Shown in pieces: positions 1 through 64,000 of a stretch of DNA of 64,000 nt. Under the pieces are notes generated by a model. The model had not been told where the DNA came from. It made no database searches and saw only the letters and a list, made by a program, of their open reading frames with translations. Both the position numbers and the translations under genes were made by a program. The stretch is from Malacoraja senta. Taxonomy: Eukaryota. Numbering within the stretch: position 1 is the stretch's first letter; every line of letters starts with the position of its first letter. Location: NCBI GenBank assembly GCA_038087875.1, contig CM075995.1, positions 10,852,001 to 10,916,000 on the forward strand, written 5' to 3'.

Positions 1-360
1 CGGCGACGGTGCTCACAGGCAACATGTCTGCAGTCGCTAACCCCCCTGTTAACGATGATATAAGTGAGCAAGGCGGGCACCCCCTGCACTCCCGCGGTCT
101 TCCAAACTTTTACTAGCGGGTCGCCTCCCCTTCACCTTCGTAGCTTTCTGCATTTTAGACTAGCACTCTGAAAACCAAGCGTACCAACAGAAACCAACCT
201 CCAAACTAAATTTAGCACTTACCTCGAGGTTTTTTAAACTTACCGCTGGAGGAGCTCTGCTACACCAACCATCGCTGCGCCATGCGTCTGATGTAATGAC
301 GCGTGTGCGGCTGGACGGGGTCTTCTTCACGTAGTCACTCACGTGACTCCGAAGTAAAAT
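1..360 (-). mobile_element. Probable terminal segment of a repeat, possibly DIRS-like, running off the window edge
   Basis: CpG-rich segment ending abruptly in ...gtagtcactcacgtgactccgaagtaaaat before a CR1 relic. Class assignment is from recollected similarity only. Confidence 0.3.
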
Positions 361-364
361 AGCT

Positions 365-560
365 GGAGGGAGAGCTTGGACAAACCGGGTTTGTTTTCTC
401 TGGAATACCTGAGGTTGCGGGACCTGATCGATGTATATAGAAAAATAAAAAACGAGAGGAATAGATAGGCTAGACAGTCAGAAACATTTCCTCAGGATGG
501 AAATATCAAATTCTAGAGGGTATTGCTTTAAGATGAGAGGTGCATGGAAAAGTTTAAAAG
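365..560 (+). mobile_element. Degenerate CR1 LINE 3' fragment
   Basis: Similar to the late ORF2 region of other CR1 copies in the window (ttgttttctctgga...gacctgatc...tctagaggg...tttaagatgagagg). Confidence 0.65.
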
Positions 561-749
561 AGACTAGACTAAGTTCACACGGGAGGGCTGGTCCCCCAAT
601 GCAATATTCCACCTCTCCACCAATTTCAATATTGGTGGCCAGTAGGAGGAGGGGGGGGGGGGCTTTCTGGAGTGCTAGTATGGGTGTTGTGGGCCAAAGG
701 GACTGGTTCCAGAGGGCTAGTATGGACATTGTGGGCCGAATGGATTCTT

Positions 750-855
750 GGGCTGGCAACTCAGTCACTCAGTCCTGGTGGGCTGGCAGCTCAGTCACTC
801 GGGTCTGGTGGGTTGGCAGCTCAGTCACTCAGGCCTGGTGGGCTGGCAGCTCAGA
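750..855. repeat. 30-bp tandem repeat, about 3.5 copies
   Basis: gggctggcagctcagtcactcaggcctggt-type unit repeated. Confidence 0.9.
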
Positions 856-1074
856 AACTGCCAGAAATTCTGCCCAAAACAGGTGAGAGACTCTGTGAGA
901 GAGGGTGGAGAATCAATTTTCAGACATTTTTCATCTTTTTCTGCAAATCACAGCAATGAGGGAGGAAAGTCTATCCTGGGCTGGAACTCACAGGGAGCCA
1001 AAGAAGGGAGGGAGAAAAATACTGGGGTGAGGTTGCAGGTGAATTAGTGGTTTCAGGCAGGACAAACAACTCAT

Positions 1075-1241
1075 TTCATTTCCATTTTGCATTTCCATTT
1101 CAAGCACAGGGCAGGCCAAACACGTCATGGCATTGTCATTTCACTTCCATTTTGCATTGCAGTCTCAAGCACAGGGCAGGCCAAACAACTCATGGCATTG
1201 TCATTTCACTTCCATTTTGCATTGCAGTCTCAAGCACAGGG
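1075..1241. repeat. About 65-bp tandem repeat, about 2.5 copies
   Basis: caagcacagggcaggccaaaca...catggcattgtcatttcacttccattttgcattgcagtct repeated. Confidence 0.9.
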
Positions 1242-1846
1242 TGTAGCGGCAGATTTTTATGTTGTTCAAGAGATTATTCCCTCTAGGCCGCTAAGTGGAC
1301 TGCATGATTAAAGAGAATGTCGTTATACGCAGGCGAGCTCTCCGTCGGGGAACTTCAGAGCTTCTTCACAGATAAATCTTCATAACACAGTCTTTTGATT
1401 AATATATTCTTTATTGCTGATGAAAAACAATAAGGTACATCCAAACTTCTTCCGACTCATACACTATAATCTTCGTCAAACTCCAGCTTATCGCTTTAAA
1501 GGTTAGAAAACTCCTCGTGTCTCCATTACGCTTCACATGGTCAAAGGGCATACCTTCCCCATGCTGGTCCAAAACTAAACTAAAAACTAAGTTTCTGTGC
1601 AAGATACATAGCTCCAAACATGCCCTAAAATACGTCATAAATCCCACCCACAATATAATGGGCAGTCTAAAGTTTAAAGACACATGCCATCATTAATGAC
1701 ACACAAAACAAGCCAAATGGCCACTATATACTGGCCCCTAATTGTTCCGAGTATATAACGAGGCAATTATTAATAAAAATCCAAAAAGTAGCCATGATAG
1801 CTTAACATATATCAAAAGCAAAAAATCAGGGAACTGAACCCCGTGA

Positions 1847-1918
1847 CTCCTCGTCGGGGAATTGAACCCCGGTCTCCCACGTGACAGGCGGGGATACTAA
1901 CCATTATACTAACGAGTA
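1847..1918 (-). tRNA. tRNA-Asp(GTC) gene or recent pseudogene
   Basis: Reverse complement TACTCGTTAGTATAATGGTTAGTATCCCCGCCTGTCACGTGGGAGACCGGGGTTCAATTCCCCGACGAGGAG folds as a cloverleaf with anticodon GTC and A and B boxes. One acceptor-stem mismatch (A2:G71); T6 run about 20 nt downstream. Confidence 0.85.
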
Positions 1919-1946
1919 AAAATTAGCATGCACTATATATCCGCAA

Positions 1947-4900
1947 TCAGAATTCTTCATCGACTCTTCCATCTTCACTTTCACCTTCTAGAAGCAAGCA
2001 TAACTTGATTATTGATCTTATAAAAACACTGGTTTTAGTTTAAAGTTGTACTGTGCGCACCAAACCCTTAAAATCAGGCATGATACCCAATATATAGTCC
2101 AAAACATAACAGCCCAAAGCTTTGATAGCATGAAACGTCTTCCTCCATGTCCAATCAACTCATGGATGTGTTGTAACAATAATGTTGAAGTGAAAAAATC
2201 CTTCGAGAGAACAACAGGATTTTTCGCAATAAAGTTCACCGTTAGGTTTGATTTAATTTCCGGATCATTGCCAGAGATTTCAAATCCCAGCTCAAGCTTT
2301 GGCCATTCTCTGTCTGGCTTAGAGAGATTTTAGTTCATTGATCCATCTCTTCTCGCTGAAAAAGCGGTTTGCCGTCAGTTCTCTGGAAACTTCTTCCACA
2401 GGATTTTCTTTTGTGTTAACATATTTCAGTTGTACAACATTATTACCTCCCAATACTCATTCCATTGGCAGATTGTCTCTGTCCAAATCCAACTCTCTGG
2501 TTTCTTTGGCTCTATCATCTAGTGGAATGCTTTCACAATTGTCACTGATCCACTTGGAAAATGTGAATCCTCCCTTATCGCAAAGGGAAGTCAGATGTTC
2601 TACTGGAAGAATTGCTTCCTGCTCAGTAGACGTAGATTTTCAACAATCATCCATGTTATTATTCTTCAAAGAGATTCTTACTTCATTTAATTTAGTATTC
2701 TCGCCAAACTTGCGTTTCAAATTCTGGATGCGTTGCTCTGCCATACGACGACTATTCGGTAAACTAACACTTTCTTGTTTGAAAGGTAAGTCCAGACAAT
2801 AGTGTCCATCAATCTTTACTGAGTAGTTCATAATATCCATGAACGTCAACTCTTCATTCGACATCTCTTCAGATTTCTTACTGGTACTTTCATTGAAGTC
2901 ATGATTGTATTGCTTCATCACCGGCTTTTCTAATTTAGCAGTAGATATTTGATTAACAGCAAGGGTAGGATAGTTCTTCTGATTCTCATTTTCATTATTC
3001 CTTTTCAAGGAGCCATAGATAACCCATCCAAGTCGGGTTTTTGGAGCAAATGGTTCATCACCTTGGCTCCTCACAATCTGTACAGGTTCCAATGCCTTCA
3101 AAACATTTGTTCCGATAAGTAGATCAACACTAGAATTTATTTCAGATATCTTGACATCCTTCAGGTAAGGCCATTGTTTCAAGTCTTCATGTCTTGGTAT
3201 ATTTTGACGACCAACAGGCTTGGTTCCATGTGTGAACACTTCAGATATTGGTATAAAATTATCTTCATCCTATCTGGATATCTCCATACTCGTAATGTAA
3301 TGAATCCTGCTCTCTTTATCTTTAATCATGGTACGTAATCGAATCTTAGTCTCTTCTACTGTGATGTTCAGCCTTCTTGTCAGGTTATCTGTGCAAAAGG
3401 TAGATGAACTTCCGTGATCCAGAAAAGCATATGTTTGCAACACTGTATTCGTCTTGCTATTCCTTACCTGTACTGGTAAGATAGAAAAATTACAAGCTTC
3501 AACCCTGGTCCCAATATGAGCAGTTACTTGAGGCGAGCTGATAGCATCTCTAGTAGTTGGCTTCTTCTTCGGTTCCGTTTGCTCCGGTTCATCCTCTTCT
3601 ATTTGCTCTGATAGCTTTTCATCTATTTGTTCCAGTTCTTCCTCTTCCCAATGCTCTAGTGGATTATTTTCAGTGTGAAGTGCTTCAGGATGATATTGCC
3701 TGCACTTATAACAAATTATAGGACTCCTACAGTCTTTCACCATATGTCCTTTTTGCAAACATCCAAAACAGATTCCCTTCTCTTTCAAGAAATCCATCTT
3801 TTCTTCATATTCTTTCAACTTGAATCTTCGACACCATCTTATGGTGTGACCAACTTCATCACATAACAAACAAAATACTAATTGCTTGCTAGTAGATACA
3901 TTTCCTTTCATTCTATCTGTCTTTTCCACAGGTCTGGTTGTGATAGCAAAACTATTTCTCATAGGTTCTGATATGTCTTCAGTTTTGGTAAAGGTAGAAC
4001 CTTTGTTAGTTGCAATCAGTTTATGATCTTCAATAGTCCCGTAGTGTGGCTCTAACATGTCCAAGAAATCCACCAGGTCTGATAGCCTGGCTACTTGGTT
4101 CCTCTCATCCAATATTTTGCCTGCTTTATCTCTCCACTTTTCCCTCAGTCTTCTGGGCAACTTGCTAATGATGACTCTAGTATTATTTGCAAGATTCATT
4201 TCTTCCATGTGGCCGAGATTTTTCATCGAGCTGCAACAACCTCTCAGAAATATTGTACATTTACTCAATGCCTTCCCATCTTCTGGCTTGATTTCTTTTT
4301 CAAGCATGGGCCTTCTCCATGTATGCGTTCGCAATCCTATGTTCATTACCAAAACGTTCTTTAAGTAACCTTCTCGCCCTTTTATAGCCTTGGCTCAGGC
4401 TCATTTTGACAACTTTCTACAAGTATCTGAACATCTCCGCGTGTGTACTTCACCAGAAATCGTAAGCGCTCCTTTTCATCCATAATTCTCGTTTCTAATG
4501 CTTCTTCTAATGCCCTTACAAAAGCTTCATACCGCAAAGGATCTCCATCATATGTAGGAATTTCTGCTGGTGGTAGAATGAGAGAGGTATTTTGTCGAGC
4601 TATGAACACGGCTTGACTTTTCACCAATGCCAATAATCCGTCCTGATAACCTTGGCTTGGCTCCACCTGTTGATAAACAGGCCTCTGTGACTCAATTTGG
4701 CCCGCTTGCGCCTGTGCCTCAGGCCTCGGAAAAGCGTGGTCCGCTATTGGTTTGTCCCGAGCATCTACAGACGCTCCATTAGTAGTTTGTTTCGATCTAG
4801 CACCCATTTGCTGAGATTAACTTTTACCCATCTTCCTCTGTTCCAATGGGTTTTCAAAGCCGGTGGACCTCGATTGTGGAATTGATCCAACTGCTGACTC

Positions 4901-5100
4901 ACTTGGAGCAGTTTTTATTCTTGGTCCAGAGCTCATTGTCTTCGATGATGTAGAGCTGCATCTTGAACCGTTTCTTTCCAATATCCCCTTTTTGCTTTGG
5001 CCACCGCCATCTTTGTGTCTAGTTCCAATTGTTCCTTTCGTTGCCTCAGCTCCTTTATCCTTGTTGCTCAATCTCATGTTTCTTCTTCACGGCATCCACT
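1947..5100 (-). mobile_element. Internally deleted BEL/Pao LTR retrotransposon (gag-protease present; RT and integrase core missing)
   Basis: Gag motif IPTYDGDPLRYEAFVRALEE; three zinc knuckles (CLLCDEVGHTIRWC, CFGCLQKGHMVKDC, CYKCRQYHPEALH); protease YAFLDHGSSSTF; DLLIGTN..KTRLGWVIYG; integrase N-terminus PVVL..HIHELIGHGG; C-terminal RSIIKLCLLLE. Several frameshifts. Confidence 0.9.
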
Positions 5101-5178
5101 TATAATGAGAGCACGGCCAGATCAGCTTCAACTCCCAATCGTGCAGAAGCCCTTGAAACCAAACTGGCTGTAGAACCA

Positions 5179-5505
5179 GTGGGGGTGTGTGGGCAGTGGT
5201 TTGTGGGGGGTTGTGGGGGGGAGGGGGGGTGTGGCCAGGGAGGGGTTGTGGGGGGAGGGGTTGTAGGGTGGGAGATGAAGTGTGTATGTGGGCTGGAGGG
5301 GTTTGTGAGGGGTAGGTGGGGGGAGAAGGGTGTGTGTGGGCAGGGGGAGAGTTGTGAGGGGTGTGTTGAAGGGAGGGGTGTGTGGGAGGGATGTGTGTGT
5401 GGGCAGGTGAGGGGTGTGTGGAAGGGAGGGGTGTGGGAAGGGAGGGGTGTGGGAAGAGTGGGGTGTGTGGGCGGCTGGGGTGTGGGAGGGGGAGGGATGT
5501 GTGGG
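5179..5505. repeat. G/T-rich low-complexity tract
   Basis: Runs of ggg and gtgtgg. Confidence 0.85.
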
Positions 5506-6419
5506 CAGGGCCGGATTTAGATGAAGAGAGGCCCTAAGCTATTTCACTTGTGAGGTCTCCCCCCCCCAATCCCCCACCCCCACGACTAGAGGACCATGAC
5601 TTCCCGACAGTGACAGTGTGACACTTTTAGATCCTACTGTATGTCGTCATTAAACAGCTGGTTTTAAAATACATATTGGATTCATCGCAGAGCGGGCGAT
5701 GCCTTACCTGGATCGCCGTTTGAAACGTTTGAGTGTTGGGCCTGCTGCTTCAACATCATGGAGCTGTGGTGTGCGGAGCTCCCAGCCTCGGGCCGCGCTG
5801 ATTTCAACATCGCGGAGCCCTGGGATCCCTTTGCCGAGGGCCGCCAGCGTGAAGTCCAAGCCGCTGAGAATGTTCTCCTGTTCCAACGTCGGATGGTGAC
5901 CCCAAAATGTCATTGTACCAATTGGTGCATGTGACAATAAGTGTCTCTTGAATTGAATGTGGAATATTAAGAAATAAAGAAACTACAAATACACTGAGAG
6001 CAAAAATGTTTTTTTCTCGCTTTCTTCATAGCAAAATCATCCAGAGTTCACCAAGATCTGTTTGTCTAAGTTTGTCACTCTCAATGCACAGAATGCTCAT
6101 TGCAGACAACCTGTCTTGAGACATTGTGGACCTTAATTCATTTTTGTTTCTTTTGAGTCTTGAAAAAGACCTCTCTCCCGAGCATTTGGTGACCATTAAG
6201 CTAAGAAACAGCCGCAAGATTGCTTTCACATTAGGGAAGGCCATCTGAAATGTTTCTTAAAGAATTGTTCGTTATTGACAATTATATTGCAAAACCTGAA
6301 TCAAATCTGAATCAAATCTGCTTGAAAAAGGCTAACTTATAACTAAACAAACAGGTTCACTTCTTAATAAACAGACAACTCACAAAGCAGTTTGGTAGAC
6401 CAATTCAAAACTTTACTAA

Positions 6420-6850
6420 TTATCAGCCGATGGAAGGGAGAAAGGTGAGGCCTCTGCTGTGGACAAACTGTTCGGTATCTGAGAGGGGGAGGTCAGGGGG
6501 GATGGTGAACACATGGCAGGGATGGGGGTTGGGGGCGGAGGAAGGCAGGTGAGTGGGCTGAGGCCGAGGCAATGTCTGGTGGGGGGGTGGTGGGTGGTCA
6601 CGGGATAGGGGGGTATGAGGACTGTAGTGTGGGTGGGGAAGAGCTGGGGTCACATGGTTTGAGGGGAATGGGGAAGACCCAGTGGAACAGCCACTGAGGT
6701 TACCAGAGTTGGGGGGACTAGCATTAGGACCCAGGGGAGTGGAAATCAGCAGCGTAGAAACCAAAGATACTAGAGGAGCTCCTCTAGTATCTTTGGTGGA
6801 AACTTTAGGCCCAGTGATGAGTCCAGGGTGCAGGTAAGGCGACGGCTGCT
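6420..6850 (-). mobile_element. Penelope-like element fragment inside the hAT
   Basis: PCHVFTIPPDLPLSDTEQFVHSRGLTFLP matches the Penelope 5' part at 63063-63368 (PPDLPVSDTEQSVLSRGLTIVP). Confidence 0.8.
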
Positions 6851-6899
6851 GGAGGGCGGTGGAGTGGCGAGCAAAGCGTGGGAGGTCCCGGTGGGCGGA

Positions 6900-7400
6900 T
6901 GGTCGGTGGGGCGGCGAGGTATGACGGGTCCGGTGGGGCGGCGAGGTGAGTCCGCCCCATGTGTGGCGGCGAATTTGGTAGGCCCCCCGTGTGGTGGCGA
7001 ATTTGGTAGGCCCCCCAAGCGCCGGCGAGGTGAGTCCCCCCCCCCGTGTGGCGGCGAGGTGTGTCCGCCCCCGTGCGGCAGCGAGGTGTGTAGGCCCCTC
7101 CGTGCGGCGGCGAGGTGTGTAGGCCCCTCCGTGCGGCAGCGAGGTGTGTAGGCCCACCCGTGCGACGGCGAGGTGTGTAGGCCCCTCCGTGTGACGGCAA
7201 GGTGTGTAGGCCCCCCGTGCGGCGGCGAATTTGGTAGGCCCCCCATGCAGCGGTGAATTGGGAAGGCCCCCCATGCGGCTGCGAGCTGAGTCCACCCCCC
7301 GTGCGGCGGCGAGGTGTGTAGGCCCCTCCGTGCGGTGGCATGGTGTGTAGGCCCCCCAGTGCGGCAGCGAGGTGTGAAGGCCCCTCCGTGCGGCGGCGGA
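6900..7400. repeat. GC-rich about 29-bp minisatellite
   Basis: ggcggcgaggtgtgtaggcccctccgtgc-type unit, more than 12 copies. Confidence 0.9.
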
Positions 7401-7736
7401 AAAGGGTTAAATAAACTAATACCTTTTCCTTTGTCCTGCACTTCCAAGGATCTGTGGAGCAAATTCCTCTCCACAACAAATATATACCTCACCTGCATTT
7501 TAACCCCTCCCCCCACCCTCCCCCCAACACCACCAAAGCCTCTGGAATCGCAAGCACAGCGCCACTATTGTAACAACGCCACTATCGCACAGCGCCACTG
7601 ATGGTAGGGTTTGTAACAATGCCAATATCTCAAAAGTTTAACACACCTTGGTGGAGTGAGCAGAGGCCCCCCTAGATCTCGAGGCCCTAAGCTTAAGCTT
7701 GTCTATCTTATACGTAAATCCGGCCCTGTGTGTGGG

Positions 7737-8277
7737 CAGTGGGGAGGGATCTCGGAGAAAAGATGGGGAAGAGACATGGGAGTGTGTGCAGTATTACGGG
7801 GGAGAGGGGCAGAAGCCAGCGAGGGGGACCAGAGGAGAAGGGGTTGGGGGTGCGACGGGGACTTACAGCGGATGCTGGTCACTTCGCTGGCCGCTTTGCT
7901 GTTCATTCTCCTCCACACGGCTCGCAGACTCAATCAGCACGGCTTGCGGACTCAATCAGCATGGCTTATGGCCTCAGCACCGCCTCCGGGAATTTATTCT
8001 CCATGCTCGACCCGGTGATTAACAGCGGGTGCCGGAAGGGGCGTTAACTTCATGGTGACTGACAGGCGAGAAGACCAATCTGCTGATATCACGATTTTAA
8101 AAACCTTCATAACTTTTGTAATCTTCTACTGATCGGAACAAAACTTGGTGCGCTTGGAGCAGAGGAGAACGCTGAGTAAGGTGGCGAAGAAATCCTCGTG
8201 ATATATGGTACCGTTTTTGCGCAAATGCAAAAACAACGCAAACAGGACGAGGACAAGATGAGAGTTTTAGTAATAGA
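7737..8277 (-). mobile_element. Helitron-like non-autonomous 5' end
   Basis: Minus strand begins A|TCTATTACTAAAACTCTCATCTTG, similar to A|TCTCTATAATTATAAAACTCTGATCTG at 27841. Confidence 0.35.
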
Positions 8278-8378
8278 TGGATGGATGGATGGATGGATGG
8301 ATGGATGGATGGATGGAGAGATCGAGAGATGGAGAGATAGATAGTTGGATGGATAGATGGAAAGATGGATAGATAGAT
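8275..8378. repeat. (GGAT)n/(AGAT)n microsatellite
   Basis: Seen directly. Confidence 0.95.
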
Positions 8379-8379
8379 A

Positions 8380-8855
8380 TTCCCCTCTCACCTTAAACAT
8401 ATGTCCTCTGGTGCTTAATTTCTCTGCTCTGGGTAAAAGACTCGGCTCGTTAACCCTAGCTATATTTCTTATCATTTTACACACCTCAAAGGGATCATCC
8501 CTCACATTTCTGCACTCCAAGGAATAATGCCCGGGCCTGCCTAATCTCTCCCTGTATCTCAGGCAATCACGTATCACTGGAAACATATTTGTCAATCATA
8601 TCTACATTCTTTCCAGCTTAACAATATCGCTCCTTGAGCTTGGTTACCAAAACTGGTCAATACTCCAAATACGGCCTCGCTATCCTCTGTACAACTGCAG
8701 CATAGCATCCCAAATTCTATACTCAATACACGGATTTATGAATATACCGAAAGCATTGTATCGGCCTGTGATGCCACTTTCACAGAACTATGCACTAGCA
8801 CTCCAAGGTCCGGCAGGTCTACCACACTCCCCAAGGACATGCCATTCATTGTGAA
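8380..8855 (-). mobile_element. Degenerate CR1 fragment
   Basis: Translates to LRYRERLGRPGHYSLEC...STRGHMFKVRGE, a CR1 ORF2 C-terminal pattern. Confidence 0.75.
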
Positions 8856-8861
8856 AAATTA

Positions 8862-8928
8862 TGTTTCTGCTCAGTATTGAACTGAGGACCTTTCATGTGT
8901 GAGGCGATAACCACTACACTACAGAAAC
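8862..8928 (-). pseudogene. tRNA-Val(CAC) pseudogene
   Basis: Reverse complement GTTTCTGTAGTGTAGTGGTTATCGCCTCACACATGAAAGGTCCTCAGTTCAATACTGAGCAGAAACA is tRNA-Val-like but lacks about 6 nt at the D-arm/anticodon-stem junction. Confidence 0.8.
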
Positions 8929-9501
8929 ACAGGTGCCTTACTTTTCACCAAAACCCTCCAGTTCTTGTTCCTGACTCTGGAGAAAGTCTGCATTCCTACC
9001 CATGATGGTATACATCCATAAGAGCACTCTGGGCCTAACCAAGTACATCCTCAAACCTTGAGGGAAGTATGCTTCCATGACTGATGAAGACTTGTCAGTG
9101 GCGGGTGCAGAAAGGAAATTCTGTTGGTACAGTCATTGCAGCACCTTAGTTCCATCGTTAACGTTCAATGCCAAGAATGGGGTGGCGTTTAATTGGATAG
9201 TACCTTCGCATATGGTAGGTCTGTTCGGAGGCCTGGCAACAGAGGGGAAGAAAGTTTTCCTGGGTCTGATGATGTGCATTTTTTTAACCTGTACAATCTG
9301 CCTGAAGTGAGCGGAGAGAGGAAATTACCGAAGTAGTACACCTTTGATTGTTTTGGCAGCTTTTTCTGTGGTGCGAACTCAAGATGGAGTCAATGGTGGG
9401 TAGCCTGCTCTTTCGATGGTAATGCAGTTCGCCAGGGTGTTGTGTTATGGTACCGCATCAGAGTATGGGCAGTTTTCAGATTTCCACACATTGATTCGAA
9501 T

Positions 9502-10015
9502 TGTTGTATTGTAAGGGTCAAATAGACCGTGTCAGCTAAAATTGAGTTGTCAGCTATATAAGCAGTATTGCAATCCAAACCCTTCAAAAACAAGTAGATG
9601 TTACGAAGATGTTCCCAAGCAATGTTTGGGAATGTCTGGGTTCACTGAGCAAAACATCGCAAATGTTGGGTGGACCATCAATAAAAGTAGTGCAGAAACA
9701 GAAACAGAAAAGTGTGGCACATCCTGATTGGACAGGCTAATGATTTCCTCATGGGAGGGGATATGGCATGGTCTGAATGGGTGAGAAACATTATAAAGGA
9801 CCATGTTGGGTGCCCTTCCAGAGCAGGAGAGAAACCTGGACCGTGTTGTGAAACGTGCCAGATGATCGACAACAGGTCACCACCTTTGTTGTGTACTCGA
9901 GGTTTGCGAGTGTGAACGCAAATAAGTAAGTTTATGTACTTTATTTGGTAGTGTAATAAAATACTTTGTGACACAAACTCTGTTGTCTGAATCTGGTGAT
10001 TTATCGAATACAACA
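9502..10015 (+). mobile_element. LTR of an LTR retrotransposon or ERV
   Basis: TG...CA ends with 9-bp terminal inverted repeat TGTTGTATT...AATACAACA; AATAAA at 9955-9960; followed after 2 nt by a TGG-starting PBS. Confidence 0.8.
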
Positions 10016-10017
10016 TT

Positions 10018-10064
10018 TGGCGTAGTCGGCAGGATTTGAACCTGCGCGGAGAAACCCCAATGGA
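10018..10064 (+). other. tRNA-Ser primer-binding site, extended to 47 nt
   Basis: TGGCGTAGTCGGCAGGATTTGAACCTGCGCGGAGAAACCCCAATGGA is the reverse complement of the 3' half of tRNA-Ser including CCA. Confidence 0.85.
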
Positions 10065-10330
10065 GTTTAATGCTGATAAATGTGAGGTGCAACATCTCGG
10101 CAGGACAAATCAAAATAGGACGTACATGGTAAATGGTAGCGAATTGAGGCATGCAGTTGAACAGAGAGGAATAACTGTGCATAGTTCCCTGAAGGTGGAA
10201 TCTCATGTTGATAGGGTGGTAAAGAAAGCTTTTGGTGTGCTGGCCTTTATAAATCAGAGCATTGAATATAGAAGTTGGGATGTAATGTTAAAATTATACA
10301 AGGCATTGGTGAGGCCAATTCTGGAGTATG
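10060..10330 (+). mobile_element. CR1 fragment (subfamily with TTATATGG tail)
   Basis: MEFNADKCEVQHLGRTNQNRTY..., near-identical to 16606-16880. Confidence 0.9.
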
Positions 10331-10374
10331 GAGGGCCGAATTGTCTATTTCTGCACCTATTGTCTATTGTCTAT

Positions 10375-10658
10375 AAGCCCCCCTGTCTGCAGCATTTCTG
10401 CACTACTAGTAGTAGGGAGTGCAGGTCGTCCGCCCGATGTGGTCTGCTCAGCAAACAAGATGTTCCCACACATTGTTTGATAACACCCAAATGTTCTTAG
10501 ACATGGGCTGTTTCCAGGCATAAACAGGTGCAGAAAACATCTCCCACTTGTTTTGGGAACATCTTGTTTCAAAGGGATTGGAATGCTGTGGTGCTAATTT
10601 GGCTGCTAACTCCATTTTATATTTTAGCTGAAATTGTCTGTTTATCCCTTACAATACA
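10375..10658 (-). mobile_element. Diverged, truncated copy of the 9502 LTR in opposite orientation
   Basis: Reverse complement starts tgtattgtaagggataaacagac...tcagctaaaat, aligning to 9505 tgtattgtaagggtcaaatagac...tcagctaaaat; shared agatgttccca motifs. Confidence 0.75.
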
Positions 10659-10659
10659 T

Positions 10660-11523
10660 GAAGAACTTGGGGCAGTCAATGGAAGTGTCTTGAAAGCAGT
10701 CAGTGTTACCGTCGAAGAGGTGCTGAAGGTACTATTGTGTATGAAGGTAGACAAATCTCCAAGGCCTGGTCATACATATATATCCGAGGACATTGTGGGA
10801 AACCAGAGAGGAAATTGCTGGAGCCCTGGTTGAAATTTACGAGTTGGCTTTAAATACAGGAGAGGTGCCGGAAGACTGGAGAGTGGCAAATGATGTGTCT
10901 CTATTCACAAAGGGCTGCAGGGAACTATAGGCCAGTGAGCGTAACATCTGTAGTTGGAAAGTTACTAGAGGGCATTCTGACGGATAGTATACTTTTTCTC
11001 TCTCCCTCCCTTTTTAAAAAGGGAGGGAGAGAAAAAATGGGGAATTACAGACCAGTTAGTCTAACATCGGTAATGGGGAAACTGCGAGAGTCAGTTATTA
11101 AAGGTGGGATAGCAGCACATTTGGAAAGTGGTGAAATCATTGGACAAAGTCAGCATGGAACCTACGCTGCACTGCCTCAATCACAAGGATGTCCTTCCTC
11201 AAATTAGGAGACCAAAATTGTACACAATACTCCAGATGTGGTCTCACCAGAGCCCTGTACATCTGCAGAAGAACCTCTTTACTCCTATACTGAAATCCTC
11301 CTGTTATGAAGGCCAACATTCCATTAGCTTTCTTCACTGCCTGCTGTACCTGCATGCCAACTTTCAGTGACCGGTGTACAAGGACACCCAGGTCTCGCTG
11401 TACCTCCCCCTTACCTAACCTAACCCCATTGAGATAATAATCTGCCCCCTTGTTTTTACCGCCAAAGTGGATAACCTCACATTTATCTATATTATACTGC
11501 ATCTGCCCACTCACTCAACCTGT
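10660..11523. mobile_element. Mosaic of CR1 RT fragments (plus strand 10660-11158, minus strand 11159-11523)
   Basis: KVDKSPRP and GNYRPVSLTS motifs on plus; QMQYNIDKCEVIHFG...RPHLEYCVQFWSP on minus. Confidence 0.85.
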
Positions 11524-13045
11524 CTAATTACCAATCAAGCTGGCCACCTGTCTAATTGAAGGTCTTTGTTCACCAAGGAGCTTGATACAACCTTCAATTA
11601 ATTGCTGCCTTTTATCACTGGGCAGAGTCACTAACATGTGATCTGAGTTAATGGTGAAGCCCAAGTAATCAATAACTTTGACTGGTGTTAATTTGGATTT
11701 ATCTGCATGAATGATCAACCCCAATTGCTCAAAAGTGAGTTTAACAACTGAAACAGATGATTCAGCTGCATCCCGAGTCTTTCCTACAATTGAGATATCA
11801 TCTAAATAGGCCATTACAACATGACCCTGAGCTCGGAGTAGCCCTAGAACTGGTTTTAACAATTTGGTAAACAATCTAGGAGCTGAGATTAATCCATTAC
11901 GCAGTGCTTTGAATTGCCATAACTGACATCCAGCTAAACTTCAAATAACTCCTATCATCGCAATGAACAGATACTGAGTAATATGCATCTTTAAGATCTA
12001 TGCTTGCCATATAACACCCTTTGGAAATCAGCTGTTTAGCCGTAAGAAAAGTCTCCATTTTGAAATGTCTATACTGTACAAAAGGGTTAAGGCTCGTCAG
12101 GTCCAGAATGATTCTACATCCCCCATCCTTTTTAGACCTAGGAAATATATTTGACACAACCTGGTGGAGTTGACGAATCGACTTCTCAATCACCCCTTTA
12201 CTGCACAATACCTCAAGTTCTGCCTGTATCTGCATATTCTCTTCATGTGAGAAAACGAGTGTCCGACTTGGGACATGCTGAGTGGGTGGACACAAATTAG
12301 GGTAGAATGCAATTCGAAACCCTTCTATACTGCACAGCACAAACGGATCTGATGTTATCTCCTGCCATTCTTTTAGGAACAAGTGTAACCTGCCCTCAAC
12401 TTGAAAATATTTCCCACTTAATTTGATTCTATCAGCAGCAAAACCACTGATCTGCATGTTGGCCGATCGAATTTGTCGCCCCCTGCTCCTCGTGGGAAAA
12501 TTCATCCTTGCCCATGTGCCTGTGGCAGGGTGCCAGCTTCGTATGTTCGGGAATGAATGGCTCGTCCCTTCATCAGCCCCAGTCATTGCACCCCGTCGAT
12601 AGGGGAATTACCTCCGAACCATTTTGCTGCTCGTCGGCACTTTTATTCACCCCACAGTTTTCGCCTCATCATCAAGTTCTTTAACTCGCTTTGCGAGGTC
12701 CTCCCCAAACAGCAGATTAGGCAACTGAACATTGCTAGGTTTGCAGATCGATGCAAACTTAGGGTGAATATTTGGGCGTATGGCACTCTTTCTTAAGCAG
12801 TTCACCTCAAAATGTGGACTGCACAGAAGCCCAAAAGCATCCTGATGTGCTTCTGATACGTGCCCCTCGTCCACCATTCTGGCGAACGCAGTAATGCCTG
12901 CAGCAAGCAACTTCAGCACCCGCTGGAGTTTTAGCTTTTGTGCCTGAACTGCAATCCCCATTTGTCCCCATATAACATGGTTAACCACCGGCACCTTCAA
13001 TAAGGCAGTCAACCGGGGTTTCATACTTCTTTACAGTGTCATCCA
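11524..13045 (-). mobile_element. DIRS-type retrotransposon fragment (gag and RT), truncated at both ends
   Basis: RT motifs SNIFPRSKKDGGCRIILDL, HFKME, SIDLKDAYYSV, YLDD, YLGFTINS; gag-like ORF ending LLFGEDLAKRVKEL; disrupted by stops and frameshifts. Confidence 0.88.
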
Positions 13046-13436
13046 GGCTGAGGAGCCGTTGGAGCAAGAGGAGGAGTTTCCGGGTGGTGAGTTATAAACT
13101 CGAGTGCGGGGCTTTACTCCACAGAGGCTGAGGAGCCGTTGGAGTGAGAGGAGGAGTTTCCGGGCAGTGAGTTATAAACTCGAGCGCGGGGTTTACTCCC
13201 ACAGAGGCTGAGGAGCCGTTGGAGCGAGAGGAGGAGTGCCCAATCTGTAACGTTCCACACTTCAAAGGAAATGTTCTGGTGGAAGCCGCTGATTGGTGGA
13301 AGCGGACTAGAGGAAGCAGCTGATTGGGAGAAATCCCAGGTTTGCATTTCTGCTTTCTGGTTAAGGGGACAGTGAGCTAAGGGGACAGTGAGCTAAGGGG
13401 ACAGTGAGCTAAGGGGACAGTGAGCTAAGGGGACAA
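13046..13436 (+). repeat. CR1 5' UTR repeats: about 79-bp unit x2.5 and 16-bp taaggggacagtgagc x4
   Basis: Seen directly. Confidence 0.85.
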
Positions 13437-13514
13437 TGCTTTATAGTAAAGGTACAGTTTAAAGGATTAAGATTTTTATAGTGTGAGTGAGTTAATTTAA
13501 TTTGGGGGTAAGCC

Positions 13515-14424
13515 ATGTCAGTTGAGATCAGTTGCATGGTTTGCTCATCCTGCAACATGTGGGAGATCAGAGATATGGTCGGTGTCCCTGGTGACTACGT
13601 TTGCAGGAAGTGTGTCCAGCTGCAGCTCCTGGCAGACCACATTGAACGATTGGAGCTGCGGTTGGATTCATACTGGAGCATCCACGATGCTGAGAATGTC
13701 GAGAATAGCACGTACAGTGAGTTGGTCACACCGCAGGTAAAAGTTAAGCGGACAGAAAGGGAACGGGTGGCCATTAGCCAGCGTAGCAGTAGGCAGGTAG
13801 TGCAGGAGTCCCCTGCGGTCATCTCCCTCCTAAACAGATATACCATTTTGGATACTGTTGGGGGAGATGGCTCATCAGGGGATGGCAGCAGCAGCCAAGT
13901 TCATGGCACCATGGGTGGCTCTGCGGCACAGGAGGGAAGGGAAAAGTGTGGAAGGGCTATAGTAATAGGGGATTCAATTGTAAGGGGAATAGATAGGCGT
14001 TTCTGCAGCCGCAAACGAGACTCCAGGATGGTATGTTGCCTCCCTGGTGCAAGGGTCAGGGATGTCACTGAACGGCTGCAGAACATTCTGGAGGGGGAGG
14101 GTGAACAGCCAGTTGTCGTGGTGCACATTGGCACCAACGATACAGGTAAAAAACGGGATGAGGTCCTACAAGGCGAATTTAGGGAGCTAGGAGATAAACT
14201 TAAAAGTAGGACCTCAAAGCCATGAGTAGAAATAGGAGGATATTGCAGATGAATGCGTGGCTTGAAAAATGGTGCAAGGGGGAGGGATTCAAATTTCTAG
14301 GGCATTCGAAATAGTTCTGGGGGAGGTCGGACCAGTGCAAACAGGACGGTCTGCACCTGGGCTGGAATGGAACCAATGTCCTCGGGGGAGTGTTTGCTAG
14401 TGCTGTCGGGGAGGATTTAAACTA
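13515..14424 (+). pseudogene. CR1 ORF1 (zinc finger plus SGNH esterase-like domain), disrupted after 14225
   Basis: CSSC..CRKC; IVIGDSIVRG; VHIGTND; DGLHL downstream of the break. Confidence 0.88.
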
Positions 14425-14599
14425 ATGTGGCAGGGGAATGGGAGCATGAGTAGAGAGACAGAGGGGTGTAAAATGAGGGTAGAAGCAACATGTAGCAAGG
14501 TGAATAGTAAAAGTGGCAGGCAGAAAAATCCAGGGCAAAAATCAAGAAGGGCCACTTTTCAACATAATTGTATAAGGGGTAAGAGTGTTGTAAAAACAA

Positions 14600-16411
14600 G
14601 CCTGAAGGCTTTGTGTCTCAATGCAAGGAGCATTCGTAATAAGGTGGATGCTCCTTGCATTGTGCAGATAGTTATAAATGAATGTGCAGATAGTTATTAA
14701 TGAATACGATATAGTTGGGATCACGGAGACATGGTTCCAGAGTGACCAAGGCTGGGAGCTGAACATCCAGGAATATTCAATATTCAGGAGGGATAGACAG
14801 AAAGGAAAAGGAGGTGGCATAGCGTTGCTGGTTAGAGAGGAGATTAACGCAATAGAAAGGAAGGACATTAGCTTGGAGGATGTTGAATCGATATGGGTAG
14901 AGCTGCGAAACACTAAGGGGCAGAAAACAATAGTGGGAGTTGTGTACAGGCCACCTAACAGTAGTTGTGGAGTTGGGGATGGCATCAAACAGGAAATTAG
15001 AAATGCGTGCAACAAAGGTAAAACAGTTATAATGGGTGACTTCAATCTACATATAGATTGGGTGAATCAAATTGGCAGGGGTGCTGAGGAAGAGGATTTC
15101 TTGGAATGTATGCGGGATAGTTTTCTAAACCAACATGTAAAGGAACCAACGAGAGAACAGGCTATTCTAGACTGGGTATTGAGTAATGAGGAAGGGTTGG
15201 TTAGCAGTCTTGTTGTGCGTGGCCCCTTGGGCAAGAGTGACCATAATATGGTTGAGTTCTTCATTAGGATGGAGAGTGACATTGTTAATTCAGAAACAAG
15301 GGTTCTGAACTTAAAGAAGCGTAACTTTGAGGGTATGAGATGTGAATTGGCCAAGATAGACTGGCAAGTGATTCTTAAAGGGTTGACGGTGGATATGCAA
15401 TGGAAGGCATTTAAAGACTGCATGGATGAACTACAACAATTGTTCATCCCAGTTTGGCAAAAGAATAAATCAGGGAAGGTAGTGCATTCGTGGATAACAA
15501 GGGAAATCAGGGATAGTATCAAAACAAAAGATGAAGCATACAAATTAGCCAGAAAAAGTAGCCTACCAGAGAGAAATGAGTCCAGCATAGGAGGACAAAG
15601 GGCTTAATTAGGAAAGGGAAAATAGTTATGAAAAAAACCTGGCAGGGAACATAAAAACTGACTGCAAAAGTTTTTATATATATGTGAAGAGAAAAAGATT
15701 AGTTAAAACAAATGTAGGTCCCTTGCAGTCAGAAACTGGTGAATTGGATAACTGGGGAACAAGGATATGGAAGACCAATTGAATAACTACTGTGGTTCTG
15801 TCTTCACTAAGGAAGACATAAATAATCTGCCGGAAATAGCAGGGGACCGGGGGTCAAATGAGATGGAGGAACTGAGTAAAATCCCGGTTAGCCGGGAAGT
15901 GGTGTTAGGTAAATTGAATGGATTAAAGGCCGATAAATGCCCAGGGCCAGTCAGGCTGCATCCCAGAGTACTTATGGAAGTAGCCCCAGAAACAGTGGAT
16001 GCATTAGTGATAATTTTTCAGAACTCTTTAGATTCTGGAGTAGTTCCTGAGGATTGGAGGGTAGCTAATGTAACCCCACTTTTTAAAAAGGGATGGAGAG
16101 AGAAAACAGGGAATTACAGACCAGTTAGTCTAACATCGGTAGTGGGGAAAATGCTAGAGTCAGTTATTAAAGATGGGATAGCAGCACATTTGGAAAGTGG
16201 TGAAATCATTGGACAAAGTCAGCATGGATTTATGAAAGGTAAATCATGTCTGACAAATCTTATAGAATTTTTCGAGGATGTAACTGGTAGAGTGGATAAG
16301 GGAGAACCAGTGGATGTGTTATATCTGGACTTTCAGAAGGCTTTCGACAAGGTCCCATATAAGAGATTAGTATACAAACTTAAAGCACACGGTATTGGTG
16401 GTTCAGTATTG
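14600..16411 (+). pseudogene. CR1 ORF2, APE endonuclease and N-terminal RT, frameshifted
   Basis: LNARSIRNK, GITETW, YRPP, GDFN, SDH; NYRPVSLTS, QHGF, YLDFQKAFDKV. Confidence 0.92.
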
Positions 16412-17556
16412 GGGTCTGTCAGGGGTCTGTGTTGGGTCCACTGTTGTTTGTCATGTACATCAATGATCTGGATGAAGGTGTGGAAAATTGGATTAGTAAG
16501 TATGCAGATGATACTAAGATAGGTGGTGTTGTGGATAATGAAGTAGATTTTCAAAGTCTACAGAGAGATTTAGGCCATTTGGAAGAGTGGGCTGAAAGAT
16601 GGCAGATGGAGTTTAATGCTGACAAATGTGAGGTGCTACATCTCGGCAGGACAAATCAAAATAGGACGTACACGGTAAATGGTAGCGAATTGAGGAATGC
16701 AGTTGAACAGAGGGATCTAGGAATAACTGTGCATAGTTCCCTGAAGGTGGAATCTCATGTAGATAGGGTGGTAAAGAAAGCTTTTGGTGTGCTGGCCTTT
16801 ATAAATCAGAGCATTGAATATAGAAGTTGGGATGTAATGTTAAAATTGTACAAGGCATTGGTGAGGCCAATTCTGGAGTATGGAGTATAATTTTGGTCGC
16901 CTAATTATAGGAAGGATGTCAACAAAATAGAGAGAGTACAGAGGAGATTTACTAGAATGTTGCCTGGGTTTCAGCAACTAAGTTACAGAGAAAGGTTGAA
17001 CAAGTTAGGTCTTTATTCTTTGGAGCGCAGAAGGTTAAGAGGGGACTTGATAGAGGTCTTTAAAATTATGAGCGGGTTAGACAGAGTGGACGTGGATAAG
17101 CTTTTCCCATTGAGAGTAGGGAAGATTCAAACAAGGGGACATGACTTGAGAATTAAGGGACAGAAGTTTAGGGGGAACATTAGGGGGAACTTCTTTACTC
17201 AGAGAGTGGTAGCTGTGTGGAATGAGCTTCCAGTGGAAGTGGTGGAGGCAGGTTCGATGTTATCCTTTAAAAATAGATTGGATGGGTATATGGACGGGAA
17301 AGGAATGGAGGGTTATGGTCTGAGTGCAGGTAGATGGGACTAGGGGGAAGTATTTTATTTTTAAATTAAAAAATAAATAAAAAACAAATAAATAAATAAA
17401 TAAATAGATAAATAAATAAATAAATAAATAAACAAAAAAATAAATTAAAAAAAAAATTAAAAAAAAAATTTAAATGTTCGTCACGGACTTGAAGGGCCGA
17501 GATGGCCTGTTTCCGTGCTGTTATGGTTATATGGTTATATGGTTATATGGTTATTG
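16412..17556 (+). mobile_element. 5'-truncated CR1 (TTATATGG-tail subfamily) nested in the host CR1 RT
   Basis: YADD RT motif; (TTATATGG)n tail; host resumes at atgtggatagagaactgg; tattg on both sides. Confidence 0.88.
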
Positions 17557-18645
17557 ATGTGGATAGAGAACTGGCTGGCAGACAGGAAACAGAGAGTAGG
17601 AGTAAATGGGTCCTTTTCAGAATGGCAGGCAGTGACTAGTGGGGTACCGCAAGGCTCAGTGCTGGGACCCCAGCTATTTACAATATATATTAATGATTTG
17701 GATGAGGGAATTGAATGCAACATCTCCAAGTTTGCGGATGACACGAAGCTGGGGGGGCAGTGTTAGGTGTGAGGAGGATGTTAGGAGGCTGCAAGGTGAC
17801 TTGGATAGGCAGGGTGAGTGGGAAAATGCATGGCAGATGCAGTATAATGTGGATAAATGTGAGGTTATCCACTTTGGTGGCAAAAACGGGAAAGTAGACT
17901 ATTATCTGAATGGTGGCCGATTAAGAAAAGGGGAGATGCAACGAGACCTGGGTGTCATGGTACACCAGTCATTGAAAGTAGGCATGCAGGTGCAGCAGGC
18001 AGTGAAGAAAGCGAATGGTATGTTAGTATTCATAGCAAAAGGATTTGAGTATAGGAGCAGGGAGGTTCTACTGCAGTTGTGCAGGGTCTTGGTGAGACTA
18101 TTACGTAGTTTTGGTCTCCAAATCTGAGGAAAGACATTCTTGCCATAGAGGGAGTACAGAGAAGGTTCACCAGACTGATTCCTGGGATGTCAGGACTTTC
18201 ATATGAAGAAAGACTGGATAGACTCGGCTTGTACTCGCTAGAATTTAAAAGATTGAGCGGGGATCTTATAGAAACTTACAAAATTCTTAAGGGGTTGGAC
18301 AGGCTAGATGCAGGAAGATTCTTCCCGATGTTGGGGAAGTCCAGAACAAGGGGTCACAGTTTAAGGATAAGAGGGCCGAGATGAGAGAAAAAAAAATTCA
18401 CACAGAGAGTGGTGAATCTCTGGAATTCTCTGCCACAGGAGGTAGTTGAGGCCAGTTCATTGGCTATATTTCAAGGGAGTTAGATGATGCCCTTGTGGCT
18501 AAAGGGATCAGAAGGAATGGGTTGAAGGCAGGTACAGGATACTGAGTTGGATGATCAGCCATGATCATATTGAATGGTAGCTGTGTGGAATGAGCTTCGA
18601 AAGGCAGAATGGCCTACGCCTGCACCTATTTTCTATGTTTCTATA

Positions 18646-19796
18646 TACAGGCATTTAGACGGACAAGGGCTGATTAGGGATAGCTAGCATGACTTTGTAC
18701 GTGGGAGGTCGTGTCTCACAAATCTGATTGAGCTGATGTGACAAAAACAGTCGATGTCAGAGCTGTAAGTGTATATACGGACTTCAGTAAAGCATTCAAG
18801 AAGATTCCTCATGGTAGTGGTCGAGGGTACCCGGCGCGGTGTCTCCCGTTCCCGGACCTACCCGATGCGGCCTCTCCCTGCCCCGGTCCCCGCACTGGCT
18901 GCAACCCGGGGGCGGGGCGACACCGCGCCGGGTACCCTCGGCCTCTCCCTCCCGCTCCCTCGGCTCCAGGGCGCTTGCCCCCACCCCACGTCATCGCCGC
19001 CCTGCTGGAGAAGACGGGGCCCACTGTAGTTTACATTGAGACAAATATAGAGATAGACAGAGAGAGAGACAAAGAGAAAGAAAGACAGAGACAGAGAGAG
19101 AGAGACAGAGAGAGATAGACAGAGAGAGAGACAAAGAGAGACACACAGAGACAGAGAGAGACATTAAATTTATAAAAATAACATTTATTTATTATTTCCT
19201 ATGGCCAGCAAAAATGTGCCAAATATATAATGTGACCCTCATACTGAAAAGTTTGGAGGCCCCTGATATAGATGAAAACAGTAACTGGCCCCGCACCGAA
19301 CCCTGAGGCACACTACTAGTCACATGCCTTCAGTCCAAGAAGCAAACTTCCACCATCACCCTCTGCTTCCGAAAAAGGGTTTCGGCCCGAAACGTTGCCT
19401 ATTTCCTTTGCTCCATAGATGCTGCTGCACCCGCTGAGTTTCACCAGCACTTTTGTCTACCTTCCTCATGGTAGGCTGTTCTATAAAGTTACATCGCATG
19501 GGATCCAAGGAGAGATAGCTGAATGGATAGAAAATTGGCTTCATGGAAGGAAGCAGAGGGTGATGGTGGAAGGTTGCTTCTCGGACTGAAGGCCTGTGAC
19601 TAGTAGTGTGCCTCAGGGTTTGGAGCGGGGCCCGTTACTGCTTTCATCTATATCAGGGGCCACCAAACTTTTCAGTATGAGGGCCACATTATATATTTGG
19701 CACATTTTCCGGGCGATAGGAAAAAATCAAGAAATGTTAGTTTTATAAATTTAATGTCTCTCTCTCTCTGTGTCTCTGTGTGTGTCTCTCTCTGTC

Positions 19797-19841
<45 letters not shown>

Positions 19842-21235
19842 CTCTCTCTCTTTGTCTTTCTGTCTCTTTGTCTCTCTGTCTATCTCTATATCTGTCTCAA
19901 TGTAAACTACCGCGGGCCCCGTCTTCTCCAGCAGGGCGGCGATGACGTGGGGTGGGGGCAAGCACCCCTGGAGCCGAGGGAGCGGGAGGGAGAGGCCGAG
20001 GGTACCCGGCGCGGTGTCACCCCGCCCCCGGGTTGCAGCCGGTGCGGGGAGAGGCCGCGTCGGGTAGGTCCCGGAGCGGGAGACACCGCGCCGGGTACCC
20101 TTGGTCTCTCCCTCTCCCGGCTGCAGGACGCTCACCACAGCCCTACCCCCCCCGCCCCACGATGCAGGGCAGCGATGGCCTGGCCCGTGGGGGGGGGGGG
20201 GGGGGGGGGGGGGCGGGGCAGAAAAGGAAACTTACCCCTGGAGCTGTCGGGTCCCTGAGGGGCGAAAAAATATTTGGACGCCAGTCAAGTAAAGACGGGA
20301 GGGGCGGGGCAAGTGGGGGCACTGTTTTATCTCGCTAGCACAGAACGCGCTATATAGCCCGCTGCACGGAACGTGTTAAGAGCTTGCTGCGGGCCGGATA
20401 TGGCCCGCCGGCCATAGTTTGGAGACCATTGATCTATATCAATAATTTAGATGAGAACATACACAACACAGCAAGATTCGGAAGTTTGCAGATTTTACAA
20501 AAGTGGGTGGCTTGACAGATAGTGCAGATGGTTGTGACAATGTGCAGCAGAATTTGTCAAGTGGGTTGAGGAATGCTTGATGAAATTTAATACAGAAAAA
20601 TGTGAGGTGTTTGGCACATTGGCCTTCATCAACCAGAATATTAAGTATAGAAGTTGGGAGGTCATGTTGCAGTTGTATAAGACGTTGGTGAGGCCACATT
20701 TAGAGTATTGTTCAGTTCAGTTGTGTTCAGTTATGGGCACCATGTTTTGGGAAAGATGTTGTGAAACTGGAAAGGGTACAGAGAAGATTTACGACTAGAG
20801 GGGCTGATCTATAGGCAGAGGTTGAGTAAGCTGGAAATCTATTCCTTGGTGTGCAGGAGGATGAGAGGTGGTCTTATAGAGTTGTATAAGATCATGAGAG
20901 GAATAAATCAGTTAGATGCACAGTCTCTTGCCCAGAGTAGGTGAATGAAGGACCAGAGGACACATTGATTTACGGTGAAGTTGAAAAGATTTAATAGGAA
21001 TCGGAGGTGTAACCTTTCCACACAAAGGGTGGTGGATGTATGGAACAAGCAGCCAGAGGAGGTTGTTGATGCAGGGACTATCCCAACATTTAAGAAGCAG
21101 TTTGGCAGGTACATGGATAGGGCAGGTTTCGAGGGATATGCACCAAATGCTGACAGGTGGGACTAGTATACCTGCGACATATTGGCCGGTGTGGGCAGGT
21201 TGGGCCTGTTACCACACTGTTTCACTCTGACTCTA
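18646..21235 (+). mobile_element. Older CR1 RT-to-3' relic interrupted by a hAT MITE and an inverted duplication
   Basis: DFSKAFKKIPHG at about 18780, resuming at 19462 and 20440; ends near gactctatga. Confidence 0.8.
19654..20431. mobile_element. hAT-type MITE
   Basis: Imperfect TIRs caggggccaccaaact / agtttggagaccattg; 8-bp TSD atctatat (19646-19653 and 20432-20439); internal (CT)n and GC-rich tract. Confidence 0.85.
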
Positions 21236-22493
21236 TGAAGGGATCAGGAGCTCACTGAATGCGCAATGGGGGGCGGTATCGTAGAGCAGCCTAGATTAAT
21301 GGGATTGATCCCCACACCAGCTACCATATTTATCTCACTCAAAATGGAATGCACATCATTTAAATTACTTTCCTCTAATGTATTTTATTCAGTCAAATAT
21401 TTGTTTGACATTCTCAGCATGTTTGATCAATTTCCCTCCTGGGATAAATAAAGTTCTATCGTATCATATCCTTTGCAAGATTTATTTCATTTAAGTTATT
21501 GCACATTCCCTGCACCATGTTCCTTTCTCCTTGTATACATTTGTTTCCCATCCCCAATCCCTAATTTTTGTATTTATCTCCATTCTTTCCCTTCTCCCGT
21601 TCCAGTTCACCCATACCCCATCCTCCAGCTTTCAATTTTGCCTCTTGTATTCTTATCTGATATCTTTTTGTGTCCTTTTCACATCTAGCTTGTCACACGA
21701 CACCCATCTGTCAATCAAAAGTCCTCCCCTGTACCCACCTTACACTTGCCAGGCTTTGTCCCTACCCAGCTCTCTTTTCCAGCTTCGCCGCCTCACTACA
21801 ATCAGTCTGAAGGAGGGTGATGATCCAAAACCTCAGGTGTCCTTCCCCTCCGCAGATGCTGCTGAAACCTTTGAGTTCTTCCAGCACTTTGCTTTACTCA
21901 AAATTATGACCGTTTTTCACCACACTCCACATAAACACTGACTGGTCCATTTGCAGAGAATCTGCGGCCAACATGAATAAGTATGCCACCACTGTAACTA
22001 ACTTAATCAACAAGTGTGCACAGGAGTGCATGCCGAAGATCGCAATCCAAGTGTTCCCCAGCCAGAAACAATAGATGATGTACTTTCCCAGGGGAAAGCC
22101 TGTGTTCAGGTCAAATGATGAGCAGTAGATGAAAGCTCACGACGATCTTTGCATGGCCATCAGGGATGCTAAGAGACAATACCGGGACAAATGTGAATCC
22201 TAACATAACCATTCAGACACCCTGTAGACTGTGACAAGGCTTGAACATTATCACTGGCTGCAAATTGAAGTCAGGCAGCATCACTGTTGATTGTGCCGGT
22301 CTACTTGATGAAATTAATGCATTCAATGCATGCATTGAGCAGAAGGCCAACATTCATGCTGTCAGACTTGAGTGTGCCTTTTCATTCAATGATTCAATGA
22401 ACTTTATTTTTCCATTAGGAACTTTGGTTTCTGCAGCCATACAACAAGAAGAAATAATTTTACAAGACACACAACCAACTCAATTCACACATT

Positions 22494-22595
22494 GAGTCTG
22501 AAGAAGGGTTTCGGCCCAAAACGTTGCCTATTTCCTTCGCTCCATAGATGCTGCTGCACCCGCTGAGTTTCTCCAGCATTTTTGTGTACCTTCAA
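22494..22595 (+). mobile_element. Penelope pLTR-derived short repeat with hammerhead-like core
   Basis: ctgaagaagggtttcggcccaaaacgttgcc...agatgctgc...gctgagtttctccagca; same family as the Penelope end at about 59900-59995. Confidence 0.7.
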
Positions 22596-23320
22596 TTCAC
22601 ACAGACATCCATCCACAGTGAATATCCTCCTCACTGTGATGGAAACCAAAGTCTTGTCTCTCCTCTGCTCTCCATCCTCTCCCGATGTTAAAGCCCCCGG
22701 TGGGCGATGGTAAGTCCCGCGGCCGTTAAGGCCGCGCCGGCGATGTAAGGCCCTGCTCCAGGTCTTAATGTTGGAGCCACCTGCGGGCGATGGCAAGTCC
22801 CGCGGCTGTTAAAGCCTCGCCGGGCGATGCCAGGCCCCGCTCCGGGTCGTTTTCAGCCCCGCAACTCGGGCGGAAGAAGCTGCTGCCGCGGGAGCTCCGA
22901 AAAGCGGTCTCTCACCAGGGACCCACGAGCTCCCGATGTCACCGTCCACAGGCCTGCAGCTGGAGCCTCCGAAGCCCCAAATTCTGGTCGCAGCCGCGCG
23001 GCACCACAGCTCCCCACTCTCCGAGGCCAGCCAGCCCCACGACAGTAAGTCCGCAGGCTCCGCGACTGGAGCCCCCAGGTCTTTCCGGCTGAAGGCCGCT
23101 CCACGGTGCTAGGCCCCAACGATAACGGAGACCCGACAGGGAATAGGTCGGGTCTCCCGTGCAGGCAAGAGATTTAAAAGGTACACCCCACCCCCCCACA
23201 TATAAGTTAAAAGCAATATTTTAAAAAACCCACAGCAAACTACACATTGAACAGGACAATTTTTTTTTTAAAGGACAGACGGACTGCAGGGGCTGCTGCC
23301 GCGAGGCGCCGCCATTTTCA
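22596..23320 (-). repeat. Unclassified GC-rich interspersed repeat
   Basis: CpG-rich block with internal gccgttaag/gggcgatg repeats and sharp boundaries. Confidence 0.4.
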
Positions 23321-23378
23321 GATTGGGTCCCTGTTGCAGAAGTTAGATTGGCCTTCCTGAGGGTCAACCCACAGAATG

Positions 23379-24400
23379 TAGGTATGTTACAAAACTTACC
23401 TTCTGCGGCGCTGGAGTTCTGTCACTGGCCGTGTGCGCGACTTTGGCGCCTTTAAGAGGGGGGCGGGTTTAAAATGCCGTTTTTTGCCAGCCTGTTGAAA
23501 TCGATTTTTGTCAGGCTGTTTAGCTGCTGAAGAATAATCATCGGTTTTATTAAGTTTTTTAAAAACTGCACTGGATATTTTAATAGCAGGAGTAATTTAG
23601 AAATCAGCTTCTAAAGCCGTCAACACCAACAACGGGGATGGATTTCATGCACGGTAAAGGAAAGCTGCTTATTTTACATATAAACGTGCTTCTGAGGATG
23701 CCTTTAATCAAAATTTTACATTGCAAAAAGGTGACTTAGGACCCATACGAACCGGCAGTGTTTTTCCTGCTGATATGAGGTTTAAATTCACCACAACCGC
23801 AACGTTCCAAACGATCGCGTTCCACAAAATCCTACTCGCAAGATGATTAAAATGGCCATTAATTTACGGGAATTAAACACTAAATTCCTTCCATTTGGCC
23901 TATAAATTCATGACGATGAGATTTAAAAATCATGTTATATAGTGAATTCTTGTGTGAATGTTATTTGGACACTTAGGCTATTTAAAAATGTTAACCTTTT
24001 CTTAAGAAATTGATAGATTTCTAGTAATTGAATTTTGTAAATAGCTACAATTAGGTAACTAACTAATTATATGCTTTAATTTCACATCATCCAAGTAAGA
24101 TTTTCATATTTGTTTCAGAATGGTTCAATCTATAATAACTGAAAATGTAATTCAGTTCTCTTAATTTTTAAGAAAGTTATGGGCTTTTGACTGTCCTTGA
24201 TCACAGCTTTTGTGTTAAGTCAATGGAAAAGCAATAGGGAACAAGATGCTAATTTCCGAGTATGAAAATGGCCGTAACTGTTTTAATACTGAAGATATGA
24301 AAGTGAAATAGGTGTCAAATTAAACTTCTTGTTATGCTTTATCTGATGGGATAAAATGAGGACTCGATTTTTAAAATCTCAAAATTTTGTAACATTGCTA
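23379..24400. mobile_element. Non-autonomous TIR transposon, Academ-like
   Basis: Ends TAGGTATGTTACAAAA...TTTTGTAACATTGCTA (14/16 inverted match, TAG..CTA termini); no TSD found. Confidence 0.6.
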
Positions 24401-26089
24401 CTTAATGACCACTGTCCAGAGGCCTTGACATCCACCACCATGAAGTGGTTTGAGAGGCTGTTTATGGAACACATTAAATCCAGCTACCACGCAACGTTGA
24501 CCCACTGCAGTTTGTCTACCACCATAAAAGGTCTGCTGATCCCATCACCCTTGCCCTGCACTCATCTCTGAAACACCTGGATAAGACTTACGTCAGGCTC
24601 CCATTCATTGATTACAGCTCTACTTTCAATACCATTATTCCATCCAACCTCATCTCCCAACTCATGGAACTTGGAGTCAGCACTCATGTCTGCAACTGAA
24701 TCCCTGACTTCCTGACCAACAGACTACAATCAGTGAGGAGAGGTGATGAATCATCCTCTACGATAATCTTCCACAGTGGTGCCCCACAGGGCTGCGTTCA
24801 CAGCCCCCTTCTATACTCTTGATACACTCATGACTCAAATACCAATCCAACTTTGCAGTTGACTCCACTGTAGAGCGCCAGATACTAAATAATCATAAGA
24901 TGAAGTACAGGAAGGAAATTGCAAACCTTGTAAACCTTGACAACTTCTCCCTCAATGTCAGCAGGATAACAGATTGTGATCAACCTCAGGAAGCGAAGCG
25001 CTGCACATGCCCTGGTATACATTGATGGTACCATAGTGGAGATGGTTGATAGCTTCAAGTTCTTAGAAAAAATATCACCAGCAATTTGTCCTGGACCAGC
25101 CACATCGAAGCACCAAGAAAGCATACCAATGCGACTTCCTTAAAAAGCTTAGGAGGTTGAGTGTGTCCCCAATAACCCTGAACACCTTCTACAGATGTGC
25201 CATAGAGAGCATTATCAGAATGCATCACAACATCACCATGAAAGATCACAATAAATTAGAGTTGTGGATGCAGCCCAGTCCATCATGCAAACCAACCTCG
25301 CTCCATTGACTCCATCTATGCTTTATGCTGCCTAGGCAGGGCCACCAGCATAATCAAGGACCAGTCTCACCCTTATCACTCCATCTTCTCCCCTCTCCCA
25401 TTAGGCTAGAGCCACAGAAGTTTGAAAACATACCTCCAGATTCAGTGACAGTTTCTTCCCAGATGTTGTCAGGCAAATTAACCGGCTTCTCACTAACTAG
25501 AACAGTCCTGACCTCGCATCTATATCATTGTAGACCTACAAACCATCTTTACACAGACTTTACTGGATTATATCTTGCACTAAACGTTATACCATTTATC
25601 CTGTATCTGTACACTTTGGACAACTTCATGTAGTTTTTTCACTGAATGGATAGCACACAACGATTTTCACATGTGACAATAAACTAGATTAAACTGCCTG
25701 CTCAATGGGGCAGTTTAAAGCATGAAAGGCAGCAAAGCCCTATGAAAAGGCCATTAGTGTGTTCTGTACTGGGACGTATCAACCATCAAATTCCCTATAT
25801 TCTACACCAGTAGATTGCATTATGAAGTCTCATTATTTGACCATCAAGTTTCCTGGATGCTCTGTTGTCTACCTTCTTGGTCCATGGGTTTTGAAGTTCA
25901 ATACAACTTGTTCACTGGGACACTGAGGAAACTATCAACTGCATTGGTGAGGGAGTGGAGTACATACACAAGCCTCATCAGTAGAAGTCAGAGGGTTGGA
26001 AAATAATACACGGCCAGAAAAAAGCTATCCAGGTTTCTGCTGTTTCAAATAACTTGATTTAAATTACCAATGATGATATTAAATTATCA

Positions 26090-26525
26090 AATTATGATGA
26101 GCGTTTGACAGACTGGGCCTCTACTCGCTGGAGTTTAGAATGATGAGGGCGGACCTCATTGAAACATCAATTAGTGAAACGCTTGGATAGAGTGGATGTG
26201 GAGAGCATGTTTCCATTCGTGGGAGAGTCTCGGACCAGAGGTCACAGCCCCAGAATTAAAGGATGTTCTCTTAGAAAGGAGATGAGGAGGTCTTTCTTTA
26301 GTCAGAGGTGAACCTGTGGAATTCATTGCCACAGAAGGCTGTGTAGGCCAAGTTCATGGATATTTATAAGGTGGAGATAGATTCCTGATTAGTACAGGTG
26401 CCAGGGGTTTTGGGGAGAAGTCAGGAGAATGGTTGAGAAGGAATGAAAGATCAGCCATAATTGAATGGCGGAGTTGACCTGATGGGCCAAATGGCCTCAT
26501 ACTGCTCCTTATGAACTAATGAACC
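26090..26525 (+). mobile_element. CR1 3' fragment
   Basis: ctgggcctctactcgctggagtttag...gatgggccaaatggcctc...ttatgaact tail. Confidence 0.8.
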
Positions 26526-26997
26526 TGCTATAGAACAGTGGCTCTTCAGCTGATTCGCACAGTCCCAGCGTCACTGGTGTAGTAAAATAACAGAATTTCA
26601 AAACCATTTGCTGAAATCCATATCGTATGCATGCCTTTCCTTTGCTTTTGCCAGCCCCAGCCACATTTTATGAGCAAATACTGAATACAGCATGATGTCT
26701 GGCCGTTTATATGTACTTAAAGAGAAACAACTCCAGCCATGGCCCACCTCTATGTCGTCCTCTAATCCAGAATACAGTTGACATCAGTTCAACCGCTTTG
26801 TGCTGCTTTGTTCTGATCTAGTCGTTGTTGATTATTATCAGTGGTTCTCTCCCCAAATTCATTTTTGTATATGATGAAAAAGGTTATATTTTAGTTTTCT
26901 TTGCTACCGGTTGGAAAGGAAAGGGATAGTATTGTGTGGAATAAAGCAGAAAACATTAAAATGTATAAACAAATCGACAATCATGGAAACAATTTTA

Positions 26998-27347
26998 ATA
27001 ATAATAATAATAATGGATTGGATTTAGATAGCGCCTTTCTAATACTCAAGGCGCTTTACATCGCATTATTCATTCACTCCTCAGTCACACTCGGTGGTGG
27101 TGAGCTACTTCTGTAGCCACAGCTGCCCCGGGGCAGACTGACGGAAGCGTGGCTGCTAATCTGCGCCTACGGCCCCTCCGACCACCACCAATCACTCACA
27201 CACATTCACACACATTCACACGCAGGCAAAGGTGGGTGAAGTGTCTTGCCCAAGGACACAACGACAGTATGCACTCCAAGCGGGAGTCGAACCGGCTACC
27301 TTCCGGTTGCCAGCCGAACACTTAGCCCATTGCGCCATCTGTCGTCC
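26998..27347 (-). mobile_element. tRNA-derived SINE with L2-like tail
   Basis: A box TGGCGCAATGG, B box GGTTCGACTCC, core gtgtccttgggcaagacactt, tail taaagcgccttgagt...aaaggcgctat...(TTA)n. Confidence 0.85.
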
Positions 27348-27840
27348 GAACTTACATACATCACCAGTCACATATTCAAGAAAATTAAGACATCAGACCA
27401 CTCAAATGCAAATTATGTTCAGCTTTTTAAGATAATAACTCTGGGCCTAAGACAAATTGCCCCAACTTCAAGATACTTTACATGGAACTGGCACAGGATG
27501 TATACAAGAACCCATTCTTCCCACATCCTATTAAATTCTACTATTCACGACACCAGGGGAATTTAACCCCAAAATATCTGACCAATCCTCAAGTGCTTCA
27601 GTATAGGGAGGAAATTGGAGCATCTCATGGTTAGGACTACACCAGTCACTGGAGCTGTGAGATAGCTATTCTGTTCCCTGCAACACCATGCTGCCTATTT
27701 TCAGCTATAGTGCGCTATAAACAACTGCTACTCAATGGGGGGGAGACAACGCTAAATTAGGTGAGTAAACTAGATTTTTATTTCATGATTTTAAGTTCTA
27801 TTCATTATTACCTATTTCAATGGAAAGCTTAGACAAAATA

Positions 27841-27872
27841 TCTCTATAATTATAAAACTCTGATCTGTGTGT

Positions 27873-27926
<54 letters not shown>

Positions 27927-27927
27927 T

Positions 27928-28010
<83 letters not shown>

Positions 28011-28824
28011 GACATCTCACAAAAACAAAGCGCTAACAGTAAACTTTTAACATATTCTGGTAGAGATTTATCCTGTGGACTCCGAAATCGTCCTATCTGA
28101 AAAATTCATGCATTATTTCTTGTTATTAATCAAAATGTTCGCAAATCTGAACTTTGAAAAAAAAGTCTGGCTCTGGCTAATGATGTCACAATGGATCTGC
28201 TTGTCTACCCCCCCCACCCCTCCCTCCCCCCCCCGTTATTCAAAAGGTGGGCCGTCGACTGAAGACCAAAGATCATAGCTGAAGACTGCGGCGGCCTGTG
28301 TTCCACGCGCTGCGAGTGAAGAATGAGCAAGTCGGGCCCTCTCGGGCCCGTCTCTGGTCGGGTCCGTCTCAAGACGGAACCATCTCGGGTCGGGTCCCTC
28401 TCCCCCCTTCCTCTTCCCCCCCTCCTCTACCCCCCTTCCCCTCCCCTTCCCCCACCCCCCCTCTTTCTCCCCCTACTCTCCCTCGACCTCTCATCTATCT
28501 CCCCCCCTCTCTTCCCCATCCCTCTTCCCCCCTCTCTCCCCACCAACTCCCTCCTCTCCCCCTCCTCCTCTCCCCCCTCCCTTCCCGCCCCTCTACCCCT
28601 CTCTCTATGCATGAGTGGATAGGGTGGGGATGGGGTAAAAGGAGCCAATGAATAATATTAATATAATATCAAGGGGGGTGGTTAGTGTGTGTTTGTGGGG
28701 GTGGTTAGTGTGCGTGTGTGTGTGGGGGGGGGGGTGGTTATGTGTGTGTGACGCCGCAGGCTGGCCCTCCCTCCCGCAACCGCGCGTTGAGGGGACGGGA
28801 CCCAACGGGTCCCACTTGGTCCGG
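27841..28824 (+). mobile_element. Helitron-like non-autonomous element
   Basis: A|TC start; 3' hairpin GGGACCC-aac-GGGTCCC (28797-28813) followed by acttggtCCGG|T (CTAG variant); internal (TG)n and C/T-rich tract. Confidence 0.55.
27866..28005. repeat. (TG)n microsatellite
   Basis: Seen directly. Confidence 0.97.
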
Positions 28825-30139
28825 TAAACAATAAAAAAAGAAACAATAAATCTAAAAAAGATTACTCTGCGTTTAATTCACACATTTAACACGTGACCAA
28901 ATTGACGCTGCTACTCACGTTCTGTTGCAAAAACGGGGCAGCGGAAAACCATCTTGTCGGATGATAAATTATAAAAATCATAAGCATAATCAGAATTTGG
29001 CTTATATAGAGTTATTAAATGCAAAATTAATGTAATATTTCTGGAATAAATTAGCCTGAGGATTTGATGAAATCCTGATTGAAAAATGTTACCATAAAAT
29101 GCAAGAAAACACAAGGACATATCTGATATTTTTCTTTGTAAAAGATTTATTTATCTTTGCTTCATCTCATTATTTTGGCTATACACCATGATCTATACTA
29201 CTTCAAATACAGGATATGAGACAATGGGAATATTACATAAAAAACAGGAAAATAACCTGGAAGTTTGGAGACCTTCAGTTTCACTACTGAGTGCAGTATT
29301 TACAGAAACACCCAAATGTGAGATGTCTCCTGAAGGTCAAGTTCAAACACAATTAGACCACATTACAGGGTACATAACACACTGCGATATTAGTCGTGGT
29401 TTCATCCACTCATTAAACTTTCTTCGAAATGTTCGATTTTGTGTCAGTGGTCAGTCAATATATAGAGAGAAAATATTTCCACTTAATGGAATGCACTTTC
29501 CTTTAGAAGATATCACCATTCTTTAAAGATAGTTTAGCGCTCTTTCTTTAATAATTCAGGTATCAACAATCCAGAGAAAGCATCCCAGATAATGTTTTCT
29601 TTAAAAGAAAAATACTGCTAACTATCCTGTTCTGTGCATCATTCTCAAGAAGTTCCCAATATTAATTTCTTCCGACTCACCACAAACAGTGGAAGCAATA
29701 AACACGTGGAGCTATGCCAGGTGGACTGACTCTGCATTCAGTCTAAACAGACAGCAGCTCCCTCTCCAACAGTACACCAGCATAAACCAATGTGTCAATG
29801 GGATTGGCCAAGTCTGCAAACTGCCTTTCCTGTCCTTACATTTCTAGGGTGGAATGGTCAGGTTACAGATATATGGCCAGAACATTGGCTCAGACAAGTT
29901 GGTTAGATGTGCTGGTTAGTAAACTTGCAGGTGACACCAATATTGCTGAGGATGAGGACTGAGAAAGACTGTCAGAGTATGCGGTTGGATATACTATTGA
30001 AATGAGCGGTGAAGCAGCAGGTGGAGTTTAATGTTAGCAAGTCAAGAGACAAGAGTGTTTTATTGTTCTATGTCCCGGATAGAACAATGAAATTCTTACT
30101 TGCTGCAGCACAACAGAATATGTCATCATAATAAATAAT

Positions 30140-31322
30140 ATAACAATAGACAATAGGTGCAGGAGTAGGCCATTCGGCCCTTCGAGCCAGCACCGCTCAA
30201 TGTGGTCATGGCTGATCATTCACAATCAGTACCCCGTTCCTGCCTTCTCCCCATATCCCCTGACTCCGTTATCTTTAAGAGCCCTATCTAGCTCTCTCTT
30301 GAAAGTATCCAGTGAATCAGCCTCAACCACCCTCTGAGGCAGAGAATTCCACAGACTCACAACTCTCTGTGGGAAAAAGTGTTTCCTCATCTCCGTTCTA
30401 AATGGCTTACCCCTTATTCTTAAACTGTGGCCCTTGGTTCTGGACTCCACCAACATCAGGAACATGTTGCCTGCCTCTAGCGTGTCCAAACCTTTAATAA
30501 TCTTATATGATTCAATAAGATCTTCTCTCATCCTTCAAAATTCCAGAGTATACAAGCCCAGCCGCTGCATTCTCTCAGCATATGACAGTCCCGCCATCCC
30601 GGGAATTAACATTGTAAACCTATGCTGCACTCCCTCAAAAGCAAGAATGTCCTTCCTCAAAATTGGAGACCAAAACTGCACACAATACTCCAGGTGTGGT
30701 CTCACTAGGGCCCTGTACAACTGCAGAAGGAGATCTTTGCTCCTAAACTCAACTCCTCTTGTTATGAAGGCCATGTATCTTCACTGCCTGCTGTACCTGC
30801 ATCCTTACTTTAATTGACTGATGAACAAGGACACCCAGATCCCCTTTTCCCAACTTGACACCATTTAAATAATAATCTTCCTTCCTGTTTTTGATACCAA
30901 AGTGGATAACCTCACATTCATCCACATTAAACTGCATCTGCCATGCATCTACCCACTCACGCAACCTGTCGAAGTCATCCTACATTCTCATAGCATCCTC
31001 CTCACAGTTCACACTGCCATCCAGCTTTGTGTCATCTGCAAATTTGCTAATGTTAATTGTAATCCCTTTATCTAAATTATTAATATATATTGTAAATAGC
31101 TGCGGTCCCAGCACCGAGCCTTGTGGTACCCTACTGTTCACTGCCTGTCATTCTAAAAGAGACCCGTTAATCCCTACTCTTTGTTTCCCATCTGCCAACT
31201 AATTTTCTATCCATGTCAGCACTCTACCCCCAATACCATGTGCCCTAATTTTGCCCACTAATCTCCCAGGTGGGACCTTCTCAAATGCTTTCTGAAAGTC
31301 CAGGTACACATCCACTGGCTCT
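30140..31322 (-). mobile_element. 5'-truncated CR1
   Basis: WQMQFNVDECEVIHFG, RPHLEYCVQFWSP and CR1 3' UTR. Confidence 0.9.
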
Positions 31323-31766
31323 ACCTAATGGAAAAATAAAGTTCATTGAATCATTGAATGAAAAGGCACACTCAAGTCTGACAGCATGAATGTTGGCCTT
31401 CTGCTCAATGCATGCATTGAATGCATTAATTTCATCAAGTAGGCCGGCACAATCAACAGTGATGCTGCCTGACTTCAATTTGCAGCCAGTGATAATGTTC
31501 AAGCCTTGTCACAGTCTACAGGGTGTCTGAATGGTTATGTTAGGATTCACATTTGTCCCGGTATTGTCTCTTAGCATCCCTGATGGCCATGCAAAGATCG
31601 TCGTGAGCTTTCATCTACTGCTCATCATTTGACCTGAACACAGGCTTTCCCCTGGGAAAGTACATCATCTATTGTTTCTGGCTGGGGAACACTTGGATAG
31701 CGATCTTTGGCATGCACTCCTGTGCACACTTGTTGATTAAGTTAGTTACAATGGTGGGCTGAATGA

Positions 31767-32205
31767 CATAGAAACATAGAAAATAGGTGCAGGAGTAGGC
31801 CATTCAACATGATCATGGCTGATCATCTAACTCAGTATCCTGTACCTGCTTTCTCTCCATACCCCCTGATCCCTTTAGCCACAAGGGCCACATCTAACTC
31901 CCTCTTAAATATAGCCAATGAACTGGCCTCAACTACATTCTGTGGCAGAGAATTCCAGAGATTCACCACTGTCTGTGTGAAAAAAAAATTCTCATCTCAA
32001 TCCTAAAGGATTTCCCCTTTATCCTTAAACTGTGACCCCTTGTTCTGGATTTCCCCAACATCGGGAACAATCTTCCTGCATCTAGCCTGTCCAACCCCTT
32101 AAGAATTTTGTAAGTTTCTATAAGATCCCCCCTCAATCTTTTAAATTCCAGCGAGTACAATCCTCATATGAAAGTCCTGACATCCCAGGAATCAGTCTGG
32201 TGACT
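31767..32205 (-). mobile_element. CR1 3' fragment
   Basis: (TTTCTATG)n tail; YSLEFKRLRGDLIETYKI. Confidence 0.9.
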
Positions 32206-32412
32206 TGGTTTTGTGCTGCACTGTTCAATTTTCTATATTCCATGGGCCTGATTACAAAGCCACACGCTTCTCCAAGTTACCATAGAAGTCAATGGGTGCT
32301 CATTTTGAACTGAGAACCTTTATAGACCCAAAAGGGCTCATAGCAGAAGTAGTGTTGCTCGGAGAAGCGGGCAATCTGTGAAAAATGTAGCAATGTTTAT
32401 GCAATGTAGTAT

Positions 32413-32500
32413 TCATAGAGACACATTCAGTCCAGGTCTGGTTCCCTGCAACAACTTCAGCTGATTTTCTCCATTTGAAGTAAATTGATTTCGTCCCAGC
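32413..32500 (-). CDS. NLR terminal exon
   Basis: ttttcag|G-LGRNQFTSNGENQLKLLQGTRPGLNVSL*. Confidence 0.85.
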
Positions 32501-32627
32501 CTGAAAACGATTGAGAAATGATGTAGAAATAAACAGGCTTCACAACAGTGTCAATAACAGGGAGTGAATTAATATTTCAACAATATTTAAAGTAGATTTT
32601 TTGATATTTAATAATACAAATACTCAC

Positions 32628-32795
32628 CAGATCCACTCCAGACTCGGATGGGTGAGTATCAGACGGCGAAGAGCGGGGACAGATCGGTCTGTCAAGGAGT
32701 TTGCTCCCAGGTCTAGACCTTTCAGTGAGTGGATTGTACTGAGTGTGGAGAGGAGATCCTCAATGCAATAATCTGTGAGACCAGCAGCCCAAATA
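32628..32795 (-). CDS. NLR LRR exon (168 nt)
   Basis: IWAAGLTDYCIEDLLSTLSTIHSLKGLDLGANSLTDRSVPALRRLILTHPSLEWI; cacag| acceptor and |gtgagt donor. Confidence 0.9.
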
Positions 32796-33269
32796 CTGTG
32801 AAAGAGAGAAGCATAGCAGGAAACAGGGAATCCCTGAGGTTGTTCAGTATAGTGACACTAATAATAATAATAGATTTTATTTATATAGCGCTTTTCAGGA
32901 CTCAAAGTCGCTTTACAATTGAGAGTCAGGAATAAACAAAACAAAATAGAGCAGTAAGACAGAGGAGAGGGGAACATGGGACTAAGTCCACTAAGCGACT
33001 TTGAGTCCTGAAAAGCGCTATATAAATAAAATGTATTATTATTATTATTACTGATGGGCAGAGCTCCTGTTCATCATATCATCGGTCACTCGTCATGCAT
33101 TGGTGCTGTTCTTTCCAGCTTGGTCCTAGACATGGTTTTTCACCAGCAGACGCCTCCGAATTATTAAACACTAAAGGCGTCTGAGCCTCAGTGTCCGCTT
33201 CCACTGCCAAAAGGGTTCTGGCGGTTAGTGAGGTGCCACCTGTGTCAAAACTGTCACTGAAATTAGATG

Positions 33270-34677
33270 CTTGACACAAAATGCTGGAGTAACTCAGTGG
33301 AACAGGCAGCATCCCTGGAGAGAAGGAATGGGTGACATTTCGGGTCGAGACCCTTCTTATAACCATATAATATAACAATTACAGCACGGAAACAGGCCAT
33401 CTCGACCCTTCTAGTCCGCGCCGAACACGTATTCTCCCCTAGTCCCATATACCTGCGCTCAGACCATAACCCTCCATTCCTTTCCCGTCCATATAACTAT
33501 CCAATTTATTTTTAAATGATAAAAACGAACCTGCCTCCACCACCTTCACTGGAAGCTCATTCCACACAGCCACCACTCTCTGAGTAAAGAAGTTCCCCCT
33601 CGTGTTACCCCTAAACTTCTGTCCCTTAATTCTCAAGTCATGTCCCCTGTTTGAATCTTCCCTACTCTCAGTGGGAAAAGCTTATCCACGTCAACTCTGT
33701 CTATCCCTCTCATCATTTTAAAGACCTCTATCAAGTCCCCCCTTAACCTTCTGCGCTCCAAAGAATAAAGCCCTAACTTGTTCAACCTTTCTCTGTAACT
33801 TAGTTGCTGAAACCCAGGCAACATTCTAGTAAATCTCCTCTGTACTCTCTCTATTTTGTTGACATCCTTCCTATAATTAGGTGACCAAAATTGTACACCA
33901 TACTCCAGAATTGGCCTCACATATGCCTTGTACAATTTTAACATTACATCCCAACTTCTATACTCAATGCTCTGATTTATCAAAGCCAGCACACCAAAAG
34001 CTTTCTTTACCACCCTATCTACATGAGATTCCACTTTCAGGGAACTGTGCACAGTTATTTCAAGATCCCTCTGTTCACCTGCATTCTTCAATTCCCTACC
34101 ATTTACCATGTACGTCCTATTTTGATTTGTCCTGCCAAGATGTAGCACCTCACACTTATCAGCATTAAACTCCGTCTGCCATCTTTCAGCCCACTCTTCC
34201 AACCGGCATAAATCTCTCTGTAGACTTTGAAAATCTACTTCATTATCCACAGCCCCACATATCTTAGTATCATCTGCATACTTACTAATCCAATTTACCA
34301 CACCATCATCCAGATCATTGATGTACATGACAAACAACAGTGGACCCAACACAGATCCCTGTGGCACCCCACTAGTCACTGGCCTCCAACCTGACAAACA
34401 ACCATCCACCATTACTCTCTGGCATCTCCCATTCAGCCACTGTTGAATCCATCTTGCTACTCCACCATTAATACCCAACCATTGAACCTTCTTAACCAAG
34501 AAGGTTCTTCAGACCCTTCTTTGTCCGACGTAGGGTCTCGACCCAAAAGAGTCTGAAGAAGGGTCTCGACCCGAATCATGACCCATTCCTTCTCTCTAGT
34601 GATGCTGCCTGTCCCGCTGAGTTACTCCAGCATTTTGTGTCTATCTTCAATTTAAACCAGCATCTGCAGTTCTTCCT
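33270..34677. mobile_element. Head-to-head Penelope pLTR-like pair with a nested CR1
   Basis: Inverted gatgctgcctg...gctgagttactccagcattttgtgtc arms; 14-bp direct repeat actgaaattagatg at 33256-33269 and 34678-34691. Confidence 0.75.
33359..34500 (-). mobile_element. Young 5'-truncated CR1 (TTATATGG tail)
   Basis: 288-aa open RT C-terminus with [11 protein letters not shown] and YADD. Confidence 0.93.
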
Positions 34678-34882
34678 ACTGAAATTAGATGGTTGTGAAC
34701 CTTTGCTGACCCTGCATTGAACGCACTAGGACTGCTGAACTTGTGCTGGGTTTAAGCTGCGGCAAGCTCAAGGTAGTGAACCTCTACGAGGACTTTGCAA
34801 AGTTGCACACATCAGCTGACAGCACATGCTCTAGAGCAGAAAGTGCTGCTGCTGATGTCAGCCAGTTGCTGATTTATTTAAA

Positions 34883-37790
34883 GGATTGGACTGGCTAGAT
34901 GCAGGAAAAATGTTCCTGATGTTGGGGGAGTCTGGAACCAGGGGTCACACTTTAAGAATAAGGGATAGGCCATTTAGGACTGAGATGAGGAAAAACTTTT
35001 TCACCCAGAGAGTTGTAAATCTGTGCAATTCTCGGCCACAGAAGGCTGTGGAGGCAAATTCACTGGATGTTTTCAGGAGAGAGTTCAATTTGGCTCCTAA
35101 GGCTAAAGGAATCACGGGATACGGGAAAAAAGCAGGAATGGGATACTATAACCATATAACAATAACCATATAACAATTACAGCATGGAAACAGGCCATCT
35201 TGGCCCTTCTAGTCCGTGCCGAACACTTATTCTCCCCCATGTCCCATCTACCTGCACTCAGACCATAACCCTCCATTCATTTCATAGAAACGTAGAAAAT
35301 AGGTGCAGGAGTAGGCCATTCGGCCCTTCGAGCCTGCACCGCCATTCAATATGATCATGGCTGATCATCCAACTCAGTATCCTGTACCTGCTTTCTCTCC
35401 ATACCCCCTGATCCCTTTAGCCACAAGGGCCACATCTAACTCCCTCTTAAATATAACGAATGAACTGGCCTCAACTTTCCCATCCATATACCTATCCAAT
35501 TAATTTTAAAATAATCAAATCATACCTGCCTCCACCACTTCCACTGGAAGCTCATTCCACACAGCTACCACTCTCTGAGTAAAGAAGTTCCCCCTCATGT
35601 TACCCCTAAACTTCTGTCCCTTAATTCTCAAATCATGTCCTCTTGTTTGAATCTTCCCTACTCTCAATGGAAAAAGCTTATCCACGTCAACTCTGTCTAT
35701 CCCTCTCATCATTTTAAAGACCTCTATCAAGTCCCCCCTTAACCTTCTGCGCTGCAAAGAATAAAGACCTAACTTGTTCAACCATTCTCTGTAACTTAGT
35801 TGCTGAAACCCAGGCAACATTCTAGTAAATCCTCGCTGTTCTCTCTCTATTTCATTGACATCTTTCCTATAATTTGGCGACAAAAATTGTACACCATACT
35901 CCAGAATTGGCCTCACCAATGCCTGTACAATTTTAACATTACATCCCAACTTCTATACTCAATGCTCTGATTTATAAAGGCCAGCACACCAAAAGCTTTC
36001 TTTACCACCCTATCTACATGAGATTCTACCTTCAGGGAACTATGCAGTTATTCCTAGATCCCTCTGTTCAACTGCATTCCTCAATTCGCTACCATTTACC
36101 ATGTACGTCCTATTTTGATTTGTCCTGCCAAGATGTAGCACCTCACACTTATCAGCATTAAACTCCATTTGCCATCTTTCAGCCCACTCTTCCAAATGGC
36201 CTAAATCTGTCTGTAGACTTTGAAAATCTACTTCATTACCCACAACACCACCTATCTTAGTATCATCTGCATACTTACTAATCCAATTTACCACACCATC
36301 ATCCAGATCATTGATGTATATGACAAACAACAGTGGACCCAACACAGATCCCTGAGGCACCCCACTATTCACCGGCCTCCAACCTGACAAACAACCATCC
36401 ACCATTACTCTCTGGTATCTCCCATTCAGCCACTGTTGTATCCATCTTGCTACTCCACCATTAATACCCAACAATTGAACCTTCTTAACTAACCTTCCAT
36501 GTGGAACCTTGTCAAAAGCCTTACTGAAGTCCATTTAGACAACATCCACCGCTTTACCCTCATCAATTTCCCTAGTAACCTCTTTTCAAGAAGATTAGTC
36601 AAACATGACCTTCCAGGCACAAATCCATGTTGACTGTTCCTAATCAGACCCTGTTTATCCAGATGCTTATATATATTATCTCTAAGTATCCTTTCCATTA
36701 ATTTGCCCACCACTGACGTCAAATTAACAGGTCTATAATTGCTAGGTTTACTCTTAGAACCCTTTTTAAACAATGGAACAACATGCGCAGTACACCAATC
36801 CTCCGGCACCATTCCCGTTTCTAATGACATTTGAAATATTTCTGTCATAGCCCCTGCTATTTCTACACTAACTTCCCTCAATGTCCTAGGGAATATCCTG
36901 TCAGGACCTGGAGACTTATCCACTTTTATATTTTTCAAAAGTTTCCGTACTTCCTCTTCTTTGAATCTCATAGTTTCCATAGCTACTCTATTTGTTTCCC
37001 TTACCTCACATAATTCAATATCCTTCTCCTTGGTGAATACCGAAGAAAATAAATTGTTCAATATCTCCCCCAATTCATTTGGCTCTGCAGATAGCTGTCC
37101 ACTCTGACTCTAATGGACCAATTTTATCCCTCGTTATCCTTTTGCTATTAATATAGCTGTCGAAACCCTTTGGATTTACTTTCACCTTACTTGCCAAAGC
37201 AACCTCATATCTTTTAGCTTTTCTAATTTCTTTCTTAAGATTCTTTTTACATTCTTTATACTCCTCAAGCACCTCATTTACTCCATGCTGCCTATAATTA
37301 TTGTAGATCTCTCTCTTTTTCCGAACCGTCCAATTTCCCTTGAAAACCATGGCTCTTTCCAATTATTTCTACCTCCTTTCAACCGAACAGGGACATAAAG
37401 ATTCTGTACTCTTAAAATTTCACCTTTAAATGTCCTCCATTTCTCTTCTACATCCTTCCCATAAAACGAAATGCCCCAATTCACTCCTTTTAAATCCATT
37501 CTCATTTCCTCAAAGTTAGCCTTTCTCCAATCAAAAATCTCAACCCTTGGTCCAGTTCTGACCCTCTCCATAATTATATTGAAACTAATGGTATTGTGAT
37601 CACTGGACCCGAAGTGCTCCTCAACACATACCTCCGTCACCTGACGTGCCTCATTTCCTAACAGAAGGTCCAGCACTGTCCCTTCTATACTGATGTTAGA
37701 TGATCAGCCATGATCATATTGAATGGCGGTGCTGGCTCGAAGGGCCGAATGACCAACTCCTCTACCTATTTTTCTATGTTTTCTATGTCT
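34883..37790. mobile_element. CR1 nest: plus-strand 3' fragment (34883-35146 and 37688-37790) split by a minus-strand CR1 (35147-37687) that carries another CR1 tail (about 35283-35476)
   Basis: RT motifs on the minus strand (NYRPVNLTS, DFSKAFDKVPH, YADD); two tail types; host resumes ttagatgatcagccatg. Confidence 0.85.
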
Positions 37791-37913
37791 ACGACTTTGG
37801 CAATTGTGCGAAGAAACGCAGCCAGTGCAACAATCGCTGGTGTCCCGATGGAAGGACTGCTGCAGAATTTAGTGTCAATGACTGCATATTCTTTGTCACT
37901 TTCCGGGACTTAC

Positions 37914-38084
37914 CGCAGTCTTTGCATTTTACACTCGGTGGTCCTCAGAGCTGCAGACAACAGCTTCACTCCGGAATCTGCCACCTCCTTATCACCCAGC
38001 TCTAGTCCCGTCAGCGAGCGGTTTGTCCTGAGAGCAGAGGAGAGATCTTCTGCACAAGAAGCTGTGAGACCAACATCCCATAGC
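37914..38084 (-). CDS. NLR LRR exon (171 nt)
   Basis: LWDVGLTASCAEDLSSALRTNRSLTGLELGDKEVADSGVKLLSAALRTTECKMQRL; tag| acceptor and |gtaagt donor. Confidence 0.92.
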
Positions 38085-39239
38085 CTAAGGATCCGAGATA
38101 GTAGAACCAAAGAAGCATTTCTTCGTTTAAAATGTATATTTACCTTCTATTAGCACAATTTATTCAATTAAGCCCTTCCATAAACACTTGAATTCAATTG
38201 AACAAAAATCTATGTTACTCTCACTGATTGCCACAGTCATTTATGTTATGTATAAGTCACGGAATTAGCGATAAATTAAATAGTTAGTATCAAACGCCTG
38301 CCGATTTCACCACAATTCAATCATCTGTATTGGTCAAATCCTCATGGAGAAAACAGCAACAAGTTGTGCTATTTGCAAACCCTCTCACTCAAGGCTGCCT
38401 CTGGAAAACATCCACATTGAAAACTCCATGCATTTCTTAAGAAACGCCCATTTCTCTAATTTGCTGTTGATTTACAATTTCAATATTTCACCCATTCCAC
38501 TGCAAAAGCTGAAGATTCAAAGGAGAGAATGTTTTGAAAGTGTAAGAAACATTGCATTCAAGTCTAAACATGAACACTTTTGGCCAAAGCCGTATTTTCT
38601 TATACCCATCTCGACATGTTGATTAAGTTCAAGTTTATGAATTCTTACATGAATTCAGCCAAGAACTACTTTCATGTGGTTAGGACAGCTGTGTCACGCA
38701 CACAAATGCAAGCCTTGCTCTGATTTGAATAAGGTGTATCAAAAATACTGAGTGGGAGAGTGACTCAAGTTAGTGATGAGGGTGTGTTATTTAGTGTATA
38801 TAGCCACGGGCAGTTGGAGAATGATGGAGTAGATTATCTGTCCTAATCTCTCTTAGCCTGGTACTTACCGCAGTATCTTTATTTTTTATTTTTTTGTTTT
38901 GTTTATTTTATTAGAAGTTAATACAATACAAAACAATACAGTGGCACCTAATTTTAGGTGCCAACTGTGTCATAACGTAATGCATTCTATGTACAACCTC
39001 TAATTTTATGTTTTTGAAAAGGAGGTAAAAAATAAAAAATAAAAGAAAGAAAGAGAAAAAAAATAGAGAAAAGAAAGAGGAAAAATAAATAGTAGAAAAT
39101 AGAAAAACGTGAAGTGTGTATATAAGAAAAGAAAAAATAGAAAGTAGAAATAGTAGAAAAAGACCCTTAAAAAAGAAATTTTCAAATCTTTGTTTGGAGA
39201 TGTAAATCTATCCACGACCTGACCTGAAATCAGTAATCT

Positions 39240-42202
39240 TTACAGTACTGCTGCATCACATGATTCCAAAAAGTCGATGAAAGGTGACCAACTCCTTAAG
39301 AATTGGTCATATTTATCTATTAGGCGGAGTCTCATTTCTTCTAGGTGTGCTATGTCCGTCATATTCCTAATCCACATTTTAATAGTTGGTATAGCTGTAT
39401 TTTTCCAAAATTTAAGTATCAATTTCTTTCCAATTATTAACCCATAATTAAAGAATACTTTTTGGTCTTTGTTTAAATTGCTATCTTCTAATATTATTCC
39501 AAATATAATCCATTCCATATTAGGTTCAATTCTTGACTTGAAGAGCTTTGTAAATATATCAAATATATCGCTCCAAAATGTATTCAACTTTGTACATCCT
39601 ACAAATGAATGTGTTATATTGGCATTTTGAAACAAACATTTATCGCATCTGGGAGAGACATTTGGGTAAAATTTATTCAACCTCGTTTTTGAATAATATA
39701 GTCTATGTAATAATTTAAATTGAATTAAATTATGTCTTGCATTAATGGAACAATTATGTGTATTCATCAGATACTTTTCCCATCTATCTTTCGGGATCTT
39801 TACCATTAGTTCATGTTCCCAATCTTCTCTTAGTGCCTCTGTTGAGGGTAATATTTAATATACTATTTAATATACTATTATAAAAATATGATATTAGTTT
39901 TTCTGAATCAGCCTTAATATTCATTGCTTCTTCTAAAGGGTCTAAAAATATAGTTTGAGATCTATGTATATATTTCTTCATAAAGTCACATATCTGTATA
40001 TATTTAAAATATTGATTATCATTCAGTTTAAATTTTCATTTAAATTGTTGAAATGATAACAATTTGCCCAGTTCATACATATCTCCTACTTTCCCAATCC
40101 CCAATCTATCCCATTGTTTATATGTTTTGTCGATAAGAGATGGTTTAAATGCAGGATTATTCAGAATTGGGGTTAATACTGATAGACTATTGAATTTCAA
40201 GGATAATTTTATTTGTTTCCAAATTCTTATTGTATTGTGAATAATTGGGTTCTTCTTATATATTATGCTATTCAATTTTATTGGTGAGAACAAGATCGTT
40301 CCTATATCGTACGGGAAACACTCCTCTTTTTCCATTCTTATCCACTCCGACTGGTGAGTTGAACTATCCAACCAGTACATTATGTTCTTAATATGCACTG
40401 CCCAGTAGTAATACGTAAAGTTAGGTAGTGATAAACCCCCAGCTTCTTTAGGTTTACACAAATGCTTTCGTTGAATTCTGTGTGCTCTATAATCTCATAT
40501 AAAATTAGTGATATTATAATCTAGTTTTTTGAAAAAATATTTCGGAATATATATTGGGATAGCTTGAAACAAATATATTAATTGTGGCAAGAAAGTCATT
40601 TTTATAGCATTAATTCTACCTATCAATGAGAGTGGGAGCGTTTTCCAAAATTTAATCATAACATTCAATTTATTTAATAGTGGCATAAAATTGGCGCTAA
40701 ATAATGATTTGTGTCTTCTCATAATTTGAATACCTAAATACTTGAATTTTTCTGGTGCAATTTTGAAAGGGAATTTTAATAAGTGTCTCGCATCCTGTGG
40801 TTTTAAAGACATGATTTTGCTTTTATTCCAGTTTATTCTATATCCTGAAAAAGAACCAAATTCCTCAATTAGTGTTAATAAGGTGGGAATACTCGTTTGT
40901 GTATTAGTAATATATAAAAGAATATCATCAGCATATAATGAAATTTTATTCTTTGAATCCTTGGTATTATATCCATGAATATTCGGATGATTTCTAATCC
41001 TTTCAGCCAGCGGTTCTATCATAAGGGCAAATAGCAATGGTGATAAGGCACAACCCTGCCTATTACCCGTTGATAAATAAAATTTTGAAGATAACATATT
41101 GTTAGTTAATATTCTTGCCGTAGGTTTATCATAAAGTAGTTTAACCCATCTAATAAAATTCTCTCCCGTATTAAATTTTTTGAGTACCTTATATAAATAC
41201 TGCCATTCTACCTGATCAAATGCCTTCTCTGCATCCAGCGTAACGACTGAAATATCTTCAATGTCCTCTTTGTGAGAGTACATTATATTGAAAAGCCTTC
41301 TCAAGTTATTAAATGATTGTCTTTTGGGTATAAATCCCGTTTGATCCGGGTTTACCAATTTATTAATATAATTATTCAGTATTCTTGCTAGAATCTTTGC
41401 TAAAATTTTCTGATCCGTATTTAAAAGTGATATAGCTCTGTAAGAACCCGGTTCATCTAAATCTTTATCTTTTTTTGGTATAAGCGTTATTGTTGATTCT
41501 GCTAAAGTTTCTGGTAGTTTATTTTCGGTATAAGCCTGCGTGTATAAGTTGAGTAATCTTGGTACAAGTGACTCCTGAAAGCGTTTATAAAATTCATTAC
41601 TAAAACTATCTGGTCCTGGGGTCTTCCCAATTTTCAATGAGTTTATTATTTGTTTTATTTCTTCACTAGTAATCCATGCTCCTAATTCCTCTTGTTCTAA
41701 ACTATCCAATTTAGGGAGGTTGCAAATATCTAAAAAAATTGTAATTTTACTATCATCTGTATTTATTTTAGTTGTGTATAAATTGTGATAAAATTGGGCA
41801 ATCCTTTTATTAATATCCTTAGGTAATGTTAGAAGCTCACCCTTATCAGATTTAATTTTAGTGATAGTATTTTCCTTTTCTTGTTGCCTCAGTTGCCTCG
41901 CTAATAATTTATGTGGCTTATCCCCAAATTCGAAGTGTGCCTGTTTTGTAATTTGGAATAGTCTTATTACTCTACCCGATAATATTCTATTGAGTTTGTG
42001 TTTCAATAAGGTTATCTTATTATGTTTATCTATAGTTGGGTCACTTGCATTGTCCAGTTCTAGTAATTTTATTTCCTGTTCTATCCTCTGAAGTTCTCTT
42101 TCATTTTCTTTATTTTGATAACTTTGATAAGAGATTATAACACCGCGAATGTATGCCTTAAAGGTTTCCCATAATAGCGATAAAGAAATACCCATTTGTC
42201 TC
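39240..42202 (-). pseudogene. L1 ORF2, RT and C-terminal part, disrupted
   Basis: SYRAISLLNTDQKIL, LDAEKAFD, GNRQGCALSP, YADD, RCDKC. Confidence 0.93.
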
Positions 42203-42408
42203 GAAAAAAAATTTATTCCGGTGGCTGCTATGAAGCAGTAAGACAGCTGCACAGAGCTCTGCTCCCGACAAATCGTGTATAAACTTGGTTCCTACGCCAG
42301 GATCGATTAAAAAACTCTTACCGGGATTGCTGAACCTCGTGGGTATTGATGTCATCAGATGGTGCTGGTGGAATCGGGATTTAAAACGATTTTACCGGTA
42401 AAAATCGG

Positions 42409-43524
42409 ATGAAAAAGGGAAGTGGTCAGAGAGGACACAAGAAGACTACAATCAGTCTCCAGCTCCAGCTCCAAAAAGCTCTGGATGAGCTTGAAACCAC
42501 TCCTGAATCTACCTTTGAAAGTTTGGAAGAGGAGCTGGAATCTCAACATCCAACAGTCGAAATGGCTGCAAGAGCTGAAACAAAAGAGTTAAAAGAAAGG
42601 GAGAAAGAAATGAAAAGCTGGGAAGAATCGGTAAGAGTTAATATTACTAAAGACATTACTAAAGATCGTCAGAAGCAATTTGCTAAAATGAATTCTACAA
42701 TGCAGAACAATTTTTCTTCAATGGAGGATAATCTCTCTAAGAAAATTGACACTAGCTGTGGAGAATTAAAGGAACTTTACGTATCCCTGAACCAGCAGTT
42801 CAAAGATTTGGAGTCGAGGACTGCTAAGGAATTGGAAAGAATGCAGAGAGATTATAACAATAAACATGACTCCCTGCTGAAGCAATTAACAAAGACGGAA
42901 AAATTGATGGAAGAGATGGAGGGTGAAATGCAGCAGATGGGCCAGGAAATAACAGGTTTCAAAAAAGAACACGACGCGAATTGGGAGCTGACGAATAAAT
43001 TGAATGAGAAATGTCAAGATTTGGAAGCTAGGTCAAGGAGGCAGAATTTGAGAATAATAGGAGTTAAAGAGGGGGCAGAGCACGGCTCTGAAATGGGTGA
43101 TTTTATCACTAATTTACTTAAAGATGTTTTCAAACTGCCAGAAAAAACAAAGATAGACGTGGCTCATCGTGTTGGTCGCTTCCAAAGAGGAGCGAATGCT
43201 CCACCACGTCAAATTATCGTAAAGTTCTTAGACATTTCGACTTTGGAAAATTTATTAAAGAAGATATCTTATGGAGAAAATCTTACATTCGCTGATAATA
43301 TTGTTAGATTTTACAGAGACTACCCTCGGGAAATACTGGCAAAAAGACGCCAGTTTAAAAGTGCAAGTAGTATCTTACAAGGACATTCTGAAGTTCGTTA
43401 CGGTGTTATCTACCTTGCTAAAATGTTAATTACGTACAATGCTAAGCGACGTTCATTCACGGATCCCGATTCAGCTTGCAAATATGCCCAGGAGATTTTA
43501 AATAAAATTCAAGGAAAAGAATAA
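42409..43524 (+). CDS. L1 ORF1p (coiled coil, RRM, CTD), open
   Basis: Coiled-coil region followed by DLEARSRRQNLRIIGVKEG, AHRVG, PRQIIVKF, FYRDY. Confidence 0.9.
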   Translation: MKKGSGQRGHKKTTISLQLQLQKALDELETTPESTFESLEEELESQHPTVEMAARAETKELKEREKEMKSWEESVRVNITKDITKDRQKQFAKMNSTMQNNFSSMEDNLSKKIDTSCGELKELYVSLNQQFKDLESRTAKELERMQRDYNNKHDSLLKQLTKTEKLMEEMEGEMQQMGQEITGFKKEHDANWELTNKLNEKCQDLEARSRRQNLRIIGVKEGAEHGSEMGDFITNLLKDVFKLPEKTKIDVAHRVGRFQRGANAPPRQIIVKFLDISTLENLLKKISYGENLTFADNIVRFYRDYPREILAKRRQFKSASSILQGHSEVRYGVIYLAKMLITYNAKRRSFTDPDSACKYAQEILNKIQGKE

Positions 43525-44452
43525 CGTGACACTACGCCGGCTGAACTTGTTTTTTACTTTGTTTAGACGGTTTTCAGACATACTTATTTGGCCAGAACGT
43601 GTTTTTTAATAACAGAGTCCTAACTTTATCTTGAATTGAAAAACTGAGGCTCAACAGATGGAATGTTCAAGGTCGCAGGCTCTGCGCCAAGTTTTTCAGC
43701 CCTGAGTTTTATTGACTGTTCTTTTTTGAATTTATAACAGTCTTGTTGGTCTGCCTTTGTCTTAGTACTATATGATCTATTATTTAGATATACAGCATAT
43801 AACTAACTAACTAATTAATTATATATACGCAATAAACTCAATTAACCCTAAAGGTTTAATGTATTATACTAACATGACTAACTATATAGTAGGAAGGATG
43901 GGGGAGGTTAGACAGATATTCTAAATACTAATTACGAATCAACTAACATACAGGCTAATGAAAAGTCTGATTAATGACGATAATAATTCTATTTTATTTT
44001 ATTGTAAATCTTCTAGCTTTTCTTCTACCATCAGACTGCTGAAGGAGCTTGGAATCCACGGTCAAGCTCTGCGGAAGACCATAAGATCACTCTCAGAGGC
44101 GGCTGAAAGAAGCAGCCGGTGGATTTGGCTCAAGCGGAAAGACCCATGCTGGGCCCCAAGTATGTCGGGGTGAATCTTTGGGACGGTTTGACACGGGACA
44201 TGCGCTGAGGGTTGATCATCCTGCAGCGGGCTGCCCTTGTGGAGGGTGTATAGTGTTAAAAGGCCGAAACACCCAGTGATGCAAGGGTACACTACTGATG
44301 ATGTGTCCTATGCCCAACTGTCCTGAAGGTTACCCCCCCCCCACCCCCCCCCCGATGTTGAGCGTCTACCACTCTCAACAATCAACGAATGTCGTGAAAT
44401 GCTCCCCACCTATTGGCACAAGGGACTTCTTAACATCTTGTCCTGTGTATTT

Positions 44453-47400
44453 TTTTTTTTTTTAATATATTTTTTATTTTTTAGAAGTACGGTAGATTAC
44501 AGTAATGTACAACACGTATATATTAATACATTTTTTGTACCGCTTCACTTTTTTAAACTTTAAGAAAGAAAAAGAAAGAAGTAAGAAAAGTGAAGAAAGT
44601 GCACAAAGGTTGTGAAGTGCAAAAGAGTGTTGGGAAAAGAAAGCCCCTTAGAAAAGAAGTTAGAGAAGGAAGTAAAGTTAGAAAATAGACCCTAGAAAAA
44701 AAAAGAGAAAGAAAGAAGGAACAATCGCTCTATTATAATTCTTATACCATACTTCATAGAGAAGGAACTACCAACCAAGTCTGTTTTTATTTTACCTCCC
44801 ATTACCAGGTCCAGATACCTTTTATTTATTTATTTGTTTTTCTAAATTACTATTGCACCTCATGCTTGTAATAGGTCCAAAAACGTAGACCACGTCTTTT
44901 GAAATTGATCTACTTTGCCTACTAGGAGGAATCTCATCTCTTCCAGATGTAATGTTTCCAACATATTTGATGTCCACATTTTTATTGTTGGTGTGGGCGC
45001 ATTTTTCCAGAATTTAAGTATAAGCTTTTTTCCCATTATTAGCCCATAATTGAGTAAATTCTTCTGATACACGTTTAATTCAGGAATACCTTCCGATATT
45101 CCAAAAATAATCCATTCTGGTTTTGGTACCAGTTTTATTTTGATTAATTTTGAAAAAATATCAAATATTTCAAACCAGAATTTTTGGATTTTTGTACAAA
45201 AAACAAAAGAATGTGCTATGGTAGCTTCTTGACATATACATTTATCACAGATTGGTGAGACGTTAGGAAAGATTTTATTTAGTTTGGTTTTTGAATAATA
45301 TAATCTATGTAATGTTTTAAATTGGATAAGCGTATGTCGTACGTTGATCGAGCATTTATGCACCTGTAATAAATGATTATCCCAACTCTCTTTTGAAATT
45401 TTTATACCTAGATCTTGTTCCCAATCTCTTCTAATTCCATCTGTTGTGGGTATTTCTATATTTAAGATGATATTATATAAGTATGATATTAAATTAACTG
45501 ATTCCGCCTTTGTCTTCATTGCTTCATCTAGTAAGTCGGAAGGCATATTATAATAATCTTTTGTGTGTGTTTTCAAATAGTCACAGATTTGTAGATATTT
45601 AAAATATTGATTATTTTTCAAATTATATTTCAGTTGTAGTTGTTGGAATGATAGTAATTTTTCTAATTCATACAGATCTTCGAGCGTTTTAATTCCCATT
45701 CTTTCCCATTGTATAAATGCTTTATCTATGATTGAAGGTTTAAACGATGGGTTATTGACTATTGGTATTAAGAGAGATAGGTTTCTTAATTTTAGATTCT
45801 GTTTTATTTGCTTCCATGTTCTAATAGTGCTATATATAATTGGATTTTTATTATAATTTTTATTATTCAAATTTATTGGAGAGAGAATAATCGCTCCTAT
45901 ATTATTCGGGGAGCAATCCCCTTTTTCCATTATAATCCAGTCCACCTGCTGGGCAGAATTGTCCAGCAGGTGAATCATATTTTTAATATTTACTGCCCAG
46001 TTATAATACATAAAGTTGGGGAGCGCTAGACCCCCCAACTCTTTTCGTTTGTTAAGGTGTGTTCTTTGTATTCTGTGGGATTTGTAATCCCATATAAAAT
46101 TTGTAATGTCTGAGTCCAGTTTTTTGAAAAACTTTTTTGGGAGATATATAGGTATTGATTGAAATAGGTAAAGGATTTGTGGCAAGAAAATCATTTTTAT
46201 AGCATTTATCCTACCTATTAAGGACATCGGAAGTGTTTTCCAAAATTTAATCAGATTATTTAATTTCTTAAGTAGGGGATTATAATTAGCTTTAAACATA
46301 TCATGGTAATTTCTAGTAATCTCAATTCCTAAATATTTGAATTTTTCCATAGCTATTTTAAAAGGGAATTTCCTGAGATGTGTTGAGTCTTTTGGTTTAA
46401 TCGACATAATTTCACTTTTGTTCCAATTTATTCTATATCCTGAAAAGGATCCAAAGTCCTCAATTAAGTTTAATATATTTGGTATACTAATTTGTGGTTT
46501 TGTGATGTACAGTAGTACATCATCAGCATATAGGGATAGTTTGTTGTTTGAATATTTTGTGTTATAACCGTGAATATTCGAGTGTGTTCTTATTTTTTCA
46601 GCAAGGGGTTCAATTACCAAAGCAAATAACAGCGGTGATAGTGAACATCCTTGTCTGTTGCCCCTAGATAATTCGAATTTTGAAGATAATATATTATTAG
46701 TTAGTATTCTAGCCGTAGGTTTGTTATATAGTAGTTTTATCCATGCAATAAAGTTTTCTCCCAATTGGAATTTTTGCAATACTTTGATCATATAGTCCCA
46801 TTCTACTTGATCAAACGCTTTTTCTGCGTCCAGTGAGATGATTGCTAACTCTTGGTCATCAGATTTATGTGAATGCATTATGTTAAGCAAACGTCTCAAA
46901 TTATTAAATGAGTGTCTCTTAGGTATAAATCCTGTTTGATCCTCATGTATTAGTCTACTAACATACTTGCTTAATCTATTGGCTAATGTTTTTGCTATTA
47001 TTTTCTGATCCGTATTTAACAAAGCAATAGCTCTATATGATCCTGGTTCTTCTATATTTTTATCTTTTTTAAGTATTAATATGATCGTTGATTCCGCTAG
47101 TGTTTCAGGTAGGTTTTGCTCTTTATAAGCATATGTATACATTTTTTGTAATCGTGGAGTAACTATATCATAAAAAGATTTATAAAATTCATTACTGAAT
47201 CCGTCTGGTCCTGGTGTTTTTCCATTTTTTAGTGTTTTTATTGTGTCTTCTATCTCCTTAGAAGTAATTTGTGCTCCCAGTTCCTCTTGTTCCCTGCGTT
47301 CTAATTGTGGTAGATTACAATTATCTAAAAATTCTGAGATTTTATTATTGTCTATTGACGTTTTAGATGTGTATAGATTCTGGTAAAATTGAGCAAATCT

Positions 47401-48071
47401 TTTATTAATATCCTTGGGTAGTGTTAATACTTCCCCTCTATCTGATTTAATCTTTAATATTGCATTCTCTTTTTCCCGTTTTTTAAGTTGTCGTGCTAGA
47501 AGTTTGTGGGGTTTGTCCCCGAATTCGAAGTGTTCTTGTTTTGTGATTTGAAATAATGTTATAACTTTCTCTGACAGTAATTTATTTAACTGAAATTTCA
47601 GTAGTAGTATTTTATTATGTTTATCCATAGTTGGGTCTTTAGCATTATCTATATCTAACTGTTTTATTTGATCTTCTAAGTGTCTTTGTTCATTCTTATT
47701 CTTTTTATTTTGATAAGCTTGAAATGAAATAATGACTCCTCTTATAAATGCTTTGAAGGATTCCCATAATAACGTGGGGGATATCTCTGGTGTATCATTT
47801 AACTCAAAAAATAGATCCATCTGTTTTTTTAGATAGATACTCCCTTGAGGGTCTTTTAAAATTTGTGAGTTAAACCTCCAGAACGGTTTATTCATAGACA
47901 TTCCTTCTAGTTTTAGAACAAAAGTTAACGGAGAATGATCTGAGATCGCATTAATATGATATTTAGGATTCAGAGATTGCGAAATTAATTTTGTATCCAC
48001 AAGAAAATAGTCTATCCGTGAATATGTTTTATGCACCATTGAATAAAACGAGTAATCCCTTCCCGTCGGGT
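44453..48071 (-). mobile_element. Second L1-like LINE, 5'-truncated
   Basis: Poly-A tail; 15-bp TSD ttgtcctgtgtattt at 44438-44452 and 48072-48086. Confidence 0.93.
44860..48039 (-). CDS. L1 ORF2p, uninterrupted 1059 codons, lacking most of the APE domain
   Basis: YSRIDYFL, SDHSP, PGPDGF, LDAEKAFD, GNRQGCSLSP, YADD, ICDKC. Confidence 0.93.
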   Translation of the reverse strand: MVHKTYSRIDYFLVDTKLISQSLNPKYHINAISDHSPLTFVLKLEGMSMNKPFWRFNSQILKDPQGSIYLKKQMDLFFELNDTPEISPTLLWESFKAFIRGVIISFQAYQNKKNKNEQRHLEDQIKQLDIDNAKDPTMDKHNKILLLKFQLNKLLSEKVITLFQITKQEHFEFGDKPHKLLARQLKKREKENAILKIKSDRGEVLTLPKDINKRFAQFYQNLYTSKTSIDNNKISEFLDNCNLPQLERREQEELGAQITSKEIEDTIKTLKNGKTPGPDGFSNEFYKSFYDIVTPRLQKMYTYAYKEQNLPETLAESTIILILKKDKNIEEPGSYRAIALLNTDQKIIAKTLANRLSKYVSRLIHEDQTGFIPKRHSFNNLRRLLNIMHSHKSDDQELAIISLDAEKAFDQVEWDYMIKVLQKFQLGENFIAWIKLLYNKPTARILTNNILSSKFELSRGNRQGCSLSPLLFALVIEPLAEKIRTHSNIHGYNTKYSNNKLSLYADDVLLYITKPQISIPNILNLIEDFGSFSGYRINWNKSEIMSIKPKDSTHLRKFPFKIAMEKFKYLGIEITRNYHDMFKANYNPLLKKLNNLIKFWKTLPMSLIGRINAIKMIFLPQILYLFQSIPIYLPKKFFKKLDSDITNFIWDYKSHRIQRTHLNKRKELGGLALPNFMYYNWAVNIKNMIHLLDNSAQQVDWIIMEKGDCSPNNIGAIILSPINLNNKNYNKNPIIYSTIRTWKQIKQNLKLRNLSLLIPIVNNPSFKPSIIDKAFIQWERMGIKTLEDLYELEKLLSFQQLQLKYNLKNNQYFKYLQICDYLKTHTKDYYNMPSDLLDEAMKTKAESVNLISYLYNIILNIEIPTTDGIRRDWEQDLGIKISKESWDNHLLQVHKCSINVRHTLIQFKTLHRLYYSKTKLNKIFPNVSPICDKCICQEATIAHSFVFCTKIQKFWFEIFDIFSKLIKIKLVPKPEWIIFGISEGIPELNVYQKNLLNYGLIMGKKLILKFWKNAPTPTIKMWTSNMLETLHLEEMRFLLVGKVDQFQKTWSTFLDLLQA

Positions 48072-48520
48072 TTGTCCTGTGTATTTGATTCTCCTTCTAG
48101 CTTTTCTTATATTTTATTTTAAATTTTTTGGCTATTAATCGACCTGACACGATAATTTTGGTTATAAGTGGAGGAAACCAAGTTGGATGATATTTTACTA
48201 GGGGGACAAAGCCCAGTGCATAATTCCATCGATGGAGGTCAATTTAAAACAAATCTTAGCCACCATAGGTGGCTTTTTTGTAAGATATCGCTTTTTTGAT
48301 AACTTACATTCACTTTTTTTGTTTATTCACTATTATGCGTTGTATGATATAACAATCTTTATGAACACTTCATTTTATGTTTTTCTTTTTCCCTTAATTA
48401 TGTTTAATAGTGTCAGGAGATGTAAAACTAGTGCAGAAATTATGAAGGACAACCCTGGACTCGGGATTTCGAGGTACTTGGCTGCATCACATGAATTATA
48501 CATTCTGGTAATAATAGCCA

Positions 48521-49345
48521 ATGCAAGATAATAGTCGAATAAACACCGGAGGTCTCACTTTTTGTAGTTGGAACATTAGAGGTGCGAATGAGCCAATTAA
48601 GAGGGGTAAAATTCTGGCACAATTAAAATCATTAAACATTGATATTGCTTTCCTACAAGAAACGCATTTGAAACAACAAACGCAGATCAGATTAAGGGCA
48701 AACTGGATAGGTCAAACCTACTATTCCTCATTCACTTCTAAAGCAAGAGGCATGGTCATTATAATTCGGAAAGGTATACCTTTTATATTAAAGAAGTCTA
48801 TATCTAATAAAGAGGGAAGATACATTATAGTCACGGGAGAAATTTACAATACACCATTAACTATGATAAATATTTATGCGCCTAATTTTGATAATCCCCA
48901 ATTTTTTAAGAAAATAGTAGATATAATTGCAGAGCATAATTATCAAAATATTATAATGGGGGGAGATTTTAATTGTGTTATAGACCCATACTTAGATAAA
49001 TCAATAAAGGTAGGGAAGCGTCTAGTTAAAACCAAGACCTGTTAATTTTTAAATACTTATATAAAAAATAATAACATAACTGACGTTTGGAGAATAGCAA
49101 ACCCAATTGGAAGCGAATATTCGTTTTACTCGTCGCCTCATAAAACTTATTCACGAATTGACTATTTCTTAGTGGATACAAAATTAATTCCGTATACAAT
49201 TAAACCATCATATCATAATAGTATTATTTCCGATCATTCACCACTGACTTTTATACTTAAAATCGAGGGAATGCCGGGTATAAAATCTTTTGGGAAATTC
49301 AACGCACAAATATTAAATAACCCGCAGGGTTATGAGTATATAAAG
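48521..49345 (+). pseudogene. L1 ORF2 APE domain of the inverted 5' half
   Basis: SWNIRG, LQETH, NIYAPN, GGDFN, YSRIDY, SDHSP; premature stop at 49045. Confidence 0.92.
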
Positions 49346-49512
49346 GTATCTTTATTTTACAGTCCGGATTTCCCAGAGCAAGAGACAGCAGTTTCAGTCC
49401 CGAATCTCCCAGTTTATTAATGCCCATATCCAACTCTGTCAGTGACTGGTTTGTGTTCAGAGCAGATGCAAGATCCTTGATGCAGGAAGATGTGATACCG
49501 CTCTTGTCCAGC
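49346..49512 (-). CDS. NLR LRR exon, interrupted (last 4 nt and donor at 38872-38863)
   Basis: LDKSGITSSCIKDLASALNTNQSLTELDMGINKLGDSGLKLLSLALGNPDCKIKI; 167+4 = 171 nt. Confidence 0.9.
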
Positions 49513-49656
49513 CTGGCGAACATGGTAAAGAGCAGAGAAACAAGAGTGTTGAAATCACCATTACTTTTTAGCAGTCCCATTAATACTTGGTATCAGACTA
49601 AACACCTGGGATTGTAAACAAAATCATTGTGAACACAACATCTCACAGTTACTTAC

Positions 49657-49743
49657 TCCAATTTCTGTATTTTACAATCAGGGTTCCTCAGAACTGCAAA
49701 CACCGGCTTCACTCCGGAATCTCCCAGGTCATTGTCCCCTAGT
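49657..49743 (-). CDS. NLR first LRR exon (87 nt)
   Basis: LGDNDLGDSGVKPVFAVLRNPDCKIQKL; tttag| acceptor and |gtaagt donor. Confidence 0.9.
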
Positions 49744-49907
49744 CTAAACACAAACAGATTGAGTAAGAAACAAACTGATCCAAAACCTGGATCTGAGATA
49801 ATTTCTCCCATTCTAAATATTTCAGGATATTAACAACCAGGTATTCCTGTCACTGACAAAAACCCTGCTGCCCAGCTCCCTGTTATTCACGGAATGCAAT
49901 CATTTAT

Positions 49908-50510
49908 CATAGAAACATAGAAAATAGGTGCAGGAGGAGGCCATTCAGCCCTTTGAGCCAGCACCGCCATTCATTGTGATCATGGCTGATCGTCCCCTAT
50001 CAATAACCCGTGCCTGCCTTCTCCCCATATCCCTTGACTCCACTAGCCACTAGAGCTCTATCTAACTCTCTCTTAAATCCATCCAGTGATTTGGCCTCCA
50101 CTGCCCTCTGTGGCTGGGAATTCCATAAATTCACAACTCTCTGGGTGAAAAAGGGTTTTCTCACCTCAGTCTTAAATGACCTCCCCTTTATTCTAAGACT
50201 GTGGCCCCTGGTTCTGGACTCGCCCAACATTGGGAACATTGTTCCTGCATCTAGCTTGTCCAGTCCTTTTATAATTTTATATGTTTCTGTAAGATCACCC
50301 CTCATCCTTCTAAACTCCAGTGAATACAAGCCTAGTCTTTTCAATCTTTCCTCATATGACAGTCCCGCCATCCCAGGGATCAATCTCGTGAACCTACGCC
50401 GCACTGCCTCAATCACAAGGATGTCCTTCCTCAAATTAGGAGAACAAAACTGTACACAATACTCCAGATGTGGTCTCACCAGAGCCCTATACAACTGCAG
50501 AAGAACCTCT
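49908..50510 (-). mobile_element. CR1 3' fragment
   Basis: RPHLEYCVQF...GEKAGTGY; TTTCTATG tail. Confidence 0.92.
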
Positions 50511-51454
50511 ATATATATCAAATATAATGCTGTCGATGTGAAGCCTTTAATGGTCCCCATTCAGCCTCATTCACTGCTGTTAGAAATATCCTAATGAAGC
50601 ATTAACCACCATTCAAATTTGCGGTTAACCGCCTCTTTCTGTTGCTATTAAATTCCAATTAAATATTGGAATTTATGGGAACGGACAATTTCCCAATAAA
50701 ACAATTGTCCTCTCATTTCCTGTCCTTTAGCATTTGTACCTTATATTAATCCATTGTCATATGTGACTAACTGCTGAAGTTCTCAATCCTGTTCTGCAAT
50801 CGAAGAGAGGAGCTCTCCCAATAAATGAGCTCTCAGGTTATTTGAAGTGAAGAGACAAAGATTTGGGGTTGTATTCAAGTGTTTATTCTCCAAGTATGGC
50901 CGAATACATGGGGTAGGATGACTGGGAATTTTCAGCCTCCTGCTGCGTGTGAAGCCCTAACACTAATAAAAGTCGTAGCCTAGTAGTTTGCAAGTGTTAA
51001 CTGGCAGAATTTACAGACCAATCATGATTGAATCCAAGTCTAGATTGGAAGGTGAAAGCAAGACTGACTGAGCCAGAGGAGCAAAATGTATTTGCTGGAT
51101 GAAGGGACAGTGTGGAGGGCCGTGAGATTACAGAGCTAAGAAATGACAATGGGGATTGGGGAAAGCTCAGCTCGCCCCAGTGGCGGCTGACTGCCAGAAA
51201 CTGTGCTCTGTCCCTTTGTTACTGAATGTTTGGTGTTTCTGTTTTCCACTCTGCACACATGGATGGTTCAATGACCATCACATTTCCTTCCTGTTTGGGT
51301 GTCCCAGGATATTGGGAGAATTACAAGAGGAGGGTAAAGATCTGTCCGGCCCAGCATACTTATGCAAACATAAAGGGATCTCACCGGTGCCTCCACTTCC
51401 ATAGAAGATAGAGCTAATTTGATACGTCAATTAATTATCTCTTGAACTTTTACA

Positions 51455-51955
51455 GGTGAATGGTAAAAAAGCATATTGACTGGTTGTATCACGGCCTGCT
51501 TCCGCAACTCGAATACTCATGAATTAAGGAGATTGCAGACAGTGGTAGACATTACCAGGTGTATCACAGGTACTGACCTCCCCACCATTGAAGGGATCGG
51601 GAGGAACTGCCTCAAAATGAGAACTAACCTCAAACATCACACTACCCTGGCCATGGTCCCATTTCATCCTACCATCGGGAAGAAGGTATAGGAGTCTGAA
51701 AACAGTCACAAGTTTTAAGATGTTTGTTCCCAATTCCATCAGGTTCTTGAACACTACACAATGCTAACCCCAACTATGAACGTCTTTGGTTGCACTGAGG
51801 ACTTCAGGGTTTTTGCATTAGTATTGTGGTTATTGCTTTATTGAACTTTTATTGATTATATATTATCTATGTGCATTGCATTTACAAGTCTGTTATGCTG
51901 CAGCAAGTAAGAATTTCATTGTGCCGTTGTTGACAACTAAACACTCGAGTATTGA
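51455..51955 (+). mobile_element. Rex/Babar-like 3' fragment
   Basis: ILTGCITACF..LRRLQTVV..ITGTDLPTIE; 3' agtaagaatttcattgt...gacaactaaacactc. Confidence 0.6.
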
Positions 51956-51964
51956 CACAGATCA

Positions 51965-52232
51965 ATTTAATTTAGTTTAGAGATAGAGAGCGGAAACAGA
52001 CCCTTCGGCCCACCGAGTCCGCGACGAACAGCGCACTAACACGCACTAACACTATCCTACACACACTAGGGACAAATTACAATTATACCAAGCCAATTAA
52101 CCTACAAGCCTGTACAAACCCACGCAGATCACGGGAGAATGTACAAACTCCGTACAGACAGCACCCGTAGTCAGGATCGAACCCAGCTCTCTGGCACTGT
52201 AAGGCAGCAACTTTACCGCTGCGCCACCATGC
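51965..52232 (-). mobile_element. HE1-like tRNA-derived V-SINE
   Basis: A box TGGCGCAGCGG, B box GGTTCGATCC, gagtttgtacattctcccgtg core, CR1-like tail. Confidence 0.85.
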
Positions 52233-52234
52233 CA

Positions 52235-53620
52235 TCAGGTATGGGCAGATAAATGACAGATAGAGTTTGATCCGAGAAGTGTAAGGTCAATTGTAAGGTG
52301 AAGTATATAGTTAATGGCACTGATGAACAGAGAAGTTTTGGTGTCCATGACAGCATAATCCCCTCCAATTGTATTACCAAACTCAAGGAACTGAGTCTGC
52401 TCATCTCAATGCAACCGGGCCAGTCTAACAAGAGCAGGACCTACATCGTGAATGGGAGGGCTCCAGGCAGTGTTGTCAACCAGAGGAATCTAGGAGCGGT
52501 GGTACATAATTCCTTAAATGTGGCAACACAGGGTAGATGGAGTGGTCAAGAAGGCTTTTGGCACATTGGCCTTCATCAGAGTATTGAGTTTCGAAGATTG
52601 AAGGTCATGTTACAATCCTGTAAGACATTGATGAGGCCACATTTGGAGTGTTGTTTTCAGATTTGGTCATCATGTTATAGGAAAGATGTCAAACTTGAAA
52701 GATTGCAGAGACGTTTTACAAGGATGTTGCCAGGACATCCTGAGGGCCTGAGCTATAGAGAGTGGTTGAGAAGGCTAAGACTTTATCCTTTGGAGCGCAG
52801 GAGGACGAGGGGTGATTTTAAAGTGGTGTACAAGATCATGAGAGGAATAGATTGGGGAATAGTATGGTCTTTTGCCCAGAGTAGGGGAATCAAGAACCAG
52901 AGGACGTAGGTTTAAGGTGAGGGTAGAAAGATTTAATAGGAACCTGAGGGGTAACTTTTTTTTTTACACACAGGGTGGTATCTATATGGAATGAGCTGGT
53001 AGAGGAGGCAGTTAAGCCAAGTACTATCATAATGTTCAAGAGACACTTGGACAATTCCATGGATATAATATGTTTAGAGGGTTATAGGCCAAGGTGGACC
53101 AAAGGGTCTGTTTTCACAATGTATGACACTAAGACTCTATGCCCATAGCACCCTGAAAGCTACAATGCAAATGGAAAGAGGGGTAACGAAGCAGTACATT
53201 AAGCTTCCATTCATCTGTCTGGCCATTGAGGATAAGAGTCAAGAGGTCATGTTGCATCTTCATAGGACATTGGTAAGTCGCATTTGGAGTATTGCGTGCA
53301 GTTCTGATTGCCCCATAGCAGGGTATATGTGAAGGCTTTGGGCAGAGGTTTACCAGGACGCTGCCTAGGTTAGACAGTATTAGCTGTAAGGAGGGCTTCG
53401 ACAAATTTGTATTATTTGCTCTGGTGCGGAGGTTTAGGGGAGACCTGATAGAAGCATATAAATTTATAGAGTGGAGAATCAAAACTTTGTCTGGGGTGGA
53501 AATGTCAAATACTCGAGGACATAACTATAAGGTAAGAGGAGGAAAGTTTAAATGAGATGTCCAGATCAAGTTTTTTGCATACACAATGTGGGCGAAAGGC
53601 CCTGTTCCTGTGCTTTACTG
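52235..53620 (+). mobile_element. Two degenerate CR1 3' fragments
   Basis: RPHLECCFQIWS, ERLQRRFTRMLPG and related motifs. Confidence 0.75.
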
Positions 53621-53844
53621 TTGTTTGCGCAATAGTGAGCGCTCCAACACACCGACTGGCAGTTAGTGTCTCCATGCCAGTAACAGCAAATGGATGTGTG
53701 ATGGAAAGTGCGAAGCACCAACATGATTAATCAGTATTTGCTGAACTGATAAAATCTGCAACAAATGTGACAAGGAGCCGATTTAGGCACTCAGTCCCGT
53801 GGGAATTAATGACAAATCCTTTGTCACATTTGTATAGTTGGGAT

Positions 53845-54066
53845 TAGAGATACAGTGTAGAAACAGGCCCTTCAGCCCACCGCATCCGATCCCCGCATAC
53901 TAACCCGATACTACACACTAGGGACAATTTACAATTTTTACCGAAGCCTGTTAACCTACAAATGTGAAGGCCTTTGGAGTGTGGGAAGAAACTGGAGCAT
54001 CCGGAGAAAACCCACGCGGTCACGGGGAGAACGCTGTAAGGCAGCAAATCTACCACTGAACCACCC
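53845..54066 (-). mobile_element. HE1-like V-SINE, internally deleted
   Basis: gctgccttacagcg...cgtgggttttctccggatgctccagtttcttcccacactcc. Confidence 0.8.
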
Positions 54067-54190
54067 CTAAAGTATGTCTGCAAATATGGTTTCATACAGT
54101 TTTAACCAAGCTATTTATTTTCTTTTATTTATAGGCAATACAAAGCTGCATAATGTTATAATCTAGATTTGGAGACAAATTAACAGTTAC

Positions 54191-55899
54191 ATCAATTCCT
54201 GACACTTGTGCAGCCCGGGTCCCAGCTGTTGGAGTCCTTCATACTGAATGTTGCAGCTCTGTAGATTGAGGTGTTTTATTGCTTCACAGAATCCAATGAC
54301 ATGAGACAGGACTACACAGTCAATGGGGGTTAGTCGTAATCCACTGAACGAAAGGGTTTCCACAGATCCCAGTGCAGATCGTGTCAATTCGCTATTCTGA
54401 GACTCAAACAGGTAATGTATTCCGGAGCCTCCTTTTACCAGCTCCACTCCCTGAGTTTCCAATCTGATGTTCTACCTCATCCTTTACCCAGTCAATCACT
54501 CTGCAGATTGTTTGATGACAAAATGGACCCAACAACTTCCCCAGGCTTTGAGCTGACCCTGGAGAAGAGAGACCAGTGACAAAGCGGAGAAACACCTCAA
54601 ATCGCCCATCATCCTCGCTGTGAGCTTCAGTGAGGAGTTTCACAAGATCCCCGGGATCTGGAGACAGAAATTGTGCGAGTGCGGCTGCAAACCCTTGGAT
54701 GGTGAGGTGCGGGAAAGTGTACACCACACTCCGGGCAGAATCCTCTCTTTCCAACAGTTCCATCAAGAACCCAGACAGGAACTGGGATGGCTGCAGATTG
54801 TTCTTGATCAAATCCTCCTCTGTAAACACAATGGTCTTCTCAGACACTCCTGTGAAGGCCATCTGACCAACCCTCAGTAACACTTCACGGGGGTTGTCAA
54901 TCTCACGGACATGGTTTTGCAGGATGTTGAATATATAATGGGAATATAGTTGGGTGATGGTCTTGGGAACTCGTTTCAGGTCCCGTTGTCTTTGTGTGAA
55001 GAAGGGGCCCAGTGCCAGACCAAGGATCCAGCAGTAGGAGGGGTATAGCTCATGGTGTAAAGGATCTCGTTCTCCTTCACATGTTTGAAAACAGATGCTG
55101 CCACTGTCTGATCTTCAAAAAACATGGTGAAATATTTATTCCGTTCCTCACCAACAAATCCCAGGATTTCAGCCCAGATATTGATTTCTGCTTTTTCCAA
55201 TTGAAGCAACGCAGTGGGGCGGGTGGTCATGAGCACTGAACACCCTGGGAGCAGCTTGTACACAATGTCAGACACTTCACACCACCATTCGGGATCTGTG
55301 CACTTGTGCCGAGGTTCTGTGTCTCTCCGACTGTCAGCAAAATCAATTCTATCTTTGTATTCATCCAACCCATCGAATATAAACAGCAATACCTTTGGGT
55401 TCTTCCAGACCTCTCGCAGAATATTTTGGAGGTAAGGATATTGATCGATAATCAGTTCCCTCAGGTTTGTTCTACAGTTAATGGTATTCAAATCCCGGAA
55501 TTTGAAACTAAAGACAAATTGGAAGTGTTGGTGTATTTTCCCCGTGGCCCAGTCATAAACAATTTTTTGTACCATTGTCGTTTTTCCAATGCCTGGCACG
55601 CCGGCCACTGCTGCCGAACACCCAGATCTGGATTTACTCTGGGAAAAGCAGCTCTGGAATAATTGATTAGTCTGAATTTGTTTTAGTTTTCCCTGGAGAT
55701 GCATCTTTCTCCACTCCTCATGGTCCTGACCTCTTGCCAGCAGCTCATGTTCCATTAGTCTCCGATCTCGAAGAGTAGAAATGATAGTCAGATCAGCGTA
55801 TCGATCAACAAGCTGGAAAACCTTAACCTTCTCCCTCATCAGGATTGTACTCACTTTCAGTTTGGGCCTGCAGAGTCTGCTTATGCTTCTGTTGAACAT
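54191..55899 (-). pseudogene. NLR NACHT exon
   Basis: Walker A GVPGIGKTT, Walker B LFIFDGLDE, VLMTTRP, YTFPHLTIQ, FEVFLRF, YLFESQN; frameshifts at about 55858, 55044 and 54415. Confidence 0.95.
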
Positions 55900-56072
55900 C
55901 TTCAATGGGAAGAAGACAGTTTGCAGAGTTAGTTTCATGATGTAAGTAAAAACAATATTAGGTGCACTCTCTTTTTGCTATTCTTTCAATTGTGCTCCAT
56001 TCCTTTTAAAAGTGGAACTGGAGTACAGAAATTAATCCACCCCTGAAAAGCCAGCAACCTTTATATATGTGG

Positions 56073-56190
56073 AACATAGAAACATAGAAACATAGAAATT
56101 AGGTGCAGGAGTAGGCCATTCGGCCCTTCGAGCCTGCACCGCCATTCAATATGATCATGGCTGAACAATATGATCATGGCTGATCAATAT
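56073..56190 (-). mobile_element. CR1 3' tail only
   Basis: (catagaaa)n followed by ggtgcaggagtaggccattcggccc. Confidence 0.85.
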
Positions 56191-56610
56191 GAACAGTGTG
56201 CAAACATTTGTATTGATCGAGGTAATTTTGGACAAGAAGAATACTGGGCAAGTTTTCAATATGTGTAACCCAAGAGATTACATACTGGGGAAGTATGAAG
56301 CCCACATAATAAAGGCAACTTAATGGTCACGATAAACAATGCGATAAATAGATTTAGGAAGTGCTTAGATTGCAAGACATAGCCAGCTGGAGGAAAGATA
56401 CACATAGGATGTCGTGAACCTGGTTGAGGAAAATAAAAGCGATCTGGAGGCGTTCATTTATTGCGCCCATTTGTCTTACAAAACGGAGGACAGTTTTCTA
56501 AATAACTGGGAAAATATGGTTAAAAATGAAACAAGGATGAAAGACTATAAAGAAACATTAATCACTGATGAATTATTTGAAAAATGTAAAATCCGTATAT
56601 AACCACTATG

Positions 56611-56719
56611 TCACCGGGTATAAAAAGGATGAGTCATTGAACCAATTTGGGTTCTTATAGTATTCTCACCGGGTATAAAAAGGATGAGTCATTGAACCAA
56701 TTTGGGTTCTTATAGTATT
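56611..56719. repeat. Perfect 55-bp tandem duplication
   Basis: tcaccgggtataaaaaggatgagtcattgaaccaatttgggttcttatagtatt twice. Confidence 0.95.
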
Positions 56720-57551
56720 TTGCAGTATATATAATTAAGGCTTCAGTAAGTCGACTTGTTTGAGATACAAAGCACTGCTCTATGAGATGTTCTTTGTGTC
56801 TGTCCTATTCTAAGCCACAATTAAGAGGACAACTGGGCCCACATGGAAGCCAAATTCAGAGTACACAATTCTCCCCAACCACATGAACTGTAATAATTCC
56901 AGTGATCTCTCTTCTTTGCAACTCACATTTAAAATCACAGGATCTTATCATGAGATGTGCTGATGGCCCATGTTGCAAGGAATCATAAGATTTCCATCCT
57001 TCTTTCACACATTCTGTTAATCACTTGCAAGAATGAATTGGACTTCAAATATCAATTAGATTTCAGGCAATACAGAATTGGACAGGAATCAGACCACATC
57101 AATTTGGCTGGGACTGATTATCTCTCCTCCTTTCTGCATTCAGTCTGCGAATAGACAAGATTCTCACTGTAGTCTTATCAGTGCTAGGACCGATTATTTC
57201 TTGGATTGTGCATACTAAGTGAAATTTAAACCCAATCTAGTTATATAGTGCAGTGACAGATTGTACATTGACTGTGTTCACTGCATGTGGACAGGTTTTT
57301 CAATGTAGTGCTTTCATGATAGCACTTTCATGATGAGTCGGAAAATTCTCATATCAGTGCAAGGACAACCTATTAATGGGTTGTTGGAAAGGTGGGAATC
57401 TCACTGTGGCTAATCAGTGCAGGGCCAGGTTATCTGTTGGTCCACATTTACTGGGAATTGACACGGATATCAATATAACTACACCTCTACTGGTGAATTC
57501 TATATTGGATTGTATTGTAGTTATATCAGTGCTAGGACGCATTATACTTTG

Positions 57552-58781
57552 AATAAGCGAGTGTGGTATTCCAAAAAAATGCAAGGAATCATGGGATTTT
57601 TCAAAGGTCAAATGTTATAATGAAAAATCAGACGAAGCGCTGTTTGGGTCCGGTTTTTTGGTCTTTTTTCAAGCTTGTATTTGTCAGGGGGCAGATGCGA
57701 GTGGGAGACAGAGTGGGGAGATTGGACCAGTGGAGAGACATTCTCGGCAGCTGCACTCACACAGACTCGCCCCATCCCCCCCACTTGCGTGTCCCATACC
57801 CGTCCGAACCGACAGGACAACGGCCCCCAGGCCCACGACCAGTGCAAAGAAGCGCCAACCCCAGCTCCACTCCGCCTCTCCCGCCGGGCCAACCGACAGC
57901 CCCGGACCGACGACATTAACAGCCCCAGGCCCACAGTCAGCGCGGAGAACCCACAAGCCCACAGCCAGCGCCAACTCCAGCACAATCCCGCTCCAACTCC
58001 AGAGGAACCTGCTCCCCGGTGGGCCGCTATGGTGACAAGTGCCAGTTCGCCCATGGCCTGGCTGAGCCTCAGCCGCCACCCGAAGTACAAGACGGAGCCG
58101 TGACGCACTTTCCACGCCACCAGCTTCTGCCCCTACGTTACACGCTGCCACTTCATCCACAACCCCGAGGAGGAGCGAGGGCCCCGGCCTCGCCTGCGTG
58201 CCAGCCTCGGCTCGGCCTCCTCCGGCCCGGCGCTCGACTGGGCTTGGGGCTGGGCAAGGGACGGGGAGGAGGTTGCTGCTGCCGTGAGCACCACCATCAC
58301 TAACAGCACCAGCAGGCGCCCGGCCTGCCCATGGCCGTAAGTTGCCCATCCGCAGACTCTTTCTCTGACCAGGACGACTCCAGGAGCAGCGGCTCCGAGT
58401 AGCCCGTCTTAGAGCAGGGCCGGCGGCAGCTCATCTTCAGCAGGATCTCGGTGTCAGATTGAGGGGAGGGGGTGGAGGTGGAGGGCTCCCGGCCAACCCT
58501 GCGGGACAGGCAGAGCTGAGCTGGAGCCAGCGGCTGTAGTGCCGGCGGCAAGTCCGGGGCCGTCCCGCCAGCCCATGGCCACCCCGGACAGGGACGGGAC
58601 ACCCGGGAGGGGACGAGGACGGGGACAAGCCAACAGCAATTCAACAGCAGCCGGCGACCCAGGCCCGAACCCGGAAGAAACGCAAGGCTGCATACAACGC
58701 AGCACCACCGTTGCCGAGACTTTTTATAGCAAGTGACCTATGACCTGGGCATGGGCAGTCGGAATACCAAACTCGCTTATT
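57552..58781. mobile_element. Inverted-repeat-bounded element carrying a ZFP36-family fragment
   Basis: AATAAGCGAGTGTGGTATTCC (57552-57572) versus GGAATACCAAACTCGCTTATT (58761-58781), 20/21 inverted match. Confidence 0.75.
57735..58462 (+). pseudogene. ZFP36/TTP-family tandem CCCH zinc-finger pseudogene fragment
   Basis: [48 protein letters not shown]-terminal RRQL-IFSRISVSD*. First half of finger 1 deleted; frameshifts and stops. Confidence 0.88.
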
Positions 58782-59419
58782 GTGTTCACTGAGATAAGAA
58801 TCTGACAAGACTTATCAGTGTGGGCATACATTAGCTTTAGGATTTTGTGTACTGACAGACTGAGTGAATTTCCTGGAAGTAAATTGTGGGGGCAGGAATT
58901 CCTTCACGGTTTGATCTCAGTGTGAGTAGACAAGCGGAGACATGATGTAATCTTGAGCATTGGTTGCCACTGACTAACTAAACAGTCCACTATCTATGTA
59001 CAGTGCAATGTCATTTGGTTTGTAGAATGAACTACAAGAAAGTACAACAAAATCACAGAAAGTTCTCAGTGCAAAAAGAGACTGGTGCACTTTGTGAATT
59101 TGTTGAGCCTTTTGAATTACTTGAGTAAGAACAATCCACCAGGTCCCATTCCTCGCAATGCACCACATTATTTCCAGCTACCAGTGAATCTGCGGCTCCT
59201 GCACACCGCGGTGCATTGCGAACTTCAATATTCGCTACATAAGCGTTATTTTGGTCAGGTCATGCTGATTCCTTTGCCAATCACTTCCAGTTTCTGACCG
59301 CCTTACTCTATCACCCGGCTGGTAGGTTTTGTTTTCCTGTTGATCCATTCGGTACAGACCTGTCATGAATTAATATATTTTGCTCAGATTCCCCCGCAGC
59401 TTCTGTTCTCGTTGACAAG

Positions 59420-59896
59420 TTATAGGAGTATAATTAGGCCATTCGGCCCATCGAGTCTATTCAATCATGGCTGATCTCTGCCTCCTAATCCCATATTCCT
59501 GCCTTCTCCCCACAACCCTTGGCACCCATTTTTATCAAGAATTTGTCTATCACTGCCTTAAAAATATTCACTGACCCGCTTTGGCATTGAAACCATAGAT
59601 TAACTACCCTCTGACTAAAGAAGTTCCTCCTCACTTCCATTCTGAAAGAGCACACATTAATTCTGAGGCTATGACCTCTGGTCCTAGACTCTGTCATCAG
59701 TGGAAACATCCTCTCCACATCCACTCTATATATGCCTTTCATTATTCTGTAAGTTTCAATGTGGTAGCCCCTTCTAAACTCCATCCAGTGGAGGCCCACT
59801 GCTGCCAAATGCTCAACATATGCTAACCCACTCATTCCTGGAATCATTCTTATAAACCTCCTATGGACCCTCTCCAGAGCCAGCACATCCTTCCAC
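59420..59896 (-). mobile_element. CR1 3' fragment
   Basis: KDVLALERVHRRFIRMIPG...GEKAGIWD. Confidence 0.85.
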
Positions 59897-62800
59897 AGGA
59901 GACACAAAATGCTGGAATAACTCAGCGGGACAGGCAGCATCTCTGGAGAGAAGGAATGGGTGATGTTTCGGGTCGGGATCCTTCTTTAGACTGATGTCAG
60001 GGGAGTGGGCGGGACAAAGATAAAGGACCAGTCGGGGACAGTAAGACTGGTGGGAGAACTGGGAAGGGGGAGGGGATGGAGAAAGAAAGCGAGGGCTATT
60101 TGAAGTTAGAGAAATCAATGTTCATACCGCTGGGGTGTAAACTACCCAAGCGAAATATGAGGTGCTGTTCCTCCAATTTGCACTGGGCCTCACTCTGACA
60201 ATGGAGGAGGCCCAGGACAGAAAGGTCAGATTGGGAATGGGAGGGGGATTTGAAGTGCTGAGCAACCAGGAGATCAGGAAAGTTAAGACGGTCTCGTCGA
60301 TGTAGGAAGTTGACACCTGGAACAGTGATACGGTAGATGAGATTGGAGGAGATGCAAGTGAATCTCTGCCTCACCTGGAAAGACTGTTTGGGTCCTTGGA
60401 TGGAGTTGAGGGGGGAGATAAAGGGACAGGTATTGCATCTCCTAAGGTTGCAGAAGAATGTACCTGGGGAGGGGGTGGTTTGGGTGAGAAGGGACGAGTT
60501 GACCAGGGAGTTTTGGAGGGAACGGCCTCTGTGGAAAGCAGAAAGGGGTGGAGATGGGAAGACGTGGCCAGTTGGAGGTGGCGAAAATGTTGGAGGATTA
60601 TATGCTGTATGTAATGGCTGATGGGGTGGAAGGTGACAAGGGGGACTCTGTCCTTGTTACGAATGGGGGGAGGGGGAGCAACAGCGGGACTGTGGGATAT
60701 CGAGGAGACCCCAGTGAGAGCCTCATCTATAATGGAAGAAGGGAACCCCCGTTTCCTAAAGAATGAGGACATCTCCGATGCCCTGGCATGGAAAACCTCA
60801 TCCTGGGCGCAGATGCGGCATGGACGGAGGAATTGGGAGTAGGACATAGAGTCTTTACAGGAAGCAGGGTAGGAAGAAGTATAGTCAAGATAGTTATGGG
60901 AGTCAGTAGTTTGTAGTCGATGTCGGTCAATAGTCTGTTTCCTGTGATGGACACGGTGAGATCTAGAAACGGTAGGGAGATGTCCTCATTCTTTAGGAAA
61001 CTGGGGTGAATTTGAGTGCTGGATGGAAATTGGTAATGAAGTTGATGAAGTCAGTGAGTTCTGCATGGGTGCAGGAGGTAGCATCAATGCAGTCGTCAAT
61101 GTAGCGGAGGTAGAGTTTGGGGATAGGGCCAGTGTAAGCCTGGAACAGTGATTGTACGATGTACCCTACAACAAGGCAGGCATAGCTGGGGCCTATGCTG
61201 GTGCCCATAGCTACGCCTTGGATTTGGAGGAAGTGGGAGGAGTCGAAGGGGAAGTTGTTGAGGGTGAGGACCAGCTCTGCTAGGCGGAGGAGATTATTGA
61301 TAGACAGAAATTGGCTGGCTCTGCGGCCGACGAAGAAACGGAGGGTTTTAAGACCCTCCTGGTAGGCGATGGAGGTGTAGAGTGACTGGACATCCATAGT
61401 AAAGATGAGAGAGTGGGGGCCTGGAACACGGAAGTCAATGAGGAGACAAAGAGCACATGAGGTGTCTTGTAGATAGGTAAGGAGGGATTGACCAGGGGGG
61501 ATAGGTTGGAAACGAGGTATGTAGAAATTAATTCGGTGGGGCATGAACAAGCACAACCAATGGGTCTGCCAAAACAGTTCTGTTTGTAGATTTTGGGGAG
61601 AAGATAAAATCGGGCCTTGCGGGGCTGGGGAACGATAAGGTTGGAGGCTGAAGTGATGAAATCAGTAATGGTGAGTGAGTTTAAGGCTTGGTGCTCATCT
61701 GTGGGGTCATGGTTCTAGGATAAGTAGGAGGAGGTGTCTGAGAGTTGTCGCCTGGCCTAAGTCCTGTGTCAGCTCGTCGGACTACCACGGCACCTCCCTT
61801 GTAGGCGGGTTTGATTGTCAAGTCGGGTTTGCTGCAGATGAGCGGAGGGCTGTACGTTCAAGGGGGGAGAGGTTAGAGTAAGTAAAGGGAGTGGTAAAGT
61901 TGAGACGGTTGATGTCCCGCCAGCAGTTAGAAACATAGAAAATAGGTGCAGGAGGCCATTCGGCCCTTCGAGCCAGCACCGCCATTCATTGTGATCATGG
62001 CTGATCTTCCCGTATCAATAACCCGTGCCTGCCTTCTCCCCATTTCCCTTGACTCCACTAGCCCCTACAGCTCTATCTAACTCTCTCTTAAATCGATCCA
62101 GTGATTTGGCCTCCACTGCCCTCTGTGGCAGGGAATTCCATAAATTCACAACTCTCAGGGTGAAAAAGTTTTTTCACACCTCCGTCTTAAATGATCTCCC
62201 CTTTATTCTAAGACTGGCCCCTGGTTCTGGACTCGCCCAACATTGGGAACATTGTTCCTGCATCTAGCTTGTCCAGTCCTTTTATAATTTATATGTTTCT
62301 ATAAGATTCCCCCTCATCCTTCTAAATTTCAGTGAATATAAGCCTAGTCTTTTCAATCTTTCCTCATATGACAGTCCCGCTATCCCAGGGATCAATCTCG
62401 TGAACCTACGCTGCACTGCCTCAATCACAAGGATGTCCTTCCTCAAATTAGGAGACCAAAACTGTTCACAATACTCCAGATGTGGTCTCACCAGAGCCCC
62501 ATACAAATGCAGAAGAACCTCTTTACTCCTAAACTGAAATCCTCTTGTTATGAAGGCCAACATTCCATTAGCTTTCTTCACTGCCTGCTGTACCTGCACA
62601 CCAACCTTCAGTGACCGGTGTACAAGGACACCCAGGTCTCACTGTACCTCCCCCTTACCTAACGTAACCACATTGAAATATTAATCTGCCCCCCTGTTTT
62701 GCCGCCAAAGTGGATAACCTCACATTTATCTATATTATACTGCATCTGCCACGCATCTGCCCACTCACTCAATCTGTCCAGGTCACCCTGCAACCTCCTA

Positions 62801-63550
62801 ACATCCTCTTCACAGTTCACACTGCCACCCAGCTTTGTGTCATCCGCAAACTTGCTAGTGTTGCTCCTAATTCCCTCTTCCAAATCATTAATATATATGG
62901 TAAACAGTTGCGGCCCCAACACCGAGCCTTGCGGCACTCCACTCGCCACTGCCTGCCATTCTGAAAAGGACCCGTTCACTCCTACTCTTTGCTTCCGGTC
63001 TGCCAACCAATTTTCTATCCATGTCAACACCCTACCCCCAATACCATGTGCTCTAATTTTAGTCACCAGTCTCCCGTGCGGGACCAGTTGGAAATGAAAA
63101 GGTCTAAAGAAGGTACAGGACCATCGGGGGGAGTCCAAGATGAGGGGGTTCGTTGCTGACGCGAGAAGGGGTCATCACTGGGTGGTGAGGATTCCTTCCC
63201 ATAGAAAAAGGCCCAGAGGCGGAGGCAACGGAAGAAGAGCTCTACATCATGGCGGACCCGGAACTCATTAAGGTGAGGGCAGACGGGAACAATGGTGAGG
63301 CCTCTGCTGAGGACAGATTGTTCTGTATCAGAAACGGGGAGGTCAGGGGGATGGTGAACACACGGCAATGGTGGGGTTTGGGGTAGGAGGAAGGCAGGTG
63401 AGTAAATGGAGTCCGAGGCGATGTCTGGTGGGGGTGGGGTGATGGTGGGTGTTTGGAGAGGAGGGGAGCACGAGGACTATTGTATGGGTGGGGAGTATGT
63501 GTGGCCGCCTGGCTAAAAGGGGAAAAGGAAGAACCAGTGGAACCCCAACT
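59897..63550 (-). mobile_element. Penelope-like retroelement (RT plus GIY-YIG), disrupted, split by a CR1 at about 61930-63084
   Basis: FTMDVQSLYT, QIQGVAMGT, YLRYIDD, YSQFLR..RIC, FTCISSNLIY, YIDET, KLEEQHLIFRLGSLHPSGMN; pLTR-like end with hammerhead-like motif. Confidence 0.9.
61930..63084 (-). mobile_element. 5'-truncated CR1 nested in the Penelope element
   Basis: [23 protein letters not shown] tail; cagtt(a/g)gaaa on both sides. Confidence 0.92.
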
Positions 63551-63554
63551 GATG

Positions 63555-64000
63555 CACCCTCTCTGTTTTTGTATCCAGTCCTCTTGTTATGAATGCCGGC
63601 ATTGAATTTGCCTTCCTTACTACCAATTCGACTTGGAAATTAACTTTTTAGGAGTCCTGCACCAGCACTCCCAAGTCCGTATGCGCCTCCGTTTTTTTGG
63701 ATTCTTTTCCATTTGGAAAATAATCTGCACCTTTATTCTTATTACCAAAATGCATGACTGCACACTTTACTATATTGATTTCATCTGCCACTCCTCTGCC
63801 CACACCGCTAACCTGCACAAGTCCTTCTGCGGAGTCTTTGCTTCCACTACACTGCATAAACCTCCACCTATCTTAGCATCATCTGCAAACTTGGACACAA
63901 AGCCTTCAACCCTCATCCGAATCATTAATATACAAATACATTGATATCTTGGTAGTCCCATCTACCTGCACTCAGACCATAACCCTCCATTCCTTTCCCG
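63555..64000 (-). mobile_element. CR1 fragments running to the window end
   Basis: SKFADDAKIGG; CR1 3' UTR at 63950-64000. Confidence 0.8.

Follow-up and report, generated by a model that had tools for sequence, protein, structure and literature searches.

The 3' region of a retrotransposon that encodes a restriction-like endonuclease (RLE) in Malacoraja senta carries a conserved RNA fold of six helices, which holds the core of a hammerhead ribozyme in a wiring for which we found no published counterpart. The fold lies in the window, by which we mean the whole 64,000-nucleotide stretch of DNA that was analysed. We consider it probable that this six-helix fold, with its hammerhead core and new wiring, cuts its RNA after position 44250, and that the resulting unit-length RNA becomes a circle that is copied repeatedly. 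Taken separately, self-cleavage of the RNA at the predicted cut is very likely, judging from sequence conservation, and a circular RNA template is a slightly favoured prediction.

Predicted fold and wiring

Read 5' to 3', the RNA begins with helix IV, hairpin V, the strand of helix II that carries G10.1, helix P0, a kink-turn motif, helix III and the cut site. After the cut come helix I, the helix II partner, GAAA, the helix III partner, the kink-turn motif again and the P0 partner, and the 3' end is made up of the helix I partner, CUGAUGA and the partner of the outer helix IV (Table 1). The first-pass annotation, made from the window alone, had proposed a hammerhead core in a non-circular, pseudoknotted order within an RLE retrotransposon. 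This proposal was borne out by conservation and covariation (see below). All five hammerhead motifs that it listed are found where it placed them, 70 nt 3' of the stop codon TGA (44171-73), and helices I (44251-56 paired with 44289-94) and III (44244-49 with 44269-74) are both perfect 6-bp helices. The strand order is S-G-C (site, GAAA, CUGAUGA), with a GUA triplet. No Rfam hammerhead model matched the feature in the window or any of 10 relatives. Given the S-G-C order and the lack of an Rfam match, the RNA does not fall into types I, II or III, which have a three-way junction and the circular order C-G-S. An Rfam match to the C/D-box model sR52 (44239-44300, E 4.1) is at chance level and was perhaps drawn by the GA/UGA motif.

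Table 1. Positions in the window of the parts of the predicted ribozyme fold and of the retrotransposon copy that carries it
Feature	Position	Strand	Remarks
Left target-site duplication, 15 bp	44010..44024	+	right copy 48094-48108
End of 5'-truncated RLE ORF	44025..44173	+	stop TGA 44171-73; C-terminus identical to 1,179-aa ORF
Distal extension of outer helix, 5' strand	44181..44188	+	pairs with 44316-44323; seen in the family of the window element
Outer helix IV, 5' strand	44195..44202	+	pairs with 44302-44309, the strand directly after A9
Hairpin V	44203..44228	+	between helix IV and G10.1 with zero linker nt; loop palindrome TGATCA 44213-18
Helix II, leader strand	44229..44232	+	G10.1 = 44229; pairs with 44262-44265; C11.1 = 44265
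Helix P0, 5' strand, and kink-turn GA	44234..44243	+	P0 44234-41 pairs with 44280-87; GA 44242-43
Helix III strand and GUA triplet	44244..44250	+	predicted cut 44250/44251, site by analogy
Helix I, 5' strand	44251..44256	+	pairs with 44289-44294
Helix II strand, G12 A13 A14, helix III strand	44262..44274	+	44262-65, 44266-68 and 44269-74
Kink-turn bulge and GA, P0 3' strand	44275..44288	+	3-nt bulge AGT 44275-77, GA 44278-79, P0 44280-87
Helix I, 3' strand, and CUGAUGA core	44289..44301	+	helix I 44289-94; C3-A9 44295-301
Outer helix IV, 3' strand, and extension	44302..44323	+	helix IV 44302-09, extension 44316-23
Rest of element 3' region with poly-C tract	44324..44452	+	ends at later L1-type copy
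Displaced true 3' end of element (GATTC..)	48087..48093	+	beyond the L1-type insertion

Several traits define the hammerhead class. The core nucleotides CUGANGA, GAAA and UH are present, and so is a helix II that starts with G10.1-C11.1 beside G12, this pair being G-C in 32/36 aligned sequences, with G10.1 supplied by the 5' leader. The class also has A9 and G10.1 linked directly or through 1-2 nt, and this trait is absent: the strand after A9 pairs elsewhere. A9 is not followed by G10.1, and the comparative data show a predicted four-way junction, formed by the core and helices II, IV and V, in place of that bond. In the sections of PMC3088659 available to us, the core insertions described are of 1-2 nt only, and a literature search gave no paper in which a hammerhead tolerates a junction between A9 and G10.1. 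In the window copy one helix II pair is U-G where most copies have C-G, and the outer helix contains a single mismatch that most copies do not share.

The cccttgt/gcaaggg pairing, at first regarded as a competing stem, turned out to be the conserved and covarying helix P0 of the fold itself. Dimer assembly, also raised at first, is unnecessary; one copy forms all six helices, while the palindromic loop keeps a dimer contact possible. As to extent, the core does lie within 44234-44312 as originally given, but the feature as a whole is larger and spans 44181-44323. Folded as a single sequence, 44178-44328 has a z-score of -3.16, with 0/200 shuffles as stable, and shows helices IV, V, P0 and III; the segment 44225-44325 that had been suggested for transcription folds, on its own, no better than shuffles (z -0.68).

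A kink-turn consists of a 3-nt bulge followed by tandem G-A and A-G pairs, between two helices. The motif that joins P0 to helix III has this standard form in the window and in 21/36 sequences, compared with ∼2.7% after local shuffling. The other 15/36 aligned sequences lack a standard kink-turn, so it is not essential. At the centre of hairpin V, 25/35 sequences have a 6-nt palindrome (TGATCA in 14, TGGCCA in 4), against 14% by shuffling. We also observed that the palindrome in the hairpin loop (44213-44218 in the window) switches among TGATCA, TGGCCA, TGTACA and TCATGA from relative to relative. Such changing palindromes are as expected of a kissing loop for RNA dimerisation, which is a possible role.

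Conservation and covariation among relatives

Relatives were collected by protein similarity alone, giving 78 metagenome loci, and the 46 of these with the C-terminus of the ORF and at least 150 nt 3' of it made up the core scan set. The S-G-C core with helices I and III was found on the sense strand of 37/46 protein-selected loci, on the antisense strand of 0/46 and in 2/920 dinucleotide resamples. Relatives with the core span down to 33% protein identity. Among the nine loci missed by the scan, five (L104, L116, L119, L125 and L165) have damaged cores and were matched by a covariance model, and another, L124, has its core copy at the start of the contig. Neither the scan nor the covariance model found a core in L138, L148 and L149. 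In the sub-lineage formed by L102, L104, L116 and L119, the helix II sequence is different and CUGANGA is altered in several copies, with the pairings kept; these may be decayed copies or a tolerated variant of the core.

Alignment A2 holds 36 deduplicated sequences including the window, selected by hand, aligned with plain MAFFT and trimmed by hand at the ends. It consists of 34 of the 36 sequences scoring at least 12 plus two scoring 11 (L113, L177, L108, L151 and L171 were left out), and its counts are inflated by related sequences. C3, U4, G5, A6, G8, A9, G12, A13, A14, A15.1 and U16.1 are invariant in all 36, letters that were also anchors of the scan, and the cleavage triplet is NUH in 35/36. 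The six-helix model is 90% paired on A2, compared with 61% when shuffled and 34-42% when slid. Double-sided changes occur at 31/33 pairs of the model, with 7/7 for the outer helix IV. Helix I is 97.9% paired, helix III 95.1% and P0 89%, and RNAalifold, run unguided on the alignment, recovers helices IV, V, P0 and III. Comparison with homologues supports the first-pass annotation for helices I and III, which covary, and for the core, which is conserved in relatives.

For helix II, the same comparison gave a different partner. The original pairing of gtcct with aggcc, with a 3-nt insertion after A9, is 32.8% paired over the 36 sequences, which is below shuffles. In fixed columns of A2, helix II formed with the leader is 93.9% paired whereas the two registers after A9 reach 50% and 32.8%. 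In 32/36 sequences the strand preceding GAAA forms at least 4 bp, G-C first, with a leader located 14-25 nt (mostly 19-21) 5' of U16.1, and the best post-A9 run reaches 4 bp in only 2/36; the leader search tried more registers than the post-A9 search, and the fixed-column pairing is the fair comparison. Additionally, a model built without helices I and II matched 13/15 loci held out of the training set, some of which are near kin of training loci. In these 13 matches leader helix II was 88.9% and helix I 93.3% paired, while post-A9 pairing was 39.3%, the shuffle level. On these figures (32.8%, 50% and 39.3%) we ruled out a post-A9 helix II in the register first drawn and in the register with a 1-nt insert. 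Two further pairings that we had considered, one between the pre-GAAA strand and the strand 5' of helix I and one between GGGTA (44285-89) and TGCCC (44311-15), gave way to P0 and the leader helix.

The junction of helices IV and V was examined in 41 sequences, the 36 aligned plus five further loci. With zero linker, all 13/13 pairs form in 24/41 and at least 12 form in 36/41; the corresponding values with shuffled upstream sequence are 0.3% and 5.5%.

A quick tree built without named references places the fold across a broad clade. RNA reads came from another organism, 23 raw reads over four runs, which are too few and show no pile-up of ends; among the same reads is a related subfamily in which the second base pair of helix I has undergone a compensatory change. 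Viral contigs yielded one distant RT fragment. Prokaryote genomes yielded nine distant pieces that look like contamination, and the ribozyme model found no ribozyme in the six of the nine on which it was run. In one bacterial bin, probably through contamination, a very distant RLE ORF is followed at L184:1170-1240 by a sequence resembling the S-G-C core, with a post-A9 helix II of 2 bp; the model did not match this sequence. A tRNA-like sequence (GGTTCGA / TAGTGG, recognised by eye) stands between the ORF and the ribozyme in L108:2400-2500, L145:1180-1288 and L111:3290-3338, and in L108 it stands where hairpin V would otherwise be. This sequence could serve as an internal pol III promoter.

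The host retrotransposon and its copy in the window

The repeat is young, with 994 first-look candidates in its own genome; 40 of these were scored and all are 99-100% identical. Full units are ∼3,953 bp long and have a single 1,179-aa ORF containing an RT (Pfam RVT_1 only), a CCHC knuckle and the PD..E motif of restriction-like endonucleases, and the nearest solved proteins are R2 and L1. The element thus shows the traits of RLE non-LTR elements, namely a single ORF with RT, CCHC and PD..E, 5' truncation and target-site duplication. The traits of Penelope-like elements, a GIY-YIG endonuclease and a telomerase-like RT, were not found; the RT matches RVT_1 and is nearest to R2 and L1, and the endonuclease motif is of the RLE kind. 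The best matches, at the protein level, are in fishes, lamprey, lancelets and bivalves. We take the element to be HERO-like, a label given by traits rather than by a tree with named HERO sequences. The HERO clade, in the portions of PMC4640811 and PMC9004415 that were accessible, is RLE-encoding, largely not target-specific and present in fish, lancelet and sea urchin, and the traits of the element fit the clade as described there.

The copy in the window is 5'-truncated (44025-44452), and a later L1-type copy, with a duplication of its own at 44438-52 and 48072-86, has inserted close to the 3' end. We observed that 42385-48108 consists of three nested insertions, each later one with a 15-bp duplication: an L1-type ORF1 (42385-43524, +), the RLE fragment behind ORF1, and a 5'-truncated L1-type ORF2 copy (44453-48071, -) inside the 3' end of the RLE fragment. 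The interval from the ribozyme to the fixed 3' end holds a poly-C tract of variable length, at 44334-44353 in the window. In an RNA of unit length this tract would be in the leader of the ORF and might have a role in cap-independent translation.

Structure of the genomic copies

The ends of the DNA copies do not agree with the original suggestion that the ribozyme processes the 3' end of the element. Of 34 distinct 3' tails, 32 match the element for 5-10 nt starting at GATTC, 204 nt past the predicted cut; one of the remaining two reads through into the next unit and the other is the interrupted copy in the window. Since the 3' end is fixed 204 nt beyond the cut, the cut does not define it. 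In a separate observation, the flanks after GATTC often match the continuation of the element for 1-5 more bases (L001-L100; T in 23/31 tails of other insertions), which suggests priming by microhomology on a template that runs on past GATTC.

At the other end, all 30/30 sampled copies that hold the unit start are preceded by the element's own 3' end, and 26/30 run past the cut site. Twenty-four of these 26 are identical over 40 nt, the two differences are in the linker, and 26/26 are unchanged at the cut. No 5' end was found at the cut in these 30 copies (0/30), nor within 5 nt of it in two overlapping sets of sampled copies (0/30 and 0/30). The cut lies ∼340 nt before the first ATG of the next unit. 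Arrays of more than two units are present at L190, L194, L196 and L206.

Units were compared in 24 tandem loci, chosen as tandems. Divergence was 1.14 per kb for units within one locus and 2.18 between loci, and 13/73 locus-private substitutions were in both units. Neighbouring units agreed in 10/19 shared polymorphic cases, several of the 19 being probably recurrent transitions or poly-C misalignments. Among relatives with enough sequence, 16/32 have a head-to-tail arrangement, in contigs that may be assembly collapses.

Comparison with known hammerheads and ribozyme-bearing elements

The statement in the first pass that no known permutation gives this strand order requires correction. S-G-C is the order of type SGC (HRIMA-1 and variants; Eckert et al. 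2023), which comes from metatranscriptomes and cleaves in vitro (PMC10085705); its wiring differs, however. With the exception of one GCS candidate, none of the RNAs of PMC10085705 is in the genome of a known organism, and the six possible orders given there were derived on the assumption that CUGANGA and the helix II strand are uninterrupted. The element and type SGC have in common the S-G-C core order, pseudoknotted helices I-III, a short linker between helices I and II, and a helix II followed by one purine and then a helix with a strand just before helix I. Helix II, the purine linker and P0 of the element correspond to helix II and the I-II interaction helix of type SGC, moved from the 3' to the 5' end. 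In type SGC helix II comes directly after CUGAUGA(U), with, in the part of PMC10085705 that we could draw on, single-nucleotide inserts between A9 and G10.1, whereas in the element it comes from the 5' leader. The post-A9 strand of the element closes an extra helix with a hairpin, which type SGC lacks, and the kink-turn motif and palindromic loop belong to the element, the description of type SGC (PMC10085705) making no mention of them. The published pattern of SGC core plus helix II fits 0/41 examples, which would explain why the RefSeq search in PMC10085705 missed such RNAs. Judged by its alignment, the element's RNA is predicted to work like a type-SGC hammerhead and is not a member of the type as defined.

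Type-CSG and type-GCS hammerheads (PMC10085705) have the cyclic order of the three blocks in common with the element. Their cycle is opened between blocks. In the element the opening lies within block C, at the A9/G10.1 step, and this block was assumed there to be uninterruptible. The predicted wiring lies outside the published set of hammerhead orders, the S-G-C order itself being already known.

As described in partial versions of the sources (PMC4209133, PMC11167929, bioRxiv 10.64898/2026.07.22.740005), Penelope-like elements and retrozymes resemble the element in having one hammerhead per unit, partial-tandem copies, an internal RT start and a proposed circular RNA template. They differ in having a GIY-YIG endonuclease or no protein, where the element has an R2-type RT, a CCHC knuckle and a restriction-like endonuclease, and their type I/III ribozymes are classical and often minimal and dimeric, in contrast to the full monomeric fold predicted here. 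R2, on the partial accounts at hand, is likewise an RLE non-LTR element; a self-cleaving RNA, HDV-like and at the 5' end, frees its RNA from a longer transcript, as is predicted for the element here. R2 is site-specific and the cut sets its 5' end, whereas the element has dispersed insertions, no copy that starts at the cut, and another class of ribozyme.

Full-text searches yielded no account of a hammerhead carried by HERO or any other RLE element, of a type-SGC RNA encoded in a genome, of this junction or of a natural hammerhead kink-turn, nor of a ribozyme, tandem habit or circle for the HERO clade. The accessible parts of PMC7650587, PMC13580325 and the 2026 retrozyme preprint do not mention such a hammerhead or junction. 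Prior notice is possible in subscription papers, Repbase Reports, patents, preprint supplements or the 2025 Nature RLE screen, which includes Hero.

A proposed circular template and its alternatives

In the mechanism that we favour, a head-to-tail transcript would be cut by the predicted ribozyme into unit-length RNAs of ∼3,953 nt. The kink-turn would bend helix III back, allowing P0 to reach helix I. After two cuts, the ends of the monomer would carry the halves of the fold and could re-pair through helices IV, II, P0 and III, and the ribozyme or a host ligase would then join them into a circle. Target-primed reverse transcription would start internally at GATTC and stop at random, leaving arrays of 0.1 to more than 2 units. 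The same circle model has been proposed for Penelope elements, according to the portion of PMC4209133 consulted.

The priming site is 204 nt from the 5' end of the cut monomer, and long copies therefore need a circle, a jump or an uncut precursor. The seamless head-to-tail units, the shared private mutations and the fact that no 5' end falls at the cut point to a circular RNA template as likely. We prefer the circle since arrays cannot be restored by linear copying and a jump would be expected to leave traces. An uncut template would account equally well for the missing 5' ends, and gene conversion or a homogeneous tandem parent could have produced the shared private changes. The main caution is by analogy with the Penelope element PAc, for which the available text of PMC11167929 gives uncut RNA as the dominant template and no reads ending at the ribozyme site.

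We regard a linear template as unlikely. In this scheme the ribozyme would cut, and RT, having initiated at an internal site, would run to the 5' end created by the cut and switch to the 3' end of that RNA or of a partner RNA, kept close by the ribozyme helices or by the palindromic loop. R2-type enzymes are known for template jumping, four helices join the two RNA ends, and jumps would explain both the seamless arrays and the shared private mutations without ligation. However, extra or missing bases or truncations are usual where a template jump has taken place, yet all the spanning copies are unchanged at the cut and none starts there.

Also improbable, in our estimate, is that insertions are copied from uncut read-through RNA of tandem parents, with the ribozyme acting in another step, such as making an uncapped mRNA 5' end for translation or limiting read-through, as for a Penelope element. 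That no sampled copy starts at the cut agrees with this, as do the mainly uncut templates of PAc in the passages seen of PMC11167929 and the distance of the cut from the next ATG, the place where R2, in the partial sources, has its HDV-like ribozyme. On the other hand, arrays could only become shorter if a linear parent were copied, yet some still have more than two units, and locus-private substitutions were found in both units 13 times.

It is very improbable that the fold is a conserved protein-binding or packaging structure derived from a hammerhead that has lost cleavage, or that needs a dimer partner or a kink-turn-binding protein in order to cut. In favour of this, a junction that may alter activity stands where the A9-G10.1 bond would be, and the palindromic loop (25/35) and kink-turn motif (21/36) suggest RNA-RNA and RNA-protein contacts. 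Against it, all catalytic positions persist in elements as divergent as 33% protein identity while the helix letters vary freely, and the triplet stays NUH in 35/36.

Significance

The published count of six wirings assumes that CUGANGA is inseparable from helix II, and the predicted fold of the element separates them. With the two apart, descriptor and Rfam searches miss the fold, which occurs at about a thousand places in its own genome (the first-look candidates). The natural kink-turn and the free helices at A9 make a ready scaffold for switches. Gene insertion with R2-type proteins is under development, and a related enzyme able to copy a circular template would be of practical interest.

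With this family, the idea put forward ten years ago that retroelements with ribozymes transpose by way of circles could be tested cleanly, as the family is young and has many intact ORFs, a defined predicted cut site and a fixed priming site. The broadest reading, on which our judgement is evenly balanced, is that of a seventh hammerhead wiring, opened between A9 and G10.1, with a four-way junction, kink-turn and kissing loop, that would be standard in an ancient animal RLE lineage of autonomous elements moving by self-made circular RNA and rolling reverse transcription. If true, this would place a non-circularly permuted ribozyme in animal genomes, with a biological job.

Follow-up and report, generated by a model that had tools for sequence, protein, structure and literature searches.

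How did part of a host gene for an mRNA-decay regulator, ZFP36/tristetraprolin (TTP), come to lie between inverted repeats close to an NLR exon in the genome of the skate Malacoraja senta? In the 64,000-nucleotide stretch of DNA analyzed here (hereafter the window), an initial annotation had read a GC-rich CCCH zinc-finger relic bracketed by 21-bp inverted repeats as a piece of a host gene captured and moved by a non-autonomous DNA element. Coordinates are those of the window, and all parts of the element are described on its plus strand.

Ends, interiors and cargo of the element

The reported repeats, at 57552-57572 and 58761-58781, are indeed complementary at 20 of 21 positions when compared within the window; they are the sole sites there with three or fewer mismatches, against none in 100 shuffles, and 300 block shuffles of the region produced no pair of 20/21 quality. 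The outer three bases of each repeat are most likely target DNA (AAT...ATT), which refines the ends to 18-bp terminal inverted repeats (TIRs) with 17 of 18 positions matching and the element to 1,224 bp (57555-58778) within an AATT site. The left TIR, identified by the repeat search and the shuffles, spans 57555-57572 and the right one 58761-58778. Outside them stand the remnants of the target: AAT at 57552-57554, consisting of A and one copy of AT according to the junction readings and to a gap-free comparison of the rebuilt site with the repeat unit at 57168, and ATT at 58779-58781, most listed loose ends of other copies starting behind 58781 in all four of the runs described below. GC content is 65-70% in the interior of the element vs. 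39-43% in the flanks. The subterminal motifs noticed earlier are likewise in place, AGGTCA at 57605 and TGACCT at 58734 and 58741. The left end segment (57555-57610) terminates in AGGTCA (57605-57610) and is common, as judged from the motif and from contigs, to sister forms that continue differently, while the right end segment (58732-58778), with both TGACCT motifs and the right TIR, is common to forms with other interiors, as judged from the motifs and from contig joints.

Between these ends, the left interior (57611-58018) is GC-rich and not ZFP36 coding sequence, with no match to the host N terminus and no Pfam family at cut-off; it contains an internal duplication of ~100 bp (57825-57863/57923-57961) and has a counterpart in a Leucoraja protein, P0169. 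The right interior (58463-58731) has its counterpart in a second Leucoraja protein, P0188, at 58486-58727; its start may be host 3' UTR, and neither an AU-rich element nor a poly-A signal or poly-A was found in it. An Rfam scan returned one chance match only (E 0.49), no second copy was found within the 64-kb window, and exact matches to the TIR numbered zero in metagenome contigs, a collection unlikely to include skates.

Enclosed by the two interiors is the ZFP36/TTP-type cargo (58025-58462), which in a frameshift-aware alignment corresponds to residues 121-289 of the skate protein XP_078287002.1 (P0004) and runs from the second half of finger 1 through finger 2 and the C terminus to the stop codon, residues 1-120 being absent. 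The 5' capture junction (58019-58024), placed within finger 1 by protein comparison, reads GTG GGC. A zf-CCCH match (E 4e-5) and best PDB matches to ZFP36L2 and TTP bear out the zinc-finger identification. With X at its breaks, the cargo is identical to the skate host proteins P0004 and P0005 at 120 of 140 residues (86%), vs. 76-78% for ray-type proteins (n = 3), 64% for a shark protein and 50-64% for other vertebrates. Unlike the skate host gene (XP_078287002.1, XP_055519735.1 and XP_032870229.1), it is broken: stops stand at 58101, 58301 and 58400, one of them at the first Cys of finger 2, frameshifts lie near 58067 and 58242, and deletions are found at 58067, 58199 and 58242. The cargo of the window copy is dead and nonfunctional. 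Poly-A, a poly-A signal, an AU-rich element (ARE) and a 7-bp direct repeat were all looked for around the cargo and found absent, and a processed retrocopy with a poly-A tail and direct repeats of its own was accordingly rejected.

The tree with host ZFP36 relatives that the initial annotation had called for comprises 28 rows hand-picked from 120 matches listed, with elasmobranch L1/L2 and certain mammalian TTP absent. In it, the cargo falls within an elasmobranch, non-Tis11B clade (100/99) and apart from the 11 rows featuring PF04553, the Tis11B N-terminal domain of L1/L2 (100/99); its grouping with the skate proteins is weak (90/60). A Pfam scan found PF04553 absent from P0004 and P0005 as well. 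Because elasmobranch L1/L2 are absent from the tree rows, we infer rather than assert that the parent, compared as protein only, was of TTP type rather than L1/L2; RefSeq names of these orthologues vary. Since the cargo has skate-only indels in common with the skate host proteins and retains, behind finger 1, an ancestral Ala that is replaced by Ser in the host genes of Leucoraja and Amblyraja, the capture was probably later than the skate-ray split and earlier than the Ala-to-Ser change.

Insertion site, neighborhood and class of the carrier

The insertion target is a degenerate ~60-bp flank repeat (57168-58843, repeat family D1) of near single depth in the four runs. Removing the element and leaving one AT gives TTTGAATTGTG, which aligns gap-free, at 42 of 56 positions, to the repeat unit at 57168. 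The earlier reading, in which either AT or nothing was duplicated, stands insofar as these two cuts yield an identical, gap-free empty site, but it had overlooked a third possible cut, in which TA is duplicated and a 2-nt gap is needed against the same unit (score 57 vs. 63). AT was apparently duplicated in an AATT site, the evidence being modest (63 vs. 57) and dependent on one degenerate repeat unit because no true empty site was seen: in the contigs of the four runs the flanks are not common to NLR paralogues at ≥80% likeness.

On the minus strand, Pfam matches and reading frames place the NLR NACHT exon at 54407-55977 (54200-55977 at its widest), with frameshifts near 55040 and 54420. Its NACHT frame (54979-55977) matches PF05729 (E 3.5e-33) and lies 1.6-1.7 kb from the element, with the cargo antisense to it, in agreement with the ~1.7 kb and the orientation first described, and ordinary repeats occur in the interval. 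The exon is likely a pseudogene. Since it is itself frameshifted, its adjacency to the element is probably incidental, and where genomic copies of the element are so numerous, the presence of one beside an NLR calls for no particular explanation. We also weighed a regulatory link to the NLR, which is unsupported, given the two frameshifts and the flanks not shared with NLR paralogues at that likeness. Nearer the element, 56611-56719 holds a perfect 55-bp tandem duplication, and 56750-56838, with a summed depth of 260-885 in all four runs, is another repeat at the flank edge. Farther away, reverse-transcriptase and adjoining frames at 11500-13030 (minus strand) are presumably a DIRS-type retrotransposon remnant, and gag/protease-like frames at 2640-4820 (minus strand) are taken here for a BEL/Pao LTR element remnant. 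On both strands of 39240-49420, which includes 1078 open codons at 44863-48096 (minus) and a presumably ORF1-like frame at 42385-43521 (plus), we assume several L1/Tx1-like pieces.

As to the carrier, neither a transposase nor an autonomous partner was found by a six-frame Pfam search of both non-cargo interiors, which gave two weak matches only, below cut-off, or by HMMER with the right-interior frame, whose one match, a tandem-repeat protein, was rejected. Among the kinds of transposase considered, PHIS/ISL2EU is the most likely, at slightly less than an even chance; an enzyme that makes no duplication or is unclassified follows at roughly a third of the weight, and a TA-type Tc1/mariner enzyme carries about a fifth. 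ISL2EU elements are described as having AAT on the left and ATT on the right, an A|AT|T target and TIRs of 6-259 bp (PMC4482050), and the skate element is alike: the A|AT|T geometry fits here and ATT is kept at most listed other ends, although the TA and no-duplication cuts also fit. ISL2EU termini are usually GG/CC in the same description, whereas those of the skate element are AA/TT and it has no DDE/THAP or YqaJ frame; since GG is only usual, the AA termini are not decisive against ISL2EU. In the parts of these sources available to us, ISL2EU is given as not detected in elephant shark (PMC9179366), and Leucoraja figures in the PHIS supplement in the genome list only (PMC4482050).

Were the carrier instead of Tc1/mariner type, an element of 57556-58777 would sit in AATATT with TA duplicated, and the same capture and amplification would hold. 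TA does directly abut both sides under this cut, TcMar elements have expanded in skates to 3.28% of the genome according to PMC12361510, and 115 of the 370 known Pack-TIRs are given as TcMariner in PMC8277862. The cut nevertheless brings the 2-nt gap against the repeat unit, with 5/14 vs. 9/14 in register, and TT beyond TA is kept in most listed other copies, which would need an unusually strict target; we regard a Tc1/mariner origin as unlikely, if the strongest of the rivals weighed here. The initial annotation had also suggested a Crypton-like carrier, that is, a tyrosine-recombinase element (57554-58779) inserted into AA|TT without duplication, and such a cut does give the same empty site as the AT cut, the two being indistinguishable at AATT targets. 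Later Crypton groups have inverted ends. Cryptons are, however, described without TIRs and with terminal direct repeats of 4-6 bp (PMC3212892), whereas the element has TIRs and no such repeats, and because AAT/ATT is in addition a signature reported for ISL2EU (PMC4482050), the suggestion is not supported and appears improbable.

Two further classes were tried and rejected. Spy elements are described with an AAA|TTT target and GGANNNNG termini (PMC4122938), neither of which is found here, the site being GAA|TTG. The loose-end consensus behind 58781 starts with A or C, not with Spy's T, in the best 24 of 2102 rows. Helitrons and Helentrons have asymmetric ends with a 3' hairpin; the terminal repeats here are symmetric, and the end folds give z values of 0.85 and -1.13.

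Dispersed copies in four organisms and in skate gene models

Assembled contigs from 4 of 22 runs (X1, X2, X3 and X6; four organisms, four studies) were aligned at 80% likeness, and X1 may be the window's own source sample. The 22 listed runs include none of RNA, which has no bearing on expression. Each run gave 3730-5142 contigs on the examined stretch. Relative to a flank depth near single (medians 14-28 across the four runs), summed depth is 116-530x at finger 2, 13-509x at single cargo positions and ~3000-3800x in the right-end bin. Because summed contig depth overcounts and is not a copy number, and because the ends are common to cargo-less forms, tens to hundreds of cargo copies per genome is a rough figure; the ends are more abundant. 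Loose ends behind 58780-58783 occur in at least 231, 226, 317 and 352 contigs per run, which may include left ends and cargo-less forms. In the best 24 of 2102 rows they agree at 0.33-0.38 only and hence run into unrelated DNA, their mode falls behind 58781, so that ATT is kept, and no loose ends are seen at the left end, 57552.

Contigs diverged by 11-14% span the boundary of left interior and cargo (X3 record 20; X6 records 26 and 27) or that of cargo and right interior (X1 record 6; X6 record 29), and X6 record 30 leads from 58566 through the TIR into foreign flank. Orthologous flanks differ by 3-7%, and the diverged contigs are, on sequence divergence, to be regarded as paralogues; letters deleted at 58199 in the window copy are still present in other copies. 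It is important to note that the parts of a second copy are linked through contigs and protein models that overlap in a chain, with no single record reaching from TIR to TIR. The left junction is bridged at the orthologous locus in organisms C and D, and the insertion in the window is therefore old; in the organism B orthologue, only 26 letters at the right junction fall within the element, too few for us to count a bridge there. Every run has C>T and G>A among its most frequent changes.

In X2, at least 43 contigs exit the element behind 57610, a joint 57610>57686 is seen in all four runs (best 15 of 420 joints), and in X2, X3 and X6 at least 48-76 contigs pass from other sequence into the element at 58732, which suggests that the ~50-bp ends bounded by AGGTCA and TGACCT are units common to subfamilies. 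The joint 57753>58732 and the entries at 58732 further suggest forms that have these ends but no cargo. Within the left interior, a joint going back by 101 is found in three of the four runs (best 15 of 420 joints). Some observations concern the make-up of the family: a joint 58159>58419/58422, which links the end of finger 2 with the C-terminal motif, marks a common internally deleted subfamily in all four runs. In organism B (X2) only, summed depth rises to 71,000-86,000 at 57907-58084, several times the adjoining bins, and this excess may be a satellite or second repeat derived from the element interior. In organism D (X6), the left-end bin (57551-57639) is ~19x shallower than the right-end bin, against a ratio of ~1.3-1.5 in the other three runs; per this end ratio, subfamily make-up differs between species.

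The cargo-less forms would also be expected if a ZFP36 retrocopy had later inserted into an ordinary MITE at the window locus. Apart from its first codons, the TTP coding region lies in a single exon, so that the intronless and 5'-truncated state of the cargo, which might otherwise speak for such an origin, is uninformative. Besides the missing poly-A, poly-A signal, ARE and direct repeat, the 5' junction and both interiors are met again in diverged copies as well as in two gene models of Leucoraja, making a local retrocopy very improbable; the one founding capture may have included an RNA step. As anticipated by the initial annotation, the same ends are thus found with many unrelated flanks and other copies share the cargo junctions, which supports its central claim that part of a host ZFP36 gene was taken up and carried along by a non-autonomous DNA element. 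The two outcomes it had held against itself, a later retrocopy in a family otherwise devoid of cargo and termini confined to this locus, are contradicted, as other copies do carry the cargo, the cargo is without poly-A or repeat of its own, and the termini recur. With a multi-copy family common to several organisms, the case for capture is stronger than first supposed.

The two gene models are from Leucoraja erinacea. In XP_055505784.1 (P0169), the left interior (57800-58014) precedes the fingers (best E 5e-8), and XP_055493223.1 (P0188) starts at the window's capture junction and continues through the right interior to 58727 (E 1e-9); the other 220 of the 222 proteins tested have no match to the non-cargo interiors. 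The contigs that bear these models measure 139.7 and 88.0 Mb, and the host gene sits on a 12.4-Mb contig. Judged by their sequences, both RefSeq "ZFP36-like" models are to be seen as copies of the cargo-bearing element annotated as genes. At the junction, the window reads VGRY, P0188 MGRY and P0127 MGCY, while P0169 has LPDG vs. LPGG in the neighboring frame of the window. P0127, a Logan protein, has element-like first residues at the capture junction followed by a near-perfect host protein tail; it is most simply an assembly chimera and would otherwise be a copy, young or converted, whose frame is open.

At 58019, where the window reads GTG, an in-frame ATG is implied by P0188, P0169 and P0127, so that a truncated protein may have been encoded by an open frame in the founder. 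The same ATG, and the inclusion of the full C-terminal motif at the end of the captured part, could also be taken to mean that the element arose by deletion from an endogenous virus or a larger autonomous element in which a truncated ZFP36 served as a working accessory gene, as in Teratorn, which is reported to carry a ZFP36-like gene (PMC5601938). Such a derivation is doubtful: the cargo has its place in the tree with the skate host gene, whose skate-only indels it shares, finger 1 is halved in every copy seen, three protein searches yielded no open element-borne frame except P0127, and the ends are not piggyBac-like (TTAA, CCYT) in the sense of PMC5601938. A protein search for relatives of 48-156 residues gave two candidates, neither significant, and the scores of 0.75-0.76 from an Atlas search with the N terminus of P0169 were uninformative. 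The C-terminal motif of TTP binds CNOT1. More speculatively, and with little weight, the founder would have encoded from its own ATG a truncated TTP of ~170 residues with one whole CCCH finger and the C-terminal motif, its frame, or RNA from its many copies, would have been kept for an effect on ZFP36-dependent mRNA decay in the host or on element silencing, and the carrier would belong to a PHIS-type lineage with non-GG ends that is not reported from cartilaginous fish.

Capture, amplification and significance

In light of these results, the locus is very probably a decayed copy of a skate family of non-autonomous TIR DNA transposons that captured part of a host gene of ZFP36/TTP type and was subsequently mobilized in trans, with the cargo a passenger and the proximity to the NLR incidental. 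We propose that an ancestral element would have acquired ~440 bp of the host gene, from mid finger 1 to the stop codon, at the DNA level, presumably through template switching during repair or replication, along the lines of gap-filling and of FoSTeST, both put forward as models for such captures (PMC8277862). The chimera, furnished with both ends, would then have been moved in trans by an AATT-targeting, AT-duplicating transposase, its cargo traveling as a passenger, and the copies would later have decayed through transitions and internal deletions.

TIR ends on both sides of the piece, a traceable host parent and cargo copies at different sites place the element, on sequence grounds, within the Pack-TIR definition; its targets are like those of ISL2EU, of which it would be only a candidate member. 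As in the animal Pack-TIRs surveyed in PMC8277862, TIR ends surround captured host sequence with an identifiable parent, and as in the multicopy ones, the copies are dispersed away from the parent. That survey reports four multicopy Pack-TIRs (1.4%) among young elements of 100 animals, its frog examples having 3-5 copies; 13.4% are exonic, most are hAT or TcMariner, elephant shark has none, and no skate appears in its text or 12 supplements. The skate family differs from these in being old, in its coding cargo and in its tens to hundreds of copies (a rough figure), and since the survey as presented targeted young cases only, old amplified ones may be missed by design. Plant Pack-MULE/Pack-TYPE elements (PMC8903248) are likewise non-autonomous TIR elements that multiply coding fragments, with 36% of the rice Pack-type elements multicopy (PMC8277862), whereas the skate family has a vertebrate host and is without the long MULE-type duplication. 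Teratorn, a piggyBac-herpesvirus fusion of fish, is the only ZFP36-bearing mobile element found in our literature search and like the skate element a DNA transposon, but it is described as 180 kb long, autonomous and TTAA-targeting, with viral genes (PMC5601938), vs. 1.2 kb, a truncated host piece and no viral or transposase gene here. The same search found no ZFP36-carrying element in sharks or skates and no family with these ends; Repbase and Dfam, outside its scope, may name the family.

The element is a real, amplified Pack-type capture in skates, and its relatives form an old multi-copy family of Pack-TIR type. Multi-copy capture of coding sequence by TIR transposons is common in plants and reported as rare and low-copy in animals (PMC8277862); here it reaches tens to hundreds of copies, as a rough figure, in a vertebrate lineage, with an immune and mRNA-decay regulator as cargo. 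The element also explains why skate annotation contains spurious "ZFP36-like" gene models, two or more of them in Leucoraja, and its shared insertions are markers for skate phylogeny. The family further suggests that cartilaginous fish have an unclassified transposase with AATT as its target, and offers a testable system in which small RNAs against the parent gene and the effect of the cargo on mobility can be addressed.
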